NCBI GenBank assembly: GCA_018992685.1
Contig: JACVGT010000010.1
Coordinates: 1-64,000 of the forward strand
DNA from: Theionarchaea archaeon
GTDB taxonomy: Archaea; Methanobacteriota_B; Thermococci; Methanofastidiosales; SZ-28-30
Reading direction: 5' to 3'
DNA length: 64,000 nt
Shown here: piece after piece, positions 1 to 64,000 of the stretch
How positions within the stretch are numbered: position 1 is the first letter of the stretch
How the letters are laid out: every line of letters starts with the position of its first letter
The notes under the pieces: model-generated
Seen by the model: the letters and a program-made list of their open reading frames with translations, nothing else
Database searches by the model: none
Told to the model about the DNA's origin: nothing
Translations under genes and position numbers: made by a program

Positions 1-72
1 TGCTTCTGTCACTGTGAGGTGTTCTTCCTCTGGCAGTTGGAGTAATTTCCATCGTTCTGTTACCACGTCCAA
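1..72 (-). CDS. Transposase N-terminal fragment (IS481-like HTH start), truncated by the window edge
   Basis: TTG start at 72 gives MDVVTERWKLLQLPEEEHLTVTEA..., resembling the 'ER..F...EG..S(V/M)TE.C' start of IS481 transposases. Confidence 0.55.
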   Translation of the reverse strand, partial: MDVVTERWKLLQLPEEEHLTVTEA

Positions 73-144
73 TGGGATCACCTTCTGCCAAAGTGTTACC
101 CATGTCTCTACTTACTTTTGTTACCCATGTCCCTACTTATTACA
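1..144 (-). mobile_element. Left end of a probable IS481-family insertion sequence, extending beyond the window start
   Basis: The minus strand begins TGT at 144. Two subterminal 21-bp repeats, tgttacccatgtc(t/c)ctactta, lie at 94-114 and 119-139. They are followed by an SD (AAGGTGAT) and an ORF with a transposase-like N-terminus. Confidence 0.65.
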
Positions 145-156
145 TCAAACTCAAAA

Positions 157-172
157 CCGAAACCTTTATAAA
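157..172 (+). promoter_or_regulatory. Archaeal BRE/TATA promoter of ileS
   Basis: ccgaaacc-TTTATAAA about 110 bp upstream of the ileS start. Confidence 0.55.
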
Positions 173-283
173 CAGTTTTCTTGAATTTAATTCATGACCC
201 CAAGGGGGAATTTATTTATCGGCTAGCAAGGAAAGCGAGTTCTCAGGTAGCGTGAGCTTTGCTCATTTTTTTGAGGTGGTGAC

Positions 284-3200
284 ATGAAAGAAGTCGGTGA
301 GTATTCTCCAAATCAACTGGAAGAGAGAACACTAGAGTACTGGAAGAAAAATGACACATTCCTGGAAAGTCTGAGACGAAGAGAAGATGCTCCACCTTTC
401 ATATTCGTGGAAGGACCCCCCACAGCCAACGGATTGCCTGGTGTTCACCATATTCTAGCACGTGCAATGAAAGACGCCTTCTGCAGGTACAAACACATGT
501 CAGGATACCTGGTGAAACGGAAAGGAGGATGGGATACCCATGGATTGCCGGTGGAACTTGAAGTGGAAAAAGAGCTTAACATAAACAGCAAGAGAGAGAT
601 AGAGGAATACGGAATCGAGAAATTCAACCAGAAGTGCAAGGAGAGCGTGTTCCGTTATGAAAAAGAATGGCGTGCCATGACAGAGAGGATGGCCTTCTGG
701 ATTGACATGGACAATCCATATATCACCTTGAAGAACGAGTACATGGAATCTGTATGGTGGTCTCTCAAAGAGATATGGAAGAAAGGCCTCCTGTATAAAG
801 GGCACAAGATTATCCCATACTGCCCCCGATGCGGGACTGCTCTTTCCACCCACGAAATGGCCCAGGGATACAGGACAGTAACAGAACCTTCAGTGTACGT
901 CAAATTCATGACTGAGGATAAGTCTGCCTACTTCTTGGCGTGGACTACTACACCCTGGACCCTCCTTGCCAATCTTGCTCTGACGGTGCACCCTGATTAC
1001 ACGTATGTCAAAGTAAATAACGAGGGGAATATCCTTATTCTGGTCAAGGATCGCCTGGACATACTGGAAGGTGACTTCACCATTCTGGAGGAATTCCCAG
1101 GTAGAGATCTGGAGGGAATGAGATACCATCCTCTTTTTGAATACTGCAATCCGGAAGGAAAGAGGCACGTCGTCATTCTGGGAGATTTTGTCACCACTGA
1201 CGAAGGTACAGGCATCGTGCATACTGCCCCTGCTTTTGGAGAAGAGGACTATGTCATCTGCAGGGAGAATAACGTTGCCTTCTGCCAGCCTGTAGAGGAA
1301 GATGGACGTTTCTCAAAGGATGTCGTCCCCCTTGCGGGTGTATTTGTTAAAGATGCGGATGAGCAGATTCTTGAGATGCTCGATGACAAGCGGCTGCTCT
1401 ACAAGATAGAACCGTACACCCACGAATACCCTTTCTGCTGGCGATGTGATACAGCCCTCCTGTACTATGCCAGGGAGAGCTGGTTCATCAAAATGACTGA
1501 GGTCCGGGACAAGCTCGTCCAAGATAATGACAAGGTGAACTGGACTCCCTCCCACATAAAACACGGAAGATTTGGGAATTTCCTGGAAAATGTCAGAGAC
1601 TGGTCGCTGTCCAGAGAGCGCTACTGGGGAACTCCTCTACCCATATGGGTATGTGAGTGTGGCCTGCAGGAATGCATAGGAAGTGTCCAGGAATTGCGGG
1701 AGAAAGGGGGCCACCTGCCTGAGGATTTTGACTTGCACAGACCCTATGTGGATGAAATCCTCCTGAAATGTCCAGAGTGCGGTGGAACCATGAAAAGGGT
1801 TCCTGACGTCATCGACTGCTGGTACGATTCAGGAAGCGCTCCCTTTGCTCAGTGGCACTACCCCTTTGAGAATCAGGATGTCTTCTCCTACAGCTTTCCT
1901 GCCGATTTCATCTCTGAAGCCCTGGACCAAACCCGTGGGTGGTTTTACTCACTACACGCACTGGGTACCTTGCTGTTTGAAACTGAAACCTTCAGAAACT
2001 GTGTGTGTGATGGACTGGTCTTGGGCAGAGATGGGTCCCGGATGAGCAAGAGCAGGGGAACTGCTGTGGACCCCTGGGCTGTCTTCCAGAGCTATGGGGC
2101 TGATGCCATCCGCTGGTATCTGTACAGTGTGGTATCCCCTGGGGAAAACATACGCTTCTCTGAGGAAGCTGTAGAAGATGTGTACAAAGGATTTCTTAAT
2201 ACACTGTGGAACGTATACTCGTTCTATGTGACCTACGCATTGATCGATGAGTATCATCCTGACGAGGAGAGATTGCCAGTGGAGGAACGACCTGTTCTGG
2301 ATAGATGGATGGAAAGTAGACTGCATTCTCTGGTTCAGCAGGTTGTCTCTCACCTGGATTCTTATGAGGTGCATCTGGCCACCCGGGCCATTGAGGACTT
2401 TGTCACCAATGAGGTGTCCAACTGGTATGTGAGAAGGTCCAGGAGACGATTCTGGAAGCTTGAAAAAGACAGAGACAAGAAGGCAGCGTACGATACCCTG
2501 ACTGAGGTCATGGATATGATCTCCAGGCTGATAGCACCATTCATGCCATACATCAGCGAAGAAATCTACCGGAATGTCCTGGGAAAGGAAAGTGTCCACT
2601 TCAGTGATTATCCAGTGGCAGATGTCACGAAGATTGACACAGCACTGGAGTCACAGATGGAGAAAGCAGTGGCTGCATCAGAAGCAGGGAGGGCTGCCCG
2701 CGCAGAAGCAGGCATCAAGCTGAGACAGCCAATTGCAAAGGCAGTGGTCATAACAGGTGAACCCCTGGGAGTGGTAGCATCTCTCATCAAAGAAGAGCTC
2801 AACGTAAAGGCTCTGGAGGTGAAACCCTCGTCCAGTGAGCTCATGGAGTTCTCAGTGAAATTGAACTACAAGAATGCAGGCCCGAAGTATAAGCAAAAGG
2901 TTGGAGCGGTGGAAAAGGCTCTGGCAGAATTAGATCCCCGAAAAGTGAAGGATGACCTTACAAGAGAGGGAGTTATCTCTGTGACAGTGGAATCGGAACC
3001 AGTCGAGCTCACAGAGGAGGACGTGGTGGTCAAGAGCGCAGTCACGGAAGGATATACTGGAGGGGAGTCACAGGGTGTGACCGTGTTTGTGGAAACAGGG
3101 CTGACAGAGGAACTGAAGAAGGAAGGCCTTGCCAGAGACATTGTCCGAAGAATCCAGGAAATGCGAAAGGAAATGAAGCTGGACTATAAGGACAGTATCC

Positions 3201-3370
3201 AGGTGTATTACACTGGTACTGAGACAGCAGCACAGGCAGTCCGGGAGTTCAAAGACTATATCAAACAGGAAACCCTGGCTACTATACTGGAACAGGGACA
3301 GAACCAGGGATACACAAAATCATGGACAATTGAAGGAGAAACAATAGAACTGTCACTTGCAGTACAGTAA
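284..3370 (+). CDS. ileS: Isoleucyl-tRNA synthetase
   Basis: EGPPTANGLPGVHH (HIGH-like), GWDTHGLPVE, WTTTPWT, RMSKS (KMSKS-like), SNWYVRRSRRRFW; SD GAGGTGG. Confidence 0.97.
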   Translation: MKEVGEYSPNQLEERTLEYWKKNDTFLESLRRREDAPPFIFVEGPPTANGLPGVHHILARAMKDAFCRYKHMSGYLVKRKGGWDTHGLPVELEVEKELNINSKREIEEYGIEKFNQKCKESVFRYEKEWRAMTERMAFWIDMDNPYITLKNEYMESVWWSLKEIWKKGLLYKGHKIIPYCPRCGTALSTHEMAQGYRTVTEPSVYVKFMTEDKSAYFLAWTTTPWTLLANLALTVHPDYTYVKVNNEGNILILVKDRLDILEGDFTILEEFPGRDLEGMRYHPLFEYCNPEGKRHVVILGDFVTTDEGTGIVHTAPAFGEEDYVICRENNVAFCQPVEEDGRFSKDVVPLAGVFVKDADEQILEMLDDKRLLYKIEPYTHEYPFCWRCDTALLYYARESWFIKMTEVRDKLVQDNDKVNWTPSHIKHGRFGNFLENVRDWSLSRERYWGTPLPIWVCECGLQECIGSVQELREKGGHLPEDFDLHRPYVDEILLKCPECGGTMKRVPDVIDCWYDSGSAPFAQWHYPFENQDVFSYSFPADFISEALDQTRGWFYSLHALGTLLFETETFRNCVCDGLVLGRDGSRMSKSRGTAVDPWAVFQSYGADAIRWYLYSVVSPGENIRFSEEAVEDVYKGFLNTLWNVYSFYVTYALIDEYHPDEERLPVEERPVLDRWMESRLHSLVQQVVSHLDSYEVHLATRAIEDFVTNEVSNWYVRRSRRRFWKLEKDRDKKAAYDTLTEVMDMISRLIAPFMPYISEEIYRNVLGKESVHFSDYPVADVTKIDTALESQMEKAVAASEAGRAARAEAGIKLRQPIAKAVVITGEPLGVVASLIKEELNVKALEVKPSSSELMEFSVKLNYKNAGPKYKQKVGAVEKALAELDPRKVKDDLTREGVISVTVESEPVELTEEDVVVKSAVTEGYTGGESQGVTVFVETGLTEELKKEGLARDIVRRIQEMRKEMKLDYKDSIQVYYTGTETAAQAVREFKDYIKQETLATILEQGQNQGYTKSWTIEGETIELSLAVQ

Positions 3371-3419
3371 TTTCACTTTTTTTCCATACTTTTTTATAGG
3401 CTTGCTGGAAAAAGAGGTC

Positions 3420-4439
3420 ATGGAGTATGAATCATTTACCAGACAGGCAACTCTTGTCACTGCTCAAGGAAAAGTCTCTCACACGGTGGAACACAGGAAA
3501 GATCCCCTGACGGGAAGGATATCCACCATCTGTCCTGACCTGAAGGATAAGTGGTCCAGTTTTGTGGGAGAGACTGACATGGAGCTGATTAGGGAACTGG
3601 CTGAGAATTCTGCATCCTGGTGTCCTTTCTGCAAATCTATTGAGGAAATAACGCCTGAAGCTGAATACGTCCAAGAAGGAAGATGGTATCTCAATGGTGT
3701 GTGGGTATTCCCCAACCTGTTCCCCAGGACTGCATTTGAAGCTGTTGTAACCTCATCTGAAAATCACTTTCTGTGGCTGGACCAGTTCAGTGAGGAATTT
3801 GTGTTCAACCACGTGAAAGCAGGGATTACCTGTATCATGGATGTACATGCAGCCGATCCCGCGTTAACCCATGCTGTCATTGGCTGGAATTACCTCCCCC
3901 CTGCAGGAGCCTCCCTGACCCATCCGCATATGCAGGTTTCTATGAGAGATATAGCTTTCAACAATCCTGCCTTCTTACAGGAGAAGAGCAGGGAATACTA
4001 CGAAAAAACTGGGTCCAACTACTGGAACGACTGCATGAGGGAAGAGAGGCACATCGCAACTCGAGGACGAACAGTGTGGATGACACCCTATGCACCCACA
4101 GGGTTCAATGAGATTCGGGCAGTGGTGAAAGATGTATCGAACTTCACAGAGCTGGAAGATACTGATATTAGAGATCTTGCAGCAGGCATCAGTAATTCCT
4201 TACGGTTCTATGCAGATCGGGGTTGTTCTGCTTTCAACATGCTTATCTACTCAGGAGATCTTTCACAGCACTCAGATTGGTTCTGGCTTGGTGTAACTTT
4301 AATCACCCGTTCTAATATGAGATCCCTGTACCTCAATATTGATTCCTGGTATATGCCCAAATTGCTGGGAGAGGAGATCGTGGCAGAATCCCCGGAGGAA
4401 CTGGCGCAGGCTGTCAAAGAGTATTTTGGTGGATGCTAA
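3420..4439 (+). CDS. Galactose-1-phosphate uridylyltransferase (GalT/HIT)-like protein
   Basis: RKDPLTG, CPFC, PNLFP and GASLTHPHMQ (HxHxQ) motifs; start refined to ATG 3420 after GAGGT. Confidence 0.8.
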   Translation: MEYESFTRQATLVTAQGKVSHTVEHRKDPLTGRISTICPDLKDKWSSFVGETDMELIRELAENSASWCPFCKSIEEITPEAEYVQEGRWYLNGVWVFPNLFPRTAFEAVVTSSENHFLWLDQFSEEFVFNHVKAGITCIMDVHAADPALTHAVIGWNYLPPAGASLTHPHMQVSMRDIAFNNPAFLQEKSREYYEKTGSNYWNDCMREERHIATRGRTVWMTPYAPTGFNEIRAVVKDVSNFTELEDTDIRDLAAGISNSLRFYADRGCSAFNMLIYSGDLSQHSDWFWLGVTLITRSNMRSLYLNIDSWYMPKLLGEEIVAESPEELAQAVKEYFGGC

Positions 4440-4498
4440 TACTTTTCTGACGTGGAAAAGATGCCAGTTGCGGTACCATCTGGGGATCGGTGGGAAAA

Positions 4499-5764
4499 AT
4501 GGAAAAGAAGTATGACATGGTGGTTGTTGGCTGTGGCATAGCAGGTGCAGTAGCCGGGCTGACTGCCCTAAGAGACGGACTGAAGGTCTGTATCATAGAA
4601 AAAAAAGGAGTATCTCAAATTGGAACCAAACCATGTGGAGAACTGACCACACAGGAAGCACTTGACTTTCTGAAGAACATGTTCGGTCTTTCCATGAGAC
4701 ACTATCCCTTGAAAGGACTCAAGATCTGTACACCATCTGGAAGTACATCCTATGCCAGGGAGCCTTTGTGCACTATTGATCGTTCGGAAATGGGGCAAGT
4801 CCTGGTACGAGCATTGCTGGATCAGGGGGCGGATATATATCACGAATCAGCAAAAAGCCCGATGGGCACGTCATGCGTTAAGGGTGTCCAGACGTCTGCC
4901 CATACTTTTTATGGAACCGTGACACTTGATTGTAGCGGCGTGGCAGCCGCAGTCAGGAGACATCTCCCCATGATGACCCCACAGTTTGGAGCAGCCTACA
5001 AAGAACGAGTAGTGCCAGACAACCCAGTAGAGCTTGAATATGCTACCCTGGTGATTGACAAAACCATAATTCGTTCAGGTTACATGTGGTGTTTTCCCAA
5101 GAGCGAATCTGAGCTGAACGTAGGTGCTGGCGGCATACACTATAAGAAAGCCGCACTGCAGGAGGGCGCACAATTCGTGCTTGATATGCTAGACATATCA
5201 GGAAAGCGCGACCTCCCCGGCATGAGTGCAGTTCCCATCAGCGGACCACTCCCTTCTCTGGTTCACCCGGGAGTTCTAGTGTGTGGTGATGCAGCGGGCC
5301 AGGTAAATCCCCTGACAGGAGAAGGGATAGCTCCCGCAATCACAGCAGGATACTCTGCTGCCAAGACTGTTGCAATAGCTGTTGAGACTGATGACAGCTC
5401 CATCGAAACACTGTGGAGGTACAATTGTGAAGCTGCAGCCTCCTATGGGGTCGTCCATGCTTCTCTGGTACCAGCACGGGATTTCCTGCTATCCCTGGGT
5501 GACAGAGACGTCAATAGGTTCTTGCGTGATGCGGTCTCTGATGAAGACATGGCTAACCTCATCAAGGGAATCATCAACATGGATGCAGGAAAAGTGGCTC
5601 AAATCATCTATAGATGTTGGAAGGCACCACAATTTCTGCATAGACTGTACCAAGCTGCTCAACACATGAATGAAATCAGGAGCTTGTATCTTGATTATCC
5701 TCAGACTCCTGAGGAATTCCCTCTTTGGGCAGAAAAAATGGCCTCGTTGCGCCACTTTGGCTAG
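4499..5764 (+). CDS. Geranylgeranyl reductase-family FAD oxidoreductase
   Basis: VVVGCGIAG, KPCG, GYMWCFPK and GDAAGQVNPLTGEGI motifs. Confidence 0.85.
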   Translation: MEKKYDMVVVGCGIAGAVAGLTALRDGLKVCIIEKKGVSQIGTKPCGELTTQEALDFLKNMFGLSMRHYPLKGLKICTPSGSTSYAREPLCTIDRSEMGQVLVRALLDQGADIYHESAKSPMGTSCVKGVQTSAHTFYGTVTLDCSGVAAAVRRHLPMMTPQFGAAYKERVVPDNPVELEYATLVIDKTIIRSGYMWCFPKSESELNVGAGGIHYKKAALQEGAQFVLDMLDISGKRDLPGMSAVPISGPLPSLVHPGVLVCGDAAGQVNPLTGEGIAPAITAGYSAAKTVAIAVETDDSSIETLWRYNCEAAASYGVVHASLVPARDFLLSLGDRDVNRFLRDAVSDEDMANLIKGIINMDAGKVAQIIYRCWKAPQFLHRLYQAAQHMNEIRSLYLDYPQTPEEFPLWAEKMASLRHFG

Positions 5765-5968
5765 CCGGCAGATATTTCCTGTTGGTTCCAGAAGGGCAAT
5801 TTTGGTTTTTGAGAAGAAAACGTATCCTTTTCTGGATCAGTGATTTCCTCTTTTTCCTGTGAATATCCATGAAAGGCAGAAAGAGACCTTCCCACAGATA
5901 ACTATTTAAAAGAGCACAATATAGGAAAAGGAATCATCTTCTGCACACATGCAGCCGAGGAGAATCAA

Positions 5969-6967
5969 ATGATTCAAGATGCCAAGAAGTCAGGTCGCAC
6001 ATGGCGAGATGTCGCCAAGGGAATGTTTATGGAAATACGGATTATTCCTGTGCTGGTATGGGCCTTCACTGCCGTGCTCATTGGAACTGCCGTGGCATAC
6101 GTGGAAACCGGTACATTCATTCTGAAGCATTTTGTGCTGGCTATGGTCGTTGCCTGCTTGGTCCAGGCATATCCCACCCACGCAGCGAATGAAATCGTGG
6201 ATTGGCTGAGTGGAACAGATGCAAAGGGGCACGGGGGTTCAAAAGTCATTCGTGAAGGACTACTGACTGTTGGTGAGCTGAGACTGATCTTTCTTGGTTC
6301 CATGATTGTGGTGGGAGCTCTGGCAGCATTTGTTGTCATAACAATAGATGTGAGAATGGTCTGGTTTGGGATTGTGGGAATAGCTGCTTCAGTTTTTTAC
6401 TCTGTGCCTCCATTCAAATTGGGATACCATCCTTTTGTGGGAGAATGGGTGGGAGGATTCGTAGGTATTTTTGTGGCTGTAACAGGAAGTTATTTCATCC
6501 AGAGTTTTACCCTCTCATCCGTGGTCATCGTAACAGGTATTGCCGTTGGCATGGCAGACGTTGCAATCATGGAGATGTTTCACACGATTGATTACGAGGC
6601 TGATAGATCAGCAGATCCCCAAAAGAGGACTACAATTGTCTTTTTGGGACCGAGACGGGGACAATTCTATGTCCTGGCTCAGATCGTGGGGAGTTCCATT
6701 TTGTTCTGGGTCCTTGTAATGTATTCGTGGGAATTTGTAGTCCTGGCAGTTGCTTCTACTGCGTGCATCTATTTCTATCACAGATATAACCCTTTGAATG
6801 CATGGGACATCATCAAGAACACAAAACGAGTTACGTGGGCTACCATCAGTTCAGGAGTGGTATTTGCCAGTCTGTCATGGGTATGGTTTATTCTGCTGGC
6901 CCTTCCGGTAGTTATAGGATACTCCTCTCACAAGAAATGGGGAAAGCTGCCCAAGAGAACTGAGTAA
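5969..6967 (+). CDS. UbiA-superfamily prenyltransferase, MenA-like
   Basis: Multiple TM helices; NEIVDWLSGTD, YSVPPFKL and DYEADRSADPQKRT motifs. Confidence 0.8.
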   Translation: MIQDAKKSGRTWRDVAKGMFMEIRIIPVLVWAFTAVLIGTAVAYVETGTFILKHFVLAMVVACLVQAYPTHAANEIVDWLSGTDAKGHGGSKVIREGLLTVGELRLIFLGSMIVVGALAAFVVITIDVRMVWFGIVGIAASVFYSVPPFKLGYHPFVGEWVGGFVGIFVAVTGSYFIQSFTLSSVVIVTGIAVGMADVAIMEMFHTIDYEADRSADPQKRTTIVFLGPRRGQFYVLAQIVGSSILFWVLVMYSWEFVVLAVASTACIYFYHRYNPLNAWDIIKNTKRVTWATISSGVVFASLSWVWFILLALPVVIGYSSHKKWGKLPKRTE

Positions 6968-7050
6968 GAACATGTCTTTCTTCACATGAGGTTGGGATTC
7001 CAGCACTCAGCACTGCAAATGGTTTTATAGGTTAAGAGTGAGGGCTCTTT

Positions 7051-7665
7051 GTGAAAGAACAGAGGACTTTTGGAGAGAAAGGGTTCCTGCAGGAAATGAA
7101 GATCTACCTCATAACTATCATAGTATTCGTCAGTTTTGGATGGTTCTATCTTGAAGAACTTGGGGGACATCGACTTTTTCTTTATCAGATAGATACTGTC
7201 TGCATTTTAATATATTTAGCAGTGGCAACGTACAGCTTTGTGAGAAGACCCTCAGAAGAGAGTACACAACCGTTTGTAGGTTCCTCCTTGGAGACCAAGT
7301 GGACGAATGAATTGGGGAATAAGATCAAGAAATTCGGAGGTATTGGGACGGCAACGTGCTTTCTCGTTGCTGTCGTATACATGGGGGAGAAAGCATTGTA
7401 TGTTGCAGGGGGCGTCTGTGCTGTATTGGCATTGGCCGAGTACCTGCTTCTGGCACCAGTGGCAGGAATCATGCGAAACGTATTGGCCCTTCTCATGATT
7501 GTGGGGTTTATGGGCGGGCTGTTCTTATCGTTCGCTCTTGGTTATTTCAACGCATCACTGGATGCTCTGGCATTAGTCCTGTTTCTCATTTCCTTTGTCA
7601 TACTAGTCTGGGGCGGAGGGATGGACTATCTCTGGAAAAAAATCAAGAAAAGGTACAGGGAGTGA
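7051..7665 (+). CDS. Hypothetical membrane protein
   Basis: About six hydrophobic segments; no recognised motif; start uncertain. Confidence 0.6.
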   Translation: MKEQRTFGEKGFLQEMKIYLITIIVFVSFGWFYLEELGGHRLFLYQIDTVCILIYLAVATYSFVRRPSEESTQPFVGSSLETKWTNELGNKIKKFGGIGTATCFLVAVVYMGEKALYVAGGVCAVLALAEYLLLAPVAGIMRNVLALLMIVGFMGGLFLSFALGYFNASLDALALVLFLISFVILVWGGGMDYLWKKIKKRYRE

Positions 7666-7780
7666 TCTGACTGACCTCTATTGAGGGGGCCATTCTACAA
7701 CTAGAGAGACTATACATAAGTGGCTACTGCGACATAGAGGATGTCGTATGGCTGGAAATCATATATAGAGGAGGATTTAC

Positions 7781-8521
7781 ATGAATGTGAAACGGATTGG
7801 AACCAGGGGAATCGTCTTCACGTTCTTCGAGCTGGACCAGTATCCCACCAATGTCTTTGTGATAGATGGGCCGTCTCACTTTTTTGTCTGCGACACGTTT
7901 TTGGGACCTGAACCCATGACAGAAATGAAGACCTATCTGACATACCACTTCCATGAGAAACCTTTTCTCATATTCAACTCCCATTATCACTGGGACCACG
8001 TCTGGGGAAATTGTGCCTTTCCTGATTCAGTGGTTCTTTCTCATGATAGCTGCAGAGAAGCTCTGATAGAAAAGGGAGAATCTGAATTGGAACAATATGA
8101 GGAGTATGCCCAAGGTGAAGTAGAAATTCGCTTGCCAACTATCACGTTCAGTGAGCGGATCGTCTTCCCCCAGGAGAGTGTAGAGTTCTTCTATAGCCCC
8201 GGTCACACGAGAGACTCCGCTTCCTGCCGCGATCACATAGACAATACCGTGTTTGTTGGGGACAACGTTGAAGCACCCATCCCGTACCTGTTTTACTCTG
8301 GGTTGAAGGAATACCTCGACACACTGGAAGTGTATTCACGATTTCAAGCGTTCACACTCGTGCCAGGACACGGAGAACTGTGTGGGTACTCTTTGCTACA
8401 TGAAAATCAAGAATATGTCAAAGCTTTCATGGAGAACGATACAGGGAAATTTCAAGAAGGAATATATGCACACATCCACAACGTAAATGTGAAGGTGCAG
8501 GAAGACCTGATGAAAGAGTAG
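7781..8521 (+). CDS. MBL-fold metallo-hydrolase
   Basis: NSHYHWDHVWGN, PGHT, GDN and PGHG motifs. Confidence 0.88.
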   Translation: MNVKRIGTRGIVFTFFELDQYPTNVFVIDGPSHFFVCDTFLGPEPMTEMKTYLTYHFHEKPFLIFNSHYHWDHVWGNCAFPDSVVLSHDSCREALIEKGESELEQYEEYAQGEVEIRLPTITFSERIVFPQESVEFFYSPGHTRDSASCRDHIDNTVFVGDNVEAPIPYLFYSGLKEYLDTLEVYSRFQAFTLVPGHGELCGYSLLHENQEYVKAFMENDTGKFQEGIYAHIHNVNVKVQEDLMKE

Positions 8522-8806
8522 ATGGTGCCACCACAATTTGCTGACTTTCTGGGAGGGTCAACGGGTCGCCTTCTGTCTTCCGGGAGTTGGTTCACTCGAT
8601 CTCGACTTTAGAATCACCTCTTTAGGATATTTTCTTTCAGAAGACCGTCATTGAAGGCTCAATTCTTTGTGTAACCTTTGGACATAGTTTCTTTTCTCCA
8701 GATTTTGCGATATGAATGACACACCTGAATATTTCGGGAAAATGAATAAACGTTCTCACCTCAAAGGCAATACTAGAATAGAACCCCTACACATGGAGGA
8801 ACGACC

Positions 8807-9793
8807 ATGAGTATTGTAATGAGTGATATTACTCCTCTTTTGAAAGGAGCACGGAAAATTGTGATAGAATGTGCACGAGTGACTCCTGGGGAAAAAGTCC
8901 TGGTGGTCACTGATTCAGGAAGAGATCTGGCAGTAGCATATGCGCTCATGGAGGCTGCCATGGAGGTGGGAAGCGAGGTTGCTGCAATCACTATGAGGGA
9001 GCGAACAGCTCCTGGTGAAGAACCTCCCCCTCACGTGAGCAGAGCCATGTTGGAATCAGATGTTATCCTTCAGGCGACATCCACGGTAATGGCATTCACG
9101 CAGGCAAAAAAAGATGCCTGCAAGAAGGGAGCGCGGTTTGCTGCAATGACTGGTATGATTCCAGAGATTCTGACATCACCCGCTCTGACCGATACGGATT
9201 TTGGAAAAGAACAGGAAACCATCAAGAAAATGAGTGGATTAGTCAATGCTGCGAAAAAGGCAAAAGTAACGACTCCTGGAGGCACAGATCTTGTAATGAG
9301 TCTGGAGGGGAGAACTTCAGATGCCTGCACTTCCATACTGGACGCTCCTGGCTGTGCATCAGGATTGCCTGATCTCGAGGTGTACATTGCACCTGTTGAG
9401 AATTCTGTCAACGGTACAGCCGTCATTGATGCAACCATCTCTTCTTCAGGACTCGTCACCTCTCCTGTGACCTTAACCATCAAAGATGGCATCGTACAGA
9501 AGATTGAAGGCGGAAAAGATGCAGAAGTCCTGCGCACTCTGCTGGAGAACCAGAGGAACCCACACGTCTATCAGGTAGCTGAGCTGGGAATTGGATTGAA
9601 CCCCAATGCATGCCTGCGGGGTGCCATCATTGAAGACGAAGGAGTCTTAGGAACAGCTCATGTTGCTGTAGGAGATAACACAGTATTTGGAGGAACAAAC
9701 AGAGCACCCATCCATATTGATATGGTCATGAAAGACCCCACACTAGAATTGGACGGCACAGTCGTACTCAAGGGCAGGAAACTCTTCTTCTGA
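8807..9793 (+). CDS. Thermophilic metalloprotease (M29)/leucyl aminopeptidase-like protein, copy 1
   Basis: GEKVLVVTD, EPP, P.LEVYIAP, AELGIGLNP, IEDEG..GTAHVAVGDN and HID motifs. Confidence 0.85.
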   Translation: MSIVMSDITPLLKGARKIVIECARVTPGEKVLVVTDSGRDLAVAYALMEAAMEVGSEVAAITMRERTAPGEEPPPHVSRAMLESDVILQATSTVMAFTQAKKDACKKGARFAAMTGMIPEILTSPALTDTDFGKEQETIKKMSGLVNAAKKAKVTTPGGTDLVMSLEGRTSDACTSILDAPGCASGLPDLEVYIAPVENSVNGTAVIDATISSSGLVTSPVTLTIKDGIVQKIEGGKDAEVLRTLLENQRNPHVYQVAELGIGLNPNACLRGAIIEDEGVLGTAHVAVGDNTVFGGTNRAPIHIDMVMKDPTLELDGTVVLKGRKLFF

Positions 9794-10019
9794 AACCGGG
9801 AGAGAGTACACCATACAAAGACTGTCTTATCCTGTTCATGCTGGGGAAATCTCACAGGAGTACTCATACGTTCGTGGATCCATGAGTACTTTTATGAGGA
9901 AAGGTGTGTGGACCTTCTGGTTCGAGGGACGATGCCGCATTGCCTGCAGCACTTTGCACGCAGGACTTTCCTCTGCAATCAATCCTAAGTGGTCCCTGTG
10001 CTGACGATGATTGATAGAC

Positions 10020-10670
10020 CTAATCTGCCTTATAATCAGGGACAATTTCTCCTATCAGGCGCTCTTCTTCATGAAATTCTCTTTCCAGTGCCTTCCAGAA
10101 TTCTCCTGCCCTCCTGAGACTCTCTTCCGCAAATCTCTTGCCCGCCTCTGTGCTCAAGTGTTTCTGAGGAATAATTCTTTCTTTGGGGAATTCCACCATC
10201 TCCCTCACACTCATGTCTTCCTCCCCCATGAAATGATGAAATGCCCTAGCGATACCTACGTAGCCGGCTGAACAGCTGAAGTCCACATCATAGCAGATTC
10301 TTGCTTCCAGTGTTTCTGGTTCTTCTGTTCCTCTGGGCCCGTTGCTTTTCACACAATGGACGACAGCCTCGATTTCCTTATCTGTAAATCCTGCATCTCG
10401 CAAAAAATCAGGTGCGACTTCTGCTCCCTTCATGTAGTGTTCCTTGCCAGAGTCGGGATATAGTCGTCCGATATCGTGGAGAAGGATTCCCGCTATGACA
10501 ATCTTCATGTTTGCTTTTTCTTCTTCTCCCAGGTAGATTGCTTTTGCCAGATCCCTCTGTGCATGAGTCCAGTTGTGATGAACAGGGTTCTTGGTAATAT
10601 ATTCTTGTTCTACCAGCTCATACAATGTCTTCAATTCTGGACATGTTGAAAAATACCCGGTAAGGTTCAT
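10020..10670 (-). CDS. HD-domain metal-dependent phosphohydrolase
   Basis: HHNWTH...LLHDIGR...EARICYD; ATG 10670 follows AGGAGGT. Confidence 0.8.
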   Translation of the reverse strand: MNLTGYFSTCPELKTLYELVEQEYITKNPVHHNWTHAQRDLAKAIYLGEEEKANMKIVIAGILLHDIGRLYPDSGKEHYMKGAEVAPDFLRDAGFTDKEIEAVVHCVKSNGPRGTEEPETLEARICYDVDFSCSAGYVGIARAFHHFMGEEDMSVREMVEFPKERIIPQKHLSTEAGKRFAEESLRRAGEFWKALEREFHEEERLIGEIVPDYKAD

Positions 10671-10881
10671 GAGTATACCTCCTCTTTCGACAGCCATCTC
10701 AACCACAGTAATCAAGATGGGTCATAGGTTGTTTTTTGACGTGTTTTATGAGATGTTCCTTCAAATATCCTTTCTTCTTGCTCTTATCAACTTAAGAGGA
10801 TAGTGCCTGAATGTTTCGGGAAAACTAATAAAGGGTTTCTCTTCAAAGGCGATGCATAATCTTGAAACCGGAGGAATAATC

Positions 10882-11940
10882 ATGGACATTGCTATGGGAG
10901 ATATTGCTCCCCTTATGGAAGGAGCACGGAAGATTGTAGTAGATTGCGCAAGAGTGACCCCCAACGAAAAAGTATTAATCATAACTGATACGGGAAGAGA
11001 TCTGGCAGTAGCGTATGCGCTCATGGAAGCAGCCATGGACGTGGGGAGTGAGGTTGCTGTCATCACCATGAAGGAACGAGACGCCCCTGGGCTGGAACCA
11101 CCTCCTCAAGTGAACAAGGCTATGCTGGAATCGGATGTTATCCTCCAGGTCACATCAACTATCATGGGATATTCACAGGCAAAAAAAGATGCCTGCAAGA
11201 AGGGAGCGAGGTTCGCTGCAATGACCGGCATGATCCCAGATATTTTGATGTCCCCTGCCCTGACGGAAACAGATTTTAAGAAGTTGAAGCCATTTGTTGA
11301 AAAAATGAGTGACATGGTGACAGCAGCAAAGAAAGCCACCGTAACGACTCATAGGGGAACAGCTCTCACTATGAACCTGGAGGGAAGAGGTGCAGAACTG
11401 TGCACTGCGATTCTGGAAACTCCAGGCAAGCTATCGGGAATGCCTGATCTCGAGGTGTACATTGCACCTGTTGAGAATTCTGTCAACGGTACAGCCGTCA
11501 TTGATGCAACCATCTCTTCTTCAGGACTCGTCACCTCTCCTGTGACTTTGACCATCAAAGATGGCATTGTACAGAAGATTGAAGGCGGAAAAGACGCAGA
11601 AGTCCTGCGGACTCTGCTGGAGAACCAGAGAAACCCTCACGTCTATCAGGTAGCTGAGCTGGGAATTGGATTGAACCCCAATGCATGCCTGCGGGGTGCC
11701 ATCATTGAAGACGAAGGAGTCTTGGGAACAGCTCATGTTGCTGTAGGAGACAATACGCTTATGAATGGTCTGAACAAAGCACCAATTCACGTTGATATGG
11801 TCATGAAAGACCCCACCATAGAACTGGATGGAAGAGTGGTGATATCTGCAGAAGGAAAAACCATTCATTTTGCATCTGAGCTCTTCCCCCTGACAGAACC
11901 TCTGAAATCTTCAGGGTGGGACACACACAAAATCCAGTGA
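10882..11940 (+). CDS. M29/leucyl aminopeptidase-like protein, copy 2
   Basis: Paralog of 8807-9793 with about 100 identical residues in the catalytic half; ATG follows GGAGG. Confidence 0.85.
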   Translation: MDIAMGDIAPLMEGARKIVVDCARVTPNEKVLIITDTGRDLAVAYALMEAAMDVGSEVAVITMKERDAPGLEPPPQVNKAMLESDVILQVTSTIMGYSQAKKDACKKGARFAAMTGMIPDILMSPALTETDFKKLKPFVEKMSDMVTAAKKATVTTHRGTALTMNLEGRGAELCTAILETPGKLSGMPDLEVYIAPVENSVNGTAVIDATISSSGLVTSPVTLTIKDGIVQKIEGGKDAEVLRTLLENQRNPHVYQVAELGIGLNPNACLRGAIIEDEGVLGTAHVAVGDNTLMNGLNKAPIHVDMVMKDPTIELDGRVVISAEGKTIHFASELFPLTEPLKSSGWDTHKIQ

Positions 11941-12013
11941 CGTACCCTTCTCTTTCTTCTTTCTTTGTATTCTGGCAGCCAGAGGGTCTCTTGAACGTTC
12001 ACACTATCTCTCG

Positions 12014-12688
12014 CTAGTCTAGTCCGTACGATTCGCCTTCTTGTAAGATGGCCACCGTGATGTCCGAGGTGGCTTCGACCTGCTCTCTGAATATCTCTGG
12101 ATCTGTGTCCCAGCGATGCATTGACAGCACGACTCCAGGGTTGATTGCACGTGCAGCCTGTGCAGCCTCAAAATTATCCATGGTGTACCTATCACCCGTT
12201 GGAAGCAGAGCTACATCCACCTTTCCCAGATTCCGCATTTCAGGGATGAAATCAGTATCCCCAGCATGATAGATCGTTTTTCCTGCAACTGTGACAAGGT
12301 AGCCGACTCCATATCCTTTGGGGTGCCAGGGGTTTCCCGGCGTTCTGAATCGTGTGATATTATATGCTTCCACAGCTCCTACGGTGATCCCATTATGGAT
12401 CTTCTCTTCTCCTGGGGCCAGTGACTCAATCTCCCCTTTAATTTTCTTAACACACTGAGGAGGGGCAATCACTACAGTGGCTTCAGTTTTAATTTTTTGA
12501 ACAGTGGCAGGCTGGCAGTGGTCACCGTGGGCATGAGTTATCAACACCAGGTCTGCTTTTTCGAAGAGTCCCCCGATCTTCTTCTCGTATTTCTTATAGT
12601 AGACCACATCAATGTAGAGAATTCCCTGGGTGGTCTTGATCTGGAACCCTGACTGACCCAGCCAAGTGAGCTGCAAATTCATACCCAT
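12014..12688 (-). CDS. MBL-fold metal-dependent hydrolase (UPF0173/UlaG-like)
   Basis: WLGQSGF, ITHAHGDH and YHAGDT motifs. Confidence 0.85.
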   Translation of the reverse strand: MGMNLQLTWLGQSGFQIKTTQGILYIDVVYYKKYEKKIGGLFEKADLVLITHAHGDHCQPATVQKIKTEATVVIAPPQCVKKIKGEIESLAPGEEKIHNGITVGAVEAYNITRFRTPGNPWHPKGYGVGYLVTVAGKTIYHAGDTDFIPEMRNLGKVDVALLPTGDRYTMDNFEAAQAARAINPGVVLSMHRWDTDPEIFREQVEATSDITVAILQEGESYGLD

Positions 12689-12725
12689 CCCTTGTCTTTT
12701 CTACTCTTAAGGGTAACTTCTCCTG

Positions 12726-13769
12726 TCAGAGCGTAGAAAGAGCTTCTTCATTCTTGTGAGAAATCGTCTCTTCTTTCAAGAATCGGTCGAGCCAGTCGTA
12801 GGCAAGAATCCGTGCATACTGTGGGAAAGAATGATCGTTACCGTGCATGAACCAGGAGAAATGACTTTCCTTACCATATAGTCTGTATATATTATAGAGC
12901 TTTACGCCTACCTCTGCCAGAAACTCTTGATTGCCGTATGCCCGGTCATGATATGAAGATATGTTCAGGAAAGGCCGTGGTGCAATCAAAGCTGCAACCT
13001 CATGAATGTCAAAGGGGGGCTCCAGATTTTCAAGGAAGTACCTTCTCAAAGCAGGAATGTAGATATATCCATCTTCTAGTGACCATTCCATGCGAAGCTC
13101 CTCTTCCGAAAAGAGTGACATACCGCAATTACTGACACATGCCTGTATTCTGTGATCTACAGCCATGGCAAACATTGCATTGTGCCCGCCGAGAGAGTGG
13201 CCTATGACGCCAATGCGCTTAGGATCTACTCCACCCACAGTACACAGAATGTCAACAGCCGCCATTGAGTCTTCCATGTTCTTTCCCACTATGGACCACT
13301 CTGGATAGCGCTTATAGAATTCTGCTGAATCAAAAGGACTTTCACCAGGAGAAACTCGCTCTCCAGCTGTAAGATAGTCAGGAGCGAGAACGATATATCC
13401 TCGTTCTGCCAAATCATGCCCATATGCGAAATCGGTGCATCCATCCAGAGCAACTACTTCATTCTTTCCTGAATTGACTGTTTGGTGCATCGCTACAACT
13501 GCAGGAGCGGGTTTTTCCAGGGGACTGGGAATCAGTAAATACGCTGTAATTCGATCCTGCATTGCTGTATAGGAGATCCTCTGCCTCCTGTAGTGTTCCA
13601 AGTGCTCTTCATCAAGTACTACAAGATCTCGTGTCTTCCGAGGTTCTGGTGAGAACCCAAGAGTCCTATGGAGGCGCTCTCTGATGTCTTCACGGTTCTT
13701 CTCCCACTGGCCCACTGTATCGATGGTGCCATCATCCTTGGACAATAGACTCTTTATCATAGAGTTCAT
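12726..13769 (-). CDS. Alpha/beta hydrolase (dienelactone hydrolase-like)
   Basis: GHSLGG nucleophile elbow, ALIAPRP and a C-terminal His (HSFP). Confidence 0.8.
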   Translation of the reverse strand: MNSMIKSLLSKDDGTIDTVGQWEKNREDIRERLHRTLGFSPEPRKTRDLVVLDEEHLEHYRRQRISYTAMQDRITAYLLIPSPLEKPAPAVVAMHQTVNSGKNEVVALDGCTDFAYGHDLAERGYIVLAPDYLTAGERVSPGESPFDSAEFYKRYPEWSIVGKNMEDSMAAVDILCTVGGVDPKRIGVIGHSLGGHNAMFAMAVDHRIQACVSNCGMSLFSEEELRMEWSLEDGYIYIPALRRYFLENLEPPFDIHEVAALIAPRPFLNISSYHDRAYGNQEFLAEVGVKLYNIYRLYGKESHFSWFMHGNDHSFPQYARILAYDWLDRFLKEETISHKNEEALSTL

Positions 13770-13948
13770 CTCTTTTCTCTGCTGTAGTTGATGCCAGCGT
13801 ACTTAAGTTCTTTTTCAATGTCTACCATATACTGAAGGAAGATACCGCTCTGTAGCTGCTTTCCCCCCTCTGTTGAGAATCTTTCTCGTACTTGGATCGA
13901 TTTTTTCCAACGTTCCTTGACCTTTCCCTCTCAACCTTCACCCACAAC

Positions 13949-14009
13949 CTTTATAAGCAGTAATAATATGTAATGCATTGTAATTAAATATAATTAAATA
14001 TAGTTACAA
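13949..14009 (+). promoter_or_regulatory. TATA box and candidate RHH operator of the cysC-sat operon
   Basis: cTTTATAA near 13950; inverted repeat ttgtaatta(13978)...tagttacaa(14009) overlapping two tandem copies of taattaaata. Confidence 0.45.
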
Positions 14010-14019
14010 GGTGTTGATC

Positions 14020-14244
14020 ATGAGTGACAAACGATACACAACCGTTTCTATTCCTGTCGAATTGGCAGAAAAGATAGAGAAACGGATTGAAGGGACTGGA
14101 TTTCATTCTATTTCCAGCTATGTGACGTATGTGCTGAGACAGGTGATTTCCAGTATCGAAGAAGATGAGAAAAAGGAAGTCTTCTCTAAAGAGGATGAAG
14201 AAAAGGTGAAAGAAAGACTTCGAGGACTCGGATATCTGGAGTGA
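14020..14244 (+). CDS. CopG/ribbon-helix-helix regulator with a C-terminal RLxxLGYL tail
   Basis: YTTVSIP..LAEKIE...GF.SISSYVTYVLR is an RHH pattern; first gene of the operon. Confidence 0.8.
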   Translation: MSDKRYTTVSIPVELAEKIEKRIEGTGFHSISSYVTYVLRQVISSIEEDEKKEVFSKEDEEKVKERLRGLGYLE

Positions 14245-14248
14245 TACC

Positions 14249-14836
14249 ATGGCATTTGTATTATGGTTTACCGGTGTCCCTGCTAGTGGAAAGTCCACAA
14301 TTGGCAGGAGAGTAGAACAACTGCTCAGAGAGCGGGGTATGCCCATTGAGAATCTGGATGCAGATGAGATCAGAGCCAACCTAAGTCCAGATCTCGGTTA
14401 TACAGAAAAAGACAGGGATATAAACACAAAGAGGCTGGCATTCCTGGCCTCCTTGCTGGAAAAACACAACGTGTCAGCCATCGTGGCGGCTGTTTCCAGC
14501 CTGAGGCGATTCAGAGACAGGGCACGTTCCATGTCCAGAAATTTTGTGGAAATTCATGTTGACTGCCCCACTGAGGAGTGCATGAGAAGAGATCCCAAGG
14601 GGCTCTATGCCAAAGCCAAGCGAGGGGAGGTCAATGACATTGCAGGACTGCATCAACCCTATGAAGCTCCCCTGAATCCTGAAGTTGTGTGTGAATCTGG
14701 CAAGTATACTGTTGAGGAATGCGCCAATCAGGTCATTCTCAAGCTGGAAGAGATGGGGCTACTCCCTCCCGAGAACTACACCTTTGAGGACGAGGAGATT
14801 ATCAAGAAGCGCCTCAAAGCGCTAGGATATCTATAG
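14249..14836 (+). CDS. cysC: Adenylyl-sulfate (APS) kinase
   Basis: WFTGVPASGKST P-loop, LDADEIR, RDPKGLY and YEAP motifs. Confidence 0.93.
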   Translation: MAFVLWFTGVPASGKSTIGRRVEQLLRERGMPIENLDADEIRANLSPDLGYTEKDRDINTKRLAFLASLLEKHNVSAIVAAVSSLRRFRDRARSMSRNFVEIHVDCPTEECMRRDPKGLYAKAKRGEVNDIAGLHQPYEAPLNPEVVCESGKYTVEECANQVILKLEEMGLLPPENYTFEDEEIIKKRLKALGYL

Positions 14837-14844
14837 GTGATGAC

Positions 14845-15963
14845 ATGATATCACCACATGGTGGACGACTAGTCAATCGCGTCATAAGCCCTGACCTGGA
14901 TGACATAAGAGAGCTGGAACACGTTTCCATCCCTGAAGAGATGCAGGGGGATCTCAGGAATATCGGGATTGGCGTGTTCAGTCCACTGGAAGGATTTCTC
15001 TCCTACAATGAGACAGAGAGTGTGTTGAAAGAAGGAAGACTTCCCAATGGAGTCGCATGGACCATTCCCATACTTCTTCCGGTGGAAAAGAGCACCTATC
15101 CTGACGAGGGCAGTGATGTTGTCCTCAATGAAACGGCAGTCATGCACGTAGAAGAGGTATTCACCTTTGATAAGAAAGAAGCTGCCCGTTCCATATTTGG
15201 CACTGACTCCACAGACCATCCTGGGGTCAAGAGGTTCCTATCACTTCCTGATACCTTTGCGGGAGGAAAGATAGATCTCCTTAAGAATGAGAGAGAACCT
15301 TTCTATAATTTTAACCTGGAACCCAAGGAGACGAGAGTCTTGTTCAAGGAAAGGAAATGGAGGACAGTAGCTGGGTTCCAGACGCGGAATCCCCCACATA
15401 CTGGGCACGAGAACTTGCAGAAGACAGTCCTGGGATTGGTGGACGGAATTTTCATCAACCCCTTAATCGGGAGAAAAAAACCGGGAGACTTTACAGATTC
15501 AGTGATACTCAATTCATACAAGGTGATGATTGACCACTATCTGCCCAGAGACAGGGCAGTTCTCAGCATTCTAGCCACGGAAATGCGGTATGCAGGTCCT
15601 AAGGAAGCTGTATTTCATGCCATCTGCAGAAAGAATTTTGGGTGTACTCATTTTATTGTGGGGAGAGATCATGCAGGTGTTGGGAATTTCTACCATCCCG
15701 AAGCTGCCATTGAAGTCTTTGACCAGTACCCGGACCTGGGAGTGAAGATCATCTCCATAAGAGGAGATTTCTTCTACTGTAATGTCTGCAAACATCTGGC
15801 GTCTGAACGCACATGCCCTCATGATGAAAAGGATCACATCAACTTCAGCGGGACGAGAATCAGAGAACTCCTTCGAGAGAAGAAGAGACCCCCTGACGAA
15901 ATCATGAGGTCTGAAGTGTTTGAAGCACTATTACAAGAGGAACATCCATTTGTAGGTGAATAG
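14845..15963 (+). CDS. sat: Sulfate adenylyltransferase (ATP sulfurylase)
   Basis: PHGG, FQTRNPPHTGH, MRYAGPKEA, HFIVGRDHAG and SGT motifs. Confidence 0.95.
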   Translation: MISPHGGRLVNRVISPDLDDIRELEHVSIPEEMQGDLRNIGIGVFSPLEGFLSYNETESVLKEGRLPNGVAWTIPILLPVEKSTYPDEGSDVVLNETAVMHVEEVFTFDKKEAARSIFGTDSTDHPGVKRFLSLPDTFAGGKIDLLKNEREPFYNFNLEPKETRVLFKERKWRTVAGFQTRNPPHTGHENLQKTVLGLVDGIFINPLIGRKKPGDFTDSVILNSYKVMIDHYLPRDRAVLSILATEMRYAGPKEAVFHAICRKNFGCTHFIVGRDHAGVGNFYHPEAAIEVFDQYPDLGVKIISIRGDFFYCNVCKHLASERTCPHDEKDHINFSGTRIRELLREKKRPPDEIMRSEVFEALLQEEHPFVGE

Positions 15964-17326
15964 ATTGAAGGTTTTTGTCATAGGATTGGACTGCGCCCCC
16001 CCAGACCTGGTTTTTGACGAGTTTGATCTCCCAAATATACAGCAACTCATGGACTGTTACGGTGAACTAACCTCCACAATACCTGCCATCACGTGTCCTG
16101 CCTGGATGAGTATGGTTTCAGGGAAAAATCCTGGCAAACTGGGGTTTTATGGGTTTAGAAACAGGAAAGGATTCTCCTACACAGATATGTGGATTGCCAA
16201 CTCACTGGCCGTCAAAGAGGATACACTCTGGGACATTTTTAGCAGGGAAGGAAAGGACGTTTCGATTATTGGTGTTCCTCAGACATACCCTCCCAAACCC
16301 GTCAATGGCATCATGGTGACGAGTTTTCTCACACCCGATATCAACCATCAGTACACATATCCAGACGCACTGAAGACAGAAATCAAGGATCTGGTGGGAG
16401 AGTACATCCTCGACGTAGAGGAATTCAGGACGGAAGACAAACACAAGCTACTCTCTCAGATCTATGAGATGACAGAGAAGCGGTGCACTGTTGTCAAACA
16501 CTACCTCAAGAAGAAATGGGACTTTTTCATGTGGGTAGAAATGGGACCTGACCGTCTCCATCATGGATTATGGAAGTTCTTTGATCCAACTCATAGAAAG
16601 TACACCGAATCGGACTTACAATCTGCCATCCCTGAATACTACCAGTATCTAGATAACCAAATCGGAGAGATGCTTTCCCTTGTGGACGAAGACACCTGCG
16701 TCATGGTGGTATCTGATCACGGAGCCAAGAAGATGGAAGGGTGCATCAATGTCAATGACTGGCTGATCCAGGAGGGGTATTTGCACCTCAAGGAGGAACC
16801 CACACAGATCGTACCTATAAAGAAGGTGCAGATAGACTGGACAAAAACTAGTGTGTGGGCATGGGGCGGTTATTACAGCAGGATCTTCTTCAATGTCAAA
16901 GGCAGGGAAGATGCAGGTGTCCTGACGAGAGAGGAGTACCACGATGTCCGGGAGGAGGTCAAGAAGAAGCTTGAATCCATGAAAGATGATCGTGGGGCCC
17001 CTCTGAATACGAAAGCGTTCAGGCCAGAAGACATCTACACTGGGAAGTACGTGAGGGAAGCTCCTGATCTCATTGTCTACTTTGGCGATCTTTACTGGAG
17101 AGCAACCGAAAGCGTGGGACACGATTCGATATACTCATTCGAGACAGAGATCGGACCGGATGACTGTGTACATGCCCAGAAAGGTATTTTCATCCTGAAA
17201 GACCCTGAAGAAAGAGTGTCCGGGAAAAAAGAGAACTTGAATATTATGGATTGCGCTCCTACGATTCTCGACCTCATGGGAAGCACAAAGCCGCCCGGCA
17301 TGGATGGTCACTCGCTCCTGGAATGA
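15956..17326 (+). CDS. Alkaline phosphatase-superfamily protein (type I phosphodiesterase/nucleotide pyrophosphatase-like)
   Basis: IGLDCA, STIPAITCPAW, DRLHH, VSDHG, and C-terminal H...GIF...D.APT. Confidence 0.85.
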   Translation: MNRLKVFVIGLDCAPPDLVFDEFDLPNIQQLMDCYGELTSTIPAITCPAWMSMVSGKNPGKLGFYGFRNRKGFSYTDMWIANSLAVKEDTLWDIFSREGKDVSIIGVPQTYPPKPVNGIMVTSFLTPDINHQYTYPDALKTEIKDLVGEYILDVEEFRTEDKHKLLSQIYEMTEKRCTVVKHYLKKKWDFFMWVEMGPDRLHHGLWKFFDPTHRKYTESDLQSAIPEYYQYLDNQIGEMLSLVDEDTCVMVVSDHGAKKMEGCINVNDWLIQEGYLHLKEEPTQIVPIKKVQIDWTKTSVWAWGGYYSRIFFNVKGREDAGVLTREEYHDVREEVKKKLESMKDDRGAPLNTKAFRPEDIYTGKYVREAPDLIVYFGDLYWRATESVGHDSIYSFETEIGPDDCVHAQKGIFILKDPEERVSGKKENLNIMDCAPTILDLMGSTKPPGMDGHSLLE

Positions 17327-17390
17327 TTTTCTTTTTCCATTTTCATTCTCTTTCTCAGGAGGTTCAGTCCTCGTGGGGTTACTGGCTGTT

Positions 17391-18122
17391 CTATAGGAGT
17401 TCTCTGGTGATATGCTGTGCAGCTTCCAGTACTCCTTCCCCGAGGTTTTTCTGAGAGACGTAACCCTCTCGTTCTCTTACAATCTCTTTGACTCTCTCAT
17501 GTGCATTTCCAACTGCCACAGGATACCCCACGCAGGACAACATTTCCAGGTCATTCATTCCATCCCCCACCCCAATCATATCCTCAAAGGGGATGTCAAG
17601 GCGCTCTCTCACTACTGTTAACCCGGTTTTCTTACTTAGCCCATTCTGCATCACATCTACTGCGTCCACATGAGCAATTACATACAGATTCAGACGTTCC
17701 TCTTGTATGATGTCCTTCAGATCTTGACTGACCTGGGGGATGTCTTCCCACTTTCTTGGGAAGAGACTGAACAGCGTCTCCTTTGGCTCTTCCCACACCT
17801 CGTATGCCGTGCTTCTATTTTCGAAGAAATGCTGTCTCACCTTCTTAATATCATTAATATGCCTGGTGTACAGTACTTTCTCTTTCTCACGAGGGAAGAA
17901 AACGTGTCCTCCCGATTCGCCAATTATTACCGTATCCTGGCGGAGCAACCCTGAAAATACCAGCCCTCCTGTAATATACCAGGGATGTTTGCCCGAGGCA
18001 AAGGAAATGTCCAGCCCTCCCCGTTCCAATTCCAGTATGCCGTCAATACTCTCCTTCTGGACTGGACATCCAGGAGGATTCAACACACCGTCAATATCGA
18101 AAACACAGAGCCTATAGGTCAT
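17391..18122 (-). CDS. HAD-superfamily (Cof/SPP-type) phosphatase
   Basis: FDIDG motif I, ASGK, and GDGMND motif IV; real start is probably MTYRL at 18122. Confidence 0.88.
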   Translation of the reverse strand: MTYRLCVFDIDGVLNPPGCPVQKESIDGILELERGGLDISFASGKHPWYITGGLVFSGLLRQDTVIIGESGGHVFFPREKEKVLYTRHINDIKKVRQHFFENRSTAYEVWEEPKETLFSLFPRKWEDIPQVSQDLKDIIQEERLNLYVIAHVDAVDVMQNGLSKKTGLTVVRERLDIPFEDMIGVGDGMNDLEMLSCVGYPVAVGNAHERVKEIVREREGYVSQKNLGEGVLEAAQHITRELL

Positions 18123-19077
18123 GCAACCCCTCCACACGTACTCCATCATCAACGTGAACTGGGTAGACTGCTGACGTTTCCTCCAGAAGCCTATCTGCAA
18201 CTGATTTCTGGTTCCTCTCCCCTGAGCACAAGGCTGCAATGCACCCTCCCTGACCTGCCCCCGTCACTTTACAAGCCACCGCCCCTCCCTGATAAGCTGC
18301 CTCAATCAACTGTTCATTCTGAGGGATGGATCGACCTACTTCCCTCATTATATCTTGATTTTCCTTGACAATATCGCCCAGTTGTTCAATATCTTTGTTA
18401 ACAACGGCTCTTTTGCCTTCCCTGGTAATCCAGTCCAATCTCTCGATCAGTTCAACTACTTTTTTGTCCCCTGCTTTATATCTCCTGTACAACTCATCAT
18501 TAGAGGCTGCAGAGCTGTGGAATACACCTGTGTCAGCAACCACGAATCTTATGTCGCCTTTGTAGTGAGAGAGAGATTCTACTGTAGCATAGGGCTCCTG
18601 GTCCACAGGTCTATTGTTCTTTCCTCTGAAGTCCAGGAAGAGCAACCCTCCAAAGCTTGCTGCATACCAGTCCTGATATCCATTGAGCATGCCTAGATCT
18701 GTCTCTGCCCTCTGAGCCTGTTCTGCAATTTCGTACAAAGACATCACATTCTTGGTAAGAAGAGACATAGCGTACAGTACAGCCACACTCATGGACGCAG
18801 ATCCACCCAGTCCAGCAGACATAGGGACGTCTGTATGAATAGACAATTCAGCACTGAAGGAAGCTTTGACTCTGGCCAGAGTAGCCGTGAGTACAGGAAC
18901 CTGATCCTGAGCAACCGGGGCCCCCTCCATAATAACCGTTCCTTTCTCTGCAGAGACGATTTCACAGTATGTTCTCAAGGAAATGGCACTGCACAGCGTG
19001 CATTTGCCAAACATATCAGCAGCTCCACCTGAAAGATCAATACGGGAAGGTGCAGAGCACGTAACACGAGACATCAC
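18112..19077 (-). CDS. GHMP-family sugar kinase (HddA/fucokinase-like)
   Basis: APSRIDLSGG, PMSAGLGGSA, GYQD and KVTGAGQGG motifs. Confidence 0.85.
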   Translation of the reverse strand: MMSRVTCSAPSRIDLSGGAADMFGKCTLCSAISLRTYCEIVSAEKGTVIMEGAPVAQDQVPVLTATLARVKASFSAELSIHTDVPMSAGLGGSASMSVAVLYAMSLLTKNVMSLYEIAEQAQRAETDLGMLNGYQDWYAASFGGLLFLDFRGKNNRPVDQEPYATVESLSHYKGDIRFVVADTGVFHSSAASNDELYRRYKAGDKKVVELIERLDWITREGKRAVVNKDIEQLGDIVKENQDIMREVGRSIPQNEQLIEAAYQGGAVACKVTGAGQGGCIAALCSGERNQKSVADRLLEETSAVYPVHVDDGVRVEGLHDL

Positions 19078-19592
19078 CTCTCTTTTCTGGAGCCTTTCTT
19101 AAATAGGTTTTCTCTGAGTGAGACGGTTGAAAAGTCAGTCGTTCCCAGAAGGACATAAATGACAGCCAGTCCACAAAAGAACTCAAGAACAACCCTGAGT
19201 GAGGTCAACACTGTAGTCACACTTGAAGCCTGAGGCAGAAATATGATCTTCACAAAAACTTTCTGTCCAACAACCACAAGATATGTGAAAAAGAGTACAC
19301 TAATTCCCACATAAGACATGGAAGGCGGCATCTTTCGGATCAGGAAAAAAAGACAACCTGCAGAGAGTATAACGCCTGCTAGAAACACGTATGGCAGAGG
19401 CAGATAGACCCCCACCCTCATTGCCAGAGAAGAAACCCCAAAGATTGCATAAAAAGGGAAGTACATCGCATAGGGCAATAGTTCCGATGCAGATATTCGT
19501 ATCCCTGTAATGAACAGAAGTGAGCTCACGGCAGATGAGATGACAAGGAGAGCCAAGACACCTACCCTGCTTGAGGATTCCATGGGCTGCAC
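19074..19592 (-). CDS. Hypothetical membrane protein
   Basis: About five TM segments; overlaps the GHMP kinase start by 4 bp. Confidence 0.6.
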   Translation of the reverse strand: MQPMESSSRVGVLALLVISSAVSSLLFITGIRISASELLPYAMYFPFYAIFGVSSLAMRVGVYLPLPYVFLAGVILSAGCLFFLIRKMPPSMSYVGISVLFFTYLVVVGQKVFVKIIFLPQASSVTTVLTSLRVVLEFFCGLAVIYVLLGTTDFSTVSLRENLFKKGSRKER

Positions 19593-19644
19593 CTCCTGAC
19601 TGGTATCAGATGCTTCATGCTTCTCATCAGTTAGGTTCGTGAGG

Positions 19645-19686
19645 AAAAAGTAATAAGAAAAGAGTTAAAAAATATAAAAGAAAGTT
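19645..19686 (-). terminator. U-rich archaeal terminator after the pilin gene
   Basis: Several T-runs on the minus strand immediately after the pilin stop. Confidence 0.45.
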
Positions 19687-19688
19687 GT

Positions 19689-20099
19689 CTAACCCTTCAC
19701 TTTGAACTTGATCTGGGTTCCTTGTTCGGTGACCAACATGCAGTCGTCTCCACCAGCATAGGTACCGGTTAACGTTACACAGGTTACACTGTCTGCTGTC
19801 AATTCTGTGCCAATGCTGGAGGCTATAAGTGATCCAGTATCGTCATACTCAGCGTCGAGTACAGCAGACGTGTTCAGGGCATTACGGATACACACTTCAA
19901 GAGCACCGCTGCTGAGCCTCTGATTTTCAAGCACGAGCTGCTCAGCTTCTCCACTCTCTGCACCGGTTTTTTCAGAAGTAAATCCGCTGGCCCATGCATA
20001 CACAATGACAGCAATGGCCACTGCAACTGCGATCATCAGAACGACTGCAATAACAGGGGATACACCCTTCTTTTTCATTAGTCTCTTGAGGAACTTCAT
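19689..20099 (-). CDS. Archaeal type IV pilin/archaellin-like protein with a class III signal peptide
   Basis: MKFLKRLMKKKG|VSPVIAVVLMIAVAVAIA processing motif; SD GGAGGT upstream. Confidence 0.88.
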   Translation of the reverse strand: MKFLKRLMKKKGVSPVIAVVLMIAVAVAIAVIVYAWASGFTSEKTGAESGEAEQLVLENQRLSSGALEVCIRNALNTSAVLDAEYDDTGSLIASSIGTELTADSVTCVTLTGTYAGGDDCMLVTEQGTQIKFKVKG

Positions 20100-20285
20100 A
20101 CGCTCATACCTCCTTTCCTTTTGTATAATATTTTCAGGCATCCTTATAAAGGTTTCGCTTTGACATTGCGAAATTTACACGAGTAATTGAAATTCTCGCA
20201 AAAACGGGATTGATAGTTGCGAGTTCACCAGAGAACCGCAGCTTTCTTGCGAAAACCTTAAATATAGGTGTTAGTAATTTCATTC

Positions 20286-20705
20286 ATGAAAGAGAAGGAC
20301 AAGCGTATCATTGAGATTCTCAAGAAAGATTCCCGTGTTCCTGTCATTGCCATTTCCAAGAAGACCGGTATACCAGATACCACAATTCACTTTCGCTTGA
20401 AGAAGATTCAGGAGTGTGTGGACCGCTTCACGCTGTGTATGGATCATGAAAAAATGGGATACACCCTTTATATGCTTGAAGTGGAACCTGAACGCTATGC
20501 TCTTGATTTTATTACCGAAAAGAATGTAGAATCTGTTATTAACAACCTGAAAAAGATTGAAGGGGTACTTTTTGTGGCCCAGAGTAATGGTTCTATGGTT
20601 GCATTCTGTCGCAGCAAAGAACGACCGAATATTGAGATTCCCGGGGCTTCCGTCAGAAGGATTCTTCCCATAAAGAGACGATGGGGTAACTTCGCTGAAT
20701 ACTGA
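20286..20705 (+). CDS. Lrp/AsnC-family transcriptional regulator
   Basis: DKRIIEILKKDSR...ISKKTGIPDTTIHFRLKK HTH; TATA (cttaaata) about 25 bp upstream. Confidence 0.85.
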   Translation: MKEKDKRIIEILKKDSRVPVIAISKKTGIPDTTIHFRLKKIQECVDRFTLCMDHEKMGYTLYMLEVEPERYALDFITEKNVESVINNLKKIEGVLFVAQSNGSMVAFCRSKERPNIEIPGASVRRILPIKRRWGNFAEY

Positions 20706-20878
20706 CTTTTTTCAGTACTAGAAATGCATGACAGAGTATGGCAAGGTTCCGTGCCTGTATTGTGCTACTGCTATGAAAACATCAATCCACGCGTACTTCC
20801 AATACACTGAATTGGTTCTTGATCTTCAACAATCCACAGGTTCTCCATCAGAAAGATGAAATCAAAAGTGAACGAGGT

Positions 20879-21337
20879 TCATGGAAGAGGAACCATGATG
20901 TCGCCCGCAAACAACAGCAACAGTACGAGAGCCAAGAGAAAGCACACAATTACCGCAATAAGATAGATCACCTGTATGATCCACAGTGAATACACCGATA
21001 ACAGCTTGATGTTCATTTCTTTGATTTTCTTTTCCCATGTCTCCCTGACTGTGAGACCCAATGCAAACAAGGCACAACTGGAGAAAAACAATCCCAAGGA
21101 AAGAAAGAATAATTCAAAACGTATGTCATACCAGATGAACGATCGGGCAACGTAGGATGCAGCGAAAAGTAGAAGACAAATGCAAAACAGGGATGCCAGA
21201 AACTCTGAGGACGGCTTGAGCTGTTCCTTGTAGAAAATTTTATAGAAAACGAATAAGATCTCTATGTACGCGAATGAATACAGAATAATCAGGCTGAACT
21301 CGATCACCAATGAAATGAATTCGACAATATCGATCAT
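20879..21337 (-). CDS. Hypothetical membrane protein
   Basis: Four TM segments; start refined to MIDIV at 21337 because the longer ORF runs through a tRNA. Confidence 0.6.
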   Translation of the reverse strand: MIDIVEFISLVIEFSLIILYSFAYIEILFVFYKIFYKEQLKPSSEFLASLFCICLLLFAASYVARSFIWYDIRFELFFLSLGLFFSSCALFALGLTVRETWEKKIKEMNIKLLSVYSLWIIQVIYLIAVIVCFLLALVLLLLFAGDIMVPLP

Positions 21338-21363
21338 AGCATCCTCTCCTTGATACAGGGTAG

Positions 21364-21438
21364 TGGGCCCGTCGAGATTTGAACTCGAGACCTCCCGGTT
21401 ATCAGCCGGACGCTCTAACCAACCTAAGCCACGGGCCC
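21364..21438 (-). tRNA. tRNA-Ile(GAT)
   Basis: GGGCCCG acceptor stem, CCGG-CT-GAT-AA-CCGG anticodon arm, GTTCAAAT T-loop; CCA not encoded; TATA near 21472-21478. Confidence 0.96.
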
Positions 21439-21803
21439 GTGAAGGCGTGTACACCCTCTTTCATCCACCCCTATTTAAGGTTTTTCCCTTGATTTGATCA
21501 GCTGCCAGAGAAAGAACTTCGTCAGATTGGCAGGCTTCAAGTGTCTACGTCGCTGGAAGTAAGGCAAGTGCAGGAATGGCAATCCTGTGACCGTTCGTGG
21601 ATTGCTAGGGAAATGGCATCAGGATGAAAAGATGAAAGAAAGAATTCCCAGCAAACTCTTGGTGATCGACGACAAGAGTCCCAGTCTTTTGTCAAAACTT
21701 CCGCTATTGTGGAATTACTCCTGGGAAGAAACCGTTCTTTGTAGGGATTCAGATGCTGAAGGTGCCAGGGTTCACGAGTTCAGCTATTGGAGTAGCAGGT
21801 ACA

Positions 21804-22661
21804 TCAGACAAGTGAGTAGCCATCATGTATCTCTTTTATAAGTCCTTCCTTCTCCAGTTGCTTGATGATTCTCATCACCCGTTGAGATGCACCGCATTCT
21901 CGAATTAGCACTCCTGTGGATCGAGGGCCATCCAGCAGGATGTGGAGAATCTTCCCTCTGATCTGCCTGTCACTTCCTTCAAAGGGCGACTGTTTCTGAT
22001 GGTGAGCGCTCCTTCTGCTCGGGTTCTTCTCTGATTTCTTGATCATGACCCCGTAGTCCATCAGGGCGTAATACCATTCTCGAGGATTCCTCCTGTCCAG
22101 TGTCACCTTCACAAGAGGCAGAATCTCTGTGTCTCTGACAATCTCCCGATCACTGAAAAAGAAATGTATGTATACAGTCCTGATGTTAGTCTCAATGAAG
22201 ACAGCAGGCTTCAAGAAAGCAAAGGCAGCAAGTGCCCCGGCTGTGGCCTTGCCAATCCCAGGAAGTGTTTCCAGGATGGCAACATCTGACGGCAAATCCC
22301 CGTGAAATCTTGTAACTACCAGTTCTGCAGTCTTTTTAAGGTTTAGAGCTCTGCGATTATATCCCAACCCCTGCCACACTTTCAAAACGTCCTTGAAAGG
22401 GGCGTCGGCCAACGCGTGGATATCAGGAAATGCATGGATGAACTGATTGTATTTTGCTTTCACCCTCTGAGTCTGTGTCTGCTGAAGCATGAATTCAGAT
22501 ACAAGAATTCGGTAGGGATTTGTGGTTTCTCTCCACGGAAATGACCTACCACAGACTGAATAGTAGTCGTAAATGAGGGTTCGGAAAGCTGCGATGGATT
22601 CAGGTGCCAGTGGGGACGCTTGGAATTTCCTGTCTCTACCATCGTGAGACACTTCCTTCAT
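21804..22661 (-). CDS. mutY: A/G-specific adenine glycosylase, short MutY-like (HhH-GPD)
   Basis: FPWR, SEFMLQQT, WQGLGYNRRA, LPGIG HhH and ALMDYG motifs; no Fe-S cysteine cluster. Confidence 0.8.
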   Translation of the reverse strand: MKEVSHDGRDRKFQASPLAPESIAAFRTLIYDYYSVCGRSFPWRETTNPYRILVSEFMLQQTQTQRVKAKYNQFIHAFPDIHALADAPFKDVLKVWQGLGYNRRALNLKKTAELVVTRFHGDLPSDVAILETLPGIGKATAGALAAFAFLKPAVFIETNIRTVYIHFFFSDREIVRDTEILPLVKVTLDRRNPREWYYALMDYGVMIKKSEKNPSRRSAHHQKQSPFEGSDRQIRGKILHILLDGPRSTGVLIRECGASQRVMRIIKQLEKEGLIKEIHDGYSLV

Positions 22662-23139
22662 GCTATTTAGACAGGTTCATACTTTAAAGACTTTCACAGA
22701 CTACCTAAAGAAAATACGTGAGCTTGTCAACGAATGACAGCACATTCTCTATGCTCTTTCACTGCTGCGCTGAGCCCGCAGTTCTAGGTTAATTGGCAAA
22801 GTGCAATCTTTGCTCCTGCCAATTCCTGGGATATTCTTATGATGAACGAGCATTGTTACCTCCTATTCATCGCATTTCCTAAATCTTTTTCTTGCTTTTC
22901 ATCTGCAACACCCCGGACTCACTAATACTACCGTACTGAAGAAGACCTCATAGCTTTTTGCGGTCAGTGCTGTTGCGATTGTAGTCATCGTAAGAAGATT
23001 CGGCTTCAGGGCAAAGGATCTCTTGAGAGAGATTAGAACCTAACACTGGATGTAAAGAATACATGAAGAACAAGAGAGGGGAATGACATAGATTCGGCGT
23101 TATTCCAAAGGCTTAAAAATCTCTACAAAAAAAAGAGGC

Positions 23140-24123
23140 ATGGTTACGATTGCCACCTTAGGCTCACATTCTGCATTGAATATCCTCGCAGGTGCCAAGG
23201 ATGAAGGGTTTAAAACACTCCTCCTGTGCGAGAGATCCCGCACTTTCTATGAACGGTTTAGTGTTGCTGATGAGATCATGTATTTGAACAGCTTGTCAGA
23301 AATCAAAGACCCGCAGCTGCAGGAGACTCTCATACAGAAAGAGGTCGTTCTCATTCCTCATGGTTCTTTCATTTCCTATCTTGATATAGACTCTTTGGAG
23401 ACTGAGTTCACTGTTCCCATTCTGGGAAATAAATACCTGTTCAGGCATGAATCTGACCGGAATTTAGAGAGAGAATGGTTCCTGAGAGCAAACGTACGGA
23501 TACCACGTACTTTTTCCCCTGACGAAATTGACACGAGAGTTATCGTGAAATACCATGGGGCCAAAGGAGGGAAAGGATACTTCACTGCAGATACTCCTCA
23601 GGAGTTTTACCACAAGCAGAAAGAGAATGAAGAAAAGGCAGAAATCCAGATTCAGGAATGGATTCACGGCGTAACAATGTACTTCCACTATTTCTACTCT
23701 CCTCTCAACAGGGAACTGGAACTGACAAGCATTGACCGCCGGTATGAAACTACTGCTGACGCCGTGGTCAGCCTGCCGAACAGAGAACCAACCTATGTGG
23801 TTGTAGGGAATTTTCCGCTGGCCATAAGAGAATCCTTGCTGGAACAGGTCTTTGATATTGGAGACAAGATGGTTGAAGCGTCTCAGACCCTTCATGAACG
23901 GGGATTGATTGGTCCTTTCTGTCTGGAGACTATTATCACAGACAAGCCAGAAATTGTAGTCTTTGAGATTTCGGCCCGAATTGTTGCGGGTACCAACATT
24001 TTTGTCCCATATTCTCCCTACTCCTATGCTAAGTATTTTGAACCCATGAGTGCAGGAAGACGCATCGCCCGGGAGATAAGAGAAGCAGTCGCCAGAGGAC
24101 GACTTAAAGACATTACCACCTAG
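23140..24123 (+). CDS. purP: Formate-dependent AICAR formyltransferase (PurP family)
   Basis: IATLGSHSAL, GAKGGKGYF, IGPFCLE, FEISARIVAGTN and GRRIAREI motifs. Confidence 0.9.
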   Translation: MVTIATLGSHSALNILAGAKDEGFKTLLLCERSRTFYERFSVADEIMYLNSLSEIKDPQLQETLIQKEVVLIPHGSFISYLDIDSLETEFTVPILGNKYLFRHESDRNLEREWFLRANVRIPRTFSPDEIDTRVIVKYHGAKGGKGYFTADTPQEFYHKQKENEEKAEIQIQEWIHGVTMYFHYFYSPLNRELELTSIDRRYETTADAVVSLPNREPTYVVVGNFPLAIRESLLEQVFDIGDKMVEASQTLHERGLIGPFCLETIITDKPEIVVFEISARIVAGTNIFVPYSPYSYAKYFEPMSAGRRIAREIREAVARGRLKDITT

Positions 24124-24282
24124 AGGGGATGGAACACACGGGACAACCGGTTCAGGAGAGGAAAGAATATTTAAACGTGGGAAAATTGATGGTGTCCATG
24201 AATAATCAGAGCGCCTCTCGGAATCCCGCTGGTCAGAAGCTGGGGATCGGAGGCATCTACCTCTGGTTCATGAGGTGATCAG

Positions 24283-25782
24283 ATGCTGGATACGTATATT
24301 CCGGATATCTATGCCTGCGCCCGTTGTGGTGATTGCAGAGAATCAGTGAAGCTTGAATCTGCTCACAAAGGTGTGTACCAGGTGTGTCCCATGAGAAACC
24401 AATTGGGATTCGACTCTTATACTGCTAGAGGAAAACTCACGGTGTTGCGCCACATACTTGAAGGCAAACCCATAGATGACGATGTGGCTGATCTGTTTTA
24501 CCACTGCCTGGAGTGTGGAAGCTGTGCAGAAGTGTGCATCTCTCAATTGGGTGAAGGAATCGACATCCCTTCCATTGTGGAGGATTTCAGGTCTGTGCTT
24601 GTGGACACGAACCTTATCAGGAAAGAACATAAACCCTTGATTGCGTCCATCAAGAACTATGATAATCCCTGGCAGATGCCCAGGTACCGGAAGGCTGAGT
24701 GGGCTGCTGCGTATGACCTGCCAGAGACAGGCGATATCCTCTTTTTTGCTGGGTGTTCAAGTTCTCTTTTGAATCCCCACCTGGCTGATTCAGTGATACG
24801 GATCTTCCACACTTTGGATATCCCTGTGGCATATCTGGGAAAGAAAGAAACCTGCTGCGGTTCTTTATTAAAGCGGGTGGGAGATCTTAGAGATTTTGAA
24901 CGTATCAAAGTAAAGAATGTGAAGTTATTTGAAGAATCGAAAGCTGAAACCATCGTTACCACATGTGCAGGGTGTTACCGCACGCTTTCCCGGGATTACA
25001 ATATCAGGGTTCAGCATATCTCGGAATTTCTGGATGAATACAGGAAAACACACGGATTGACCCTGACTCCTTTTGAGGAGAAGGTGACCTATCACGATCC
25101 CTGTCACCTGGGCAGGCACTGCAATATCTACATCCAGCCTCGAACCCTCATCAAGGCAATCCCCGGAATTGATTTCAAAGAGATGCCTCGAAACAGGGAA
25201 TTCTCCTGGTGTTGTGGTTCTGGGGCAGGAATAAAAACATATGATCCTCAGCTTGCCGTGGACATAGCCAAAGAAAGAGTAGAGGAGGCAGAGGGCCGAC
25301 TCATTATATCCACCTGTCCGTACTGTGAGGGCAACCTCAAAGACGGTGGAGCCCGGGTTCTGGATCTCGCTGAATTGTATGCTGACCTGCTGAAGCCTGG
25401 TGCTGCAGAAGAACAGGTGTCACATGCACTGGAAGCTTTCATGGCATATTTGCAGGACCATACAGAGATTTTTTCAGAAATCAAGAATGGCGGCATTCTA
25501 TTGTATCAGATCGAAGGTCAGTTCTTCACTGTTGAGCAAACCAAGAAGGGAACTGAAGTCAAGAAAGGAGAACACGATAAACCAGACCTTCTCATAACGA
25601 TTTCCCCTGAAGGGTGTAGTCAACTCATGTCCTGCAGGACCAAGGAAGAATACCTGGCTATGTACAAATATTTGTACAAGGAGACAGACCACCTGGATTT
25701 TGAAGTGAAGACTAACATGTTTAACATGGCAAGAAGGGGCTATGTCTTCTGGGCGAAAAAAGCAGGACTTCTTTCAATCTAG
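24283..25782 (+). CDS. Fe-S oxidoreductase (HdrD/GlpC-like, two CCG domains) with a C-terminal extension
   Basis: CARCGDC...CP, CLECGSCAEVC, FFAGC, TCCG, YHDPCHLGR and WCCG motifs. Confidence 0.85.
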   Translation: MLDTYIPDIYACARCGDCRESVKLESAHKGVYQVCPMRNQLGFDSYTARGKLTVLRHILEGKPIDDDVADLFYHCLECGSCAEVCISQLGEGIDIPSIVEDFRSVLVDTNLIRKEHKPLIASIKNYDNPWQMPRYRKAEWAAAYDLPETGDILFFAGCSSSLLNPHLADSVIRIFHTLDIPVAYLGKKETCCGSLLKRVGDLRDFERIKVKNVKLFEESKAETIVTTCAGCYRTLSRDYNIRVQHISEFLDEYRKTHGLTLTPFEEKVTYHDPCHLGRHCNIYIQPRTLIKAIPGIDFKEMPRNREFSWCCGSGAGIKTYDPQLAVDIAKERVEEAEGRLIISTCPYCEGNLKDGGARVLDLAELYADLLKPGAAEEQVSHALEAFMAYLQDHTEIFSEIKNGGILLYQIEGQFFTVEQTKKGTEVKKGEHDKPDLLITISPEGCSQLMSCRTKEEYLAMYKYLYKETDHLDFEVKTNMFNMARRGYVFWAKKAGLLSI

Positions 25783-25926
25783 AAAGGTGAAATATGGTAG
25801 TAGAAATCGTTCGGAAGCGTCCTAGATGCGAAAACCTCTCAAATGATGATGGTCTCACACAGTTTGGTGGGTGAGAAAACCATTTGTTAGAAAGACTTAA
25901 ATTCGTGAGATTCACCAACATTATCA

Positions 25927-26949
25927 ATGAAGGTATGGATTGACATATCGAATGCCCCCCATGCACACTTCTTTAAGCACGTAATACGTGAGCTGAAGGC
26001 AGAAGTCATTGTTACGACGAGGGCCTTTGACTCTGTGCCCAAGATCTTGGATTTGAATAACATAAAATATACTATTATTGGTAATCACGGGGGATCTGAT
26101 GTCAAGGAAAAGCTTGTGGCCTCTTCAAAACGAGTTTTAGAGCTCACTGAATTCATCGCTGCAGAAGACGTGGATTTAGCAGTATTCAAGCACTCAGTGG
26201 AAGCTCCCCGGGTGGCCTACGGGTTACAGATACCTTCTCTGTGTATTTTAGACAATGAAAATGCCGTGGCCCAGAACAAGTTGATGCTCCCCTTATCCAC
26301 CAGAGTTGTGGCTCCAAAGTGCATTTCTCCTGAAGAGATCACTCAATTTGGAGTCAGAAAAGAAGATCTAATCCAGTTCAATGGTATCTGCGAGCTGGCC
26401 CACGTGCGGAACTTTACTCCAAACCCAGAAGTACTCTCGTACCTGGGGTTAGACCCTGATGAGTCCATTGTGGTCATGCGCCCTGAGCCTGCCAAGGCCA
26501 ATTACTTCAACGGGGACCGGAAGAAGACTATCATCAAGACAATCCTGCAGAATAATTCGTTCAACCAAGTGGTGGTTTTCCCTCGATTTGATGAACAGAA
26601 ACATGTGCTCCAATTCCCGCATACCATCATACCGGATGAACCGGTGGATTCTCTCAGTCTGATGTACTATTCTGACCTGGTGATCAGTGCGGGAGGCTCC
26701 ATGAACAGGGAGGCTGTTTGCGTGGGGACCCCTGCTCTCTCCACCTATCCCGAGAAACTGCTGTCAGTGACGAGGTACTTGATGGACCTGGGATTGAAGA
26801 AGCACTCAATTGCCATCCCGGAGATTCTCACATACGCACATCAGCTCATAAAAGATAAGGGATACAGAGAGCGGGCCAACCGGATACTGTCCACCATGGA
26901 AGACCCTGTCGATGTTGTTCTGAGAGAGATCAGAGCCCTCGCAGGGTAA
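25927..26949 (+). CDS. DUF354-family GT-B-fold protein
   Basis: WIDISNAPHAHFF, DNE and SAGGSMNREA motifs. Confidence 0.8.
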   Translation: MKVWIDISNAPHAHFFKHVIRELKAEVIVTTRAFDSVPKILDLNNIKYTIIGNHGGSDVKEKLVASSKRVLELTEFIAAEDVDLAVFKHSVEAPRVAYGLQIPSLCILDNENAVAQNKLMLPLSTRVVAPKCISPEEITQFGVRKEDLIQFNGICELAHVRNFTPNPEVLSYLGLDPDESIVVMRPEPAKANYFNGDRKKTIIKTILQNNSFNQVVVFPRFDEQKHVLQFPHTIIPDEPVDSLSLMYYSDLVISAGGSMNREAVCVGTPALSTYPEKLLSVTRYLMDLGLKKHSIAIPEILTYAHQLIKDKGYRERANRILSTMEDPVDVVLREIRALAG

Positions 26950-27009
26950 CCTTCAATTCTTGCTGAAGTGAAGTGCAACCTTTATATTCTTCTCAAAAGA
27001 GATACTCCC

Positions 27010-27627
27010 ATGAATCTGGATGAAATGGTTCATGTCTTCCGGACAGATGAGGAAAAGGCAAAACTCCTGGCCATGCAGATTGCCAATGATCGAGGACGGG
27101 AAGTCCTGGAGTGTCTTTTCAGGGGGAGACCGAAGTCAGCATCTGAAATCGCCCGGGAGCTCAACGTTCCCCTCCCCACTGTCATGTTTCATATAGAACG
27201 ATTCTTGGAGATTGGCATCATAAAAATCGCCAAGACCCGCATGTCCAAGAAACTGCGGGAAATAAAGTACTACGGCCCTTCTAAGAGAGCAATTCTCATT
27301 ATCCCCTACCAGAAGGAAGAGACAATATCTTACATTAAAGATGCCATAAGGACTTCCGTTATTACACCCATATCACTGGGATTGGCCGTGGTGATCTCAG
27401 CAATTGCAGGATATGTACTCTATCAGATCACCCAGACAGTACCACAGTCCCTTCTTGCTGCGCGAGAGGAAGCTCCTGCACTGCCTCTTGAGAAGGCGGC
27501 GGAGGGAGCAGGGCCGCAACTGAGTGAATTTCTCTCTTTGTCCAGCCCGCTGGTCCTTGTGCTCGTGGGGTGTCTCATCACCATGGGTGTTCTGGCTGGT
27601 TATTCGTTCATAAAGAACAGAAGATAA
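27010..27627 (+). CDS. ArsR-like wHTH regulator with C-terminal TM helices
   Basis: SASEIARELNVPLPTVMFHIERF HTH followed by two hydrophobic segments. Confidence 0.75.
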   Translation: MNLDEMVHVFRTDEEKAKLLAMQIANDRGREVLECLFRGRPKSASEIARELNVPLPTVMFHIERFLEIGIIKIAKTRMSKKLREIKYYGPSKRAILIIPYQKEETISYIKDAIRTSVITPISLGLAVVISAIAGYVLYQITQTVPQSLLAAREEAPALPLEKAAEGAGPQLSEFLSLSSPLVLVLVGCLITMGVLAGYSFIKNRR

Positions 27628-27631
27628 GTGA

Positions 27632-28855
27632 TTATGGATTGTTCTTATTCCTAAAGAAGAAGTAGAACAGTGCCGTGCCCACCACATAGATGAACCCTGT
27701 GATCTGGAATGCCTGGGTAAAGCCCCCTGCAGACAGTAGATACCCTCCAATGTCTGACCCAAATGCTCTGGAAAAGGTGGATCCAAATTGGGACAGACTA
27801 TTTGCCTTTCCACGTTCGTGCTCTGAGATTTCATCCATGAAAAAGTTCTGCTGGGCAGGGCTGGCCGTGTTCATCAAGGTGGTTCTGAAAAAGTATCCAA
27901 TGAATGATGGAAACAGTGTATCAGACACGGTGATCAGTAGCAGGAAGGGAATGGACAAGATCTGCGTCAACACAATGGAACCCACTTTCCCGTATCTTCT
28001 CACAACAAAAGGAAGCACCAGAGAGGCAATCCCCATGGACAATTCTCCCAGTGAAAACATGAATCCAATCTGAGCAGGTGTTGCCTGGAGTACCTCAGAG
28101 AAGTAAACATTGAAGAAGGGGACAATGACTCCTGCGCCAAACCCAATCAATGATGAGCAGAACACGAACTGACCCACAAACCTCTTCTTGTCCCCGAACA
28201 GATGAAGGCTGGAGGAGGAAGGGGTGGCAACTCTCTTCTTTTCTGTGATGAAAAACAGAGGGAAAAAGGCCAGCAACGTGAAAACGCCTGCAGTTAACAA
28301 CGTATACTGATACTGCACAGTCACTGTTACTCTTGCCACAGAAAACGCAGCAGGCAACAATCCGCCTATGAGACTTCCTATCATCCGGGAGAAACTCCTG
28401 AGAGCAGCATCCACACTGAAGAGGTGCATTCTCTCATATGGGTTGCTCTGCTCCATCATGAAGGGTGCAATAACCACCATGATCAAGGAATTCGACAAGC
28501 CACGGACACTGTTCCCTACGAGAAGCAGGAGTTTGTCTTGGGCAACACTTACTGCAAGAGTAGATCCAATCATCAACCCCGTAGAGAGGAGGAGCGTGTT
28601 CTTCCTGCCAATCTTATCTGAGATGGCTCCTCCAGGGAACAGGAACACGGCTGAAAAGATGAGGTTGGAGGAAATCACAATCCCCAGAAATGCGGCAGAA
28701 TAACCCAGCTCCAGGATATACAGGTTGAAAATCACATTGAAAATGCCCAACCCAACAGTCACCAGGCAGTGACTGAGTAGGAATATTTTGCTGTTTCTGG
28801 AGATGGACCTGATTCTGTCCAAGTAGTCAGTGATTTCATCCTTGATGGCGGCCAT
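27632..28855 (-). CDS. MFS transporter
   Basis: About 12 TM segments; GAISDKIGRK motif A. Confidence 0.88.
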   Translation of the reverse strand: MAAIKDEITDYLDRIRSISRNSKIFLLSHCLVTVGLGIFNVIFNLYILELGYSAAFLGIVISSNLIFSAVFLFPGGAISDKIGRKNTLLLSTGLMIGSTLAVSVAQDKLLLLVGNSVRGLSNSLIMVVIAPFMMEQSNPYERMHLFSVDAALRSFSRMIGSLIGGLLPAAFSVARVTVTVQYQYTLLTAGVFTLLAFFPLFFITEKKRVATPSSSSLHLFGDKKRFVGQFVFCSSLIGFGAGVIVPFFNVYFSEVLQATPAQIGFMFSLGELSMGIASLVLPFVVRRYGKVGSIVLTQILSIPFLLLITVSDTLFPSFIGYFFRTTLMNTASPAQQNFFMDEISEHERGKANSLSQFGSTFSRAFGSDIGGYLLSAGGFTQAFQITGFIYVVGTALFYFFFRNKNNP

Positions 28856-28926
28856 TGGGTGGTAGAATTTGGGCCACTATAAAAAGATATGGGTTGAAAG
28901 GCTCTGGCACTGTCTGCCAACAGCAT

Positions 28927-30159
28927 TCACAGTGCCTTCAGGTATGTGGGAGCAGCCCCGGTAATGGTAACCCTGGAAAATGACCCCATGCGACCTGTGC
29001 ACACCACCGGTTTGTAATTGAAAAGTCTGGCTATCATGGTGGAAGGAACAGTCCCTTTTTGATTGACAAGGACTTCATAAGATTTTCCCACGTATTTCCT
29101 GTTAATGGAATGAGAAATGTCCATTCGCAACTTATATAAGAGGCGGGAACGTTCTTTCTTTATCCAGTCAGGGATTTGAGGCATCCTGGAGGCCTGTGTT
29201 CCCGGACGTGGCGAGAATCGAGTAACATTTATCTTATCTGGATTAATCTTCTTTACCAGAACGAGGGTGTCGTGAAACTGTTCTTCTGTTTCGGTGGGGA
29301 ATCCTGCAATGACATCTGTACATAGGTACAGATCCGGGAATTCTTTCCTGAAAGCCATACAGACAGTCACGAATTCATCTACTGTGTATTTTCTGTTCAT
29401 GAGTTGGAGGATGTGGTCGTTCCCCGATTGAACGGGAATGTGCAGGAATGTATAGATCTTTTCATGGTGGTAGACAGAAAGAAGATCCTCCAGGATGTCA
29501 AGAGCATGATTGGGATTCATCATTCCCACCCTGATTCTGAATTTTCCTTCCAGAGAGACCAGGTTCTCCAAGAGGAGCGGGAGTCTTTCCCCTGTGTTGA
29601 GGTCTGCGCCATAGCACCCCGTGTCCTGGGAAGTGATCTGCAGTTCCTTATATTCCTGAGAAATGAACTGGGCTGCCGTCTTGACGATTGATTCTGCGGG
29701 GTAGCTGTACAAGTGACCCCGGGCGAACCGGGCAGCGCAATAACTGCAGGATCCCACGCAGCCCTCAGAAATGGGAATGAGAGCATTAATCCCATCACCT
29801 GTACGAGGATAGCACAGCTTATTCTGTTTCTCTTCTCGTATAATGCGAACAGTGTGCCCTTCTTTGACCCTCTGGACAGCTTCAACAATGTCGTAAACAT
29901 TTGTTCCCACAACGTTTACATCCAGATTGGATATCTTGGGAAGACATCCTGCCACAATCAGGCATTTGTTCCTGGCTTTGATCTCCTCAATTCGCTTCCT
30001 GATCTTGTGTTCAGTGGGTCCTTTAACCCCACAGGAATTTATAATCACAACGTCAGCTTCGTCCAGACTCTCTGTGATCTGAGGGTAGAGTAGGGCTTTG
30101 ATAATTTCCGAATCTGCTTTGTTCATGGTGCAGCCATAGGTTTCCAGGTAGATCGACAT
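28927..30159 (-). CDS. tRNA methylthiotransferase (MiaB family, archaeal MtaB type)
   Basis: ETYGCTMN..DSE, NSC, GC in the MTTase N-domain; CVGSCSYC radical SAM motif; TRAM-like C-terminus. Confidence 0.88.
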   Translation of the reverse strand: MSIYLETYGCTMNKADSEIIKALLYPQITESLDEADVVIINSCGVKGPTEHKIRKRIEEIKARNKCLIVAGCLPKISNLDVNVVGTNVYDIVEAVQRVKEGHTVRIIREEKQNKLCYPRTGDGINALIPISEGCVGSCSYCAARFARGHLYSYPAESIVKTAAQFISQEYKELQITSQDTGCYGADLNTGERLPLLLENLVSLEGKFRIRVGMMNPNHALDILEDLLSVYHHEKIYTFLHIPVQSGNDHILQLMNRKYTVDEFVTVCMAFRKEFPDLYLCTDVIAGFPTETEEQFHDTLVLVKKINPDKINVTRFSPRPGTQASRMPQIPDWIKKERSRLLYKLRMDISHSINRKYVGKSYEVLVNQKGTVPSTMIARLFNYKPVVCTGRMGSFSRVTITGAAPTYLKAL

Positions 30160-30442
30160 TTGCTGATTACAGGTGTCGAAGATATATAATATTTGTTGAC
30201 AGGTGCTGCCCCTGGTTCATGAAGTGTGGAACAGGATGGTCGCCTCAAGCCTCCAGTATCTGAACACACGAGTATGAGGTATTCAGAACTGCGGCTGATC
30301 GAGTACATATTTGCGGGCAAGAGATTCTGCCAAAAGGCTTGAAGATTTATTCAAATATTGAACGCAGGACTGTACGCTACGCCCAACTCCTCTATCCAGT
30401 GTTCACTGAGAGCTTGCAGGACAGCTGCGAAAATCTATATTA

Positions 30443-31765
30443 GTGATGATGAGAATGTGCAGCATGCCAGAACTGCCAGAGGAGCCCAGACTGCCCAGCC
30501 GACGTGAGCTTGAACAGGCGATCTGGTCTGTGATGATAGCAATTTGTGTTGTACCTGTGGTGTACTCTTTTTCTCTTTTAGTCCGAGAGAGATTTTCTCT
30601 CATTCAAGCAGCAGAGCCCATGGCGGCCTTTCCCTATCACTGGTGGTTGGTGTTCATCTGCCTGGGGGGAGGTGCAGTTGTGGGACTTATCATCTGGAAG
30701 ATCGCCCCGGAATCAGAAGGTCCAGGACTGCAGGTGGTTATTGCAGCTTTCAATAAACGGGACGGTCATTTGAGAACCAGAACGGGCGCCTCAAAGTATG
30801 TAGCCACGCTCATAACAGTAGGATCTGGCACTCCCAACGGTATTGTCAGCCCTTCTGCTGTTCTGGGGAATTCAGTGGCCAGCATGATAGGAAGAATAGG
30901 AAATACGGAAAAAGACAGAGACCTGCAGAAGACTCTTTCCCTCTGTGGAGTTTCTGCCGCCCTTTCAACGCTACTGGGAGCACCAGTGGGTGCTGCACTA
31001 TTTGCGGTTGAAGTGGTGTATGGCAATTACATATTGTATAGGAGGTTCTTCTACTGTTTGATTTCCAGCGTTACAGCGCATGCGGTGACCCATTTTCTCG
31101 GTATGGAAACAGCGTACTTTGACATCACTCTTCCGGAGTTATCGCTCACGGGGTACGGACTTTTCCTTGTGATACTCACGGCGCTGTTCTCAGTAATGAT
31201 AAATATTGGATATATTTCTGTATATCAGAGAATCCATGACTTTTTTTCAGATCTATCCCACAGAATGATTCCATGGCTTGTTCCTGCAGTAGGTATGGGA
31301 CTGGCTGCCCTTATAATGGTTCCCCTCTATCAGAAGTTGATTGACTTCAGTCTTCTGGGCGGGAGTGCTTTCAGAATTACTGCAGCTGCAGCTGCCCCCT
31401 GGTATGTGATAGCTGTACTGATTGTGGTCATCGTGATAGCTACTTCTCTGGTGGCAGGCTCAGGGGGGAGTGGCGGGCTCTTCATGCCCGTTATGACAGT
31501 AGGAGTGCTGACAGGGATTCTGGTTGGAAATGCATATCCTCCTTTCATCTTTTTCTTTATCGTGGCTGGGATGAGCGCCGCCCTGTGCACCACACTCAAT
31601 GTTCCGCTGGCATCAGCTGTCCTGGGCATTGAATTGTTTGGTCCTCCTGCTATTCTTCCTTCAATCATAGGCGCCCTGACAGGATATATTTTTGCCAAAC
31701 GTTATGTCATATATCATGAAATCCAGTGGGAGGCATTGAAGGAATCAGATCAAGAGAAAGACTAG
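30443..31765 (+). CDS. CLC-family chloride channel/transporter, divergent
   Basis: APESEGPG, GAPVGAALFAVEV, GGSGGLFMP and NVPLAS motifs; no CBS domains. Confidence 0.8.
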   Translation: MMMRMCSMPELPEEPRLPSRRELEQAIWSVMIAICVVPVVYSFSLLVRERFSLIQAAEPMAAFPYHWWLVFICLGGGAVVGLIIWKIAPESEGPGLQVVIAAFNKRDGHLRTRTGASKYVATLITVGSGTPNGIVSPSAVLGNSVASMIGRIGNTEKDRDLQKTLSLCGVSAALSTLLGAPVGAALFAVEVVYGNYILYRRFFYCLISSVTAHAVTHFLGMETAYFDITLPELSLTGYGLFLVILTALFSVMINIGYISVYQRIHDFFSDLSHRMIPWLVPAVGMGLAALIMVPLYQKLIDFSLLGGSAFRITAAAAAPWYVIAVLIVVIVIATSLVAGSGGSGGLFMPVMTVGVLTGILVGNAYPPFIFFFIVAGMSAALCTTLNVPLASAVLGIELFGPPAILPSIIGALTGYIFAKRYVIYHEIQWEALKESDQEKD

Positions 31766-31900
31766 CCCACAATGATCTCCTCCTTGGAGATCATATGCGG
31801 GAAGCCAAGTCCTGGTTTGTGTACTGATTTCTCCCTGCAGATGATCTTCCAGTCTGTTGTTCGTAGGAGATTCAGTCACTTCATGTCCTCCCAATCCAAG

Positions 31901-33115
31901 TTATTCATCTCCATGGGAAGAAGCATCAGACCTCCTTAGCATGAAAAGAGCAGGTATTCCAAGCAGAATTACCACTGATGCTACATACCAGGATCCGATA
32001 ATGGAGGCTCGCTCTGCAATCACACCAAAAATGATTAACCCCAGAGCTGCAGCTCCTCTGCAGATCATGGAATCAAATGATAGAATCGTCGCCCTGGTCT
32101 CTGCTGGGATATGGTCGTTTATATACGCTTTCCGGGTGGGAAGCATGGTACCCCTCCCCACAAAGTACAGGAAGAAGAGAGGCAGCGACAACACAAAGTA
32201 GTTTGATAATCCCAGGACCAGAGGTGTGGCAGCACACAGAACAGTTGACAGGATCAGCACGTGATATCGCTTGAAGAGTGACGTCCAGTGCACCAGGAGA
32301 CTGCCCACCATCAGTCCCAGCGACAGGGCAACCCATGCGAGACCTACCTGTTGGGTGTTGGCGATCTCCTGGAAGTAGGGCTGCCAATACTGCATCACAG
32401 CCATGTATGCAAACATTGAGATGGCGCCAGGTATGATCAGGAATAACACCACCTTATTCTTTACCCCATAGGTAATGCTGAATCCAATGATTTTTTTCAT
32501 CTGTGATGCTCCATTCCTCAAAGAGAGGTTCTCCCTTCCTAGGTGCACCTCCTCCATCAGTAGATATCCTATCCAGAGAGTTGCCAGAGCCAACACCGCT
32601 CCCGCCAGAAAGGGATATGCTAAATTGCGTGAACCCAGGAATGCTCCAGAGAGTCCTGCAACAATCGACATGCCGCTTGCCAGGGTAGCCGCTCTCCCGA
32701 AGAGCCTGTCTTTCTTTTGTGTGTATCCGTTGGCATCCAGAGAGTCCACGAACCAGGCTTCCAGCGCACCCGAATGGAATGTCATGCCTATGGCAGCCAC
32801 TATTTCTGCAAGGGCAAAAAAGAGAAGAGACCCTGAGAAGAAGTAGATGAAAAAAGAAAAAGACATGAATAAGCAGGCAATCAGGAAGGAACGCTTGCGT
32901 CCAAACATGTCTGATACTGCACCTGTGGGAATCTCCAGAAGGAACACACTCCCCATGTAGAAGATATTTACCAGGTTGACCTGCAACAGATTCAGCCCCT
33001 TGGAAAGCATGAAGAGAATGTTTGTCGCCTGAATGGTGTTTACAGACAACATAAATAAGCATTCCAACAGGTAGAATGTGAGTACCGTCTTTTTCAGTCT
33101 ATGTATGAAGCCCAC
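31901..33115 (-). CDS. MFS transporter (putative RiPP exporter)
   Basis: LEIPTGAVSDMFGRK, SGALEAW and RATILS motifs; start overlaps the upstream radical SAM gene by 17 bp. Confidence 0.88.
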   Translation of the reverse strand: MGFIHRLKKTVLTFYLLECLFMLSVNTIQATNILFMLSKGLNLLQVNLVNIFYMGSVFLLEIPTGAVSDMFGRKRSFLIACLFMSFSFFIYFFSGSLLFFALAEIVAAIGMTFHSGALEAWFVDSLDANGYTQKKDRLFGRAATLASGMSIVAGLSGAFLGSRNLAYPFLAGAVLALATLWIGYLLMEEVHLGRENLSLRNGASQMKKIIGFSITYGVKNKVVLFLIIPGAISMFAYMAVMQYWQPYFQEIANTQQVGLAWVALSLGLMVGSLLVHWTSLFKRYHVLILSTVLCAATPLVLGLSNYFVLSLPLFFLYFVGRGTMLPTRKAYINDHIPAETRATILSFDSMICRGAAALGLIIFGVIAERASIIGSWYVASVVILLGIPALFMLRRSDASSHGDE

Positions 33116-34475
33116 CTTTGGTTCGTTCTTTCAAGAAGGGATAGTAGTATCGGGCGGACTCGAAGAGAACATCTTGTACATCAGTGCAGAATGGGCTGCC
33201 GATACTCCCTTCCTTTTCTGCAGCAAGCTTTGTACACCCTCCACCGCATACGAGCGCCAGGTTGCAGGACGTACATTTTTGCATGCATAGAATACTCCTG
33301 TTCCTCCATGATCCCAAGACGCTCTCATCTATTTCGAGTGTTGGAAAGAATCGTCCCACTTTGTATTCTTCAACACCAGCACTATCAACGCAGGTATAGA
33401 CATCCCCATTCAAATCAAAACAATAGCGAGTCATGTTCCCTCCACAGAATTTGAACTGGGGAGATGGAAGATGCCCAGTTTCCAAGACCTTTCTGAAGAT
33501 TTCAGCTCCGACCCAACCAACAAGGTGAATGACACTCATATCTTCACAATTTCGGTAGAAGTCAAAGATTTGATGTAGTGAGACATGTTCTGGCAGTCTG
33601 TGTTCATATTCCATGCAGCTGATGTCTCTCATGGGGGCAAGGTAGGGGACAATCAGGTTATTTCCTTTCCAGCCCTGTTCAACAAAGAAATGGGCCAGCT
33701 CAGGAAGAAGAGGTAAATTCTGAGCATCCACGTTGATGTGAATTGCTATCTTTATGTTGTTATCCACTGCCTTCTGAACTCCTCGTATGATGGGAGCAAA
33801 CGTCCCTCCAGACGTGGCAGAGATGCGCCTCTTGTTGTGTATCTCTTCAGGCCCATCCACTGTGACCTGGATATACTCCAGCTTATAGGAAGACAACATA
33901 TCGGTGTAGAATTCCAGATCCACGCCATTCGAGACAATTTTGGGTTTCCACCCGCGATTGTTGCTTTCTTCAAGGGTTTTCTGGATAACCTCAGATTGCC
34001 TCTTCCTCTTCAAGAGTGGTTCTCCCCCGAAAATCACAAAGTAGGGGAGTTCCTTTGATGGTGATCTTTCCTGAAGATAGTCCATGCTTTCAAAGGCAGC
34101 CTGAAGACATTCATCATCAATGACAGCACTTTTCAAGGCTGAATGATCCTGAAAGCAGTAGCTGCAACGGAGGTTGCATGCGTAGGTGGGGTACAGATAG
34201 AAAACGGGCAGACTCGTTCTGATCTTCTCCTCATACTCTCTGAACCGATAGTTCAGAAACCTGTCCTCGTGTTCCTCGATTTCGTACACGTATCCCTTTC
34301 TCTTCAAAGTGAGCAGTATGTTGGCATCACTTATCTCTTCACCACGTTCCAGACTCTTGAGGATTTCCACCATTTCATCATCAATGATATCCATGGCAGA
34401 AGACAGATTATTCATCAAAATGTACATTCCTTCTTCATCTACTGGCAGCAGCAAATTGTAACGACTAAGATGTAT
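33099..34475 (-). CDS. Radical SAM/SPASM peptide maturase 2 (probable ATA start at 34475; first canonical start is TTG at 34454)
   Basis: CNLRCSYC, FGGEP, and SPASM C-x17-C...CxxC-x5-C-x3-C...C; the N-terminus aligns in register with maturase 1. Confidence 0.9.
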   Translation of the reverse strand: MHLSRYNLLLPVDEEGMYILMNNLSSAMDIIDDEMVEILKSLERGEEISDANILLTLKRKGYVYEIEEHEDRFLNYRFREYEEKIRTSLPVFYLYPTYACNLRCSYCFQDHSALKSAVIDDECLQAAFESMDYLQERSPSKELPYFVIFGGEPLLKRKRQSEVIQKTLEESNNRGWKPKIVSNGVDLEFYTDMLSSYKLEYIQVTVDGPEEIHNKRRISATSGGTFAPIIRGVQKAVDNNIKIAIHINVDAQNLPLLPELAHFFVEQGWKGNNLIVPYLAPMRDISCMEYEHRLPEHVSLHQIFDFYRNCEDMSVIHLVGWVGAEIFRKVLETGHLPSPQFKFCGGNMTRYCFDLNGDVYTCVDSAGVEEYKVGRFFPTLEIDESVLGSWRNRSILCMQKCTSCNLALVCGGGCTKLAAEKEGSIGSPFCTDVQDVLFESARYYYPFLKERTKGGLHT

Positions 34476-34481
34476 ACTATG

Positions 34482-35852
34482 CTAACCTCCCTCTGCTCTT
34501 TTCTTTATGTAGGGGTAGTAGTAGTGAAACCCGAGATTCAATATCTGGTGTATTCCCACACAGGGGCTGGCCTGCAATGAACCATGTTTTGTCACCGCGA
34601 TGAACGTACAGCCTCCCCCGCACAGGAGATTGTAGGAGCAGGTGCTGCACTTTGGAAGTGTCAAGATGTTTCTCGTTTCCCATTGGTTGAGCAAGTCAAC
34701 ATAGAACTCCGATTCCGGAAAGAACTTTCCGATAACCTGACTCTTCTCCCCCGCGAATCCAGCGCATGCGTAGATGTCCCCGAATGTGTCGAAGCATAAC
34801 CGCTTCATTCCTGCCCCACAGAAGTTGAAAAGGGGAGAATACAGCCGGCCCTTTTTCACCAGGTTTTCTATGCTTTCCATCCATCTCCATCCCATCAGTG
34901 TGATGATTTTTGTCTCCGGACGCTCTGCATACATGTTCAGTACTGTCTTGAGCAACTGCGGAAGCGGAACAACATGTTCCTGTCCAATGCAACCAGAATC
35001 CCTCACAGCCGCAATGTACGGCGTGATCAACCCGGTGTCCTTCCAGCCTCTTTCTATGATAAAGGAGGCCATCTCAGGCAGTGTTGAGAGATTCTCTTTG
35101 TCCACATTGATGCGCAGTGCAATGTTCATTCCTATTTCCTTTAGAACCCTGTCTATGTTATCTGCAATTCGGTCAAAGCTTCCCGATCCATCCGCGAAAA
35201 TCCTCCTCCTGTTGTGTGTGTCTCTCGGTCCATCCAGGGTGACCTGAATATGTTTATCCACATATTTCCGGACTATGTCTATGTAATGACCAAGATCAAC
35301 CCCATTCGTAATTATTTTTGAGTGAAATCCCATATCCTGGCATTTCTTGAGGATGTATGTAACTGCTTCTTTCTGCTCTTTGCGATACATCAGTGGTTCT
35401 CCACCGAATAGGGTGAGCAAGGGCTGTTCTTTGGCTCCTCCTTCTGAATGGAATTTTTCCATGACCTCAAATGCCTTGTCAACAAGACGGGGTTTGATAA
35501 CATCTCCAATTCTCATGTCCTCTGTCTGAAAACAGTAGGTGCAGCGGAGATTGCATCCATATGTTGGATAGATAAAAAAAGACTCGGGCTCTGAAGCAAG
35601 GTTCTTGTTCCACTGCTCGAAAGCTTCTGTGATCAACTTTTCTTCATCTTCTTTTTTTAGATAAATGTATCTTCTCCTTGCCAGTTCATAGAGTATTTCT
35701 CTGTTATTCACCAACTCCCCCTGACTTAAGGTCTTGATGACGTCAATAACCTCTTTATCAACTATATCAACAGCTCCTGAAAGAGGATTCACCAAGATGA
35801 TGTCCTCTGTATCAGAAATTGGAAAAAAGAAAGTATAACGACTAACGTACAT
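34482..35852 (-). CDS. Radical SAM/SPASM peptide maturase 1
   Basis: CNLRCTYC, FGGEP, and SPASM FC...YAC...CSTCSYNLLCGGGC...PC; N-terminal extension of about 85 aa; ATG 35852 follows GGTGA. Confidence 0.92.
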   Translation of the reverse strand: MYVSRYTFFFPISDTEDIILVNPLSGAVDIVDKEVIDVIKTLSQGELVNNREILYELARRRYIYLKKEDEEKLITEAFEQWNKNLASEPESFFIYPTYGCNLRCTYCFQTEDMRIGDVIKPRLVDKAFEVMEKFHSEGGAKEQPLLTLFGGEPLMYRKEQKEAVTYILKKCQDMGFHSKIITNGVDLGHYIDIVRKYVDKHIQVTLDGPRDTHNRRRIFADGSGSFDRIADNIDRVLKEIGMNIALRINVDKENLSTLPEMASFIIERGWKDTGLITPYIAAVRDSGCIGQEHVVPLPQLLKTVLNMYAERPETKIITLMGWRWMESIENLVKKGRLYSPLFNFCGAGMKRLCFDTFGDIYACAGFAGEKSQVIGKFFPESEFYVDLLNQWETRNILTLPKCSTCSYNLLCGGGCTFIAVTKHGSLQASPCVGIHQILNLGFHYYYPYIKKRAEGG

Positions 35853-35881
35853 GGCGATCACCAGATCAAGTAGTGTGCGCG

Positions 35882-36109
35882 TTATGGCACAGCAACTTCA
35901 AGAGCACAGAATGTTGGCTGGACTTCAAGAGCACAGAATGTTGGCTGGACTTCAAGAGCACAGAATGTTGGCTGGACTTCAAGAGCACAGAATGTTGGCT
36001 GGACTTCAAGAGCACAGAATGTTGGCTGGACTTCAAGAGCACAATACAGTGTTCCGCTTTCGTCCTTCAGGTTAAGGTTCTCGTCACTAACCACAGATTT
36101 CATGAACAT
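35882..36109 (-). CDS. Putative RiPP precursor peptide: leader, five CALEVQPTF repeats, then CALEVAVP
   Basis: Strong SD GGAGGTGA at 36114-36121; 75-aa ORF ending 30 bp upstream of, and co-oriented with, two SPASM enzymes. Confidence 0.85.
   Translation of the reverse strand: MFMKSVVSDENLNLKDESGTLYCALEVQPTFCALEVQPTFCALEVQPTFCALEVQPTFCALEVQPTFCALEVAVP
35895..36043. repeat. Perfect 27-bp tandem repeat, 5 full copies plus 14 bp
   Basis: acttcaagagcacagaatgttggctgg at 35895, 35922, 35949, 35976 and 36003, partial at 36030; no spacers. Confidence 0.98.
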
Positions 36110-36251
36110 GTGTTCACCTCCTAAAGGTTTTACTTTCCATCCCGCACGAGTATTTAGATCTAATGGTTATTAGACTCTTTTTCTTTGCGAGATATTCTCA
36201 TTCGTAGGCTACTCAGATGATGTTTGAGAAAAAGCCTGAAAAAATCCTGAA

Positions 36252-37691
36252 TCAGGGTAGTCCTAAACGTTTCCTTATGATCACAGCAAACATACGAAGT
36301 CCTGTTTTCACATTCTGTGTTCTCCCTGCAGAATGTTTTGACTCCCCTCCACATCTCTTTCCGTACGTGACTGCTACCTCAACCACTGTCATGTCCGCCT
36401 TCAGCGCTTCAATCATCATTTCCACTGAGAAAGCTGCTCCTTCGTCTCGAAGGGTGTCCCGTATTCTGGCGTAGGTCCATTTCCACAGTCCCCGGTATGT
36501 GCACCCCACATCGGTGAATGAAGCACCTTTCTTCCACCACAATGTTTCCACCAGTTTTGCCAGAGCCCTATTCCCCCATCTCAGGAACCAATCCATGTTG
36601 GCCCCCGGTTCCACCAACTCCCTGAAGGTCCGGGTCCCAACAACCATGTCAGCATCTTTCAGGTGATCCACAATCATGAGGAGGTCCTTTGATCTGAAAG
36701 AGGCGTCCGCTTCTGTTATCACCAGGATGTCTCCCTTTGCGGCCTCCATGCCGCATTTCAGTGCATTCCCGTATCCCTGCTGTGGTTCCAACACTACCCG
36801 GGCTCCCTTCTTCTCTGCGATTGCTGCTGTCTCATCAATAGAATTGTTGTTTATCACAATAATTTCGTTCACAGGTTGGCTGGAGAAATCATCTATCACG
36901 TTTCCAATGCATTCTTCTTCATTGTATGCAGGTATAACAACAGAAGTATCAAAAGAATCGAAGTGGGACTGTCGCCACTGATACGTGGCCCGATTCAAGT
37001 CTCTTACTGTATTGATATTGGTGTAGAATCCTCTTAGAAAGAAAGCATAGACCTTTGACTCTTGCCTGGCAAGAATGTCAATAATATCAGTAATCTCAAT
37101 CTCATTCCGCAAGGAGGAAGGAGAAGCCTTTCTGATGTAATCGAATACCACTGGAGAAAATGCGTAGGTTCCCACACCCAGAAGATCGGTCCTCGGTGAC
37201 ACTGGCTTTTCTGTCAGAGACAGGATTCTATCACCTTCAAGGCACACGGCATAATTCTGGCTGATAGCTTTCATATCCATTGTCTTTTGAACGGCACAAA
37301 TAGCATTGAAATCACGGGAGAACAAAGAAAGCATCTCATTGTGGTTGGTGTTGATGTACATTTCATCCCCTAGAATAACGAAGAAAGGTGAATCAATATA
37401 CTCTTCACCAAGTCCAATGGCGTGGCCTATCCCTCTGGGATATTCCTGGGTAATGTAGTTGATTTCCAATCCCAGTGAGGACCCGTCTTCAAAATAAGAC
37501 CTTACCTGGTCTCCATGCTTTCCAGTCACAATGTGTATTGTTTTACAGTCTAGGTTGGTCTTGAGCAATTCCAGGTTATACTGGAGAAGGGGTTTCCCGT
37601 GAATGGTAAGCATTGCTTTTGGCTTCCTTTCTGTCATGGGGTACATTCGTAGTCCCCGCCCGGCAGCAGGAATGAGTGCTACGTTGCTCAT
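36252..37691 (-). CDS. Fusion of a sugar-phosphate nucleotidyltransferase (RmlA-like) and a GT2 (Dol-P-sugar synthase-like) glycosyltransferase
   Basis: IPAAGRGLRM.P...PK, ILGD and RNEIEITD, followed by VVIPAYNEE, GYGNAL, EAD and FTDVGC. Confidence 0.82.
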   Translation of the reverse strand: MSNVALIPAAGRGLRMYPMTERKPKAMLTIHGKPLLQYNLELLKTNLDCKTIHIVTGKHGDQVRSYFEDGSSLGLEINYITQEYPRGIGHAIGLGEEYIDSPFFVILGDEMYINTNHNEMLSLFSRDFNAICAVQKTMDMKAISQNYAVCLEGDRILSLTEKPVSPRTDLLGVGTYAFSPVVFDYIRKASPSSLRNEIEITDIIDILARQESKVYAFFLRGFYTNINTVRDLNRATYQWRQSHFDSFDTSVVIPAYNEEECIGNVIDDFSSQPVNEIIVINNNSIDETAAIAEKKGARVVLEPQQGYGNALKCGMEAAKGDILVITEADASFRSKDLLMIVDHLKDADMVVGTRTFRELVEPGANMDWFLRWGNRALAKLVETLWWKKGASFTDVGCTYRGLWKWTYARIRDTLRDEGAAFSVEMMIEALKADMTVVEVAVTYGKRCGGESKHSAGRTQNVKTGLRMFAVIIRKRLGLP

Positions 37692-37831
37692 GGGTCATGC
37701 CTCTCTTTCTGTACTTGTACCAGTATTTTTATATAAAGGTTAAGCTGTCTCCATTTTGGACTGGAGGTATCACCCATGATTGGAGGATGTGCCGTTTTCA
37801 ACCTTTATAAGCAGGCACGCCAAGAATACGT

Positions 37832-40381
37832 ATGAAGCTGAAGCACCCCACAGTGATCGCTTTTCTTATCCTGGCCCTGCTCACAGGGCTGGAAACACCC
37901 TTGAGACCTGTCTTCTCCCTGGGGTTATTCAGCTTCTTCCCTGGGCTACTCATCATATCTCTGGTTAAAAAAGAGGTTGATGTACCGGAACTTGCAGGAC
38001 TCCCACTCTTGGTGGGAATTTCCTTCTGGATTGTCTTTTATTATTTAACGTCAGGGCTTCACATCTTCACCTGGTACATTCTGGGAGGCATATCCTTTGT
38101 ATGTGCCGTTCTTGCAGAGAGGCAACCCCTGGTGGTGTCACGTGAGCACTACTGGGGGGTGTTCATCCTAGTTCTCTGCTGTCTCTTTGTTGGTTCGTAC
38201 CTGTACCCCTGGAACCAGTTTTTCCAATGGATGCCTCCCGGAGATGACATGAAGTTTCATATCCCTTTCATTGAGCATCTGGTTTCTCAACATGCGTTGC
38301 CTCAGGACTACGGTCTTTTGTACCCAGAGCTATCCACACTCACCTACTCTCTGGGATACCATATCACTGCAGGGCTGGCAGTCATCGTCGATTATTCGGT
38401 ACGTTCTCTCATGATTGCCACCTTTTTTATTGCTTCTCTTGCCTGTTTTTCCTTCTACTATTTGGGAAAGGCTTTATTTGACTGGAAGACCGGGATTTAT
38501 GCTGCTTTTTCCTTTGCCTTCTTATCCTTATTTTTCCAGCGGTTGTCTTCCACGGGGACCTATCCTAATCTACTTGCTGTCGCACTGCACGTTGTAGGAC
38601 TTTCATTGCTTTGTGAGTTGATGCTCCAGAAACCCAGTATCTCCTGCCGGTTCAGGAGAGGAGATAGTATATTCGGAATCTTCTGTGTAACGTTGGTATG
38701 TGCAGGTGCCGCAGAAACTCACCCTTATATTTTCATCATGGAGGGCATGGTCCTGGGAGGGGCATTGCTCTACTGGGTGTGGCAGAAGAATTTCGGAGCA
38801 GCTCGCCTCATTATCGCTGTTGGTGCTGGAATTCTTTTCCTGTGCATCCCCTTCTTCTTGAGGTTCAACCTAGAGCCACTCTCTGAGCTGGAATTCCTAA
38901 CGTTTGCTGCCTGGTACAGAATTGACTCTTTTGTGTCAGTACAGAACGTGATAAAATTCATCGGCATTATCAGTCCGCTCCTGCTTTTTTTGGGGGTGTC
39001 AGGGTGTATGGTGACTGAGAGAAAATGGATTCTGAGTGTATGGGGTGGGAGCATGATGGTTTTTCCCCTGTTATCGGTTTTCCAGGTACGGTACCCAGGC
39101 TGGTACACCATTTCTCCCAACAGGTTCTTTTTCTTCTTGTTCATGCCGCTCTCCATCATGTCAGGGAGACTTCTTTCCTACATGGAAGAACACATTGGTT
39201 CCAGGAAGGTTATAGGGTTCCTGGTCATTCTGATCCTTGTGTCAGCAGGGATGCACCACGCAAACCTCTTCCATTCGTTCTCGCAGGACCCACTCACGCA
39301 GGTTCAGATGAATGGTGACGACCAATTTGTCATAGATTGGATTTCCACGTATACACCCCAGAATACGGTCATTCTAAACACGGGCCCGGTGGCAGACTGT
39401 TCCTCATGGGTTCCTGTGTTGGCCGAAAGGAGGGTGGTCTTTCCCTTCTTTTCAGGATACAGGGGCGACAACTGCATAGAAAGACTGAAGGCTTACAACA
39501 GCCTGGCTGATCTAATGGTTCTCACGCATACACCTGATTCTGATCTGGCGCTCATGGCTTTGAAGAAGTACGGCATCCAATACATATACGTTCCTGCCTG
39601 GAGGGAAGTAAGATGGCTTGATCTCCACCCGGAGCTCTTACTGGATTCTCCATTGTATCAGTCAGTGGTCAAGAAAGGAGATGCATACGTGTTTGAAGTG
39701 AATTTCAATAGTCGTCACAAAACAGTGTACTATACAGTCACAGAAATAGAACAGATTCATTCGTCTGAGAACATGATCTCTCTCTTTTTCAACCCTATAA
39801 CTTCTTTCGGAGTCCATGGAGGACTGTACTTGCAGGTAGACTATGCAGATACAACGCACCAGCAGATTGACATCTACGTGAATGATACGTATGTGGAAAC
39901 TGTGTACACGTACCTGACAGATGAGGAAAGATCATTATTACTCCCTCTTTCTCACCTGGAAGAAGCAACCATTCTTTTCAAAGGAGACAGTGACTTCGTC
40001 CTGAAAAAAGTGTCCCTCCTGGTAGGAGTAGAGAACTGTCTGCAATTGTCTGAGAACGTAGGGACCCAGGGTGCATGGGTGAGAACAGACCTCGGTGTCA
40101 TTGCTCCATCATCTGAGAGGGGACTGCAACTTCTGGTGGTTAACGTGTCAGGAGGAGTAGTTGTGATGGAATACAAAGATGAAGGCATGGGGGATATTGA
40201 AATTTATGAAATTGATGCCTGGGGGAACCGTCGTCTTCTTCAGACCATCTCTAGAGAGAATACAGGAAAGAATGTGACAGTGCAGCTTCCTCTCCAGGAC
40301 GAATACACGGTTCTCGTTTTGACTGTAGAGGTCTGCGGTGATGACTTTCTCATACGTGAGATCGGGTATACTCCATCATGA
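37832..40381 (+). CDS. Large polytopic membrane protein, probable GT-C glycosyltransferase
   Basis: More than 12 TM segments, PPGDDMKFH loop motif, and a soluble C-terminal region (WI...TP...WVPVL...KYGIQYIYV). Confidence 0.6.
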   Translation: MKLKHPTVIAFLILALLTGLETPLRPVFSLGLFSFFPGLLIISLVKKEVDVPELAGLPLLVGISFWIVFYYLTSGLHIFTWYILGGISFVCAVLAERQPLVVSREHYWGVFILVLCCLFVGSYLYPWNQFFQWMPPGDDMKFHIPFIEHLVSQHALPQDYGLLYPELSTLTYSLGYHITAGLAVIVDYSVRSLMIATFFIASLACFSFYYLGKALFDWKTGIYAAFSFAFLSLFFQRLSSTGTYPNLLAVALHVVGLSLLCELMLQKPSISCRFRRGDSIFGIFCVTLVCAGAAETHPYIFIMEGMVLGGALLYWVWQKNFGAARLIIAVGAGILFLCIPFFLRFNLEPLSELEFLTFAAWYRIDSFVSVQNVIKFIGIISPLLLFLGVSGCMVTERKWILSVWGGSMMVFPLLSVFQVRYPGWYTISPNRFFFFLFMPLSIMSGRLLSYMEEHIGSRKVIGFLVILILVSAGMHHANLFHSFSQDPLTQVQMNGDDQFVIDWISTYTPQNTVILNTGPVADCSSWVPVLAERRVVFPFFSGYRGDNCIERLKAYNSLADLMVLTHTPDSDLALMALKKYGIQYIYVPAWREVRWLDLHPELLLDSPLYQSVVKKGDAYVFEVNFNSRHKTVYYTVTEIEQIHSSENMISLFFNPITSFGVHGGLYLQVDYADTTHQQIDIYVNDTYVETVYTYLTDEERSLLLPLSHLEEATILFKGDSDFVLKKVSLLVGVENCLQLSENVGTQGAWVRTDLGVIAPSSERGLQLLVVNVSGGVVVMEYKDEGMGDIEIYEIDAWGNRRLLQTISRENTGKNVTVQLPLQDEYTVLVLTVEVCGDDFLIREIGYTPS

Positions 40382-40423
40382 TAAATGAACAAGAAAAGGA
40401 AATTTTAAATGTGATCACAATAA

Positions 40424-41113
40424 ATGTCGTACATGATTTTGTTTGATGAATCGCACAGTGAATTCTGTACAATTTCAGAGGTGAAGAAAAAACGGTCTTA
40501 TGCAGTATGGGAAAGAAGTATCAAAAAAGAGGTGACTCCACTCACATCTCGAAAAGAGTTTATGGTTCGCCTTTCTCAGGCTACCGTCATGGTGATAGCT
40601 GAACCGCATTCTTATTTCGCCCTGGATGAAACTCGAGCTCTGATTGATTTTGTGTTTCAAGGGGGATCACTGGTCCTTGTCGGGAATCACCACAATACGC
40701 CGCGATATTATTCATACGGGTGCAATGAGATTCTAAACGTGATTTCCAGTCCATTTGGAATGCGATTCAATGATGATGGAGTGGTTTTCAATGGGGAGAA
40801 TGTGATCCTGAAGTTTAGTGAACACCCCGTATGCAGAGGGGTACGACTGCTTCATTACTGGAGGGGCTGCTCAATCACGTTACTAAGGCAGAGAAGGCGA
40901 TATGCGGCTGAAGGGGTGGCTTCTGGTTCCCGGCATGACGTGTCTGAAGTGTACAGGAAAGAACCCGTAGTGGCTGCCCTGCATGAGAAGAAAGGGAAGG
41001 TATTCTGTCTGGGAGATTCCAGTGTCTGGTCAGATCCGGGCGAAGAGGTTGAAGACGATAATTTTCTCTTTGCCGAAAATGTGATAAAATGGGCTCTAAC
41101 GGACAAAGGGTAG
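40424..41113 (+). CDS. DUF4350/GATase-like fold protein
   Basis: ILFDESHSE, FVFQGGSLVL and KGKVFCLGDSS...DN..F..N...W motifs. Confidence 0.6.
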   Translation: MSYMILFDESHSEFCTISEVKKKRSYAVWERSIKKEVTPLTSRKEFMVRLSQATVMVIAEPHSYFALDETRALIDFVFQGGSLVLVGNHHNTPRYYSYGCNEILNVISSPFGMRFNDDGVVFNGENVILKFSEHPVCRGVRLLHYWRGCSITLLRQRRRYAAEGVASGSRHDVSEVYRKEPVVAALHEKKGKVFCLGDSSVWSDPGEEVEDDNFLFAENVIKWALTDKG

Positions 41114-41233
41114 TTCAAGACCAGAAGTGCTGGCTGAATGAGAGATAAAACCTTACAAGTCACTACTCACATATGGAAATCGAGCCAGAAGACTATCAAA
41201 GAACCAATATGCGTCTTCATGTACGCGGATTGT

Positions 41234-42334
41234 TCACAGGTCAGCTTCAAAAACAGATTCCCCTTTGACAAAAGTCCTCACCACTTTTCCCCTCACCCGC
41301 CATCCATCAAATGGCGAGTGTTTTGCCTTTGATTTGAATTCAGAAGCGTCAATGACCCATTCCTTTCCCGGGTCGATCATGGTGAAATCAGCATCTGCTC
41401 CCACAAAGAACCCCTTTCTATAGCCAAGGAGCGAGTTCACGAGCTTACAAGGAATGTCGCACAATCGTAAGGCAATGTCCTCCAGAGTCAGTAACTCCTT
41501 GTGGCGGGCATGCAGCAACAGCGGCAGCATGGTCTCAATCCCTGCAATCCCGGAAGCGCCCTGCATCTTTTCTTCAAGAGTATGAGGGGCATGGTCTGAC
41601 CCAATAACATCAATACTTCCTAGATTACTCCAGAGAGCTTTTCTATCTTCCTCACGTCCCAGGGGAGGCTTCACTGTACTGAGTACATCGTCACTCCTGG
41701 TCAGGAACAGATGGTGAGGGGTTACCTCCCGGATGACCTGCTGTCCTCTCAAAAACTCGATTTCCGGCTTTGATGCTACATGGCACACATACAGAATTCC
41801 CTTATTCAATCTGCACCATTCCTTTGTGGTTTCCAGGTCGGAATGAACTGCAATCGGCTTTCCTAGAGATAGAAGTTCCCTTGAGTCTCCTCTAAAAAGA
41901 ATATGCCCTGTGGTCTCAGACAGGTACACCTTCACAAACAGTGGGGTTACTTGTGAGATCTCCTCCATTGTGTCCACAACCCCAAAATTCAATGCAAAGT
42001 CACAGACACTTTCGCGTTCAAATAGAGATTTTCTCATCTCAAATGCTTCTTTGGTGATAACGGGAGGATCAGTATTTGGCATGTCCACTACTGTTGTGAC
42101 CCCACCCGCTACTGCAGCCTCCGTGCACGTTTTCACTGTCTCCTTGTACCTTTGATTGAAATCTCTGGCATGAACGTGAAGGTCGACTATTGAAGGGAAC
42201 GTGTATGACCCTGAGAAATCAGTACCTTCGCCCGGGATATCCTTTCCTATGTGAGTGATCAACCCATGATCAACCTGAATATCACAATCGACAGTACCCT
42301 TGGACGTGACGACTCTCAGATTCTTGAACAACAT
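41234..42334 (-). CDS. pyrC: Dihydroorotase
   Basis: DLHVHAR, DMPNT, EVTPHHL and SDHAPH motifs; divergent from pyrBI. Confidence 0.88.
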   Translation of the reverse strand: MLFKNLRVVTSKGTVDCDIQVDHGLITHIGKDIPGEGTDFSGSYTFPSIVDLHVHARDFNQRYKETVKTCTEAAVAGGVTTVVDMPNTDPPVITKEAFEMRKSLFERESVCDFALNFGVVDTMEEISQVTPLFVKVYLSETTGHILFRGDSRELLSLGKPIAVHSDLETTKEWCRLNKGILYVCHVASKPEIEFLRGQQVIREVTPHHLFLTRSDDVLSTVKPPLGREEDRKALWSNLGSIDVIGSDHAPHTLEEKMQGASGIAGIETMLPLLLHARHKELLTLEDIALRLCDIPCKLVNSLLGYRKGFFVGADADFTMIDPGKEWVIDASEFKSKAKHSPFDGWRVRGKVVRTFVKGESVFEADL

Positions 42335-42457
42335 GGCAGGTCGAGTCCGCTTGGTGCTCCTGCCTTAAAAACCATTTCACTGGATACCTAGAAAGTATAG
42401 GTGGATGTCTCAAGGTCAATTCGTGGGACATCTTGTCTAAATGCATCAATTCCTTGA

Positions 42458-43959
<1,502 letters not shown>

Positions 43960-44128
43960 TAATAAGGCCCTGGACAGTGTGTAAAGTCAGGATGTCATTG
44001 TTGCACTCTAAACATTCTATTGTTTTTCCTTTTCTGTAGTCCTGGGCCTTGAATCCTTCTTGGAATTCTCAGGAGTCGATACCCTGTCACACAATGAAGG
44101 ACACATCCAACCTTACAAGACAAAAAGG

Positions 44129-44201
44129 TGCCGCGGGCCGGGCTTGAACCAGCGACTTCCAGATCTTCAGTCTGGCGCTCTCCCAACTGAGCTACCGCGG
44201 C
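44129..44201 (-). tRNA. tRNA-Phe(GAA)
   Basis: GCCGCGG acceptor stem, CCAGA-CT-GAA-GA-TCTGG anticodon arm, GGTTCAAG T-arm; upstream TATA and downstream T-run. Confidence 0.96.
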
Positions 44202-44431
44202 TAGTCTAGTATTCCTCGGTTCATCTTTAAAAAGGTTGTGGTCCCTTTTCCTTGAGAGTGGGAACGATGCAAGGCAGATTCACATCCGATTTCAGAATCC
44301 AGACAAAAGATATCGGTCGATTCAGGAGACCCGAATCATTCTCGATGACCAGTTTCTCAGTCGTATTACAACAGAACCAAGAGAATCCTCGCAATTTTCA
44401 GGTGCCGTGGACCATGATATAGACCAGTTCA

Positions 44432-45001
44432 TCAAGGGAACTGCTTGATCTCGCCCAAAGTTGCGTAGAGCCATTCTCCTAAAGGAAACAAAGGTCTCAC
44501 CATGTTGTACCGCTCTTCACATTGAGCTTCAAGGAACTCTTCGTCTGCAGACATAGAAACTACCTGTCCAAGAATTATGATCTCGTCTTTGTAGGTCTTG
44601 TTCCACTCTTCTCTGCATTCTAGATGCACGAGGCACTCAGCAATACGGGGTGGACCAACTGCGAAAGAAGGTATGGCAGTCAACCCCGCCTTTTCCAGTT
44701 CATTTACACCTTCTGGGTAATCCTTTGCAGTTTCCATAGCTTTCTCAATGATTTCTTCTCCAGGAATATTCACCACAAATTCGTGAGTCTGCAGAATATT
44801 CTGTGCAGTGTGGTGGGCAAGGTTACACGAGAACCCGAGGATAGGTGGTTCTGTTACCATTCGCATGAAATCTGACTTAAGTCCTGCATTGACAGTGCCC
44901 TTGTCATTTACCGTAGTGACAATGATGAGCTGTCCCGTGATAGGCAGGAGCTCTCCCATCTTGTCACGGAAATTTGTGAGGACGACTTCTTTCTTACCCA
45001 T
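44432..45001 (-). CDS. Flavin reductase-like/flavoredoxin family protein
   Basis: HTAQNI...EFVVNIP and P.IAEC..HLEC motifs. Confidence 0.82.
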   Translation of the reverse strand: MGKKEVVLTNFRDKMGELLPITGQLIIVTTVNDKGTVNAGLKSDFMRMVTEPPILGFSCNLAHHTAQNILQTHEFVVNIPGEEIIEKAMETAKDYPEGVNELEKAGLTAIPSFAVGPPRIAECLVHLECREEWNKTYKDEIIILGQVVSMSADEEFLEAQCEERYNMVRPLFPLGEWLYATLGEIKQFP

Positions 45002-45179
45002 GTTCTCACCTCTGGGATAGGGAACTCAAACCATTTAAACTTTTCACATAGTCTAGCATAGTCGAGCAGAATCTAGTATTGCATGCAATTTATGAAGATT
45101 GCATGTTTTAAGAGTCACATTTGACACGAGTAACCTGGAAGCGACATCTTCCGAGGTTTCTCTTCAACAACAATGAAAA

Positions 45180-45626
45180 TTAGAATACTCCCATGGCTGT
45201 TCTAATAGATTCTCTGAGGTTCTCTCTGGTGATTTCGTTGAATTGAAGCGTATCCCCGTTTATCACCACGGAGGGAGTGATGTTGAGGCGAGCTTTCTTG
45301 AATTCATCCCATCCCCCTTCGGTGGTGACATCCACGTATCTGATGAGAATTCTGTCACCGTATTCTCTCTTCAATTCTTCGCACCACGCTTCAACCTGGA
45401 TACAGAAGTCGCAACCGGGAGTAGTGTACACTGTGAGAGTAACCTTGTCCGCATACTGAGGGATTTCAATATGCTGTTCTTTTTGCCTGACAGAGATAAT
45501 ATCAGTGCATCCAGAAGTCAGAAGTATTATGAGAACGATGACTATGCCGCCCACGGTCATCTTTCGGGTATTTGGGTCATGGATTGTCCTTTTCATTGGT
45601 ACACTCTCCACGAAAAGCATTAACAT
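45180..45626 (-). CDS. Secreted or lipid-anchored thioredoxin/glutaredoxin-like protein
   Basis: Hydrophobic segment ending LLTSGC, CDFC active site and cis-Pro TP; start uncertain. Confidence 0.72.
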   Translation of the reverse strand: MLMLFVESVPMKRTIHDPNTRKMTVGGIVIVLIILLTSGCTDIISVRQKEQHIEIPQYADKVTLTVYTTPGCDFCIQVEAWCEELKREYGDRILIRYVDVTTEGGWDEFKKARLNITPSVVINGDTLQFNEITRENLRESIRTAMGVF

Positions 45627-45694
45627 AACTGAGAGCTTTCATGGTTTTAAGGTTTTCGGAAAAACCTAATAAGTGCAGCTGACCATAGAATAGT

Positions 45695-46960
45695 GTGGAA
45701 CAGAAAGAGACGTGGCTTGAAAAAGAAGTTGCAGGATGGGAAACAGAGGGAATTATTACTGAGTACCAAGCACGTGCAATTCTGTCAAAGTATGGTCTGG
45801 CTGAACCTCCTACTTCTGAAAAGACTAGAGACAAATCAAGACTGACCACCGTAGTTTCAGTGCTAGGTGCATTTCTTATAGGAATCGGGGCAATTCTGGC
45901 CGTCGCTTCCAACTGGGAGAAGATTCCTGATTCTCTTAAGCTACTCTTGTCAACTGGTACAACATTTGCCACGTACGTGGTGGGCTGGAGCTTGAAATAT
46001 GATACCAGATTGCATCCAAGAGTGGGAAGTGCTCTCCTCTTTTTGGGTTCCATACTCGTCGGTGCAACGCTCTTCTTGATTGCTCAGATATTCAACGTGA
46101 ACGCGGGTACCCACTGGTTAGTATTCTTGTGGTTTGTAGCTATATCTCCTCTGGGGTATGGGTTCAATCAGAAATCTATTCTGGGGCTAAACATTTTCAC
46201 AGCTGCTCTGTGGATGATCCTTTATGCCTCAAACATGAGACAGTTCTACCAGAGTACATTTGAGACATTTATGCTGTATCTTTTGTTTGGCATGTGCCTC
46301 TATGGTCTTGGACAGGTGCATACAACAATCACATCCTATGCCCATTTTCGCCTCACGTACCAGAATTCTGGGTTATTTTTCATTTTGCTATCCTATTTCT
46401 ACTTCAGTCTGAGAACAGCGTATGAAAGGATCTTTGCAGAAATTGGCCCGAAGAACTGGACACTTCAGCTGTTGTTCATTCTGTTTGGCACGACTGCCTT
46501 GCTTTCAATTGGCTACACTCGATTGAGATACAAGGAATTCAGAACGGTACGACACGAGTTCTATATTCTTTTGCTGGCATTTTCAGGATGGGTTGGTGTT
46601 TGGCTGCTGACGATTTTTCGGGAGAATGTAACGACATCAGTCACATACGGTAATCTTACCTACACTGAACTAAGTTCCACCGTGGCTACGCTGCTGTTTG
46701 TAGTGTTCACTGTGATGTTCTTTGCGTTATCCATTGGTAGTATCTTGATAGGGTACTACAAAGCTGTCACTTCTTTTGTTAATCTTGGAATGTCCTTTTT
46801 TGTGCTGGGAATCCTGCATTTATACTTTACGACATTGTATCGGTTCTTACCCAGGGCACTTGCTTTTATCACTGGTGGATTCATACTTCTGGGGATGGGC
46901 TGGTATCTGGAGAGAAAGAGACGCTCTCTCATACAGGATATGGAGGCTCGCCATGAATAG
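45695..46960 (+). CDS. DUF2157-family membrane protein
   Basis: W...GII...Q, LGA.LIG.G...VASNW and LIAQIFN motifs. Confidence 0.82.
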   Translation: MEQKETWLEKEVAGWETEGIITEYQARAILSKYGLAEPPTSEKTRDKSRLTTVVSVLGAFLIGIGAILAVASNWEKIPDSLKLLLSTGTTFATYVVGWSLKYDTRLHPRVGSALLFLGSILVGATLFLIAQIFNVNAGTHWLVFLWFVAISPLGYGFNQKSILGLNIFTAALWMILYASNMRQFYQSTFETFMLYLLFGMCLYGLGQVHTTITSYAHFRLTYQNSGLFFILLSYFYFSLRTAYERIFAEIGPKNWTLQLLFILFGTTALLSIGYTRLRYKEFRTVRHEFYILLLAFSGWVGVWLLTIFRENVTTSVTYGNLTYTELSSTVATLLFVVFTVMFFALSIGSILIGYYKAVTSFVNLGMSFFVLGILHLYFTTLYRFLPRALAFITGGFILLGMGWYLERKRRSLIQDMEARHE

Positions 46961-47471
46961 GAGGCGATTTATTCTGATGATGTCTGTTCCAGCAGTAGTC
47001 ATATTGGCGTTTATCAGTGTGAACTTGTACATCGTATACACCGGACAGGAAATCCTGCTGAAGGTGGCACCGGTCGATCCGCGAGATTTATTCAGAGGGG
47101 ATTACGTTGCTCCGACATATGAGATTTCAGCAATTGATTTGGGAGATGTATCCTATGACACTGTGTTTTCACCTGGAGAGACTGTCTATGCGATTCTGTC
47201 AAAAAAGGAGAAATTCTGGACTGTTGATTCTACTCATCATGCGAAGCCCTTGCTGAGCAATGATCAGGTATGTATGAAAGGAAGGGTAACACGAACGTAC
47301 GGGAGTCTCGTATTTGTCGAATGGGGAATAGAGAGTTATTTTGTTCCTGAGGGGGAGGGCAGAGGTATTGAGGATATGAGGGACGCTGAAATTTCTGCGA
47401 TAGTTTCAGTAGATTCTACTGGTTCTTCAGTTCTCAAGGAATTACTCATAAATGATGAACCGATATCCTAG
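46953..47471 (+). CDS. GDYXXLXY-domain membrane-anchored protein
   Basis: PVDPRDLFRGDYVAPTY and GIESYFVPEG; the usual partner of DUF2157. Confidence 0.85.
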   Translation: MNRRRFILMMSVPAVVILAFISVNLYIVYTGQEILLKVAPVDPRDLFRGDYVAPTYEISAIDLGDVSYDTVFSPGETVYAILSKKEKFWTVDSTHHAKPLLSNDQVCMKGRVTRTYGSLVFVEWGIESYFVPEGEGRGIEDMRDAEISAIVSVDSTGSSVLKELLINDEPIS

Positions 47472-47527
47472 CCAGTAGGTTCCATTGCAGCCCATGGGAT
47501 GTCAAATCACCATCATGAGGAATCTTT

Positions 47528-48607
47528 TCAGATCTGTTGTACTGCCCTTTTCCCAACCAGGCAGTAAGTGGAGAAAGCATCCACTATGTCCGAGACCATC
47601 ACATATTCATCAGGGCCGTGGGCCACTTCCAGCAGTCCAGGACCATACGCGACTGCAGGAATACCTCTGTGAGCGCAGTGTCGTATATCCAGGAACCCAG
47701 GACACTCAGCAAACTGGACGGAGCCCTTCACCTCCTTGACAGCATCAGCCACCCATGTGCAGATTTCCGCATCTTCCGGTGTTAAGAACCCTTCACTTTC
47801 CAGAAGAGTCTCTGATTCAATGGTGACCCCTTTCTTTCTCATGGTGTCAATGAGTGAACATATACTGTTTCTTATGTCATCCAGAGATTGAGAAGAAGGA
47901 AATCGCCAATCCACACTGAATGAGCATGATTCAGGGACCATGTTAAACTGCGTTCCTCCCCTTACTGAACCTCCCAAGAGTACTGTACCCCTACCCGGGT
48001 CGATTTCACGGAACGTTTCAGCAGTGTCAACCATGGCTTCAAAAGCATTTGATCCCTGCTGGGGGAAGACAGAATGAGCGCTCCTTCCCTTTATTGCTAG
48101 TTCCACAGCCAAGGCTCCCCGACAGGCATTCCATATCGTGTTGGAGGAAACCTCAGGCATGATCACGGCCTTGGGAGATATCAACCCCTTATCTAGAAGA
48201 CATGCGAATCCGTGGAGGCCTCCTGTCTCCTCATCAGGCGTTATGGAGAAGCTAATATTGGGGTGCTGCACCTCAGAGATGGCATATAACATGGCAGCTA
48301 GTCCTCCCTTCATGTCAGACGAGCCTCTCCCATAGAGCTTTCCTTCTCTTACTACAGGAGTGAACTGGGATTTATTTCCTCCAACGACATCGTAGTGTCC
48401 ATGAAAGTGAAGAACCCCTTTCCCATCCCCACCGATTATGGAAGGGAGACCATCACACGTATCCACCGTGGTTTCCAGCCCCAGTTCGTCACATTTTTTC
48501 TTGAGAAATGCTACACACTCCTTATAGCAGTCACCAGGCGGGTTGACAGTGGGTATTCGTATCAGTTGTTCAGTGAATTCAATAATCTCATCCTTAACAG
48601 CATGCAT
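47528..48607 (-). CDS. M20-family metallopeptidase/deacylase (ArgE/DapE-like)
   Basis: GHYDVV, GRGSSDMKGG, DEETGG and AHGPDE motifs. Confidence 0.88.
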   Translation of the reverse strand: MHAVKDEIIEFTEQLIRIPTVNPPGDCYKECVAFLKKKCDELGLETTVDTCDGLPSIIGGDGKGVLHFHGHYDVVGGNKSQFTPVVREGKLYGRGSSDMKGGLAAMLYAISEVQHPNISFSITPDEETGGLHGFACLLDKGLISPKAVIMPEVSSNTIWNACRGALAVELAIKGRSAHSVFPQQGSNAFEAMVDTAETFREIDPGRGTVLLGGSVRGGTQFNMVPESCSFSVDWRFPSSQSLDDIRNSICSLIDTMRKKGVTIESETLLESEGFLTPEDAEICTWVADAVKEVKGSVQFAECPGFLDIRHCAHRGIPAVAYGPGLLEVAHGPDEYVMVSDIVDAFSTYCLVGKRAVQQI

Positions 48608-48647
48608 GGCCAGACTTCACATATACCCTTTTAACTTTTCTCAGAGC

Positions 48648-49475
48648 TCAGAGCGTATTCAGCCAGTTCAGTACTGTTCTGGTTAGAGCAATCCTCTTGT
48701 CCAGAAACAGGTGGTCACTCTCCAGAATGACGCTTGAAAGTTTGTTGGGATGTCCCTTGATAGCTCTCGCTAGTGGAAAATGATGCACAGACACGGGTGC
48801 CACCTCATCTCGGCTCCCCCCTATGAGCAGCATGGGATTTCTTGCCAGTTCTTCACTGTAGGTGAGGAGGTTCCAGGATTCTGCATGAGAAATCATCTCC
48901 TGGATCAAGGCCTTCCCCGATGTTCCCTGCAAAGGGGCCAGATCTTTCTCGAAGGATGCAATGGCCAGTTTCTCTGCCTCCTTGTTCCCTATGATGCTCT
49001 GGGCAAAGAGCCCAATATTGAACCCTGCAATTGACCCTACAGCAGAAATACCGGGATTGTTCACTGCTGTCATCATACTGGCGAATCCCCCCATACTGTA
49101 CCCAACCAACACGATCTTGTCAGGGTTCACCCGGTATGCTTGACTCCATTTTTCTGCTCTTAGGAAGGAGAGAGCTGAGGATACATCCTCCACACAGTTG
49201 GAAAAGGAGAATGAGCCCTTGCTTCCCCAGGATCCCCTGTAATGGAAGACCAGTACATTCCATCCTGCCCTCCGCAGCACGTGTGCCATATCATAGTTGC
49301 ACTCACTTCCAGGAAATCCGTGGAGCAGTACTACCACGGGGTGGGGACCTTCTCCACGTGCAACGTAGAGATTTCCTAGCATATCTGACCCTTTACTTCT
49401 GATGATAACAGGTTCTAGGGCAGCGGGATACACAGGGTCTGGGGCAGGATCATCTGTAACAGGATCGAAATTCAT
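48648..49475 (-). CDS. Alpha/beta hydrolase
   Basis: LLHGFPG, YRGSWGS, GYSMGG and DH motifs. Confidence 0.85.
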   Translation of the reverse strand: MNFDPVTDDPAPDPVYPAALEPVIIRSKGSDMLGNLYVARGEGPHPVVVLLHGFPGSECNYDMAHVLRRAGWNVLVFHYRGSWGSKGSFSFSNCVEDVSSALSFLRAEKWSQAYRVNPDKIVLVGYSMGGFASMMTAVNNPGISAVGSIAGFNIGLFAQSIIGNKEAEKLAIASFEKDLAPLQGTSGKALIQEMISHAESWNLLTYSEELARNPMLLIGGSRDEVAPVSVHHFPLARAIKGHPNKLSSVILESDHLFLDKRIALTRTVLNWLNTL

Positions 49476-49568
49476 AGTTATCCCTTGTTCTTTCAAGAGG
49501 GCCCATATAAAGATTTTCAAGAGATCTGGGAGAGGAATATCTCCTCGACAACACCTGCACGTGATAGT

Positions 49569-50162
49569 CTATGACCTGCAGAAGTAGACCTTCCAACCCT
49601 TAATTGTCATCTCGATTCTCTTCGCCACTCCTCTCATTTCGATGAAATACACAGCACAATTGACCATGAACCCGATTCTCATCACTATCCTGTTGTACAC
49701 TCGTATGGACCCAATGAAGTCCCCGTGGGTTCGTGCTGCTCTCAATTGCGCCAGTTCAGGGGTAACTGTGTTGAGAGCGGTAGGGTGCTTAGCCAGACAC
49801 CCTTCCAGGTCTTTGAATACTTCCAGGAGTACGCTCCATGATCTGATTACCCCTTTGGCTTGGTGCACAAAAAGGAGTCTTGGTCCTCTGTACTCCATTG
49901 TCATATAAGATTCTGCCTTCAGGTCCTTGATTCTGCTCCGTATCTGGCCATCGCTCAATACAGAACACAACCCCATTGATCTCAATTCTGCAGTCACTTC
50001 AGACACCGTCGTTGTCGATCCTCCGAATGTCAGACTGCCAATTGTTATCAAGATCTCTCCATAGTGCCGCGAAGCTATCCGCGGGTGGCGTCCTCTCATG
50101 GTCTTAACAAGCTCACGGAGAACTCCTCTGCATGTTCGGGGCGGTCTCACAATTGCCATCAT
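49569..50162 (-). CDS. Hypothetical basic protein, possibly wHTH-containing
   Basis: SD GGAGGT upstream; TVSEVTAEL...QIRSRIKDL resembles an HTH. Confidence 0.5.
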   Translation of the reverse strand: MMAIVRPPRTCRGVLRELVKTMRGRHPRIASRHYGEILITIGSLTFGGSTTTVSEVTAELRSMGLCSVLSDGQIRSRIKDLKAESYMTMEYRGPRLLFVHQAKGVIRSWSVLLEVFKDLEGCLAKHPTALNTVTPELAQLRAARTHGDFIGSIRVYNRIVMRIGFMVNCAVYFIEMRGVAKRIEMTIKGWKVYFCRS

Positions 50163-50333
50163 ACTACTACCTCCATATTCATGACTTACAAAAAGTCATG
50201 GACTGCCTGTTTTTAAATTTCTGGTATGTCACAACCGGTACAAAGTGGAGCAAAGAAAAGCCAGTGGCTGTCTATACAGGAGAGAACACTCAAGAGAAGA
50301 CCTCCTGCACCGTGGAACTTACTCTTGTGAATC

Positions 50334-51581
50334 CTACCGATTTACAAGATCATATGCATGCTCTCGTGCCTTTTCAACAATGTCCTCTTCATGAAGGGTC
50401 TTTAGTACCCTATTTTCCATGATGACTTCTCCATCTATGATGACCGTGTCCACTGCCGAGGAATTTGCAGCATACACTACATTTGAAAGCACATCATGTC
50501 GGGGAGTCATGCACGGGTTCCTTAAATCTATTAATATAATATCTGCCAGGAACCCTTCTTCTATTCTTCCTATTTTCCACTTCAGTGCAGTGCCGCCGTT
50601 TTCAGTGGCAATCTTCACTGCTGCACGTGACGTCATAGCAGAAGGGTCGTTCAATTTCTGCAACAAGGTCATCAACCGCATTTCCGCAAAAAGGTCCAGT
50701 GTATTATTTGAGGCCGCTCCATCTGTTCCCAGGGCAACACAGATCCCTTTCTTGATCATGCTAGCCACAGGAGCAATCCCATTGGCCAGTTTCAAATTGG
50801 AAGAAGGGCAGTGCAGCACTTTTACTCCATGTGTTTTCAGGATGTCCAGTTCCTTGTCAGTTGCGTGAACCACGTGGGCTGCGCACACATTATTCTTCAG
50901 AAATCCTGAAGATTCCAGAAATTCAATGGGTGGTTTCTCGTGGGCTTTCGAGAAGTTCTCAACCCAATCTTTTGACTCATGAAGGTGGATGTGAACGAGT
51001 TTGCTCAACTTCTGGGCATGATCCTGTACTTTGAGTAGATATTCTGGCGAACAGGTCGAGGGGGAGTGGGGACCAAATGAGGTATCAATCCGGGATTCAG
51101 TGCGTAGTGTGTCCATGAATTGCAGTCCCGCTTGTAGCATGTGCCCTGCTCGCTCTGGATTTCCAAATTCGGCCAAAGGGTAAGAAATGACAGCTCGCAT
51201 TCCTGATTCCTTGACTGCCTTTACGGCTTGATCAGGGTAGAAATACATGTCGTGAAAACACGTGGTCCCGGATTTGATCATTTCAACACTACCCAGCAGA
51301 TTACCGTAGTAGCAGTCTTCAGGAGTCAGGTTCATCTCCCTGGGCCAGATGTAGTCTCTTAACCATTCAGTGAGCGGCACATCATCTGCATATCCTCTGA
51401 GAAGCGTCATGGCTAAATGAGTATGAGTGTTAACCAGACCGGGCAGAACCAGATGGTTGGAGGCATCTATGACATCGGAGCCTGAAAGGGATGTCCCTAC
51501 TTCGGTTATGGTAGTACCGTCTACTGCAACATCCTTCTTTTCCAACCTTGTGGTGAGAACCCAGCCATTCTTGATGAGCAT
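50334..51581 (-). CDS. mtaD: Amidohydrolase, 5-methylthioadenosine/S-adenosylhomocysteine deaminase-like
   Basis: NTHTHLAM, HIHLHE, HCPSSNLKL and GTDGAASNN motifs. Confidence 0.8.
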   Translation of the reverse strand: MLIKNGWVLTTRLEKKDVAVDGTTITEVGTSLSGSDVIDASNHLVLPGLVNTHTHLAMTLLRGYADDVPLTEWLRDYIWPREMNLTPEDCYYGNLLGSVEMIKSGTTCFHDMYFYPDQAVKAVKESGMRAVISYPLAEFGNPERAGHMLQAGLQFMDTLRTESRIDTSFGPHSPSTCSPEYLLKVQDHAQKLSKLVHIHLHESKDWVENFSKAHEKPPIEFLESSGFLKNNVCAAHVVHATDKELDILKTHGVKVLHCPSSNLKLANGIAPVASMIKKGICVALGTDGAASNNTLDLFAEMRLMTLLQKLNDPSAMTSRAAVKIATENGGTALKWKIGRIEEGFLADIILIDLRNPCMTPRHDVLSNVVYAANSSAVDTVIIDGEVIMENRVLKTLHEEDIVEKAREHAYDLVNR

Positions 51582-51741
51582 ATAAAGAAAGGAAATACGG
51601 AACATATGAAGGTATGCACAGGGGTTCCAGCACCACCTCTTGGAGGAAAAAGCAAATACCGTAAGGAAGAAGCCCCTCCAGCACGACATCACGCACGGTG
51701 AACGGAATCTGCTGAACTACCTGAGAGAGTGGAAAAGGAGT

Positions 51742-52182
51742 TCAGGCACCTGCACCGCTGTTGCTCGCATAGGTAGCGAAGGATACGAAAGCCCACACCA
51801 CCACCATAAGGGCCAGTTTCCACTTGTTTCTGCCCAGTTCCCTGTCGACAATCCATTTCGGAACAAAAACCAGAAAACTGTAGAGCGAGATCCCCACAGG
51901 TATGGCAAGCACCATGATAGGAAGTGTGAAAAGAAGCGCGTTTTGAGTGAAGACTATCTCCACAATGAAGACTTCCATGAGGGTCGCCATGAAGATTCTA
52001 TGATTACTCCACATTCTCTTATAGATGAGAACTGCAAAAATCAGTGGAAATCCAATATAAAAAATCCATATTTCTGGCCAGAAACTCAGCCATCTCTGTA
52101 AATCCGGCTGGAAAGCAGTAGTCCATTCAACAATCAGCCAGAAAATCACACTTATAGCAAAATACTTCACGAACTTGCTCAT
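51742..52182 (-). CDS. Hypothetical membrane protein
   Basis: About five hydrophobic segments. Confidence 0.6.
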   Translation of the reverse strand: MSKFVKYFAISVIFWLIVEWTTAFQPDLQRWLSFWPEIWIFYIGFPLIFAVLIYKRMWSNHRIFMATLMEVFIVEIVFTQNALLFTLPIMVLAIPVGISLYSFLVFVPKWIVDRELGRNKWKLALMVVVWAFVSFATYASNSGAGA

Positions 52183-52417
52183 GAAGCATATGGCAGCCCT
52201 GGACTATTAAGGTTATCGCTCTTGGATTGATGTCGCTGTTTTCTGTATGAGAGAGGTTTCCTGCCCTGAACATTAGGTCCCCGTGTTTTCCTTTCATGAA
52301 AGAAGAGCTGCGGATTTTGGGGAGATCCACCCTGCATGAGACAGGTGACATCTCTGCAAAGCGAAGACACAGAAAAGAGAGGATTTATACTATTCTTCAG
52401 GTGCTTCTTCCCCATTT

Positions 52418-52699
52418 TCAGGGCCGGGGGCTCTGTCTTCCAGAGTGCTTCTTATGACGAACATAGGAAGCATATTCAGATCTGAGAGCTTCTACATAGA
52501 TATTTTCAGAAGGTGGGCTCACGTAATTCCTCTTTCTTACGCCCTCTAGTATCTCCTTTTCTTCTAGAGTGTCAGGCATTCGGTCCTTAGACATCCATTC
52601 GTCGAACAGATCTGTCAGTCCAATGAGACCTACCATCTGGGTTCCCATTTTAACCATGATCACAGCAGGATCTCTCTTACACGAACATCCTCGTTCCAT
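52418..52699 (-). CDS. Small hypothetical protein
   Basis: MERGCSC...VGLIGL...RNYV.P..E..Y..AL..EY; GAGGT upstream; co-oriented with its neighbours. Confidence 0.6.
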   Translation of the reverse strand: MERGCSCKRDPAVIMVKMGTQMVGLIGLTDLFDEWMSKDRMPDTLEEKEILEGVRKRNYVSPPSENIYVEALRSEYASYVRHKKHSGRQSPRP

Positions 52700-52762
52700 A
52701 GTCTCGACCTCTGATTTCCTTTTGCTGCACTTCCTGAAGCTCAATGAACATATAAATGTTTT

Positions 52763-53578
52763 TCAATATATCAGTATATCAGACTCACTGATTCTCCTTC
52801 TTGCACACTCAAGATCTCCCACTATCTCCATTTTTCGGACGTCGCCTTCCCCTAACCCCCTCCTGGCAGCTTCCTGTATCACAGGCATCTCAAGAGGGTC
52901 CAGCCCACAGAGTGAAGCTCCTATGGCTTCCACTGCTACAGCATCCCTGCCCACCACAAGAATATTGAGTTCAGCCTCCCTGTTCTCACCATCTGGTGTC
53001 TCCACAAACATGTACGTCCCATCTAGAACGGCAAGGTCTATCCCCTTGACTGCTTCATAGGCATCAAGCAGTGTGTCAACAAGCTTCTCATGAAATCTCT
53101 CTTTTTCTCGATCGGGGACCAGCCCCAGGAGATTCTTCAGGATACTCCCCACCTGAGCTCTTCGAAGGACGTGCGTACTCACGAGAATATGTGGGTTGAA
53201 CAGAATGTGAGAAAATTCCAGGGATTCGTGAGCTACAGCCACAGGTCTCTTTTCTGGATCTCCAGATAGGTCGAAGGGGACCACCTTGTCACTGAAGACT
53301 TCCTTATAGATCTGCAGCCTGTCTAGGGCCTTTCCTTTGTAGTTGTCTGACTCAGCTACGTGAACTACTGGCGCTCTATCAAACCACCGGGCGATAGCAT
53401 TCACAGCCTGCGGGGTCGTATGGTGGTGTCCTTCCATATGGTTGAAGATGCCTACTTTGACAGTGACGGGGTTCGCTTTAGTGTTTATGTCATCAAGCCC
53501 TCCTATGAGGGTAACTGCCCTTTCGAAAGCCTTGTATACATCCTTCCCAATATCAACCACAGCAACTCTTGGTTTCAT
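52763..53578 (-). CDS. DUF362-family protein
   Basis: LKNLLG...H, LAVLDG and DAVAVEA motifs. Confidence 0.75.
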   Translation of the reverse strand: MKPRVAVVDIGKDVYKAFERAVTLIGGLDDINTKANPVTVKVGIFNHMEGHHHTTPQAVNAIARWFDRAPVVHVAESDNYKGKALDRLQIYKEVFSDKVVPFDLSGDPEKRPVAVAHESLEFSHILFNPHILVSTHVLRRAQVGSILKNLLGLVPDREKERFHEKLVDTLLDAYEAVKGIDLAVLDGTYMFVETPDGENREAELNILVVGRDAVAVEAIGASLCGLDPLEMPVIQEAARRGLGEGDVRKMEIVGDLECARRRISESDILIY

Positions 53579-53767
53579 ATTCTGGCATTACCCGCATTCA
53601 CTAAAACCTTTCTACACCTTTATGAGTTACCTGACGAATTGCGCAATTTCTTCATGCACAACCTATATATTCCCAGATCCGCGAAAAGAGGGTTTGAGAA
53701 AGTCCCTGTGAGGGCTGGAAGAGTTGCGCATTCCCTGTGACAACACTCTGGAATGGGAGGCTAGAAA

Positions 53768-54142
53768 ATGGCAAAAAAATCCAAAGTTGAAGAGTTGACA
53801 GATCTCTTGAAGATCCTAGAAGCGACAACTCCGGATATCGAGGCGTCTGCCGTAGTATCGGTGGACGGGTTAATGATCGCATCAGCCCTGCCACGAGATG
53901 TTGAAGAGGATAGGGTAGCTGCTATGTCAGCTGCTATGCTGTCGCTAGGTGAGAGAACAGCTAGGGAGCTAGCGAGAGGAGGACTCTCTGAAGTCTATGT
54001 GAAGGGAGAGAATGGGTACGTGGTCTTGATGGCATCTGGTGAAAATGCAGTGTTAACGGCTCTCGCACGAAAAGATGCAAAACTGGGACTGGTATTCCTG
54101 GATATGAAGAGGACAGCAGAAGAAGTGGCAGAACTGGTGTGA
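53768..54142 (+). CDS. Roadblock/LC7 (MglB-like) protein
   Basis: SAVVSVDGLMIAS, RVAAMSAAMLSLG and KLGLVFLD motifs. Confidence 0.92.
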   Translation: MAKKSKVEELTDLLKILEATTPDIEASAVVSVDGLMIASALPRDVEEDRVAAMSAAMLSLGERTARELARGGLSEVYVKGENGYVVLMASGENAVLTALARKDAKLGLVFLDMKRTAEEVAELV

Positions 54143-54146
54143 GGGT

Positions 54147-54773
54147 GTGAAGATGCCTGAAGCTAAGAGAGTCTCCAACTATGCAATGAGAAATTGGTTG
54201 GAATCAACCGAGTCCATTCTAGGGGCTAATGGACTCAAATCCGTCCTGAATCACAGCAATCTGAAAAAGTATATTGACAACTTCCCCCCGCCTGATTACG
54301 AAATGCAGATTCCTGAAGAGGATTTTAGAGGGTTTTTCAACTCTCTCATGGAATTGTTTGGGGAAAAAGGCAGTCGCAGTCTGCAACTCCGGATGGGTCG
54401 AGAGACGGTGAGGATAGACATTGAGAAGTATAACCAGAGACTCGTGAAGGCAATCTTACTGGCAGCGCGTCTCGTTCCAGAAACAAAGAAAATGCGATTG
54501 ATACTGGACAGATACAAAGAAGAGTATGAACGGTCCTATCACGACTCAATTGATATTCAGGAAAACGATGACCACTTCTTGGTGATTCAAAAAGCCTGTT
54601 TCATGAGTGAAGGAGTTACATCTCAGGTTTCCGTCTGTGGTGTTTTGGTGGGTGCGATCGAGTACTCCATAGAATGGGTCACAGGGCATAGGCATAAGGT
54701 AGAAGAGATTGAATGCAGAGCCATGGGACATCCTGCTGATGTTTTCAGGATTTCAAAGGCTGTAGAAGAGTAG
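54147..54773 (+). CDS. V4R (4-vinyl reductase) domain protein
   Basis: C...VC....G...W..G...VEEIECRAMG...DVF pattern. Confidence 0.8.
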   Translation: MKMPEAKRVSNYAMRNWLESTESILGANGLKSVLNHSNLKKYIDNFPPPDYEMQIPEEDFRGFFNSLMELFGEKGSRSLQLRMGRETVRIDIEKYNQRLVKAILLAARLVPETKKMRLILDRYKEEYERSYHDSIDIQENDDHFLVIQKACFMSEGVTSQVSVCGVLVGAIEYSIEWVTGHRHKVEEIECRAMGHPADVFRISKAVEE

Positions 54774-54918
54774 GGGTGATTTCAGAAGAGCCTCTCTTTG
54801 TGATCAGAAATGGATCGTGTGTTTTAGGAGAGATAAATAGTTGTTTTCTTTCTATTTTCCTGCGAACATTCCTCTTTTCAGGTAATATTTCTTCTCAGGG
54901 AAACGCGAGGTGTGTCAA

Positions 54919-55113
54919 ATGACTCTTGTAACGAAAACTGACAACTTTCTCATGAGAACTTATTTGACGACTGTTCAAACCGTTCTCGGACCTAACGGGC
55001 TAAAATCAATCCTGATTTAGAGCCATCTGGAAAAATACATTGATTCTCTCCCCCCGGATAACAACGAGCTGGAAATTCAAGTATCCTTTGCAAGTCTCCA
55101 ATCGTGTCTCTAG
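54919..55113 (+). pseudogene. Truncated V4R paralog with an internal stop
   Basis: MTLVTKTDNFLMRTYL...LGPNGLKSILI*SHLEKYIDSLPP matches the N-terminus of 54147-54773; TAG at 55018; similarity is lost after about 55 codons. Confidence 0.8.
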
Positions 55114-55285
55114 AAATCTGTCTAAAGGTTGTTGGATTCTAAACCTTTAAATGCATAAACCCATGAAACATCACCAAACCCATGGAACTATTCATATGGT
55201 TCTTACACATATTTATGTTAATTCTCAAGTGGATAGGCATGGAAATGTACAAAAACGTTTATAAATCAGCAACCGAAGAAAAAGC

Positions 55286-56191
55286 ATGAAACTCTGGAAA
55301 GTGGGGAAAGTCAAGAAAGTCTACGAAGTGTCCCCCACGGAGCTCGAGTTTGAGTTTACCGATCAAATTTCTGTCTTTGACAAAATTATCCCATCATTGA
55401 TACCTCGGAAAGGGGAGACCCTATGCCGGACCAGTGCATACTGGTTTCAGCGCGCACACGCCATGGGATTGAAGACTCACTTTCAGGAAATGAAAGCTCC
55501 CAATAGAATGAGAGTATCCAGAGTGAAAATGCTTGAATCACCTTCTCAATCTGACATGGGTTATTTAGTACCTTTAGAGTTTATCGCTCGCTACTACGTG
55601 GCAGGTTCTCTGCTGGATAGAGTGAAGGCTGGAGACATTGCTCCTAGATCACTGGGAGTAACCCAGGTGGAGTACGGGACTCCATTACCAGACCCTTTCA
55701 TTGAAGTGACCACCAAACTGGAGAAAGTTGACAGACCACTCAAGAAACAGGAAGCCCTTCACCTTGCAGGACTGACCAGTCAGGAGTATGACGAGATTGT
55801 AGAGATCATTTTGAAGATTGATAGAGATATTGATGAGCAAGTTACGAAGAGGGGATTAATCCATGTAGATGGAAAAAAGGAATTTGCGTTCAATAGTAAG
55901 AGGGATATCATGGTGGTAGATACCTACGGGACCGCCGATGAAGACAGGTTCTGGGATCTTCGTTCGTATGAGGAAGGAACATGCATTGAGCTGAGCAAGG
56001 AGGTTGTGCGTCAATATTACAGAGACACAGGATATCATAAAGCTCTGAATGATGCTCGGGCAAGAAGAGCTCCCGAACCAGATATCCCACCGTTGCCGCC
56101 AGATGTGGTGGAAAAAACACGCCAATTGTACCAGAAGTTGTACTTCCAAATTACAGGAGAGACCATTCATGAAGGCAGAAATCAAAGTTGA
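55286..56191 (+). CDS. purC: SAICAR synthetase
   Basis: GKVKKVY, DQISVFD, PLEFIAR and VDGKKEF motifs. Confidence 0.93.
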   Translation: MKLWKVGKVKKVYEVSPTELEFEFTDQISVFDKIIPSLIPRKGETLCRTSAYWFQRAHAMGLKTHFQEMKAPNRMRVSRVKMLESPSQSDMGYLVPLEFIARYYVAGSLLDRVKAGDIAPRSLGVTQVEYGTPLPDPFIEVTTKLEKVDRPLKKQEALHLAGLTSQEYDEIVEIILKIDRDIDEQVTKRGLIHVDGKKEFAFNSKRDIMVVDTYGTADEDRFWDLRSYEEGTCIELSKEVVRQYYRDTGYHKALNDARARRAPEPDIPPLPPDVVEKTRQLYQKLYFQITGETIHEGRNQS

Positions 56192-56390
56192 GTTAAAGGA
56201 GGGCGTTTTCGACCCTGAGGGAGAGAATATAAAGAAAGCGCTCCATTTGTTGGGATTTTCAGGAGTACAGAATGTCAAACTGGCCAAAGTATACACCATT
56301 GAAATGGACAAGGAAGAGAATGTGCAGGAGATGTGCACCAAGCTGCTGACCAACCCTGTTATCCACATGTATGATATCAGGAAGGGATGA
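56169..56390 (+). CDS. purS: FGAM synthase subunit PurS
   Basis: [10 protein letters not shown] and [11 protein letters not shown] motifs. Confidence 0.9.
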
Positions 56391-56391
56391 C

Positions 56392-58656
56392 ATGGATGTG
56401 CCAGTCTTAACCTCAAACGAGGAAGAACTCAAGGAGATCAGTCGGGCAACAGGTGTTGGCCTGGAACTGCAGGAGATGCAGCAGGTCAAAGAATACTTCC
56501 AGAGGAAGAAGAGAAACCCCACGGATGTGGAGCTACAGGCTCTGGGCCAGGCCTGGTCAGAACACTGCAGCTATAAGACGTCCATGCCCATTCTGAAAGA
56601 GGTCTTGCTGACCATTGAGGCGTCCCAGAACATGGTGGTAGTGGAAGAGGACGCCGGGGTTGTCACATTTGACGAAGACCATGCGTATGTCATTGCATTT
56701 GAGAGCCACAACCATCCCTCTGCCATTGAACCCTATGGTGGAGCAGCCACGGGAATTGGAGGAATCCTGAGAGACGTGGTATGCATGGGAGCCCAGCCCG
56801 TGGCTTTGATTGACCCTCTGTTTTTTGGCCCTCTTGACTATGCTGACTCTCTACCCAGAGGGGTCAAGCATCCCAAGTTCTTGTTTTCAGGTGTGGTGGC
56901 AGGCATAAGGGACTATGGAAACAGAGTGGGCATTCCCACTGTGGCAGGGCAGGTATGCTTTCATCCGGGATATGTGTCTAACTGTATTGTCAACGTGGGA
57001 TGCATAGGCATTGTCAAGAAGGAGGACATCATCCATAGCAGGGTGGGGGCGCCTGGAGATTACTTTGTGTTGGCGGGAGGACGCACGGGAAGAGACGGTA
57101 TTCACGGGGTGACCTTTGCTTCTGCAGAGCTCCATGAAAACTCAGAGCACGAATCCCGGAGTGCTGTGCAGGTGGGGGATCCCATTCTCAAAGAGCCCCT
57201 GATTCACGCGTGTCTGGAAGCCAATGGGAAAAAGTTGCTCTCAGGGATGAAAGACCTGGGAGGAGGAGGATTGTCCTGTGCCGTGGGTGAAATGGCCTAT
57301 GCAGCAGGATATGGAGCTGAGGTGACGCTGGATACTGTCCCACTGAAGGAAACAGGAATGGAATCGTGGGAGATCTGGGTTTCTGAATCCCAGGAACGAA
57401 TGATGCTTTCTGTTCCTGTGGAGAACGTGGATGAAGTAAAGAGCATTTTTGATGGATGGGATGTTCCCTGTACTGTCATTGGAAGAGTTATCCCGGAAAA
57501 GGTATTGAGAATTACTCACAAGGGAAAGAAAATTTTGGAGATGGAGCTTGATTTTCTCACCAAGTCTCCCCGGTACAGGAGACCCTACACTGTAAGAACT
57601 ATTCATCCTGTGGTGCCGGAACTGGAACCACCCACAAACTATAATGAGGTACTGCTCGAATTGCTATCATCACCCAATATTTGTTCAAGAGAGTGGGTAA
57701 TCAGGCAGTATGACCATGAAGTGAGAGGTTCTACTGTCATCAAGCCCTTGAATGGGAAGATCGGGTACTACACTCACGGGGATGCTGCCATCATGCGGCC
57801 TTTGAGGAGTTCATACCAGGGACTGGCCATCACTGCGGACGTCAACCCCCGGTGGGTGGAACTTGATCCCTATTGGGGAGCAGCAGCCACCGTGGATGAA
57901 GTGTGCAGAAACCTGGTCTCAGTGGGCGCTGTACCTCATTCTCTGGCAGACTGCCTCAATTTTGGCAACCCTGAAAAGCCCGAACGCTTGGGTGATTTCT
58001 TCCAGGTGGCAGAGGGACTTCACCTGGTGGCAAGCGCTATGAATATTTCCTTTGTCTCAGGGAACGTGAGTTTCTATAATGAGAGCCATTCTGGAGCCAT
58101 CCCACCCACCCCAACCATTCTGGGAGTAGGCATTGTGAGGGATTTACGCTGCGCCGTTACAGCAGATTTGAAAGCGTCAGGTAACAGCCTGTACCAGGTG
58201 GGCACTGCACAGGAGGAGATGGGCGGTTCAGAGTATTACCAGGTGCGACACGTTACAGGAAATCAGATCCCGCAGACATCCCCCGGTGTTCTGAGAAGGA
58301 GGACATCAGCTCTCCTGGCTGCAATAGAGAAAGGCTGTGTGGCCAGCTGCCATGACATATCCCACGGTGGGCTGGGTGTCTGTCTTTCTGAAATGGCTCT
58401 TGGGGGAAACCATGGCGTTTCAGTAACAGTTGATGACAGGAACCTGGAGACTGCTTTATTCAGCGAATCTCCTTCCCGATGGGTAGTAGAGGTTGTGAGA
58501 GGAAAAGAAGATGAGTTTGAACACGTGCTAGGGGAAGATGCCCACAGAATAGGTGCGGTCACTGATGGATTTCTTACTATTAACCCCGTTATTAACCTGC
58601 CTTTGGACCAGGTTCGAGCTGCATGGGAGGACACCCTGTGGAGGATGATGGGATGA
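56392..58656 (+). CDS. purL: FGAM synthase subunit PurL
   Basis: [22 protein letters not shown] and SGNVSFYN motifs. Confidence 0.96.
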
Positions 58657-59417
58657 GCCCCATTAAAGTATGTATTCTGCGCATTGAAGGCACCAATTGT
58701 GAACAGGAAACGTTTGATGCATTTCTGGAACTTGGTGCCCACCCTGAAATGATCCATCTAAAGGAATTAACACCGGAAACCCTCTTAGAGTATCAGTGCT
58801 TGATGATCCCGGGAGGATTTTCCAGTGGCGATTATGTGCGGGCTGGAGCCATTTTTGCGGCTCGCATGAAGAGCAGGCTCTTTTCTGCACTAAAAAAGTA
58901 TGTCGAACACGGGTATCCCGTGGGGGGGATTTGCAATGGATTTCAAGTGTTGGTGGAGCTGGGATTCTTGCCTCGTCTTTCAGATCACCCCGAGGCATGC
59001 TTGGCCACCAATGATTCTGCACGGTTTGAGTGCAGGCCGACCCTCCTTAAACTGGAGAACCACTGTGCATTCACCCAGAAAATGGACATCGGCTCGATCT
59101 ATGAAATACCATCAGCACACGCTGAAGGGAAGTTTGTGTCACCATATATTGAAGAGCTGATGGAGAATGGACAGGCCATCTTCAGGTATGTGAATCCCCA
59201 AGGGGAATACGCGGGGTACCCGTGGAACCCCAATGGGTCACAGTACAGTATTGCGGGTGTGACGAACGAGCAGGGGAACGTGTTCGGTATGATGCCCCAT
59301 CCCGAGCGAGCATTTCACATATATCAAAATCAGGAATGGACAAGACACAGCAGTACAGCAGGCGGTCATGGCCGGCTTGTCTTTGAGTCTGTTATAGAAT
59401 ATGCCAGGAGGCTTTAG
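58653..59417 (+). CDS. purQ: FGAM synthase glutaminase subunit PurQ
   Basis: GTNC, PGGFS.GD, GICNGFQ and MMPHPER motifs. Confidence 0.96.
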
Positions 59418-60785
59418 ATGTGCGGGATTGTGAGTATTGCGGGACAGAAAGATAATGCCTCTCAGTTGGCGCTGGAGAGTCTCATGAGCATCCAGCACCG
59501 GGGACAGGATTCCTGTGGCATTCTCTGCTATAATGACACGATCGTCCTGAAGAAAGGGACTGGACTCGTTTCTGATGTATTCTCAAACTGGAACGCCCAG
59601 AAGAGCAGACTGGCCATAGGTCATGTGAGATACCCTACTATAGGGACTGATCCAGCCAGAGATGCCCAGCCCTTCTATGTCAACTATCCCTACGGGCTGG
59701 GGCTGTGCCACAACGGGAATATTGTCAACTATTGCGAATTGCGTGAAGAACTTATGGAGAGAAAGAGGAGGCTGCAGTCCAGTTGTGATGGTGAGCTATT
59801 GCTGAATGTCATGGCCGAGGAGCTCATTGACAATGAACTGGATCAAGCAGTAGAAAATGTAATGAACAGGACACTGGGCAGTTACTCGGCTGTTTCTATC
59901 ATTGCTGATAACCAGGGAAAAGTCGTTGTGTTCAGGGATCCGTGGGGAATCAGACCGCTGGTGTTCGGGGAGAAGGGAGGGTTCATGGCAGCTTCAGAAT
60001 CCGTAGCCCTGGACAAGTTGGGTATCCCTGCCAGTGATGTCCACCCCGGCGAAATGATCGTCCTGGACGGGTCAGACCTGATTCGGACCCAGTTGAGAAA
60101 AGAAAGACACGCTCACTGCATGTTTGAATGGGTGTATTTTTCTAGGGCAGACTCAGTTATTGAAGGCAGCAGCGTGTATCAGGCACGACTGCAGCTGGGG
60201 AAGAACCTCAACCTGGAACAGGATGTCGACGTTGTCATTCCCGTTCCTGACACTGCCCGTCCAGCGGCTTTAGGGTTTGCGGAACAACACAGTATTACCT
60301 ACCGTGAGGGATTGATTAAGAACAGGTACGCAGGGAGAAGCTTTATCATGGGCACACAGCAGAAGCGAGAACGTGCCGTATCCAAGCTCAATGTCATCAA
60401 GTCTGAGGTAAAAGGCAAGAAAATCGCGCTAATTGATGACTCCATTGTGAGGGGGACAACCTCTCGGAAGATTGTATCCCTCATCAGGAAGGCCGGTGCA
60501 AGAGAAGTTCATGTGTACAGTTCGTGCCCCAGGATACTATATCCCTGTTTCTATGGTATTGATTTTCCTTCTAAAAAGGAACTCATTGCATCAAGAGACG
60601 AAATTAACTCAATAGGAGCAGATTCTGTCACGTACCAGACGCTCGATGGTCTCCGAAAGGCTGTGGGACTGGATGACTTATGCATGGCCTGCCTAGACGG
60701 AGATTATCCAGTAGAGTGCTGCACTGCTCAGTTTGAGACGTTGAGAGAAAAAGAACGGGAGGAATGTATATGGCAGGAATATTAG
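59418..60785 (+). CDS. purF: Amidophosphoribosyltransferase
   Basis: N-terminal MCGI, QHRGQD, GHVRY, HNGN and DDSIVRGTT motifs. Confidence 0.95.
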   Translation: MCGIVSIAGQKDNASQLALESLMSIQHRGQDSCGILCYNDTIVLKKGTGLVSDVFSNWNAQKSRLAIGHVRYPTIGTDPARDAQPFYVNYPYGLGLCHNGNIVNYCELREELMERKRRLQSSCDGELLLNVMAEELIDNELDQAVENVMNRTLGSYSAVSIIADNQGKVVVFRDPWGIRPLVFGEKGGFMAASESVALDKLGIPASDVHPGEMIVLDGSDLIRTQLRKERHAHCMFEWVYFSRADSVIEGSSVYQARLQLGKNLNLEQDVDVVIPVPDTARPAALGFAEQHSITYREGLIKNRYAGRSFIMGTQQKRERAVSKLNVIKSEVKGKKIALIDDSIVRGTTSRKIVSLIRKAGAREVHVYSSCPRILYPCFYGIDFPSKKELIASRDEINSIGADSVTYQTLDGLRKAVGLDDLCMACLDGDYPVECCTAQFETLREKEREECIWQEY

Positions 60786-62011
60786 GAATTTATGCATTTG
60801 AAGAGATATGGAACGTTTCCCGGTTCCTCTATTACGGGCTGGTAGCCATCCAAACGCGGGGAGAAGAAGTTTCTACCTTGGCAGTGGGGAATGATTCTGC
60901 TGTGGCTAAAGGGACAGCAGATAACCTGGATGTTTCTCCTCTCAAAGGATACTGCGGAGTGGCAGGAGCATTCACCCGCAATGAGGGTTACTACTTCGAT
61001 GATGGGATCACCGTAGTGTATGACGGCAGTATTGATGTTTCACGACTTGTAACCCAGATAAAGAGTGGGAAAGAGGTTGAAGACTGCCTTGCCGATCTGG
61101 ATGGTGCCTATGCCTTATTGTTGCTCAAGGATAATGTAATGTATGCTGCCCGCGATCCTTATGGTATCAGACCTCTATGCATTGGAGGGATTGGCTTTGA
61201 TATGGCAGTTATTTCTTCGGAGAGTTCAGCTCTGGATGTCATTGGTGCTGAATACTCCAGAGACATTAAACCTGGTGAAGTGGTTGTGGTGGACCAGTTC
61301 TACATTGATTCTCTGGAGAACAAGGCGAAACAGAAGGCTGTCTGCGCCTTTGAATTTGTATATTTCTCACGGCCTGATTCGCAGGTTTTTGGCAAGTCTG
61401 TGCACACCGTGAGGAAGCTAATCGGAGAGACACTGGAACCTCATGATGCAGATGCAGTAATCGGTGTCCCTGAAACTGCTATTCCCTTTGCCATGGCATA
61501 CGCAAGTAAGAATGGAATCCCCGTAGACCTGGGATTTGTTCGCACAGGAAGACCCACCCGGACAGCAATCAAGCCCACTCAACTGGAGAGGATGATTGGT
61601 GTACAGCTGAAGTTAAATCCCGTCCGGACAGCAGTCGCCGGAAAACGGGTGGTACTCATTGATGACTCTGTGGTCAGGGGGACGACCTTGCGGAATACGG
61701 TGTCACTGTTGCGCAGGAGAGGGGCCAAGGAAGTCCACGTGAGAATTGCCTCTCCCAAATTGATAGCTCCCTGTCCCTACGGAGTGGAGGTACCCACCAA
61801 AGATGAGCTGATTGCTGTGGATAACACAGAAGAGGAAATTTCCAGGATTGTTGGAGCTGATTCCTTCAGCTACCTGAAAGTTGAACAGCTCACATCCCTC
61901 ATAGGGATGCCGGTGTGTACGGGGTGTATGACTGGAGAATATCCCACAGAACAGGGGGAGTGTTGTTCATGCCAACCAGGCAGTGAGTGTCCTGTGGAGG
62001 TGTCGCAATGA
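60770..62011 (+). CDS. purF: Second amidophosphoribosyltransferase-like protein lacking the catalytic N-terminal Cys
   Basis: Starts MAGILG; retains CAFEFVYFSRPDS, DDSVVRGTT, CPYG and CTGC. Confidence 0.82.
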   Translation: MAGILGIYAFEEIWNVSRFLYYGLVAIQTRGEEVSTLAVGNDSAVAKGTADNLDVSPLKGYCGVAGAFTRNEGYYFDDGITVVYDGSIDVSRLVTQIKSGKEVEDCLADLDGAYALLLLKDNVMYAARDPYGIRPLCIGGIGFDMAVISSESSALDVIGAEYSRDIKPGEVVVVDQFYIDSLENKAKQKAVCAFEFVYFSRPDSQVFGKSVHTVRKLIGETLEPHDADAVIGVPETAIPFAMAYASKNGIPVDLGFVRTGRPTRTAIKPTQLERMIGVQLKLNPVRTAVAGKRVVLIDDSVVRGTTLRNTVSLLRRRGAKEVHVRIASPKLIAPCPYGVEVPTKDELIAVDNTEEEISRIVGADSFSYLKVEQLTSLIGMPVCTGCMTGEYPTEQGECCSCQPGSECPVEVSQ

Positions 62012-63435
62012 AATTCCTGCTAGTCGGGGGCGGTGCACGGGAGCATGCTATTGCCAAGAATGCAGCACAGTACTATGATGTGTACGCTGCTGTCCCCTAT
62101 GTGAACCCGGGTATTGCCCGCCTCGCTTCATACAAGGTGGTGGACATCCTGAACCCTCAGAAAGTGGCAGAGTACTGTGATGACGTCTCTCCTGATCTGG
62201 TGTTCATCGGCTCAGAAGAATCATTGTTCCACGGCGTTTCTGATGAAATCATGAAGAGAGGACACGTGTGCATTGGTGCCAAGAAAGAAGCAGCCGAGAT
62301 TGAACGGTCCAAGGCATTCATGCGTCGATTGCTGGAGAAGAATAACATTCATGGATCGTTGCGGTTCAAAACCTTTACTGATGCAGATACTGCACTCCGG
62401 TACATTGACGAATATGCAGGAAGCATTGCCATTAAGCCCGCCCGACAGGCAGGAGGAAAGGGGGTCAAGGTTATCGCCGACCTCCAGGCTTACCTCAAGG
62501 AAGAGAAAAAGGATGCCAAGAAGAAACATGCAGAACAGATCATGCAGGAGCATCTTTCGCAGGATCTGGAAGACCAGATTCTCATTGAGGAACGGGTGGA
62601 GGGTGTGGAGTATTCGCTGCAGTGTTTTACTGATGGGTCTTGCGTGATTCCACTCCCACTGGTGCAGGATCATCCCCATGCATTTGAGGAAGATATTGGC
62701 CCCGAGACTGGGGGAATGGGTGCCATATCAGGACGGGGGACACTACCATTCATTGAGGATTCTGAATACAAGAAGTCACTGGAGATCATGGAGCAGTCAG
62801 TCCAGTCTATCAAGACAGAAACAGGCGAGATGTACTGTGGTGTCATTACAGGGCAGTTCATGCTCACAGACAAGTGGGGTCCCACCATAATTGAATATTA
62901 CGCCCGGCTGGGAGACCCGGAAGCGGTCAATGTCATGAATATTCTGGAGAACTTTGACGAGGTCTGTGAAGGGTATCTCACGGGAAGCCTTGCCAAGGTG
63001 AAGCCACGGATACGGGAAGTGGCCACCGTGGTCAAGTGTGTCTCTCCCAAAGGGTACCCCAATGAACGGGGGACAGGCAGGGGAAAGAAATTGCAGATAG
63101 ACTTCGAAGAGATACACAATCTGGGAGCAGAGGTGTTTTTTGGATCTGTCTATCAGGATACAGGGGAATTGTACACAGGGGGTTCACGGGCTGTGGAAAT
63201 CTATGCAGAAGCTGACACAATCGTCGAGGCAGGGGCTATTGCGGAAAAGGCTACTCACTGTGTGACTTCTGACTGGAAGCTCTTCCACCGCCATGACATT
63301 GGGTCCCAGGACCTTCTAGACAAGAGAGTGCGGACTGCTCAGCTGGTGCGTGACGTCTACCAGTACAGAGGGCAGCATGGGCTCATTGGCCGCAATATTG
63401 ACTGGATCCCAGGAATCGGGAAAATCGAAACGTGA
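62008..63435 (+). CDS. purD: Phosphoribosylamine-glycine ligase
   Basis: GGGAREHA, GGKGV, GPETGGMG and RLGDPE motifs. Confidence 0.95.
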   Translation: MKFLLVGGGAREHAIAKNAAQYYDVYAAVPYVNPGIARLASYKVVDILNPQKVAEYCDDVSPDLVFIGSEESLFHGVSDEIMKRGHVCIGAKKEAAEIERSKAFMRRLLEKNNIHGSLRFKTFTDADTALRYIDEYAGSIAIKPARQAGGKGVKVIADLQAYLKEEKKDAKKKHAEQIMQEHLSQDLEDQILIEERVEGVEYSLQCFTDGSCVIPLPLVQDHPHAFEEDIGPETGGMGAISGRGTLPFIEDSEYKKSLEIMEQSVQSIKTETGEMYCGVITGQFMLTDKWGPTIIEYYARLGDPEAVNVMNILENFDEVCEGYLTGSLAKVKPRIREVATVVKCVSPKGYPNERGTGRGKKLQIDFEEIHNLGAEVFFGSVYQDTGELYTGGSRAVEIYAEADTIVEAGAIAEKATHCVTSDWKLFHRHDIGSQDLLDKRVRTAQLVRDVYQYRGQHGLIGRNIDWIPGIGKIET

Positions 63436-63444
63436 GGTGATCGT

Positions 63445-64000
63445 ATGAAAATGATGTTGTTGGGTTCAGGAGAATTGGGTAAAGAAGTGATTATTGAAGC
63501 CCAGAGACTTGGGCTGGAGACAGTTGCTGTTGACCGATACATGGGTGCTCCCGCCCAGCATCCAGCAGACAAAGCCTATACTGGTAATATGACGGAAAAA
63601 GGGTTCCTCAGGTACCTGGTGGAGAGGGAGAATCCAGATTTCATTGTGCCTGAAATTGAGGCTATTAATCTGGAGGCTCTCAGTGAATTTGAGGACCAGG
63701 GCATTTTTGTCTCTCCCCGAGCTGAAGCACAGAAGATCGCCATGGATCGATTCAAGTTGCGGGAAACTCTGGACACAGCAGGTGTCAGAGTGTCGAAGTA
63801 CCATTTCACGTCTTCTGCTGAGGATTTTGAGTCTGCATGCAAGGATTTCAACTACACGTGTATTACCAAGGCTAGGTTTTCTTCATCAGGACATGGATCC
63901 TACATTGTCAACAGCAAAGAGGATGTAGAGGCAGCGTGGGACGAGCGCAAGAAGGCTCGAAAACCTAGTGAGGACGTCATTGTGGAAGAATACATACCCT
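63445..64000 (+). CDS. purT: Formate-dependent GAR transformylase, partial (runs off the window)
   Basis: Translated by hand: MKMMLLGSGELGKEVIIEAQRLGLETVAVDRY...PEIEAI...SSSGHGS. Confidence 0.9.
   Translation, partial: MKMMLLGSGELGKEVIIEAQRLGLETVAVDRYMGAPAQHPADKAYTGNMTEKGFLRYLVERENPDFIVPEIEAINLEALSEFEDQGIFVSPRAEAQKIAMDRFKLRETLDTAGVRVSKYHFTSSAEDFESACKDFNYTCITKARFSSSGHGSYIVNSKEDVEAAWDERKKARKPSEDVIVEEYIP

What the first reader, a model, noticed from the sequence alone, without database searches (positions are those of the whole stretch)
31901..36121. Candidate archaeal RiPP cluster: repeat-core precursor, two radical SAM/SPASM maturases and an MFS exporter
Seen: four tightly packed minus-strand genes. 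A 75-aa peptide with a strong SD (acidic leader MFMKSVVSDENLNLKDESGTLY, then 5x CALEVQPTF and CALEVAVP) is followed 30 bp later by two paralogous CxxxCxxC enzymes with complete SPASM cysteine sets, then an overlapping MFS gene. Established: SPASM enzymes next to short Cys-containing peptides install thioethers (sactipeptides, ranthipeptides, QhpD) or aromatic crosslinks (triceptides), and multi-core precursors are known in cyanobactins and graspetides. Inference: this is a dedicated peptide natural-product pathway in an archaeon. I do not recognise the core sequence from any characterised class.
Basis: partly seen in the sequence, partly recalled or inferred. Interest (0 to 1): 0.93.

Follow-up and report, generated by a model that had tools for sequence, protein, structure and literature searches.

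The report
Archaeal repeat-peptide radical-SAM gene cluster
A tiny gene encoding six near-identical nine-residue units sits in front of two radical-SAM enzymes and an export pump in an uncultured archaeon; it looks like a real but so far undescribed pathway of a familiar type that makes a chemically cross-linked peptide.

Summary
On the minus strand lie a 75-aa peptide gene (35882-36109: 22-aa leader, 5x CALEVQPTF, then CALEVAVP), two paralogous radical SAM/SPASM genes (A 34482-35852; B 33099-34475) and an MFS gene (31901-33115).

The same four-gene module occurs in a congeneric Theionarchaea MAG and on one metagenome contig. The flanks differ and the repeat number runs from 2 to 6. Among 15 full repeat units (6 DNA versions), 8 of 9 variable columns are synonymous third positions, so the peptide frame is under purifying selection.

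Both enzymes keep CxxxCxxC and seven SPASM cysteines, and both have an N-terminal beta3-alpha3 domain. They resemble CteB most (Foldseek E 1.4e-21). They score best against thioether-maturase models (CefB, PapB, TIGR04463) but far below every family cut-off.

A second cluster in the congener pairs a related enzyme with a 3x FCATLPxE peptide. This points to F-C-A as the shared core motif.

Best reading: a new family of repeat-core rSAM/SPASM RiPPs, most likely with a Cys thioether (C-x-x-E) in each repeat. The chemistry, the expression and the release of single units are all untested.

Verdict: a new member of a known kind, of moderate interest.

The parts
36150..36156 (-). TATA-box-like element TAAATAC, 41-47 nt upstream of the peptide ATG (putative archaeal promoter)
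   Evidence: Invariant TAAATAC block in the alignment of the three upstream regions, while sequence further upstream is unrelated in L013; function inferred, not tested
36114..36121 (-). Shine-Dalgarno GGAGGTGA of the peptide gene
   Evidence: TTAGGAGGTGAA is identical in window, L014 and L013
36044..36109 (-). Leader region of the precursor (22 codons, MFMKSVVSDENLNLKDESGTLY)
   Evidence: In 5 peptide variants only positions 2, 10, 14, 15 and 16 vary. Leader codon differences between loci: 8-10 synonymous against 2-4 non-synonymous
35882..36043 (-). Core region: 5 x CALEVQPTF (27-bp units, 100% identical DNA) + CALEVAVP + stop
   Evidence: Purifying selection on this frame shown across loci
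34482..35852 (-). rSAM-A: radical SAM/SPASM peptide maturase (456 aa from ATG 35852; an upstream GTG at 35861 is also open)
   Evidence: PF04055 E 1.5e-20. Best NCBIfam CefB 159 bits, PapB 131, TIGR04463 128, all below cut-offs. CteB E 2.1e-26. AF2 pLDDT 93.3 and Foldseek CteB E 1.4e-21. Active-site signature FFITAG
33099..34475 (-). rSAM-B: paralogous radical SAM/SPASM maturase (458 aa if read from the ATA at 34475 that replaces the orthologues' ATG; 451 aa from TTG 34454)
   Evidence: 39% identical to A. PF04055 E 4.1e-14. CefB 133 bits, TIGR04463 127. CteB E 2.7e-16. AF2 pLDDT 92.4 with the same N-terminal domain. Signature FFVTVD. Start-codon issue
31901..33115 (-). MFS transporter (404 aa), start overlaps the end of rSAM-B by 17 nt; presumed exporter
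   Evidence: PF07690 E 7.5e-21. Weak matches to efflux families (Tet(40), BcbE), none above cut-off. Orthologues 85% and 75% identical with the same 17-nt overlap in L014 and L013

Best explanation
This is a four-gene operon for a ribosomally made, post-translationally modified peptide (RiPP) in a Theionarchaea-type archaeon.

The peptide gene has its own conserved TATA-like box and a strong Shine-Dalgarno sequence. Its product has a 22-residue leader, followed in this genome by six C-A-L-E-containing units: five CALEVQPTF and a terminal CALEVAVP.

Inferred steps:
- The leader is held by the N-terminal beta3-alpha3 (RRE-like) domain of one or both radical SAM/SPASM enzymes.
- The enzymes then act repeatedly along the array.
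- The single Cys of each unit is most likely joined by a thioether to a side-chain carbon of a nearby residue. The Glu three positions on (C-x-x-E) is the best candidate, as in the ranthionine links made by PapB, QhpD and CrpC.
- A and B have different, separately conserved residues at two of the six pocket positions read here (positions 5 and 6). They therefore probably do different jobs: a second kind of link, or different positions.
- The MFS pump, translationally coupled to B, exports the product.

Shown here: the gene order, its conservation, selection on the peptide, the enzyme class, and intact cofactor motifs.

Not shown: leader binding beyond a weak model score, the type of bond, the division of labour between A and B, export, and whether the units are cut apart.
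For: (1) Conserved module. Peptide, A, B and MFS lie in the same order and spacing in the window, in G001/L014 (A 87%, B 78%, MFS 85% identical) and in L013 (A 83%, B 80%, MFS 75%). The upstream neighbour differs: an NTP-transferase/GT2 fusion in the window and L014, a HEPN + nucleotidyltransferase pair in L013.

(2) Selection. 15 full units occur as 6 DNA versions. 9 of 27 columns vary. 8 of those 9 are third positions and synonymous, and 1 gives Q->K. Only 23% of random single changes would be synonymous. The other five frames give 5-6 different peptides or stops.

(3) Five peptide variants share the leader and have 2, 3, 4, 5 or 6 full units.

(4) Enzyme class. Both enzymes have CxxxCxxC and seven invariant SPASM cysteines. 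The best HMMs are peptide maturases, thioether formers foremost. The nearest solved structure is the ranthisynthase CteB. Both models have an N-terminal three-strand, three-helix domain.

(5) Motif analogy.
- The archaeal CrpC (TIGR04463) puts ranthionine links on CrpA, a 17-residue motif repeated 10 times with C-X-X-Q/D. One modified motif is CAVD (PMC13692751, sections 8 and 12).

(6) A second locus in the congener (L018) pairs a 36%-identical enzyme with a 79-aa peptide carrying 3x FCATLP(S/G)E. The five variable columns in the FCATLP codons are all third-position and synonymous. The triple F-C-A pattern occurs nowhere else in 133 genomes.

(7) Distinct pockets. At the six CteB-defined positions, the 6 sequences at least 66% identical to A plus P0008 (46%) read FFITAG. 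The 3 B orthologues read FFVTV(D/N).

(8) Complex model of A with the peptide: median score 0.58 against a best control of 0.01, verdict 'weak support'.
- The mark was reached by 58 of 80 solved complexes and 2 of 110 mismatched pairs.
- At 0.60 or under it was reached by only 7 of those 80 and by both mismatches that passed.
- The runs agree in at least 21% of contacts and the partner's pLDDT is at least 32.
- A like complex (CteB with its peptide, entry 5WGG by recall) is solved, so the pass may come from memory.
Against: - No chemistry or expression data.
- Every named maturase family is missed by a wide margin: CefB 159 of 600 bits, PapB 131 of 340, TIGR04463 128 of 525, SCIFF maturase 109 of 425. 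Bond type therefore cannot be read from family membership.
- The six proximity residues match CteB at only 2 of 6 positions, plus one conservative change, for both A and B. I had no reference table to score them against sacti- or ranthisynthases.
- There is only one Cys per unit but two enzymes, so thioether formation alone does not explain both.
- Pfam finds no PqqD/RRE domain in the first 95 residues of A or B.
- No protease gene lies in the conserved module.
- P0124 (IIRALEVQP x4, Arg where Cys stands) may be a relative without Cys. Its 1248-bp contig could not be read.
- The module is rare: 2 of 133 genomes of the phylum sample, and not found downstream of the orthologous GT gene on the contig read from congener G002 (84% complete).
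Confidence: 0.6

Rival explanations
1. Same RiPP logic, but the enzymes do not make thioethers. They would install carbon-carbon or other links instead: a cyclophane from the conserved Phe (F-C-A read as an aromatic-X-X motif), a cyclopropane on Val as TvgB does, a Glu-to-aromatic link as PqqE does, or epimerisation. Cys would serve another role or be modified by only one of the two enzymes.
For: Both FCA-type peptides keep Phe directly before Cys. Weaker HMM matches include the cyclophane formers YhhB (61 bits), GrrM/OscB (48 bits) and dynobactin DynA (104 bits). TigE (8VPO) and SuiB (5V1Q/5V1S/5V1T) are also structural hits. TvgB acts on a repeated TVGG motif (PMC9062424, passages). Full-length similarity is known to mislead for this superfamily: StsB resembles MftC most yet is a sactisynthase (PMC10288494, abstract and section 7). 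Two enzymes and one Cys per unit leave room for a second chemistry.
Against: The best-scoring models and the nearest structure are all Cys-thioether enzymes. Cys is invariant in every unit of the five clear family members and in L018. Each unit also carries C-x-x-E.
Confidence: 0.25
2. The peptide is a sacrificial scaffold for a small molecule, such as a cofactor or metal binder, built from one or two residues of each unit as in PQQ or mycofactocin. Each repeat would yield one copy and the MFS pump would move the small product.
For: MFS pumps usually carry small solutes (established knowledge, recalled). Weak matches to siderophore and drug exporters. Exact reiteration of a short unit with variable copy number fits a 'more copies, more product' logic. 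The unit contains E-x4-F, loosely like the Glu/Tyr pair of PqqA (recalled).
Against: No peptidase, oxidase or other tailoring gene lies in the conserved module. PqqE and MftC models are not among the 25 best NCBIfam hits for A or B, and PqqE 6C8V ranks only 31st by fold. The whole nine-residue unit is conserved, not just two residues.
Confidence: 0.08
3. The small ORF is not a gene. A 27-bp DNA tandem repeat happens to be open in one frame next to enzymes that act on something else.
For: The array is 100% identical at DNA level in the window. The genome holds other perfect in-frame tandem repeats. No expression data.
Against: In L013 the units differ at the DNA level yet encode the same nonapeptide. 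Across loci 8 of 9 variable columns are synonymous in this frame only. The SD, ATG and leader are conserved. No Rfam family matches 30000-38000.
Confidence: 0.02

Closest known systems
Freyrasin system PapA/PapB (ranthipeptide; NCBIfam NF047865)
   Same: One precursor with a short Cys-containing motif reiterated six times. An rSAM/SPASM enzyme makes one Cys-to-Asp/Glu thioether per motif and tolerates Cys-Xn-Asp with n = 0-6 (PMC9413430, passages). PapB is the second best HMM for A (131 bits).
   Different: The score is far below the family cut-off of 340. The unit here is 9 residues with C-x-x-E, not C-x3-D. There are two paralogous enzymes, the host is archaeal, and the pump is an MFS. The chemistry here is untested.
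CrpA/CrpC of Methanococcus voltae (TIGR04463)
   Same: Archaeal. An rSAM/SPASM enzyme with an N-terminal RRE-like domain installs ranthionine links on a substrate whose C-terminal part is a reiterated Cys motif with C-X-X-Q/D. CAVD is one modified motif (PMC13692751, abstract, sections 8 and 12). TIGR04463 is the second or third best HMM for B and A (127 and 128 bits).
   Different: The cut-off of 525 is not met. CrpA is a protein of at least 100 residues with a folded N-terminal domain and 17-residue repeats rich in Cys. Here the precursor is a 75-aa peptide with one Cys per 9-residue unit, there are two enzymes, and there is a transporter.
CteA/CteB (SCIFF/thermocellin maturase; PDB 5WHY, 5WGG)
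   Same: Nearest solved structure by sequence (E 2.1e-26 for A, 2.7e-16 for B) and by fold (E 1.4e-21, TM 0.64/0.69, aligned over the whole length). Same three-cluster architecture.
   Different: 21-23% identity. The substrate-pocket residues differ at 3-4 of 6 positions: CteB F F T S H Q against A F F I T A G and B F F V T V D. SCIFF peptides are not repeat arrays (recalled).
TvgA/TvgB poly-cyclopropylglycine system
   Same: A precursor made of a short motif repeated many times (TVGG), modified once per repeat by an rSAM/SPASM enzyme. The authors suggest release of multiple small products (PMC9062424, passages). The related TigE (8VPO) is a fold hit.
   Different: That system makes a C-C bond within Val, has no Cys, and is bacterial. 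It has an added oxygenase and peptidase/transporter genes that are absent here.
CefA/CefB 'Cys-every-fifth' system (NCBIfam NF038107)
   Same: Best-scoring HMM for both A (159 bits) and B (133 bits), aligned end to end. By its name it targets peptides with regularly spaced Cys.
   Different: The cut-off is 600 bits. Cys here is every ninth residue. I found no paper on the family (search 'Cys-every-fifth', 0 papers), so nothing is known of its chemistry.
Multi-core cassette RiPPs (cyanobactins and similar; recalled, not tested here)
   Same: Identical short units in one precursor with copy number varying between strains.
   Different: Those systems have dedicated proteases and recognition sequences flanking each core. 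No protease gene is part of the conserved module here, and the enzymes are of an unrelated class.

Membership tests
Radical SAM superfamily (PF04055) | [quoted passage not shown] | tested here: met
   A: 74.5 bits; B: 53.5 bits; cut-off 29.5. CNLRCTYC and CNLRCSYC. C100, C104 and C107 invariant in 48 sequences.
SPASM subgroup of radical SAM enzymes | Seven C-terminal cysteines for two auxiliary [4Fe-4S] clusters | tested here: met
   C345, C363, C402, C405, C411, C415 and C431 are invariant, B orthologues included. The pattern parallels the ligand list given for CrpC (PMC13692751). The Pfam SPASM model itself gave no hit at E <= 0.01.
RiPP biosynthetic cluster | Short precursor gene with leader and core next to the modifying enzyme, co-conserved with it | tested here: met
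   3 of 3 orthologous loci keep the peptide directly upstream. Leader and core are conserved under purifying selection.
RiPP biosynthetic cluster | RiPP recognition element (RRE) that binds the leader | tested here: inconclusive
   The models of A and B have an N-terminal beta-beta-beta-alpha-alpha-alpha domain, residues about 7-87. It aligns with the N-terminus of CteB. The complex model gave only 'weak support', 0.58 against 0.01. Pfam has no PqqD-type hit. That the RRE fold is beta3-alpha3 is recalled.
RiPP biosynthetic cluster | A modified peptide product is actually made | not testable with these tools
   Needs expression and mass spectrometry.
Ranthipeptides | Thioether from Cys sulfur to a non-alpha carbon of an acceptor residue | not testable with these tools
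   Only indirect support: one Cys and C-x-x-E per unit, and the closest enzymes are ranthisynthases.
Ranthipeptides / sactipeptides | Catalytic-site proximity profile (six CteB-defined residues) like known ranthi- or sactisynthases | tested here: inconclusive
   A reads FFITAG and B reads FFVTVD, against CteB FFTSHQ and StsB YTISKL (text of PMC10288494; mapping). The reference profiles are in figures and supplements I could not see.
PapB family (NF047865) | Score at or above the curated cut-off (340 bits) | tested here: not met
   A 130.9 bits, B 115.5 bits.
CefB family (NF038107) | Score at or above the curated cut-off (600 bits) | tested here: not met
   A 159.4 bits, B 132.7 bits.
TIGR04463 (CrpC family) | Score at or above the curated cut-off (525 bits) | tested here: not met
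   A 127.9 bits, B 127.3 bits.
SCIFF maturase (TIGR03974, CteB-type) | Score at or above the curated cut-off (425 bits) | tested here: not met
   A 108.8 bits, B 83.1 bits.
His-Xaa-Ser paired rSAM system (HxsB, TIGR03978) | Score at or above the curated cut-off (370 bits) | tested here: not met
   A 68 bits, B 57.9 bits.
Multi-core cassette RiPPs (cyanobactin-like) | Dedicated protease(s) and flanking recognition sites that release each unit | tested here: not met
   No protease lies in the conserved module. An M20 peptidase lies convergent to the MFS gene only in L013. An aromatic residue precedes every Cys (Y|C, F|C), which is a possible cut site by inference only.

The most novel reading that the evidence does not exclude
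Each CALEVQPTF unit is a separate core. After modification by two different radical SAM/SPASM enzymes (A and B have distinct, conserved pocket residues), the array is cut at the aromatic|Cys junctions (Y|C after the leader, F|C between units). This would give many copies of one cross-linked peptide of about 1 kDa, small enough for the MFS pump. That would join cyanobactin-style multi-cassette economy to radical-SAM chemistry in an archaeon. F-C-A would be a new cross-link or recognition motif, shared with the FCATLPxE family.
Probability: 0.2. Interest if true: 0.75.

Novelty: new member of a known kind. Interest (0 to 1): 0.5.

Why it matters
Surveys predict many rSAM-type RiPP clusters in archaea, but few have known products (PMC12144867, passages). 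I found no paper that links Theionarchaea to biosynthetic clusters.

This locus is a compact test case: one peptide, two enzymes, one pump. It has natural variants with 2-6 units. It also has a sister family (FCATLPxE) that narrows the recognition motif to F-C-A.

It could show three things:
- what two paralogous SPASM enzymes each do on a one-Cys repeat;
- whether C-x-x-E is a general ranthionine motif;
- whether repeat arrays are cut into units.

This genome carries at least five further tandem rSAM/SPASM clusters. Three of them have Cys-rich peptide ORFs upstream and a fourth has a weaker candidate. The lineage therefore looks unusually invested in such peptides.

Tried and rejected
- **Wider relatives of the peptide.**
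  - The word-index search found 2 proteins among 923 candidates.
  - The full profile search found 48 proteins at E <= 0.001. I read 14 of them besides P0122. 12 are longer ORFs with other repeat units and no shared leader, which I take as repeat-driven matches. P0124 (IIRALEVQP x4) is left open.
  - The protein atlas gave no hit of 0.8 or more for the peptide. For enzyme A it gave only generic radical SAM clusters.
  - Of 200 and 149 pattern-matched stretches, 1 and 2 encoded a relative.
  - One of those is a 21%-identical Planctomycetota hit (L015), which I did not follow.
- **Similarity of the two leaders.** MFMKSVVSD and MSMRALNPD look alike by eye, but BLASTP of the two peptides gives E 0.17 and aligns only the FCA region. 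I make no claim of leader homology.
- **RRE by sequence.** Pfam on the first 95 residues of A and B gave only chance-level hits.
- **Bond type from the six proximity residues.** These could be read but not scored. [quoted passage not shown]
- **A/B origin.** The tree had 34 rows: 18 from loci and 16 hand-picked from the 120 listed hits, with the other 104 left out.
  - A orthologues (5 rows, support 100) and B orthologues (3 rows, support 100) fall in one 22-row group (support 92), apart from 12 other paralogues of this genome.
  - The order of duplication is unresolved.
- **Other arrays.** Genome-wide TRF gave 334 rows. By coordinates, none of the other listed in-frame arrays lies inside the rSAM clusters mapped.
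- **Other negative or unavailable checks.**
  - Rfam found no family in 30000-38000.
  - The sigma-70 promoter and terminator scan was not run, because the host is archaeal.

Full report
**What is there**

Four minus-strand genes fill 31901-36121.

- *Peptide gene.* It runs 35882-36109 and encodes 75 residues: MFMKSVVSDENLNLKDESGTLY, five copies of CALEVQPTF, and CALEVAVP. GGAGGTGA lies 4 nt upstream of its ATG. The repeat is a 27-bp unit, 5.5 copies, 100% identical (35895-36043).
- *rSAM-A.* It follows 29 nt later, read from ATG 35852. That gives the 456-aa length of the database copy P0001. The ORF list starts it at GTG 35861.
- *rSAM-B.* It follows A within 6-27 nt.
- *MFS gene.* It starts 17 nt before B ends.
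- A and B are 39% identical end to end (E 9e-129).
- Composition is flat across the region at 45-48% GC.

**Is the small ORF a gene?**

Yes, on comparative evidence.

- The same module is present in a congeneric genome (G001, locus L009). That locus is identical to the named record L014, a Theionarchaea MAG. A is 87% identical there.
- It is also present on one metagenome contig, L013, where A is 83% identical.
- The peptides are: leader + 4 units in G001; leader + CALEVKPTF + 5x CALEVQPTF + CALEVSVP in L013.
- Two database peptides carry 3 and 2 units plus CALEVMVP (P0121 and P0122).
- In L013 the units differ at the DNA level (89% matches) yet encode the same nonapeptide.
- Across the 15 full units of the three loci there are 6 DNA versions. 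Of the 27 columns, 9 vary. Eight of those are synonymous third positions and one gives Q->K. Only 23% of random single changes would be synonymous. Every other frame gives 5-6 different peptides or stops.
- Leader codons show 8-10 synonymous against 2-4 non-synonymous differences per pair.
- Upstream, TTAGGAGGTGAA and a TAAATAC box about 40 nt before the ATG are conserved. Sequence further upstream is unrelated in L013.
- No Rfam family matches the region.

**Limits of the module**

- Peptide, A, B and MFS keep their order and the 17-nt B/MFS overlap in all three loci. B is 78-80% identical and the MFS 75-85%.
- The neighbours differ.
  - The window and G001 have an NTP-transferase/GT2 fusion upstream.
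  - L013 has a HEPN + nucleotidyltransferase pair upstream and a convergent M20 peptidase downstream.
  - The window has a CLC channel gene between the MFS gene and a MiaB-like gene. G001 lacks it.
- In the congener G002 (84% complete), the orthologous GT fusion is followed by a different MFS gene, with no peptide or rSAM on that contig.
- Close homologues of A were found in 2 of 61 relatives and in 2 of 133 genomes of the phylum sample, own genome included.
- The module is therefore a patchy accessory unit.

**The enzymes**

- Both match Radical_SAM and Fer4_12.
- In NCBIfam the best models are all peptide maturases, but none comes near its cut-off. Scores for A / B, then cut-off:
  - CefB 159 / 133 bits, cut-off 600
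  - PapB 131 / 116, cut-off 340
  - TIGR04463 128 / 127, cut-off 525
  - Clo7bot 109 / 118, cut-off 600
  - SCIFF maturase 109 / 83, cut-off 425
- CxxxCxxC and seven C-terminal cysteines are invariant in 48 aligned sequences, B orthologues included.
- The nearest solved structure is CteB (5WGG/5WHY): E 2.1e-26 for A and 2.7e-16 for B.
- The AF2 models are confident (pLDDT 93.3 and 92.4). Both begin with three strands and three helices, residues about 7-87. Foldseek aligns model A over its whole length to CteB (E 1.4e-21, TM 0.64/0.69), ahead of anSME, ChlB, SuiB and TigE.
- That beta3-alpha3 arrangement is the RRE fold as I recall it. Pfam does not detect it by sequence.
- A complex model of A with the peptide scored 0.58 (three runs: 0.65, 0.55, 0.58) against a best control of 0.01. 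The tool calls this weak support.
  - The mark was reached by 58 of 80 solved complexes and 2 of 110 mismatches.
  - At 0.60 or under it was reached by only 7 of the 80 and by both passing mismatches.
  - The runs share at least 21% of contacts and the partner's pLDDT is at least 32.
  - A like complex is solved, so memory may explain the pass.

**A and B are not redundant copies**

Precord et al. define six pocket residues in CteB: F112, F152, T186, S210, H363, Q364 (PMC10288494, section 7). I mapped them through the CteB alignment. The chain numbering there is offset by three, which is my inference.

- A reads F F I T A G. So do all six sequences at least 66% identical to it, and P0008 at 46%.
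- The three B orthologues read F F V T V (D/N).
- The loop after the auxiliary-cluster Cys thus differs consistently between A and B.
- I could not score these profiles against known sacti- or ranthisynthases, because the reference profiles are in figures and supplements.

**A sister family**

In G001 a separate contig (L018) carries:

- a 79-aa ORF with its own AAGGAGGTGA and three FCATLP(S/G)E units about 17 residues apart;
- an rSAM/SPASM enzyme 36% identical to both A and B;
- a 378-aa paralogue that has lost CxxxCxxC but keeps the C-terminal Cys-rich end;
- a B12-type radical SAM gene whose best model is the RiPP enzyme ApyD.

The FCATLP codons differ between units at five columns, all synonymous third positions.

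A DNA pattern for three F-C-A triplets within short spans hits only these peptide genes in 133 genomes. The reversed-pattern control found none. F-C-A is therefore the element shared by the two cores. Both cores also have Glu and Pro a few residues after Cys.

**How it most likely works**

By analogy, not by test, the leader docks on the N-terminal domain and the enzymes work along the array.

- PapB makes one Cys-Asp/Glu thioether in each of six C-x3-D/E motifs of PapA and accepts spacings of 0-6 (PMC9413430, passages).
- The archaeal CrpC (TIGR04463) makes ranthionine links in a 17-residue motif repeated ten times that contains C-X-X-Q/D. CAVD is among the modified motifs (PMC13692751, sections 8 and 12).
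- C-A-L-E fits this pattern, so a Cys-to-Glu side-chain thioether per unit is my first choice.
- With one Cys per unit, the second enzyme needs another task. It could make a second kind of bond, for example on Phe, Val or Thr. It could handle other positions. It could have a partner role, as the motif-less paralogue in L018 hints.
- Export by the coupled MFS pump is inferred from gene linkage only.

**One product or many?**

Undecided.

- For separate units:
  - the nonapeptide is reiterated exactly;
  - copy number ranges from 2 to 6 among close relatives;
  - an aromatic residue precedes every Cys (Y|C after the leader, F|C between units, and also in L018);
  - the pump is of a class that usually carries small solutes (recalled).
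- Against:
  - no protease lies in the conserved module;
  - PapA- and CrpA-type arrays are single products;
  - copy numbers of perfect 27-bp repeats in short-read assemblies are unreliable. L013's array is the exception, because its units differ.

**Comparison and novelty**

- Repeat-motif precursors served by rSAM/SPASM enzymes are an established kind: PapA, CrpA, TvgA, and an Asp-Cys repeat family noted in PMC9062424.
- Archaeal rSAM RiPP clusters are widely predicted (PMC12144867).
- What is new:
  - a precursor family with no model in Pfam or NCBIfam and no relatives beyond a handful of Theionarchaea-type sequences;
  - enzymes below all curated cut-offs;
  - a conserved pair of diverged maturases;
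  - the F-C-A motif.
- Literature searches found nothing on this.
  - 'Theionarchaea' + 'radical SAM': 2 papers, listing only, neither on RiPPs by title or abstract.
  - 'Theionarchaea' + 'biosynthetic gene cluster': 0 papers.
  - 'Cys-every-fifth': 0 papers.
- I rate it a new member of a known kind, interest about 0.5.

**Limits**

- No expression or chemistry data.
- Supplements could not be read.
- The neighbourhoods of the 45-70% homologues and of P0124 remain unseen.

Noticed in passing
G001:C132 = L018:956-4831: A second repeat-peptide cluster. It has a 79-aa ORF with 3x FCATLP(S/G)E, an rSAM/SPASM enzyme (36% identical to A and to B), a 378-aa paralogue lacking CxxxCxxC, and a B12-type radical SAM gene whose best model is ApyD. 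The contig ends inside the last gene.
   Followed up: partly
own genome outside the window: C10:13953-18347; C18:7975-11088; C1:308646-310645; C1:67955-70620; C13:54376-57224; C33:548-3463: At least five further clusters of two or three tandem rSAM/SPASM genes, and one with a single such gene. Some have Cys-rich small ORFs upstream: ...GKCGGCACGCFVVNCMGLSAC at C10:13953-14156, ...GVCGCGGCCCAFYCRTLIC at C18:10930-11088, and twin ORFs with EIDQCMCCA at C1:310154-310240 and 310538-310645. These small ORFs were only read, not tested.
   Followed up: partly
window 34473-34475 (-): Where the rSAM-B orthologues have their ATG (MHLSRYN...), the window has ATA, 6 nt after the rSAM-A stop and 8 nt after a GGAGGT. 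The next in-frame start is TTG, 7 codons downstream. Either initiation is non-canonical, the N-terminus is shortened, or there is a base error.
   Followed up: partly
L014:3954-3980 (G001): The last, partial unit of the array is decayed. The first four codons differ from CALE and begin with a stop, while the following GTT GCT G.G CCA TAA is still recognisable. That peptide therefore ends after the fourth full unit.
   Followed up: yes
P0124 (database protein, 78 aa, 1248-bp contig): A peptide with 4x IIRALEVQP: the same ALEVQP and 9-residue period, but Arg in place of Cys and a different N-terminus. It is a singleton and its DNA and neighbours are not retrievable here. If it sits next to A/B-type enzymes it would argue against Cys-based chemistry.
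   Followed up: partly
window 30443-31765 (+): A CLC-type chloride channel gene lies between the MFS gene and the MiaB-like gene (28927-30159). It is absent at this place in G001, where the MFS and MiaB-like genes are adjacent.
   Followed up: partly
window 36252-37691 (-) and 37832-40381 (+): A fusion of a sugar-1-phosphate nucleotidyltransferase and a GT2 glycosyltransferase (AglJ-like C-terminal half) sits next to an 849-aa multi-pass membrane protein with no Pfam match. This may be a surface-glycosylation locus unrelated to the peptide cluster.
   Followed up: no
one search hit list (P0037 and about 55 further hits): Many bacterial homologues of rSAM-A at 30-34% identity are fused to a C-terminal DUF5714 domain (PF18978) and are about 690-780 aa long. 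One hit, P0035, is fused to methyltransferase domains.
   Followed up: no

Follow-up and report, generated by a model that had tools for sequence, protein, structure and literature searches.

A precursor peptide gene, two radical SAM/SPASM maturase genes and an MFS transporter gene very likely form a RiPP cluster in the window, by which we mean the whole 64 000-nucleotide stretch analysed here, which comes from a contig (JACVGT010000010.1) of an uncultured sediment archaeon (Theionarchaea). The precursor repeats the unit (F/Y)CALEV six times. On comparison of the sequences with those of a second precursor family built on FCATLP, the motif common to both families can reasonably be read as aromatic-Cys-Ala, with the Glu of CALEV appearing specific to its own family. 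The modification of FCALEV is probably a Cys thioether of some kind, as suggested by the predicted architecture of the enzymes, their cluster-ligand pattern and the invariance of the Cys.

The precursor gene and its repeat array

The precursor gene (35882..36109, minus strand) encodes 75 aa, composed of a 21-aa acidic leader, a repeat core and a terminal AVP. A Shine-Dalgarno-like sequence, AGGAGGTGA (36114..36122, minus strand), ends 4 nt before its ATG and is kept in the ortholog of G001, a genome of the same genus in which the DNA further upstream of AGGAGGTGA diverges. Promoter and terminator scans with bacterial models, which do not cover archaeal promoters, gave matches at chance level. 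In translation, the predicted leader (codons 1–21; 36047..36109, minus strand), whose start resembles by eye that of the short FCATLP precursors (M-x-M-K-small-hydrophobic), is followed by the repeat part in codons 22–75: YCALEV as unit 1 (36029..36046, minus strand), FCALEV as units 2–6 (35894..36019, minus strand) with a 9-residue period and QPT between units, and then AVP and the stop. Tyr is found in the first unit of all four family members. The six units, the Tyr before the first and Phe before the others, and the AVP end had been described in an earlier note on this DNA, and all were confirmed in the 75-codon ORF. When the 3.03-Mb genome was translated in six frames, CALEV occurred six times, every time in this ORF.

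At the DNA level the core is a perfect 27-nt tandem array of 5.5 copies (35895..36043, 100% matches). The earlier note placed the first CALEV outside the phase of this repeat, but the array begins at the first Cys codon, so that CALEV 1 is inside and in phase and only the Tyr and the TL before it lie outside at that unit. From the 149-nt array, a depth of 4.4× was predicted for repeat 31-mers, and 4.3–4.7× was observed in X1, possibly the source sample, and 3.4–5.8× in X8, values to which other strains could add depth; the copy number is consistent with these ratios. QPT, which had been proposed to be a linker, neither precedes unit 1 nor follows the last unit, and all seven listed changes in Q, P and T codons were synonymous. 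Because it is conserved at the protein level yet absent at both ends, we regard QPT as a conserved spacer and not as a free linker; it may serve as a spacer or as a site for a protease encoded elsewhere.

Selection on the precursor reading frame

Repeated pentapeptides occurring at least three times were found in 34 of the 19 222 ORFs of 40–150 aa in the genome, four of which were frames of the FCALEV array, and repetition alone is therefore weak evidence for a gene. These ORFs, together with the perfection of the DNA repeat, would suit a reading of the precursor ORF as a by-product of the tandem repeat that is a substrate of nothing. That reading is largely refuted and we consider it extremely improbable in view of the substitutions found in related contigs from four sequencing runs (40 of 44 rows listed). 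Against an expectation of 24% per change, 16 of the 16 listed substitutions in core codons 22–48 were synonymous, whereas the same changes read in four other frames gave 0, 3, 12 and 0 of 16. They fell in codons for Y, C, A and L (one each), E, P and T (two each) and V and Q (three each); their placement within the repeat is ambiguous and their reading frame is not. Since the core changes are all synonymous, the reading frame of the precursor is fixed by selection. Among the 24 substitutions listed for the leader, 18 were synonymous and 6 non-synonymous.

Also contrary to the by-product reading, the Shine-Dalgarno-like sequence, the leader and the position of the gene are kept in G001, where the ortholog has four units that differ from those of the window only synonymously. 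The G001 precursor ends in QPTF at a TGA that replaces the fifth Cys codon (L002:2895-2924), and the tail beyond this TGA has seven changes in 27 nt, all in codons with a changed residue. The former last unit is thus decaying behind the TGA, having gained non-synonymous changes only after the stop had released it. We considered and rejected selenocysteine read-through of this TGA: no selD was found above the cut-off in G000 or G001 and the later codons had changed non-synonymously. Two database orthologs contain four and three units and end in MVP, and the four related FCALEV peptides, 92–97% identical, hold 17 units in total. The gene is hence a short leader-core precursor that lies beside a maturase gene and is under selection.

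Gene neighbourhood

The cluster runs in the order precursor, A, B and MFS on one strand, tightly packed, and the order is shared with G001. The maturase A gene (34482..35861, minus strand), with a start at GTG 35861 or ATG 35852, encodes an RRE-like N-terminus, a CxxxCxxC motif and seven SPASM Cys. Its paralog B (33099..34475, minus strand) is 39% identical to A, and the MFS transporter gene (31901..33115, minus strand), syntenic in G001, overlaps the end of B by 17 nt and likely encodes the exporter. The proposal that the repeat precursor serves radical SAM/SPASM enzymes was thus supported, and so was the reported absence of a protease gene from the cluster, as none of the 11 ORFs scanned in the interval 25927–40381 matched a protease family. 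NCBI labels as Theionarchaea a protein that is 87% identical to A, and the sequencing runs containing DNA of the cluster are mostly sediment metagenomes.

Two neighbouring genes were noted in addition. A ClC-type channel gene lies at 30443-31765, between a MiaB-like gene and the MFS gene, and is absent at the equivalent site of G001. The gene at 37832-40381 encodes a hydrophobic protein of 849 aa that matched nothing in Pfam or NCBIfam; it is divergent from a nucleotidyltransferase-glycosyltransferase fusion gene and is also present in G001.

Architecture of maturases A and B

Both enzymes score above the PF04055 cut-off and have 3 + 7 invariant Cys, corresponding to CxxxCxxC and SPASM. The predicted model of A (pLDDT 93) begins with three strands (residues 8–11, 18–22 and 27–31) and three helices (33–43, 51–59 and 67–87), which is the composition of an RRE and aligns over the N-terminus of CteB. 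The seven SPASM Cys were invariant in 35 of 35 aligned rows, and an extra hairpin Cys was not. In CteB, PapB and CrpC, this seven-Cys spacing leaves auxiliary cluster I open to the thiol of the substrate (available parts of PMC10177961 and PMC13692751), and the three-Cys pattern of an open auxiliary cluster I is present in A and B as a sequence pattern.

CteB was the best solved match to A (profile E 2e-37; Foldseek E 8e-22), and TigE was also a fold match (TMq 0.65). Among NCBIfam families the top matches were CefB, PapB and TIGR04463 at 128–159 bits, all below cut-off. Specifically, A scored 131 of 340 against PapB, 109 of 425 against SCIFF and 91 of 453 against QhpD, with lower scores for B. 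The two enzymes scored 128 and 127 bits against TIGR04463, the CrpC family, for a cut-off of 525, and 104 and 95 bits against DynA, the dynobactin maturase family. The triceptide families gave 59–61 of 445 (YhhB) and 48 of 310 (GrrM/OscB).

We then compared the six catalytic-proximity positions of the pocket defined in the available part of PMC10288494. They read F-F-I-T-A-G in A, F-F-V-T-V-D in B, F-F-T-S-H-Q in CteB and F-F-V-S-K-G in TigE, so that A differs from CteB at four of the six, and ChlB has Y-H-Q-S at positions 1–4. Neither the His-Gln pair of CteB nor the His/Gln of ChlB is found in A or B. The pocket of A would therefore match neither the ranthisynthase nor the cyclophane example, and TigE appears closest among the solved enzymes compared, which were CteB, ChlB and TigE and whose ranking complete published profiles could alter. 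The GYW motif of TigE, which supplies a Tyr ligand to auxiliary cluster I in cyclopropyl synthases (available part of PMC10878394), was absent from both A and B, where the aligned region is GW and lacks the Tyr.

A is likely the catalyst. In B, 40 of 42 family-invariant residues are retained, including CxxxCxxC, and one family-invariant Arg is His. B has an ATA at 34473-34475, 10 nt after GGAGG, where the G001 ortholog, equally spaced from its GGAGG, has ATG along with the conserved Arg; the ATA represents a non-canonical start, or else the start codon was lost recently, and initiation at the TTG downstream would shorten B by seven N-terminal residues. General decay of B was ruled out by its dN/dS of 0.097 relative to G001 (A, 0.069; neighbouring genes, 0.04–0.12). 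B is under purifying selection with its CxxxCxxC kept, and a second chemistry by B is possible.

A second precursor family

A second locus of G001 (L032:956-4832, G001:C132) was reached through enzyme homology and not through a peptide search. Its products are a peptide of 79 residues in which FCATLP occurs three times, an intact maturase, a SPASM-like protein lacking CxxxCxxC and a B12 radical SAM protein. From this locus we assembled a set of 27 FCATLP peptides with 73 units, one of which is labelled Methanosarcina and one Methanofastidiosia, after exclusion of P0137 as an extended duplicate. The FCATLP precursor was found in 1 of 133 genomes of the phylum to which the window belongs. Short two-unit peptides seem to share records with the long ones and with the enzyme P0024, which suggests two precursors per FCATLP cluster. 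P0167, clustered with a short precursor, was dropped because it reads by eye as an FtsH-like protease.

The earlier note took aromatic-Cys-x-x-Glu to be the conserved core of the unit and called for an alignment of homologous precursors. In that alignment the aromatic and the Cys held throughout and the Glu did not: Phe/Tyr-Cys-Ala was kept in 17 of 17 FCALEV and 73 of 73 FCATLP units, and the residue at Cys+3 was Glu in all 17 units of the close FCALEV orthologs and Leu in all 73 FCATLP units. Of the 77 Cys of the FCATLP peptides, 73 lie within FCATLP, and Glu never stands at +3; this invariance is partly built in, because an FCATLP profile was used to retrieve most of the members. By comparison, among the 137 Cys of 29 candidate precursors encoded next to more distant paralogs, none was part of an aromatic-Cys-Ala combination; these candidates had been picked by hand for containing Cys.

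The maturases of the two families are also related. The FCATLP maturase grouped with A and B in one 12-row clade with support of 98/98 (29 rows, LG+G4) and with SH-aLRT 94 under a mixture model (24 rows), these smaller trees being subsets chosen by hand from 187 rows. The four groups of this clade were also together at 0.93 in the 187-row FastTree, and the support was just 5 in a fast 48-row tree. The FCATLP maturase, at 36% identity, is no nearer to A than are several enzymes without a known precursor (37–39%), and from its own side the nearest non-orthologs are relatives of A and B. Its score against FxsB was 50 of 370. The pseudo-radical SAM protein encoded by the second gene of the locus, predicted to be catalytically dead as it lacks CxxxCxxC, best matched P0037, P0010 and its own neighbouring maturase.

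Thioether model and alternative chemistries

Our leading reading, which we hold tentatively and by analogy with CrpC, is that each unit receives one thioether from Cys to the residue at +3, chosen by position. The leader would bind the RRE-like N-terminal domain of the enzymes, as their CteB-like architecture suggests, the core Cys would coordinate the open iron site of auxiliary cluster I, and hydrogen abstraction by the 5′-deoxyadenosyl radical would occur at the side chain of residue +3, with the acceptor set by position as Glu in FCALEV and Leu in FCATLP. Aromatic-Cys-Ala would be the docking motif read in each unit, and each of the six precursor Cys would end up in a small ring closed by a thioether. 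Export by the MFS protein would concern either a single polycyclic chain or separate units released by a protease whose gene lies elsewhere. The sequences show the ORF and the selection on it, the order of the genes, the architecture of the enzymes and the conservation of the motif; all of the bonds, enzyme roles and export steps of this model are what we infer.

In the available part of PMC13692751, CrpC is described as modifying CAVD, ACAGM, PCAGD and CPLVL, and for two of these the site was confined to CAGM and CPLV; Ala follows Cys in three of the four motifs, the acceptors are not all acidic and the pocket profile of CrpC is reported as ranthisynthase-like. C-A-L-E and C-A-T-L both suit such logic, provided that the acceptor is chosen by position. 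The ranthipeptide-like Cys-to-Glu(i+3) bond of the earlier note may accordingly hold in its spacing, for which CrpC is the precedent, and fails in treating Glu as the conserved element. QhpD makes longer links. PapB is not a precedent for the spacing, since its native CX3D/E is i+4 (available part of PMC9413430), a position at which the FCALEV peptide has Val. The +3 model by itself gives no explanation for the invariant aromatic, and the four pocket differences from CteB argue against it, A seeming at least as TigE-like in these residues.

The invariant aromatic would be accounted for if the Cys were joined to the adjacent upstream Phe or Tyr, through the alpha carbon to give a six-membered thiomorpholinone or through the benzylic beta carbon to give a seven-membered ring; we consider this link, or one to another nearby position (+2, +4), unlikely. 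To our knowledge, adjacent residues are not joined by any characterised enzyme near the A/B clade. In favour of the link, the aromatic alone, besides Cys and Ala, is common to all 17 FCALEV and all 73 FCATLP units, the thioether-type features of the enzymes apply equally to such a bond, the pocket is hydrophobic, and the enteropeptins have a six-membered Cys thiomorpholine (available part of PMC12395415), a ring size from which adjacency of the joined residues follows. However, the acceptors of CrpC, which is the closest archaeal precedent, lie on the downstream side of Cys (available part of PMC13692751). A cyclophane spanning three residues, in which the Phe/Tyr ring would be bonded to the beta carbon of Ala and the Cys would be free or used by B, is distinctly less probable. 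The F-C-A triplet has the triceptide spacing and fits aromatic-X2-X3 in 17 of 17 FCALEV units, Ala is known as X3 from the HAA motif of HaaB (available part of PMC11499958), the two enzymes differ in their pocket residues and they score 104 and 95 bits against DynA. Yet the triceptide families YhhB, GrrM/OscB and FxsB score far under their cut-offs, and the F-F-I-T of A stands against the Y-H-Q-S of ChlB; the aromatic-to-Ala(i+2) cyclophane offered in the earlier note is thus disfavoured, as the pocket residues of ChlB, the one solved synthase of such rings that was aligned, are missing from both enzymes. A cyclophane would also leave the invariant Cys at X2 unexplained in FCATLP, where a single intact SPASM enzyme is encoded on a contig that ends in the next gene.

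Action on an aliphatic residue without involvement of sulfur, either TigE/TvgB-like cyclopropanation of Leu or Val or an epimerisation, is very unlikely in our estimation. The known precursors in which a short motif, TVGG or TIGSVS, is repeated are substrates for cyclopropylglycine formation, and the tig cluster combines a pair of radical SAM genes with a transporter gene (available parts of PMC10878394 and PMC9062424); TigE is moreover a fold match of A at TMq 0.65 with a resembling pocket profile. Opposed to this are the missing GYW of A and B and the lack of any Val or Ile position common to FCALEV and FCATLP. We further considered, as a doubtful possibility, that FCALEV and FCATLP represent an undescribed, mainly archaeal RiPP class in which a CteB-like radical SAM clade, with a fused RRE and a distinct pocket, would read the aromatic-Cys-Ala triplet repeatedly along the precursor. 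Its bond would involve the aromatic residue, being either a Cys-to-adjacent-Phe thioether or a Phe-Ala cyclophane with a sulfur bridge made by the second enzyme, and its unit count (3 to 6) would change through slippage of the DNA repeat.

Returning to the +3 thioether model, we lean slightly towards B as a partner of A rather than as the source of a second chemistry. The suggestion of one chemistry per enzyme found no direct support: the second copy of the FCATLP locus is dead by prediction, and TrnC and TrnD are two intact enzymes with one chemistry, in whose complex only the radical chemistry of TrnC is needed (available part of PMC12093266).

Comparison with known systems

CrpC and CrpA of Methanococcus voltae resemble the FCALEV system in combining an archaeal RRE, a radical SAM domain and a seven-Cys SPASM domain with a repeated Cys motif, in their C-A-x-x motifs and in thioethers to downstream acceptors that are not always acidic. 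They differ in the size of CrpA (29 kDa), in its 17-residue repeats, in the absence of an aromatic before Cys from the quoted motifs and in the use of one enzyme (available part of PMC13692751). CteB/SCIFF (PDB 5WGG/5WHY; TIGR03974) and PapB (NF047865) have the same domain order and open auxiliary cluster I pattern as A, from which they differ by identities of about 21–22%, sub-cut-off scores and, in the pocket, by the F-F-T-S-H-Q that A does not share. In TigB/TigE and TvgA/TvgB, one short motif is likewise arranged in tandem (available parts of PMC10878394 and PMC9062424) and the TigE pocket is similar, but A and B are devoid of GYW, and Cys and an aromatic are the basis of the FCALEV motif. 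The aromatic-X-Ala spacing of the triceptides (ChlB, HaaB, YhhB, GrrM/OscB, FxsB) is shared by each FCALEV unit, while A and B fall below those family cut-offs, their pocket is unlike that of ChlB and an invariant Cys stands in the middle of the FCALEV triplet. TrnC and TrnD form long-range hairpin sactionines. As in the thuricin CD cluster that encodes them, the cluster in the window contains a pair of radical SAM/SPASM paralogs side by side (available part of PMC12093266). The FCATLP cassette (L032) has in common with the window an F-C-A core, tandem units, a maturase of the same clade and a second SPASM-like gene directly downstream, and differs in the Leu at +3, a variable spacing of 13–21 residues, the loss of CxxxCxxC from the second gene and the B12 radical SAM gene that follows.

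Repeat-motif precursors with radical SAM enzymes (available parts of PMC9062424 and PMC10878394) and archaeal thioether maturases, in the form of CrpC, are already known, whereas the motif, the enzyme clade and the FCALEV–FCATLP link appear undescribed. FCATLP, FCALEV and CALEVQP had no match in the literature text searched, and a search by topic found no description of the FCALEV system, in coverage from which subscription papers were mostly missing for the former and missing for the latter. FCATL, CALEV, FCAL and FCAT had 0 matches in the 3422-row precursor supplement of PMC10288494. Earlier maturases of short repeat motifs gave new chemistry, namely the cyclopropylglycine of TvgB and TigE, and the A/B clade matches none of the curated families, while its pocket differs from those of the solved thioether and cyclophane enzymes compared. 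Nature provides two substrate series with the same F-C-A and different residues at +2 to +4, through which recognition could be told apart from bond formation. Were the product a plain Cys-to-+3 thioether, it would extend the CrpC result and be of moderate interest.

Search scope and related loci

The search for more FCALEV-type precursors returned two further peptides only (2 matches at E≤10 among 921 candidates). A profile search of 1.84 billion representatives gave 10 matches, comprising 1 FCALEV peptide, 3 FCATLP peptides and 6 longer proteins that were judged unrelated (4 inspected). No divergent FCALEV precursor was found in these searches beside the 45–70% identical enzymes P0010, P0011 and P0013, whose records lack genomic context. 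Among the matches listed, pattern scans of metagenomes and genomes yielded distant enzymes only (≤34% identity). The enzyme profile at E≤1e-95 had no match in 401 genomes of the class of G133 or 301 of the phylum of G134, with few candidates scored per genome. None of the conclusions draws on the unpublished genome G135.

This genus of sediment archaea appears unusually rich in RiPP clusters, with radical SAM/SPASM clusters on contigs C1, C10, C13, C18 and C33 of G000 and at loci L033-L046 of G001. In G000, 36 TIGR04463-like matches were detected, 0 of them over the cut-off. Many of the radical SAM/SPASM genes of the genus are arranged in tandem as pairs or triplets, and several have short Cys-rich ORFs of varied motif next to them. 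A clade near A and B (a subset of P0025-P0043) has Cys-Cys at pocket positions 5–6, which could give a fourth cluster ligand, and two of its paralogs have near-adjacent locus tags in one Theionarchaea record. Contig C26 of G000 contains short ORFs that repeat KSDYVRIE with unique spacers and look like translated CRISPR arrays. In another family of the same class, related maturases were found beside short Cys-containing ORFs (L213 in G090; L229, L233 and L223), and at one of these loci the leader contains KPLTP like that of the long FCATLP precursors.
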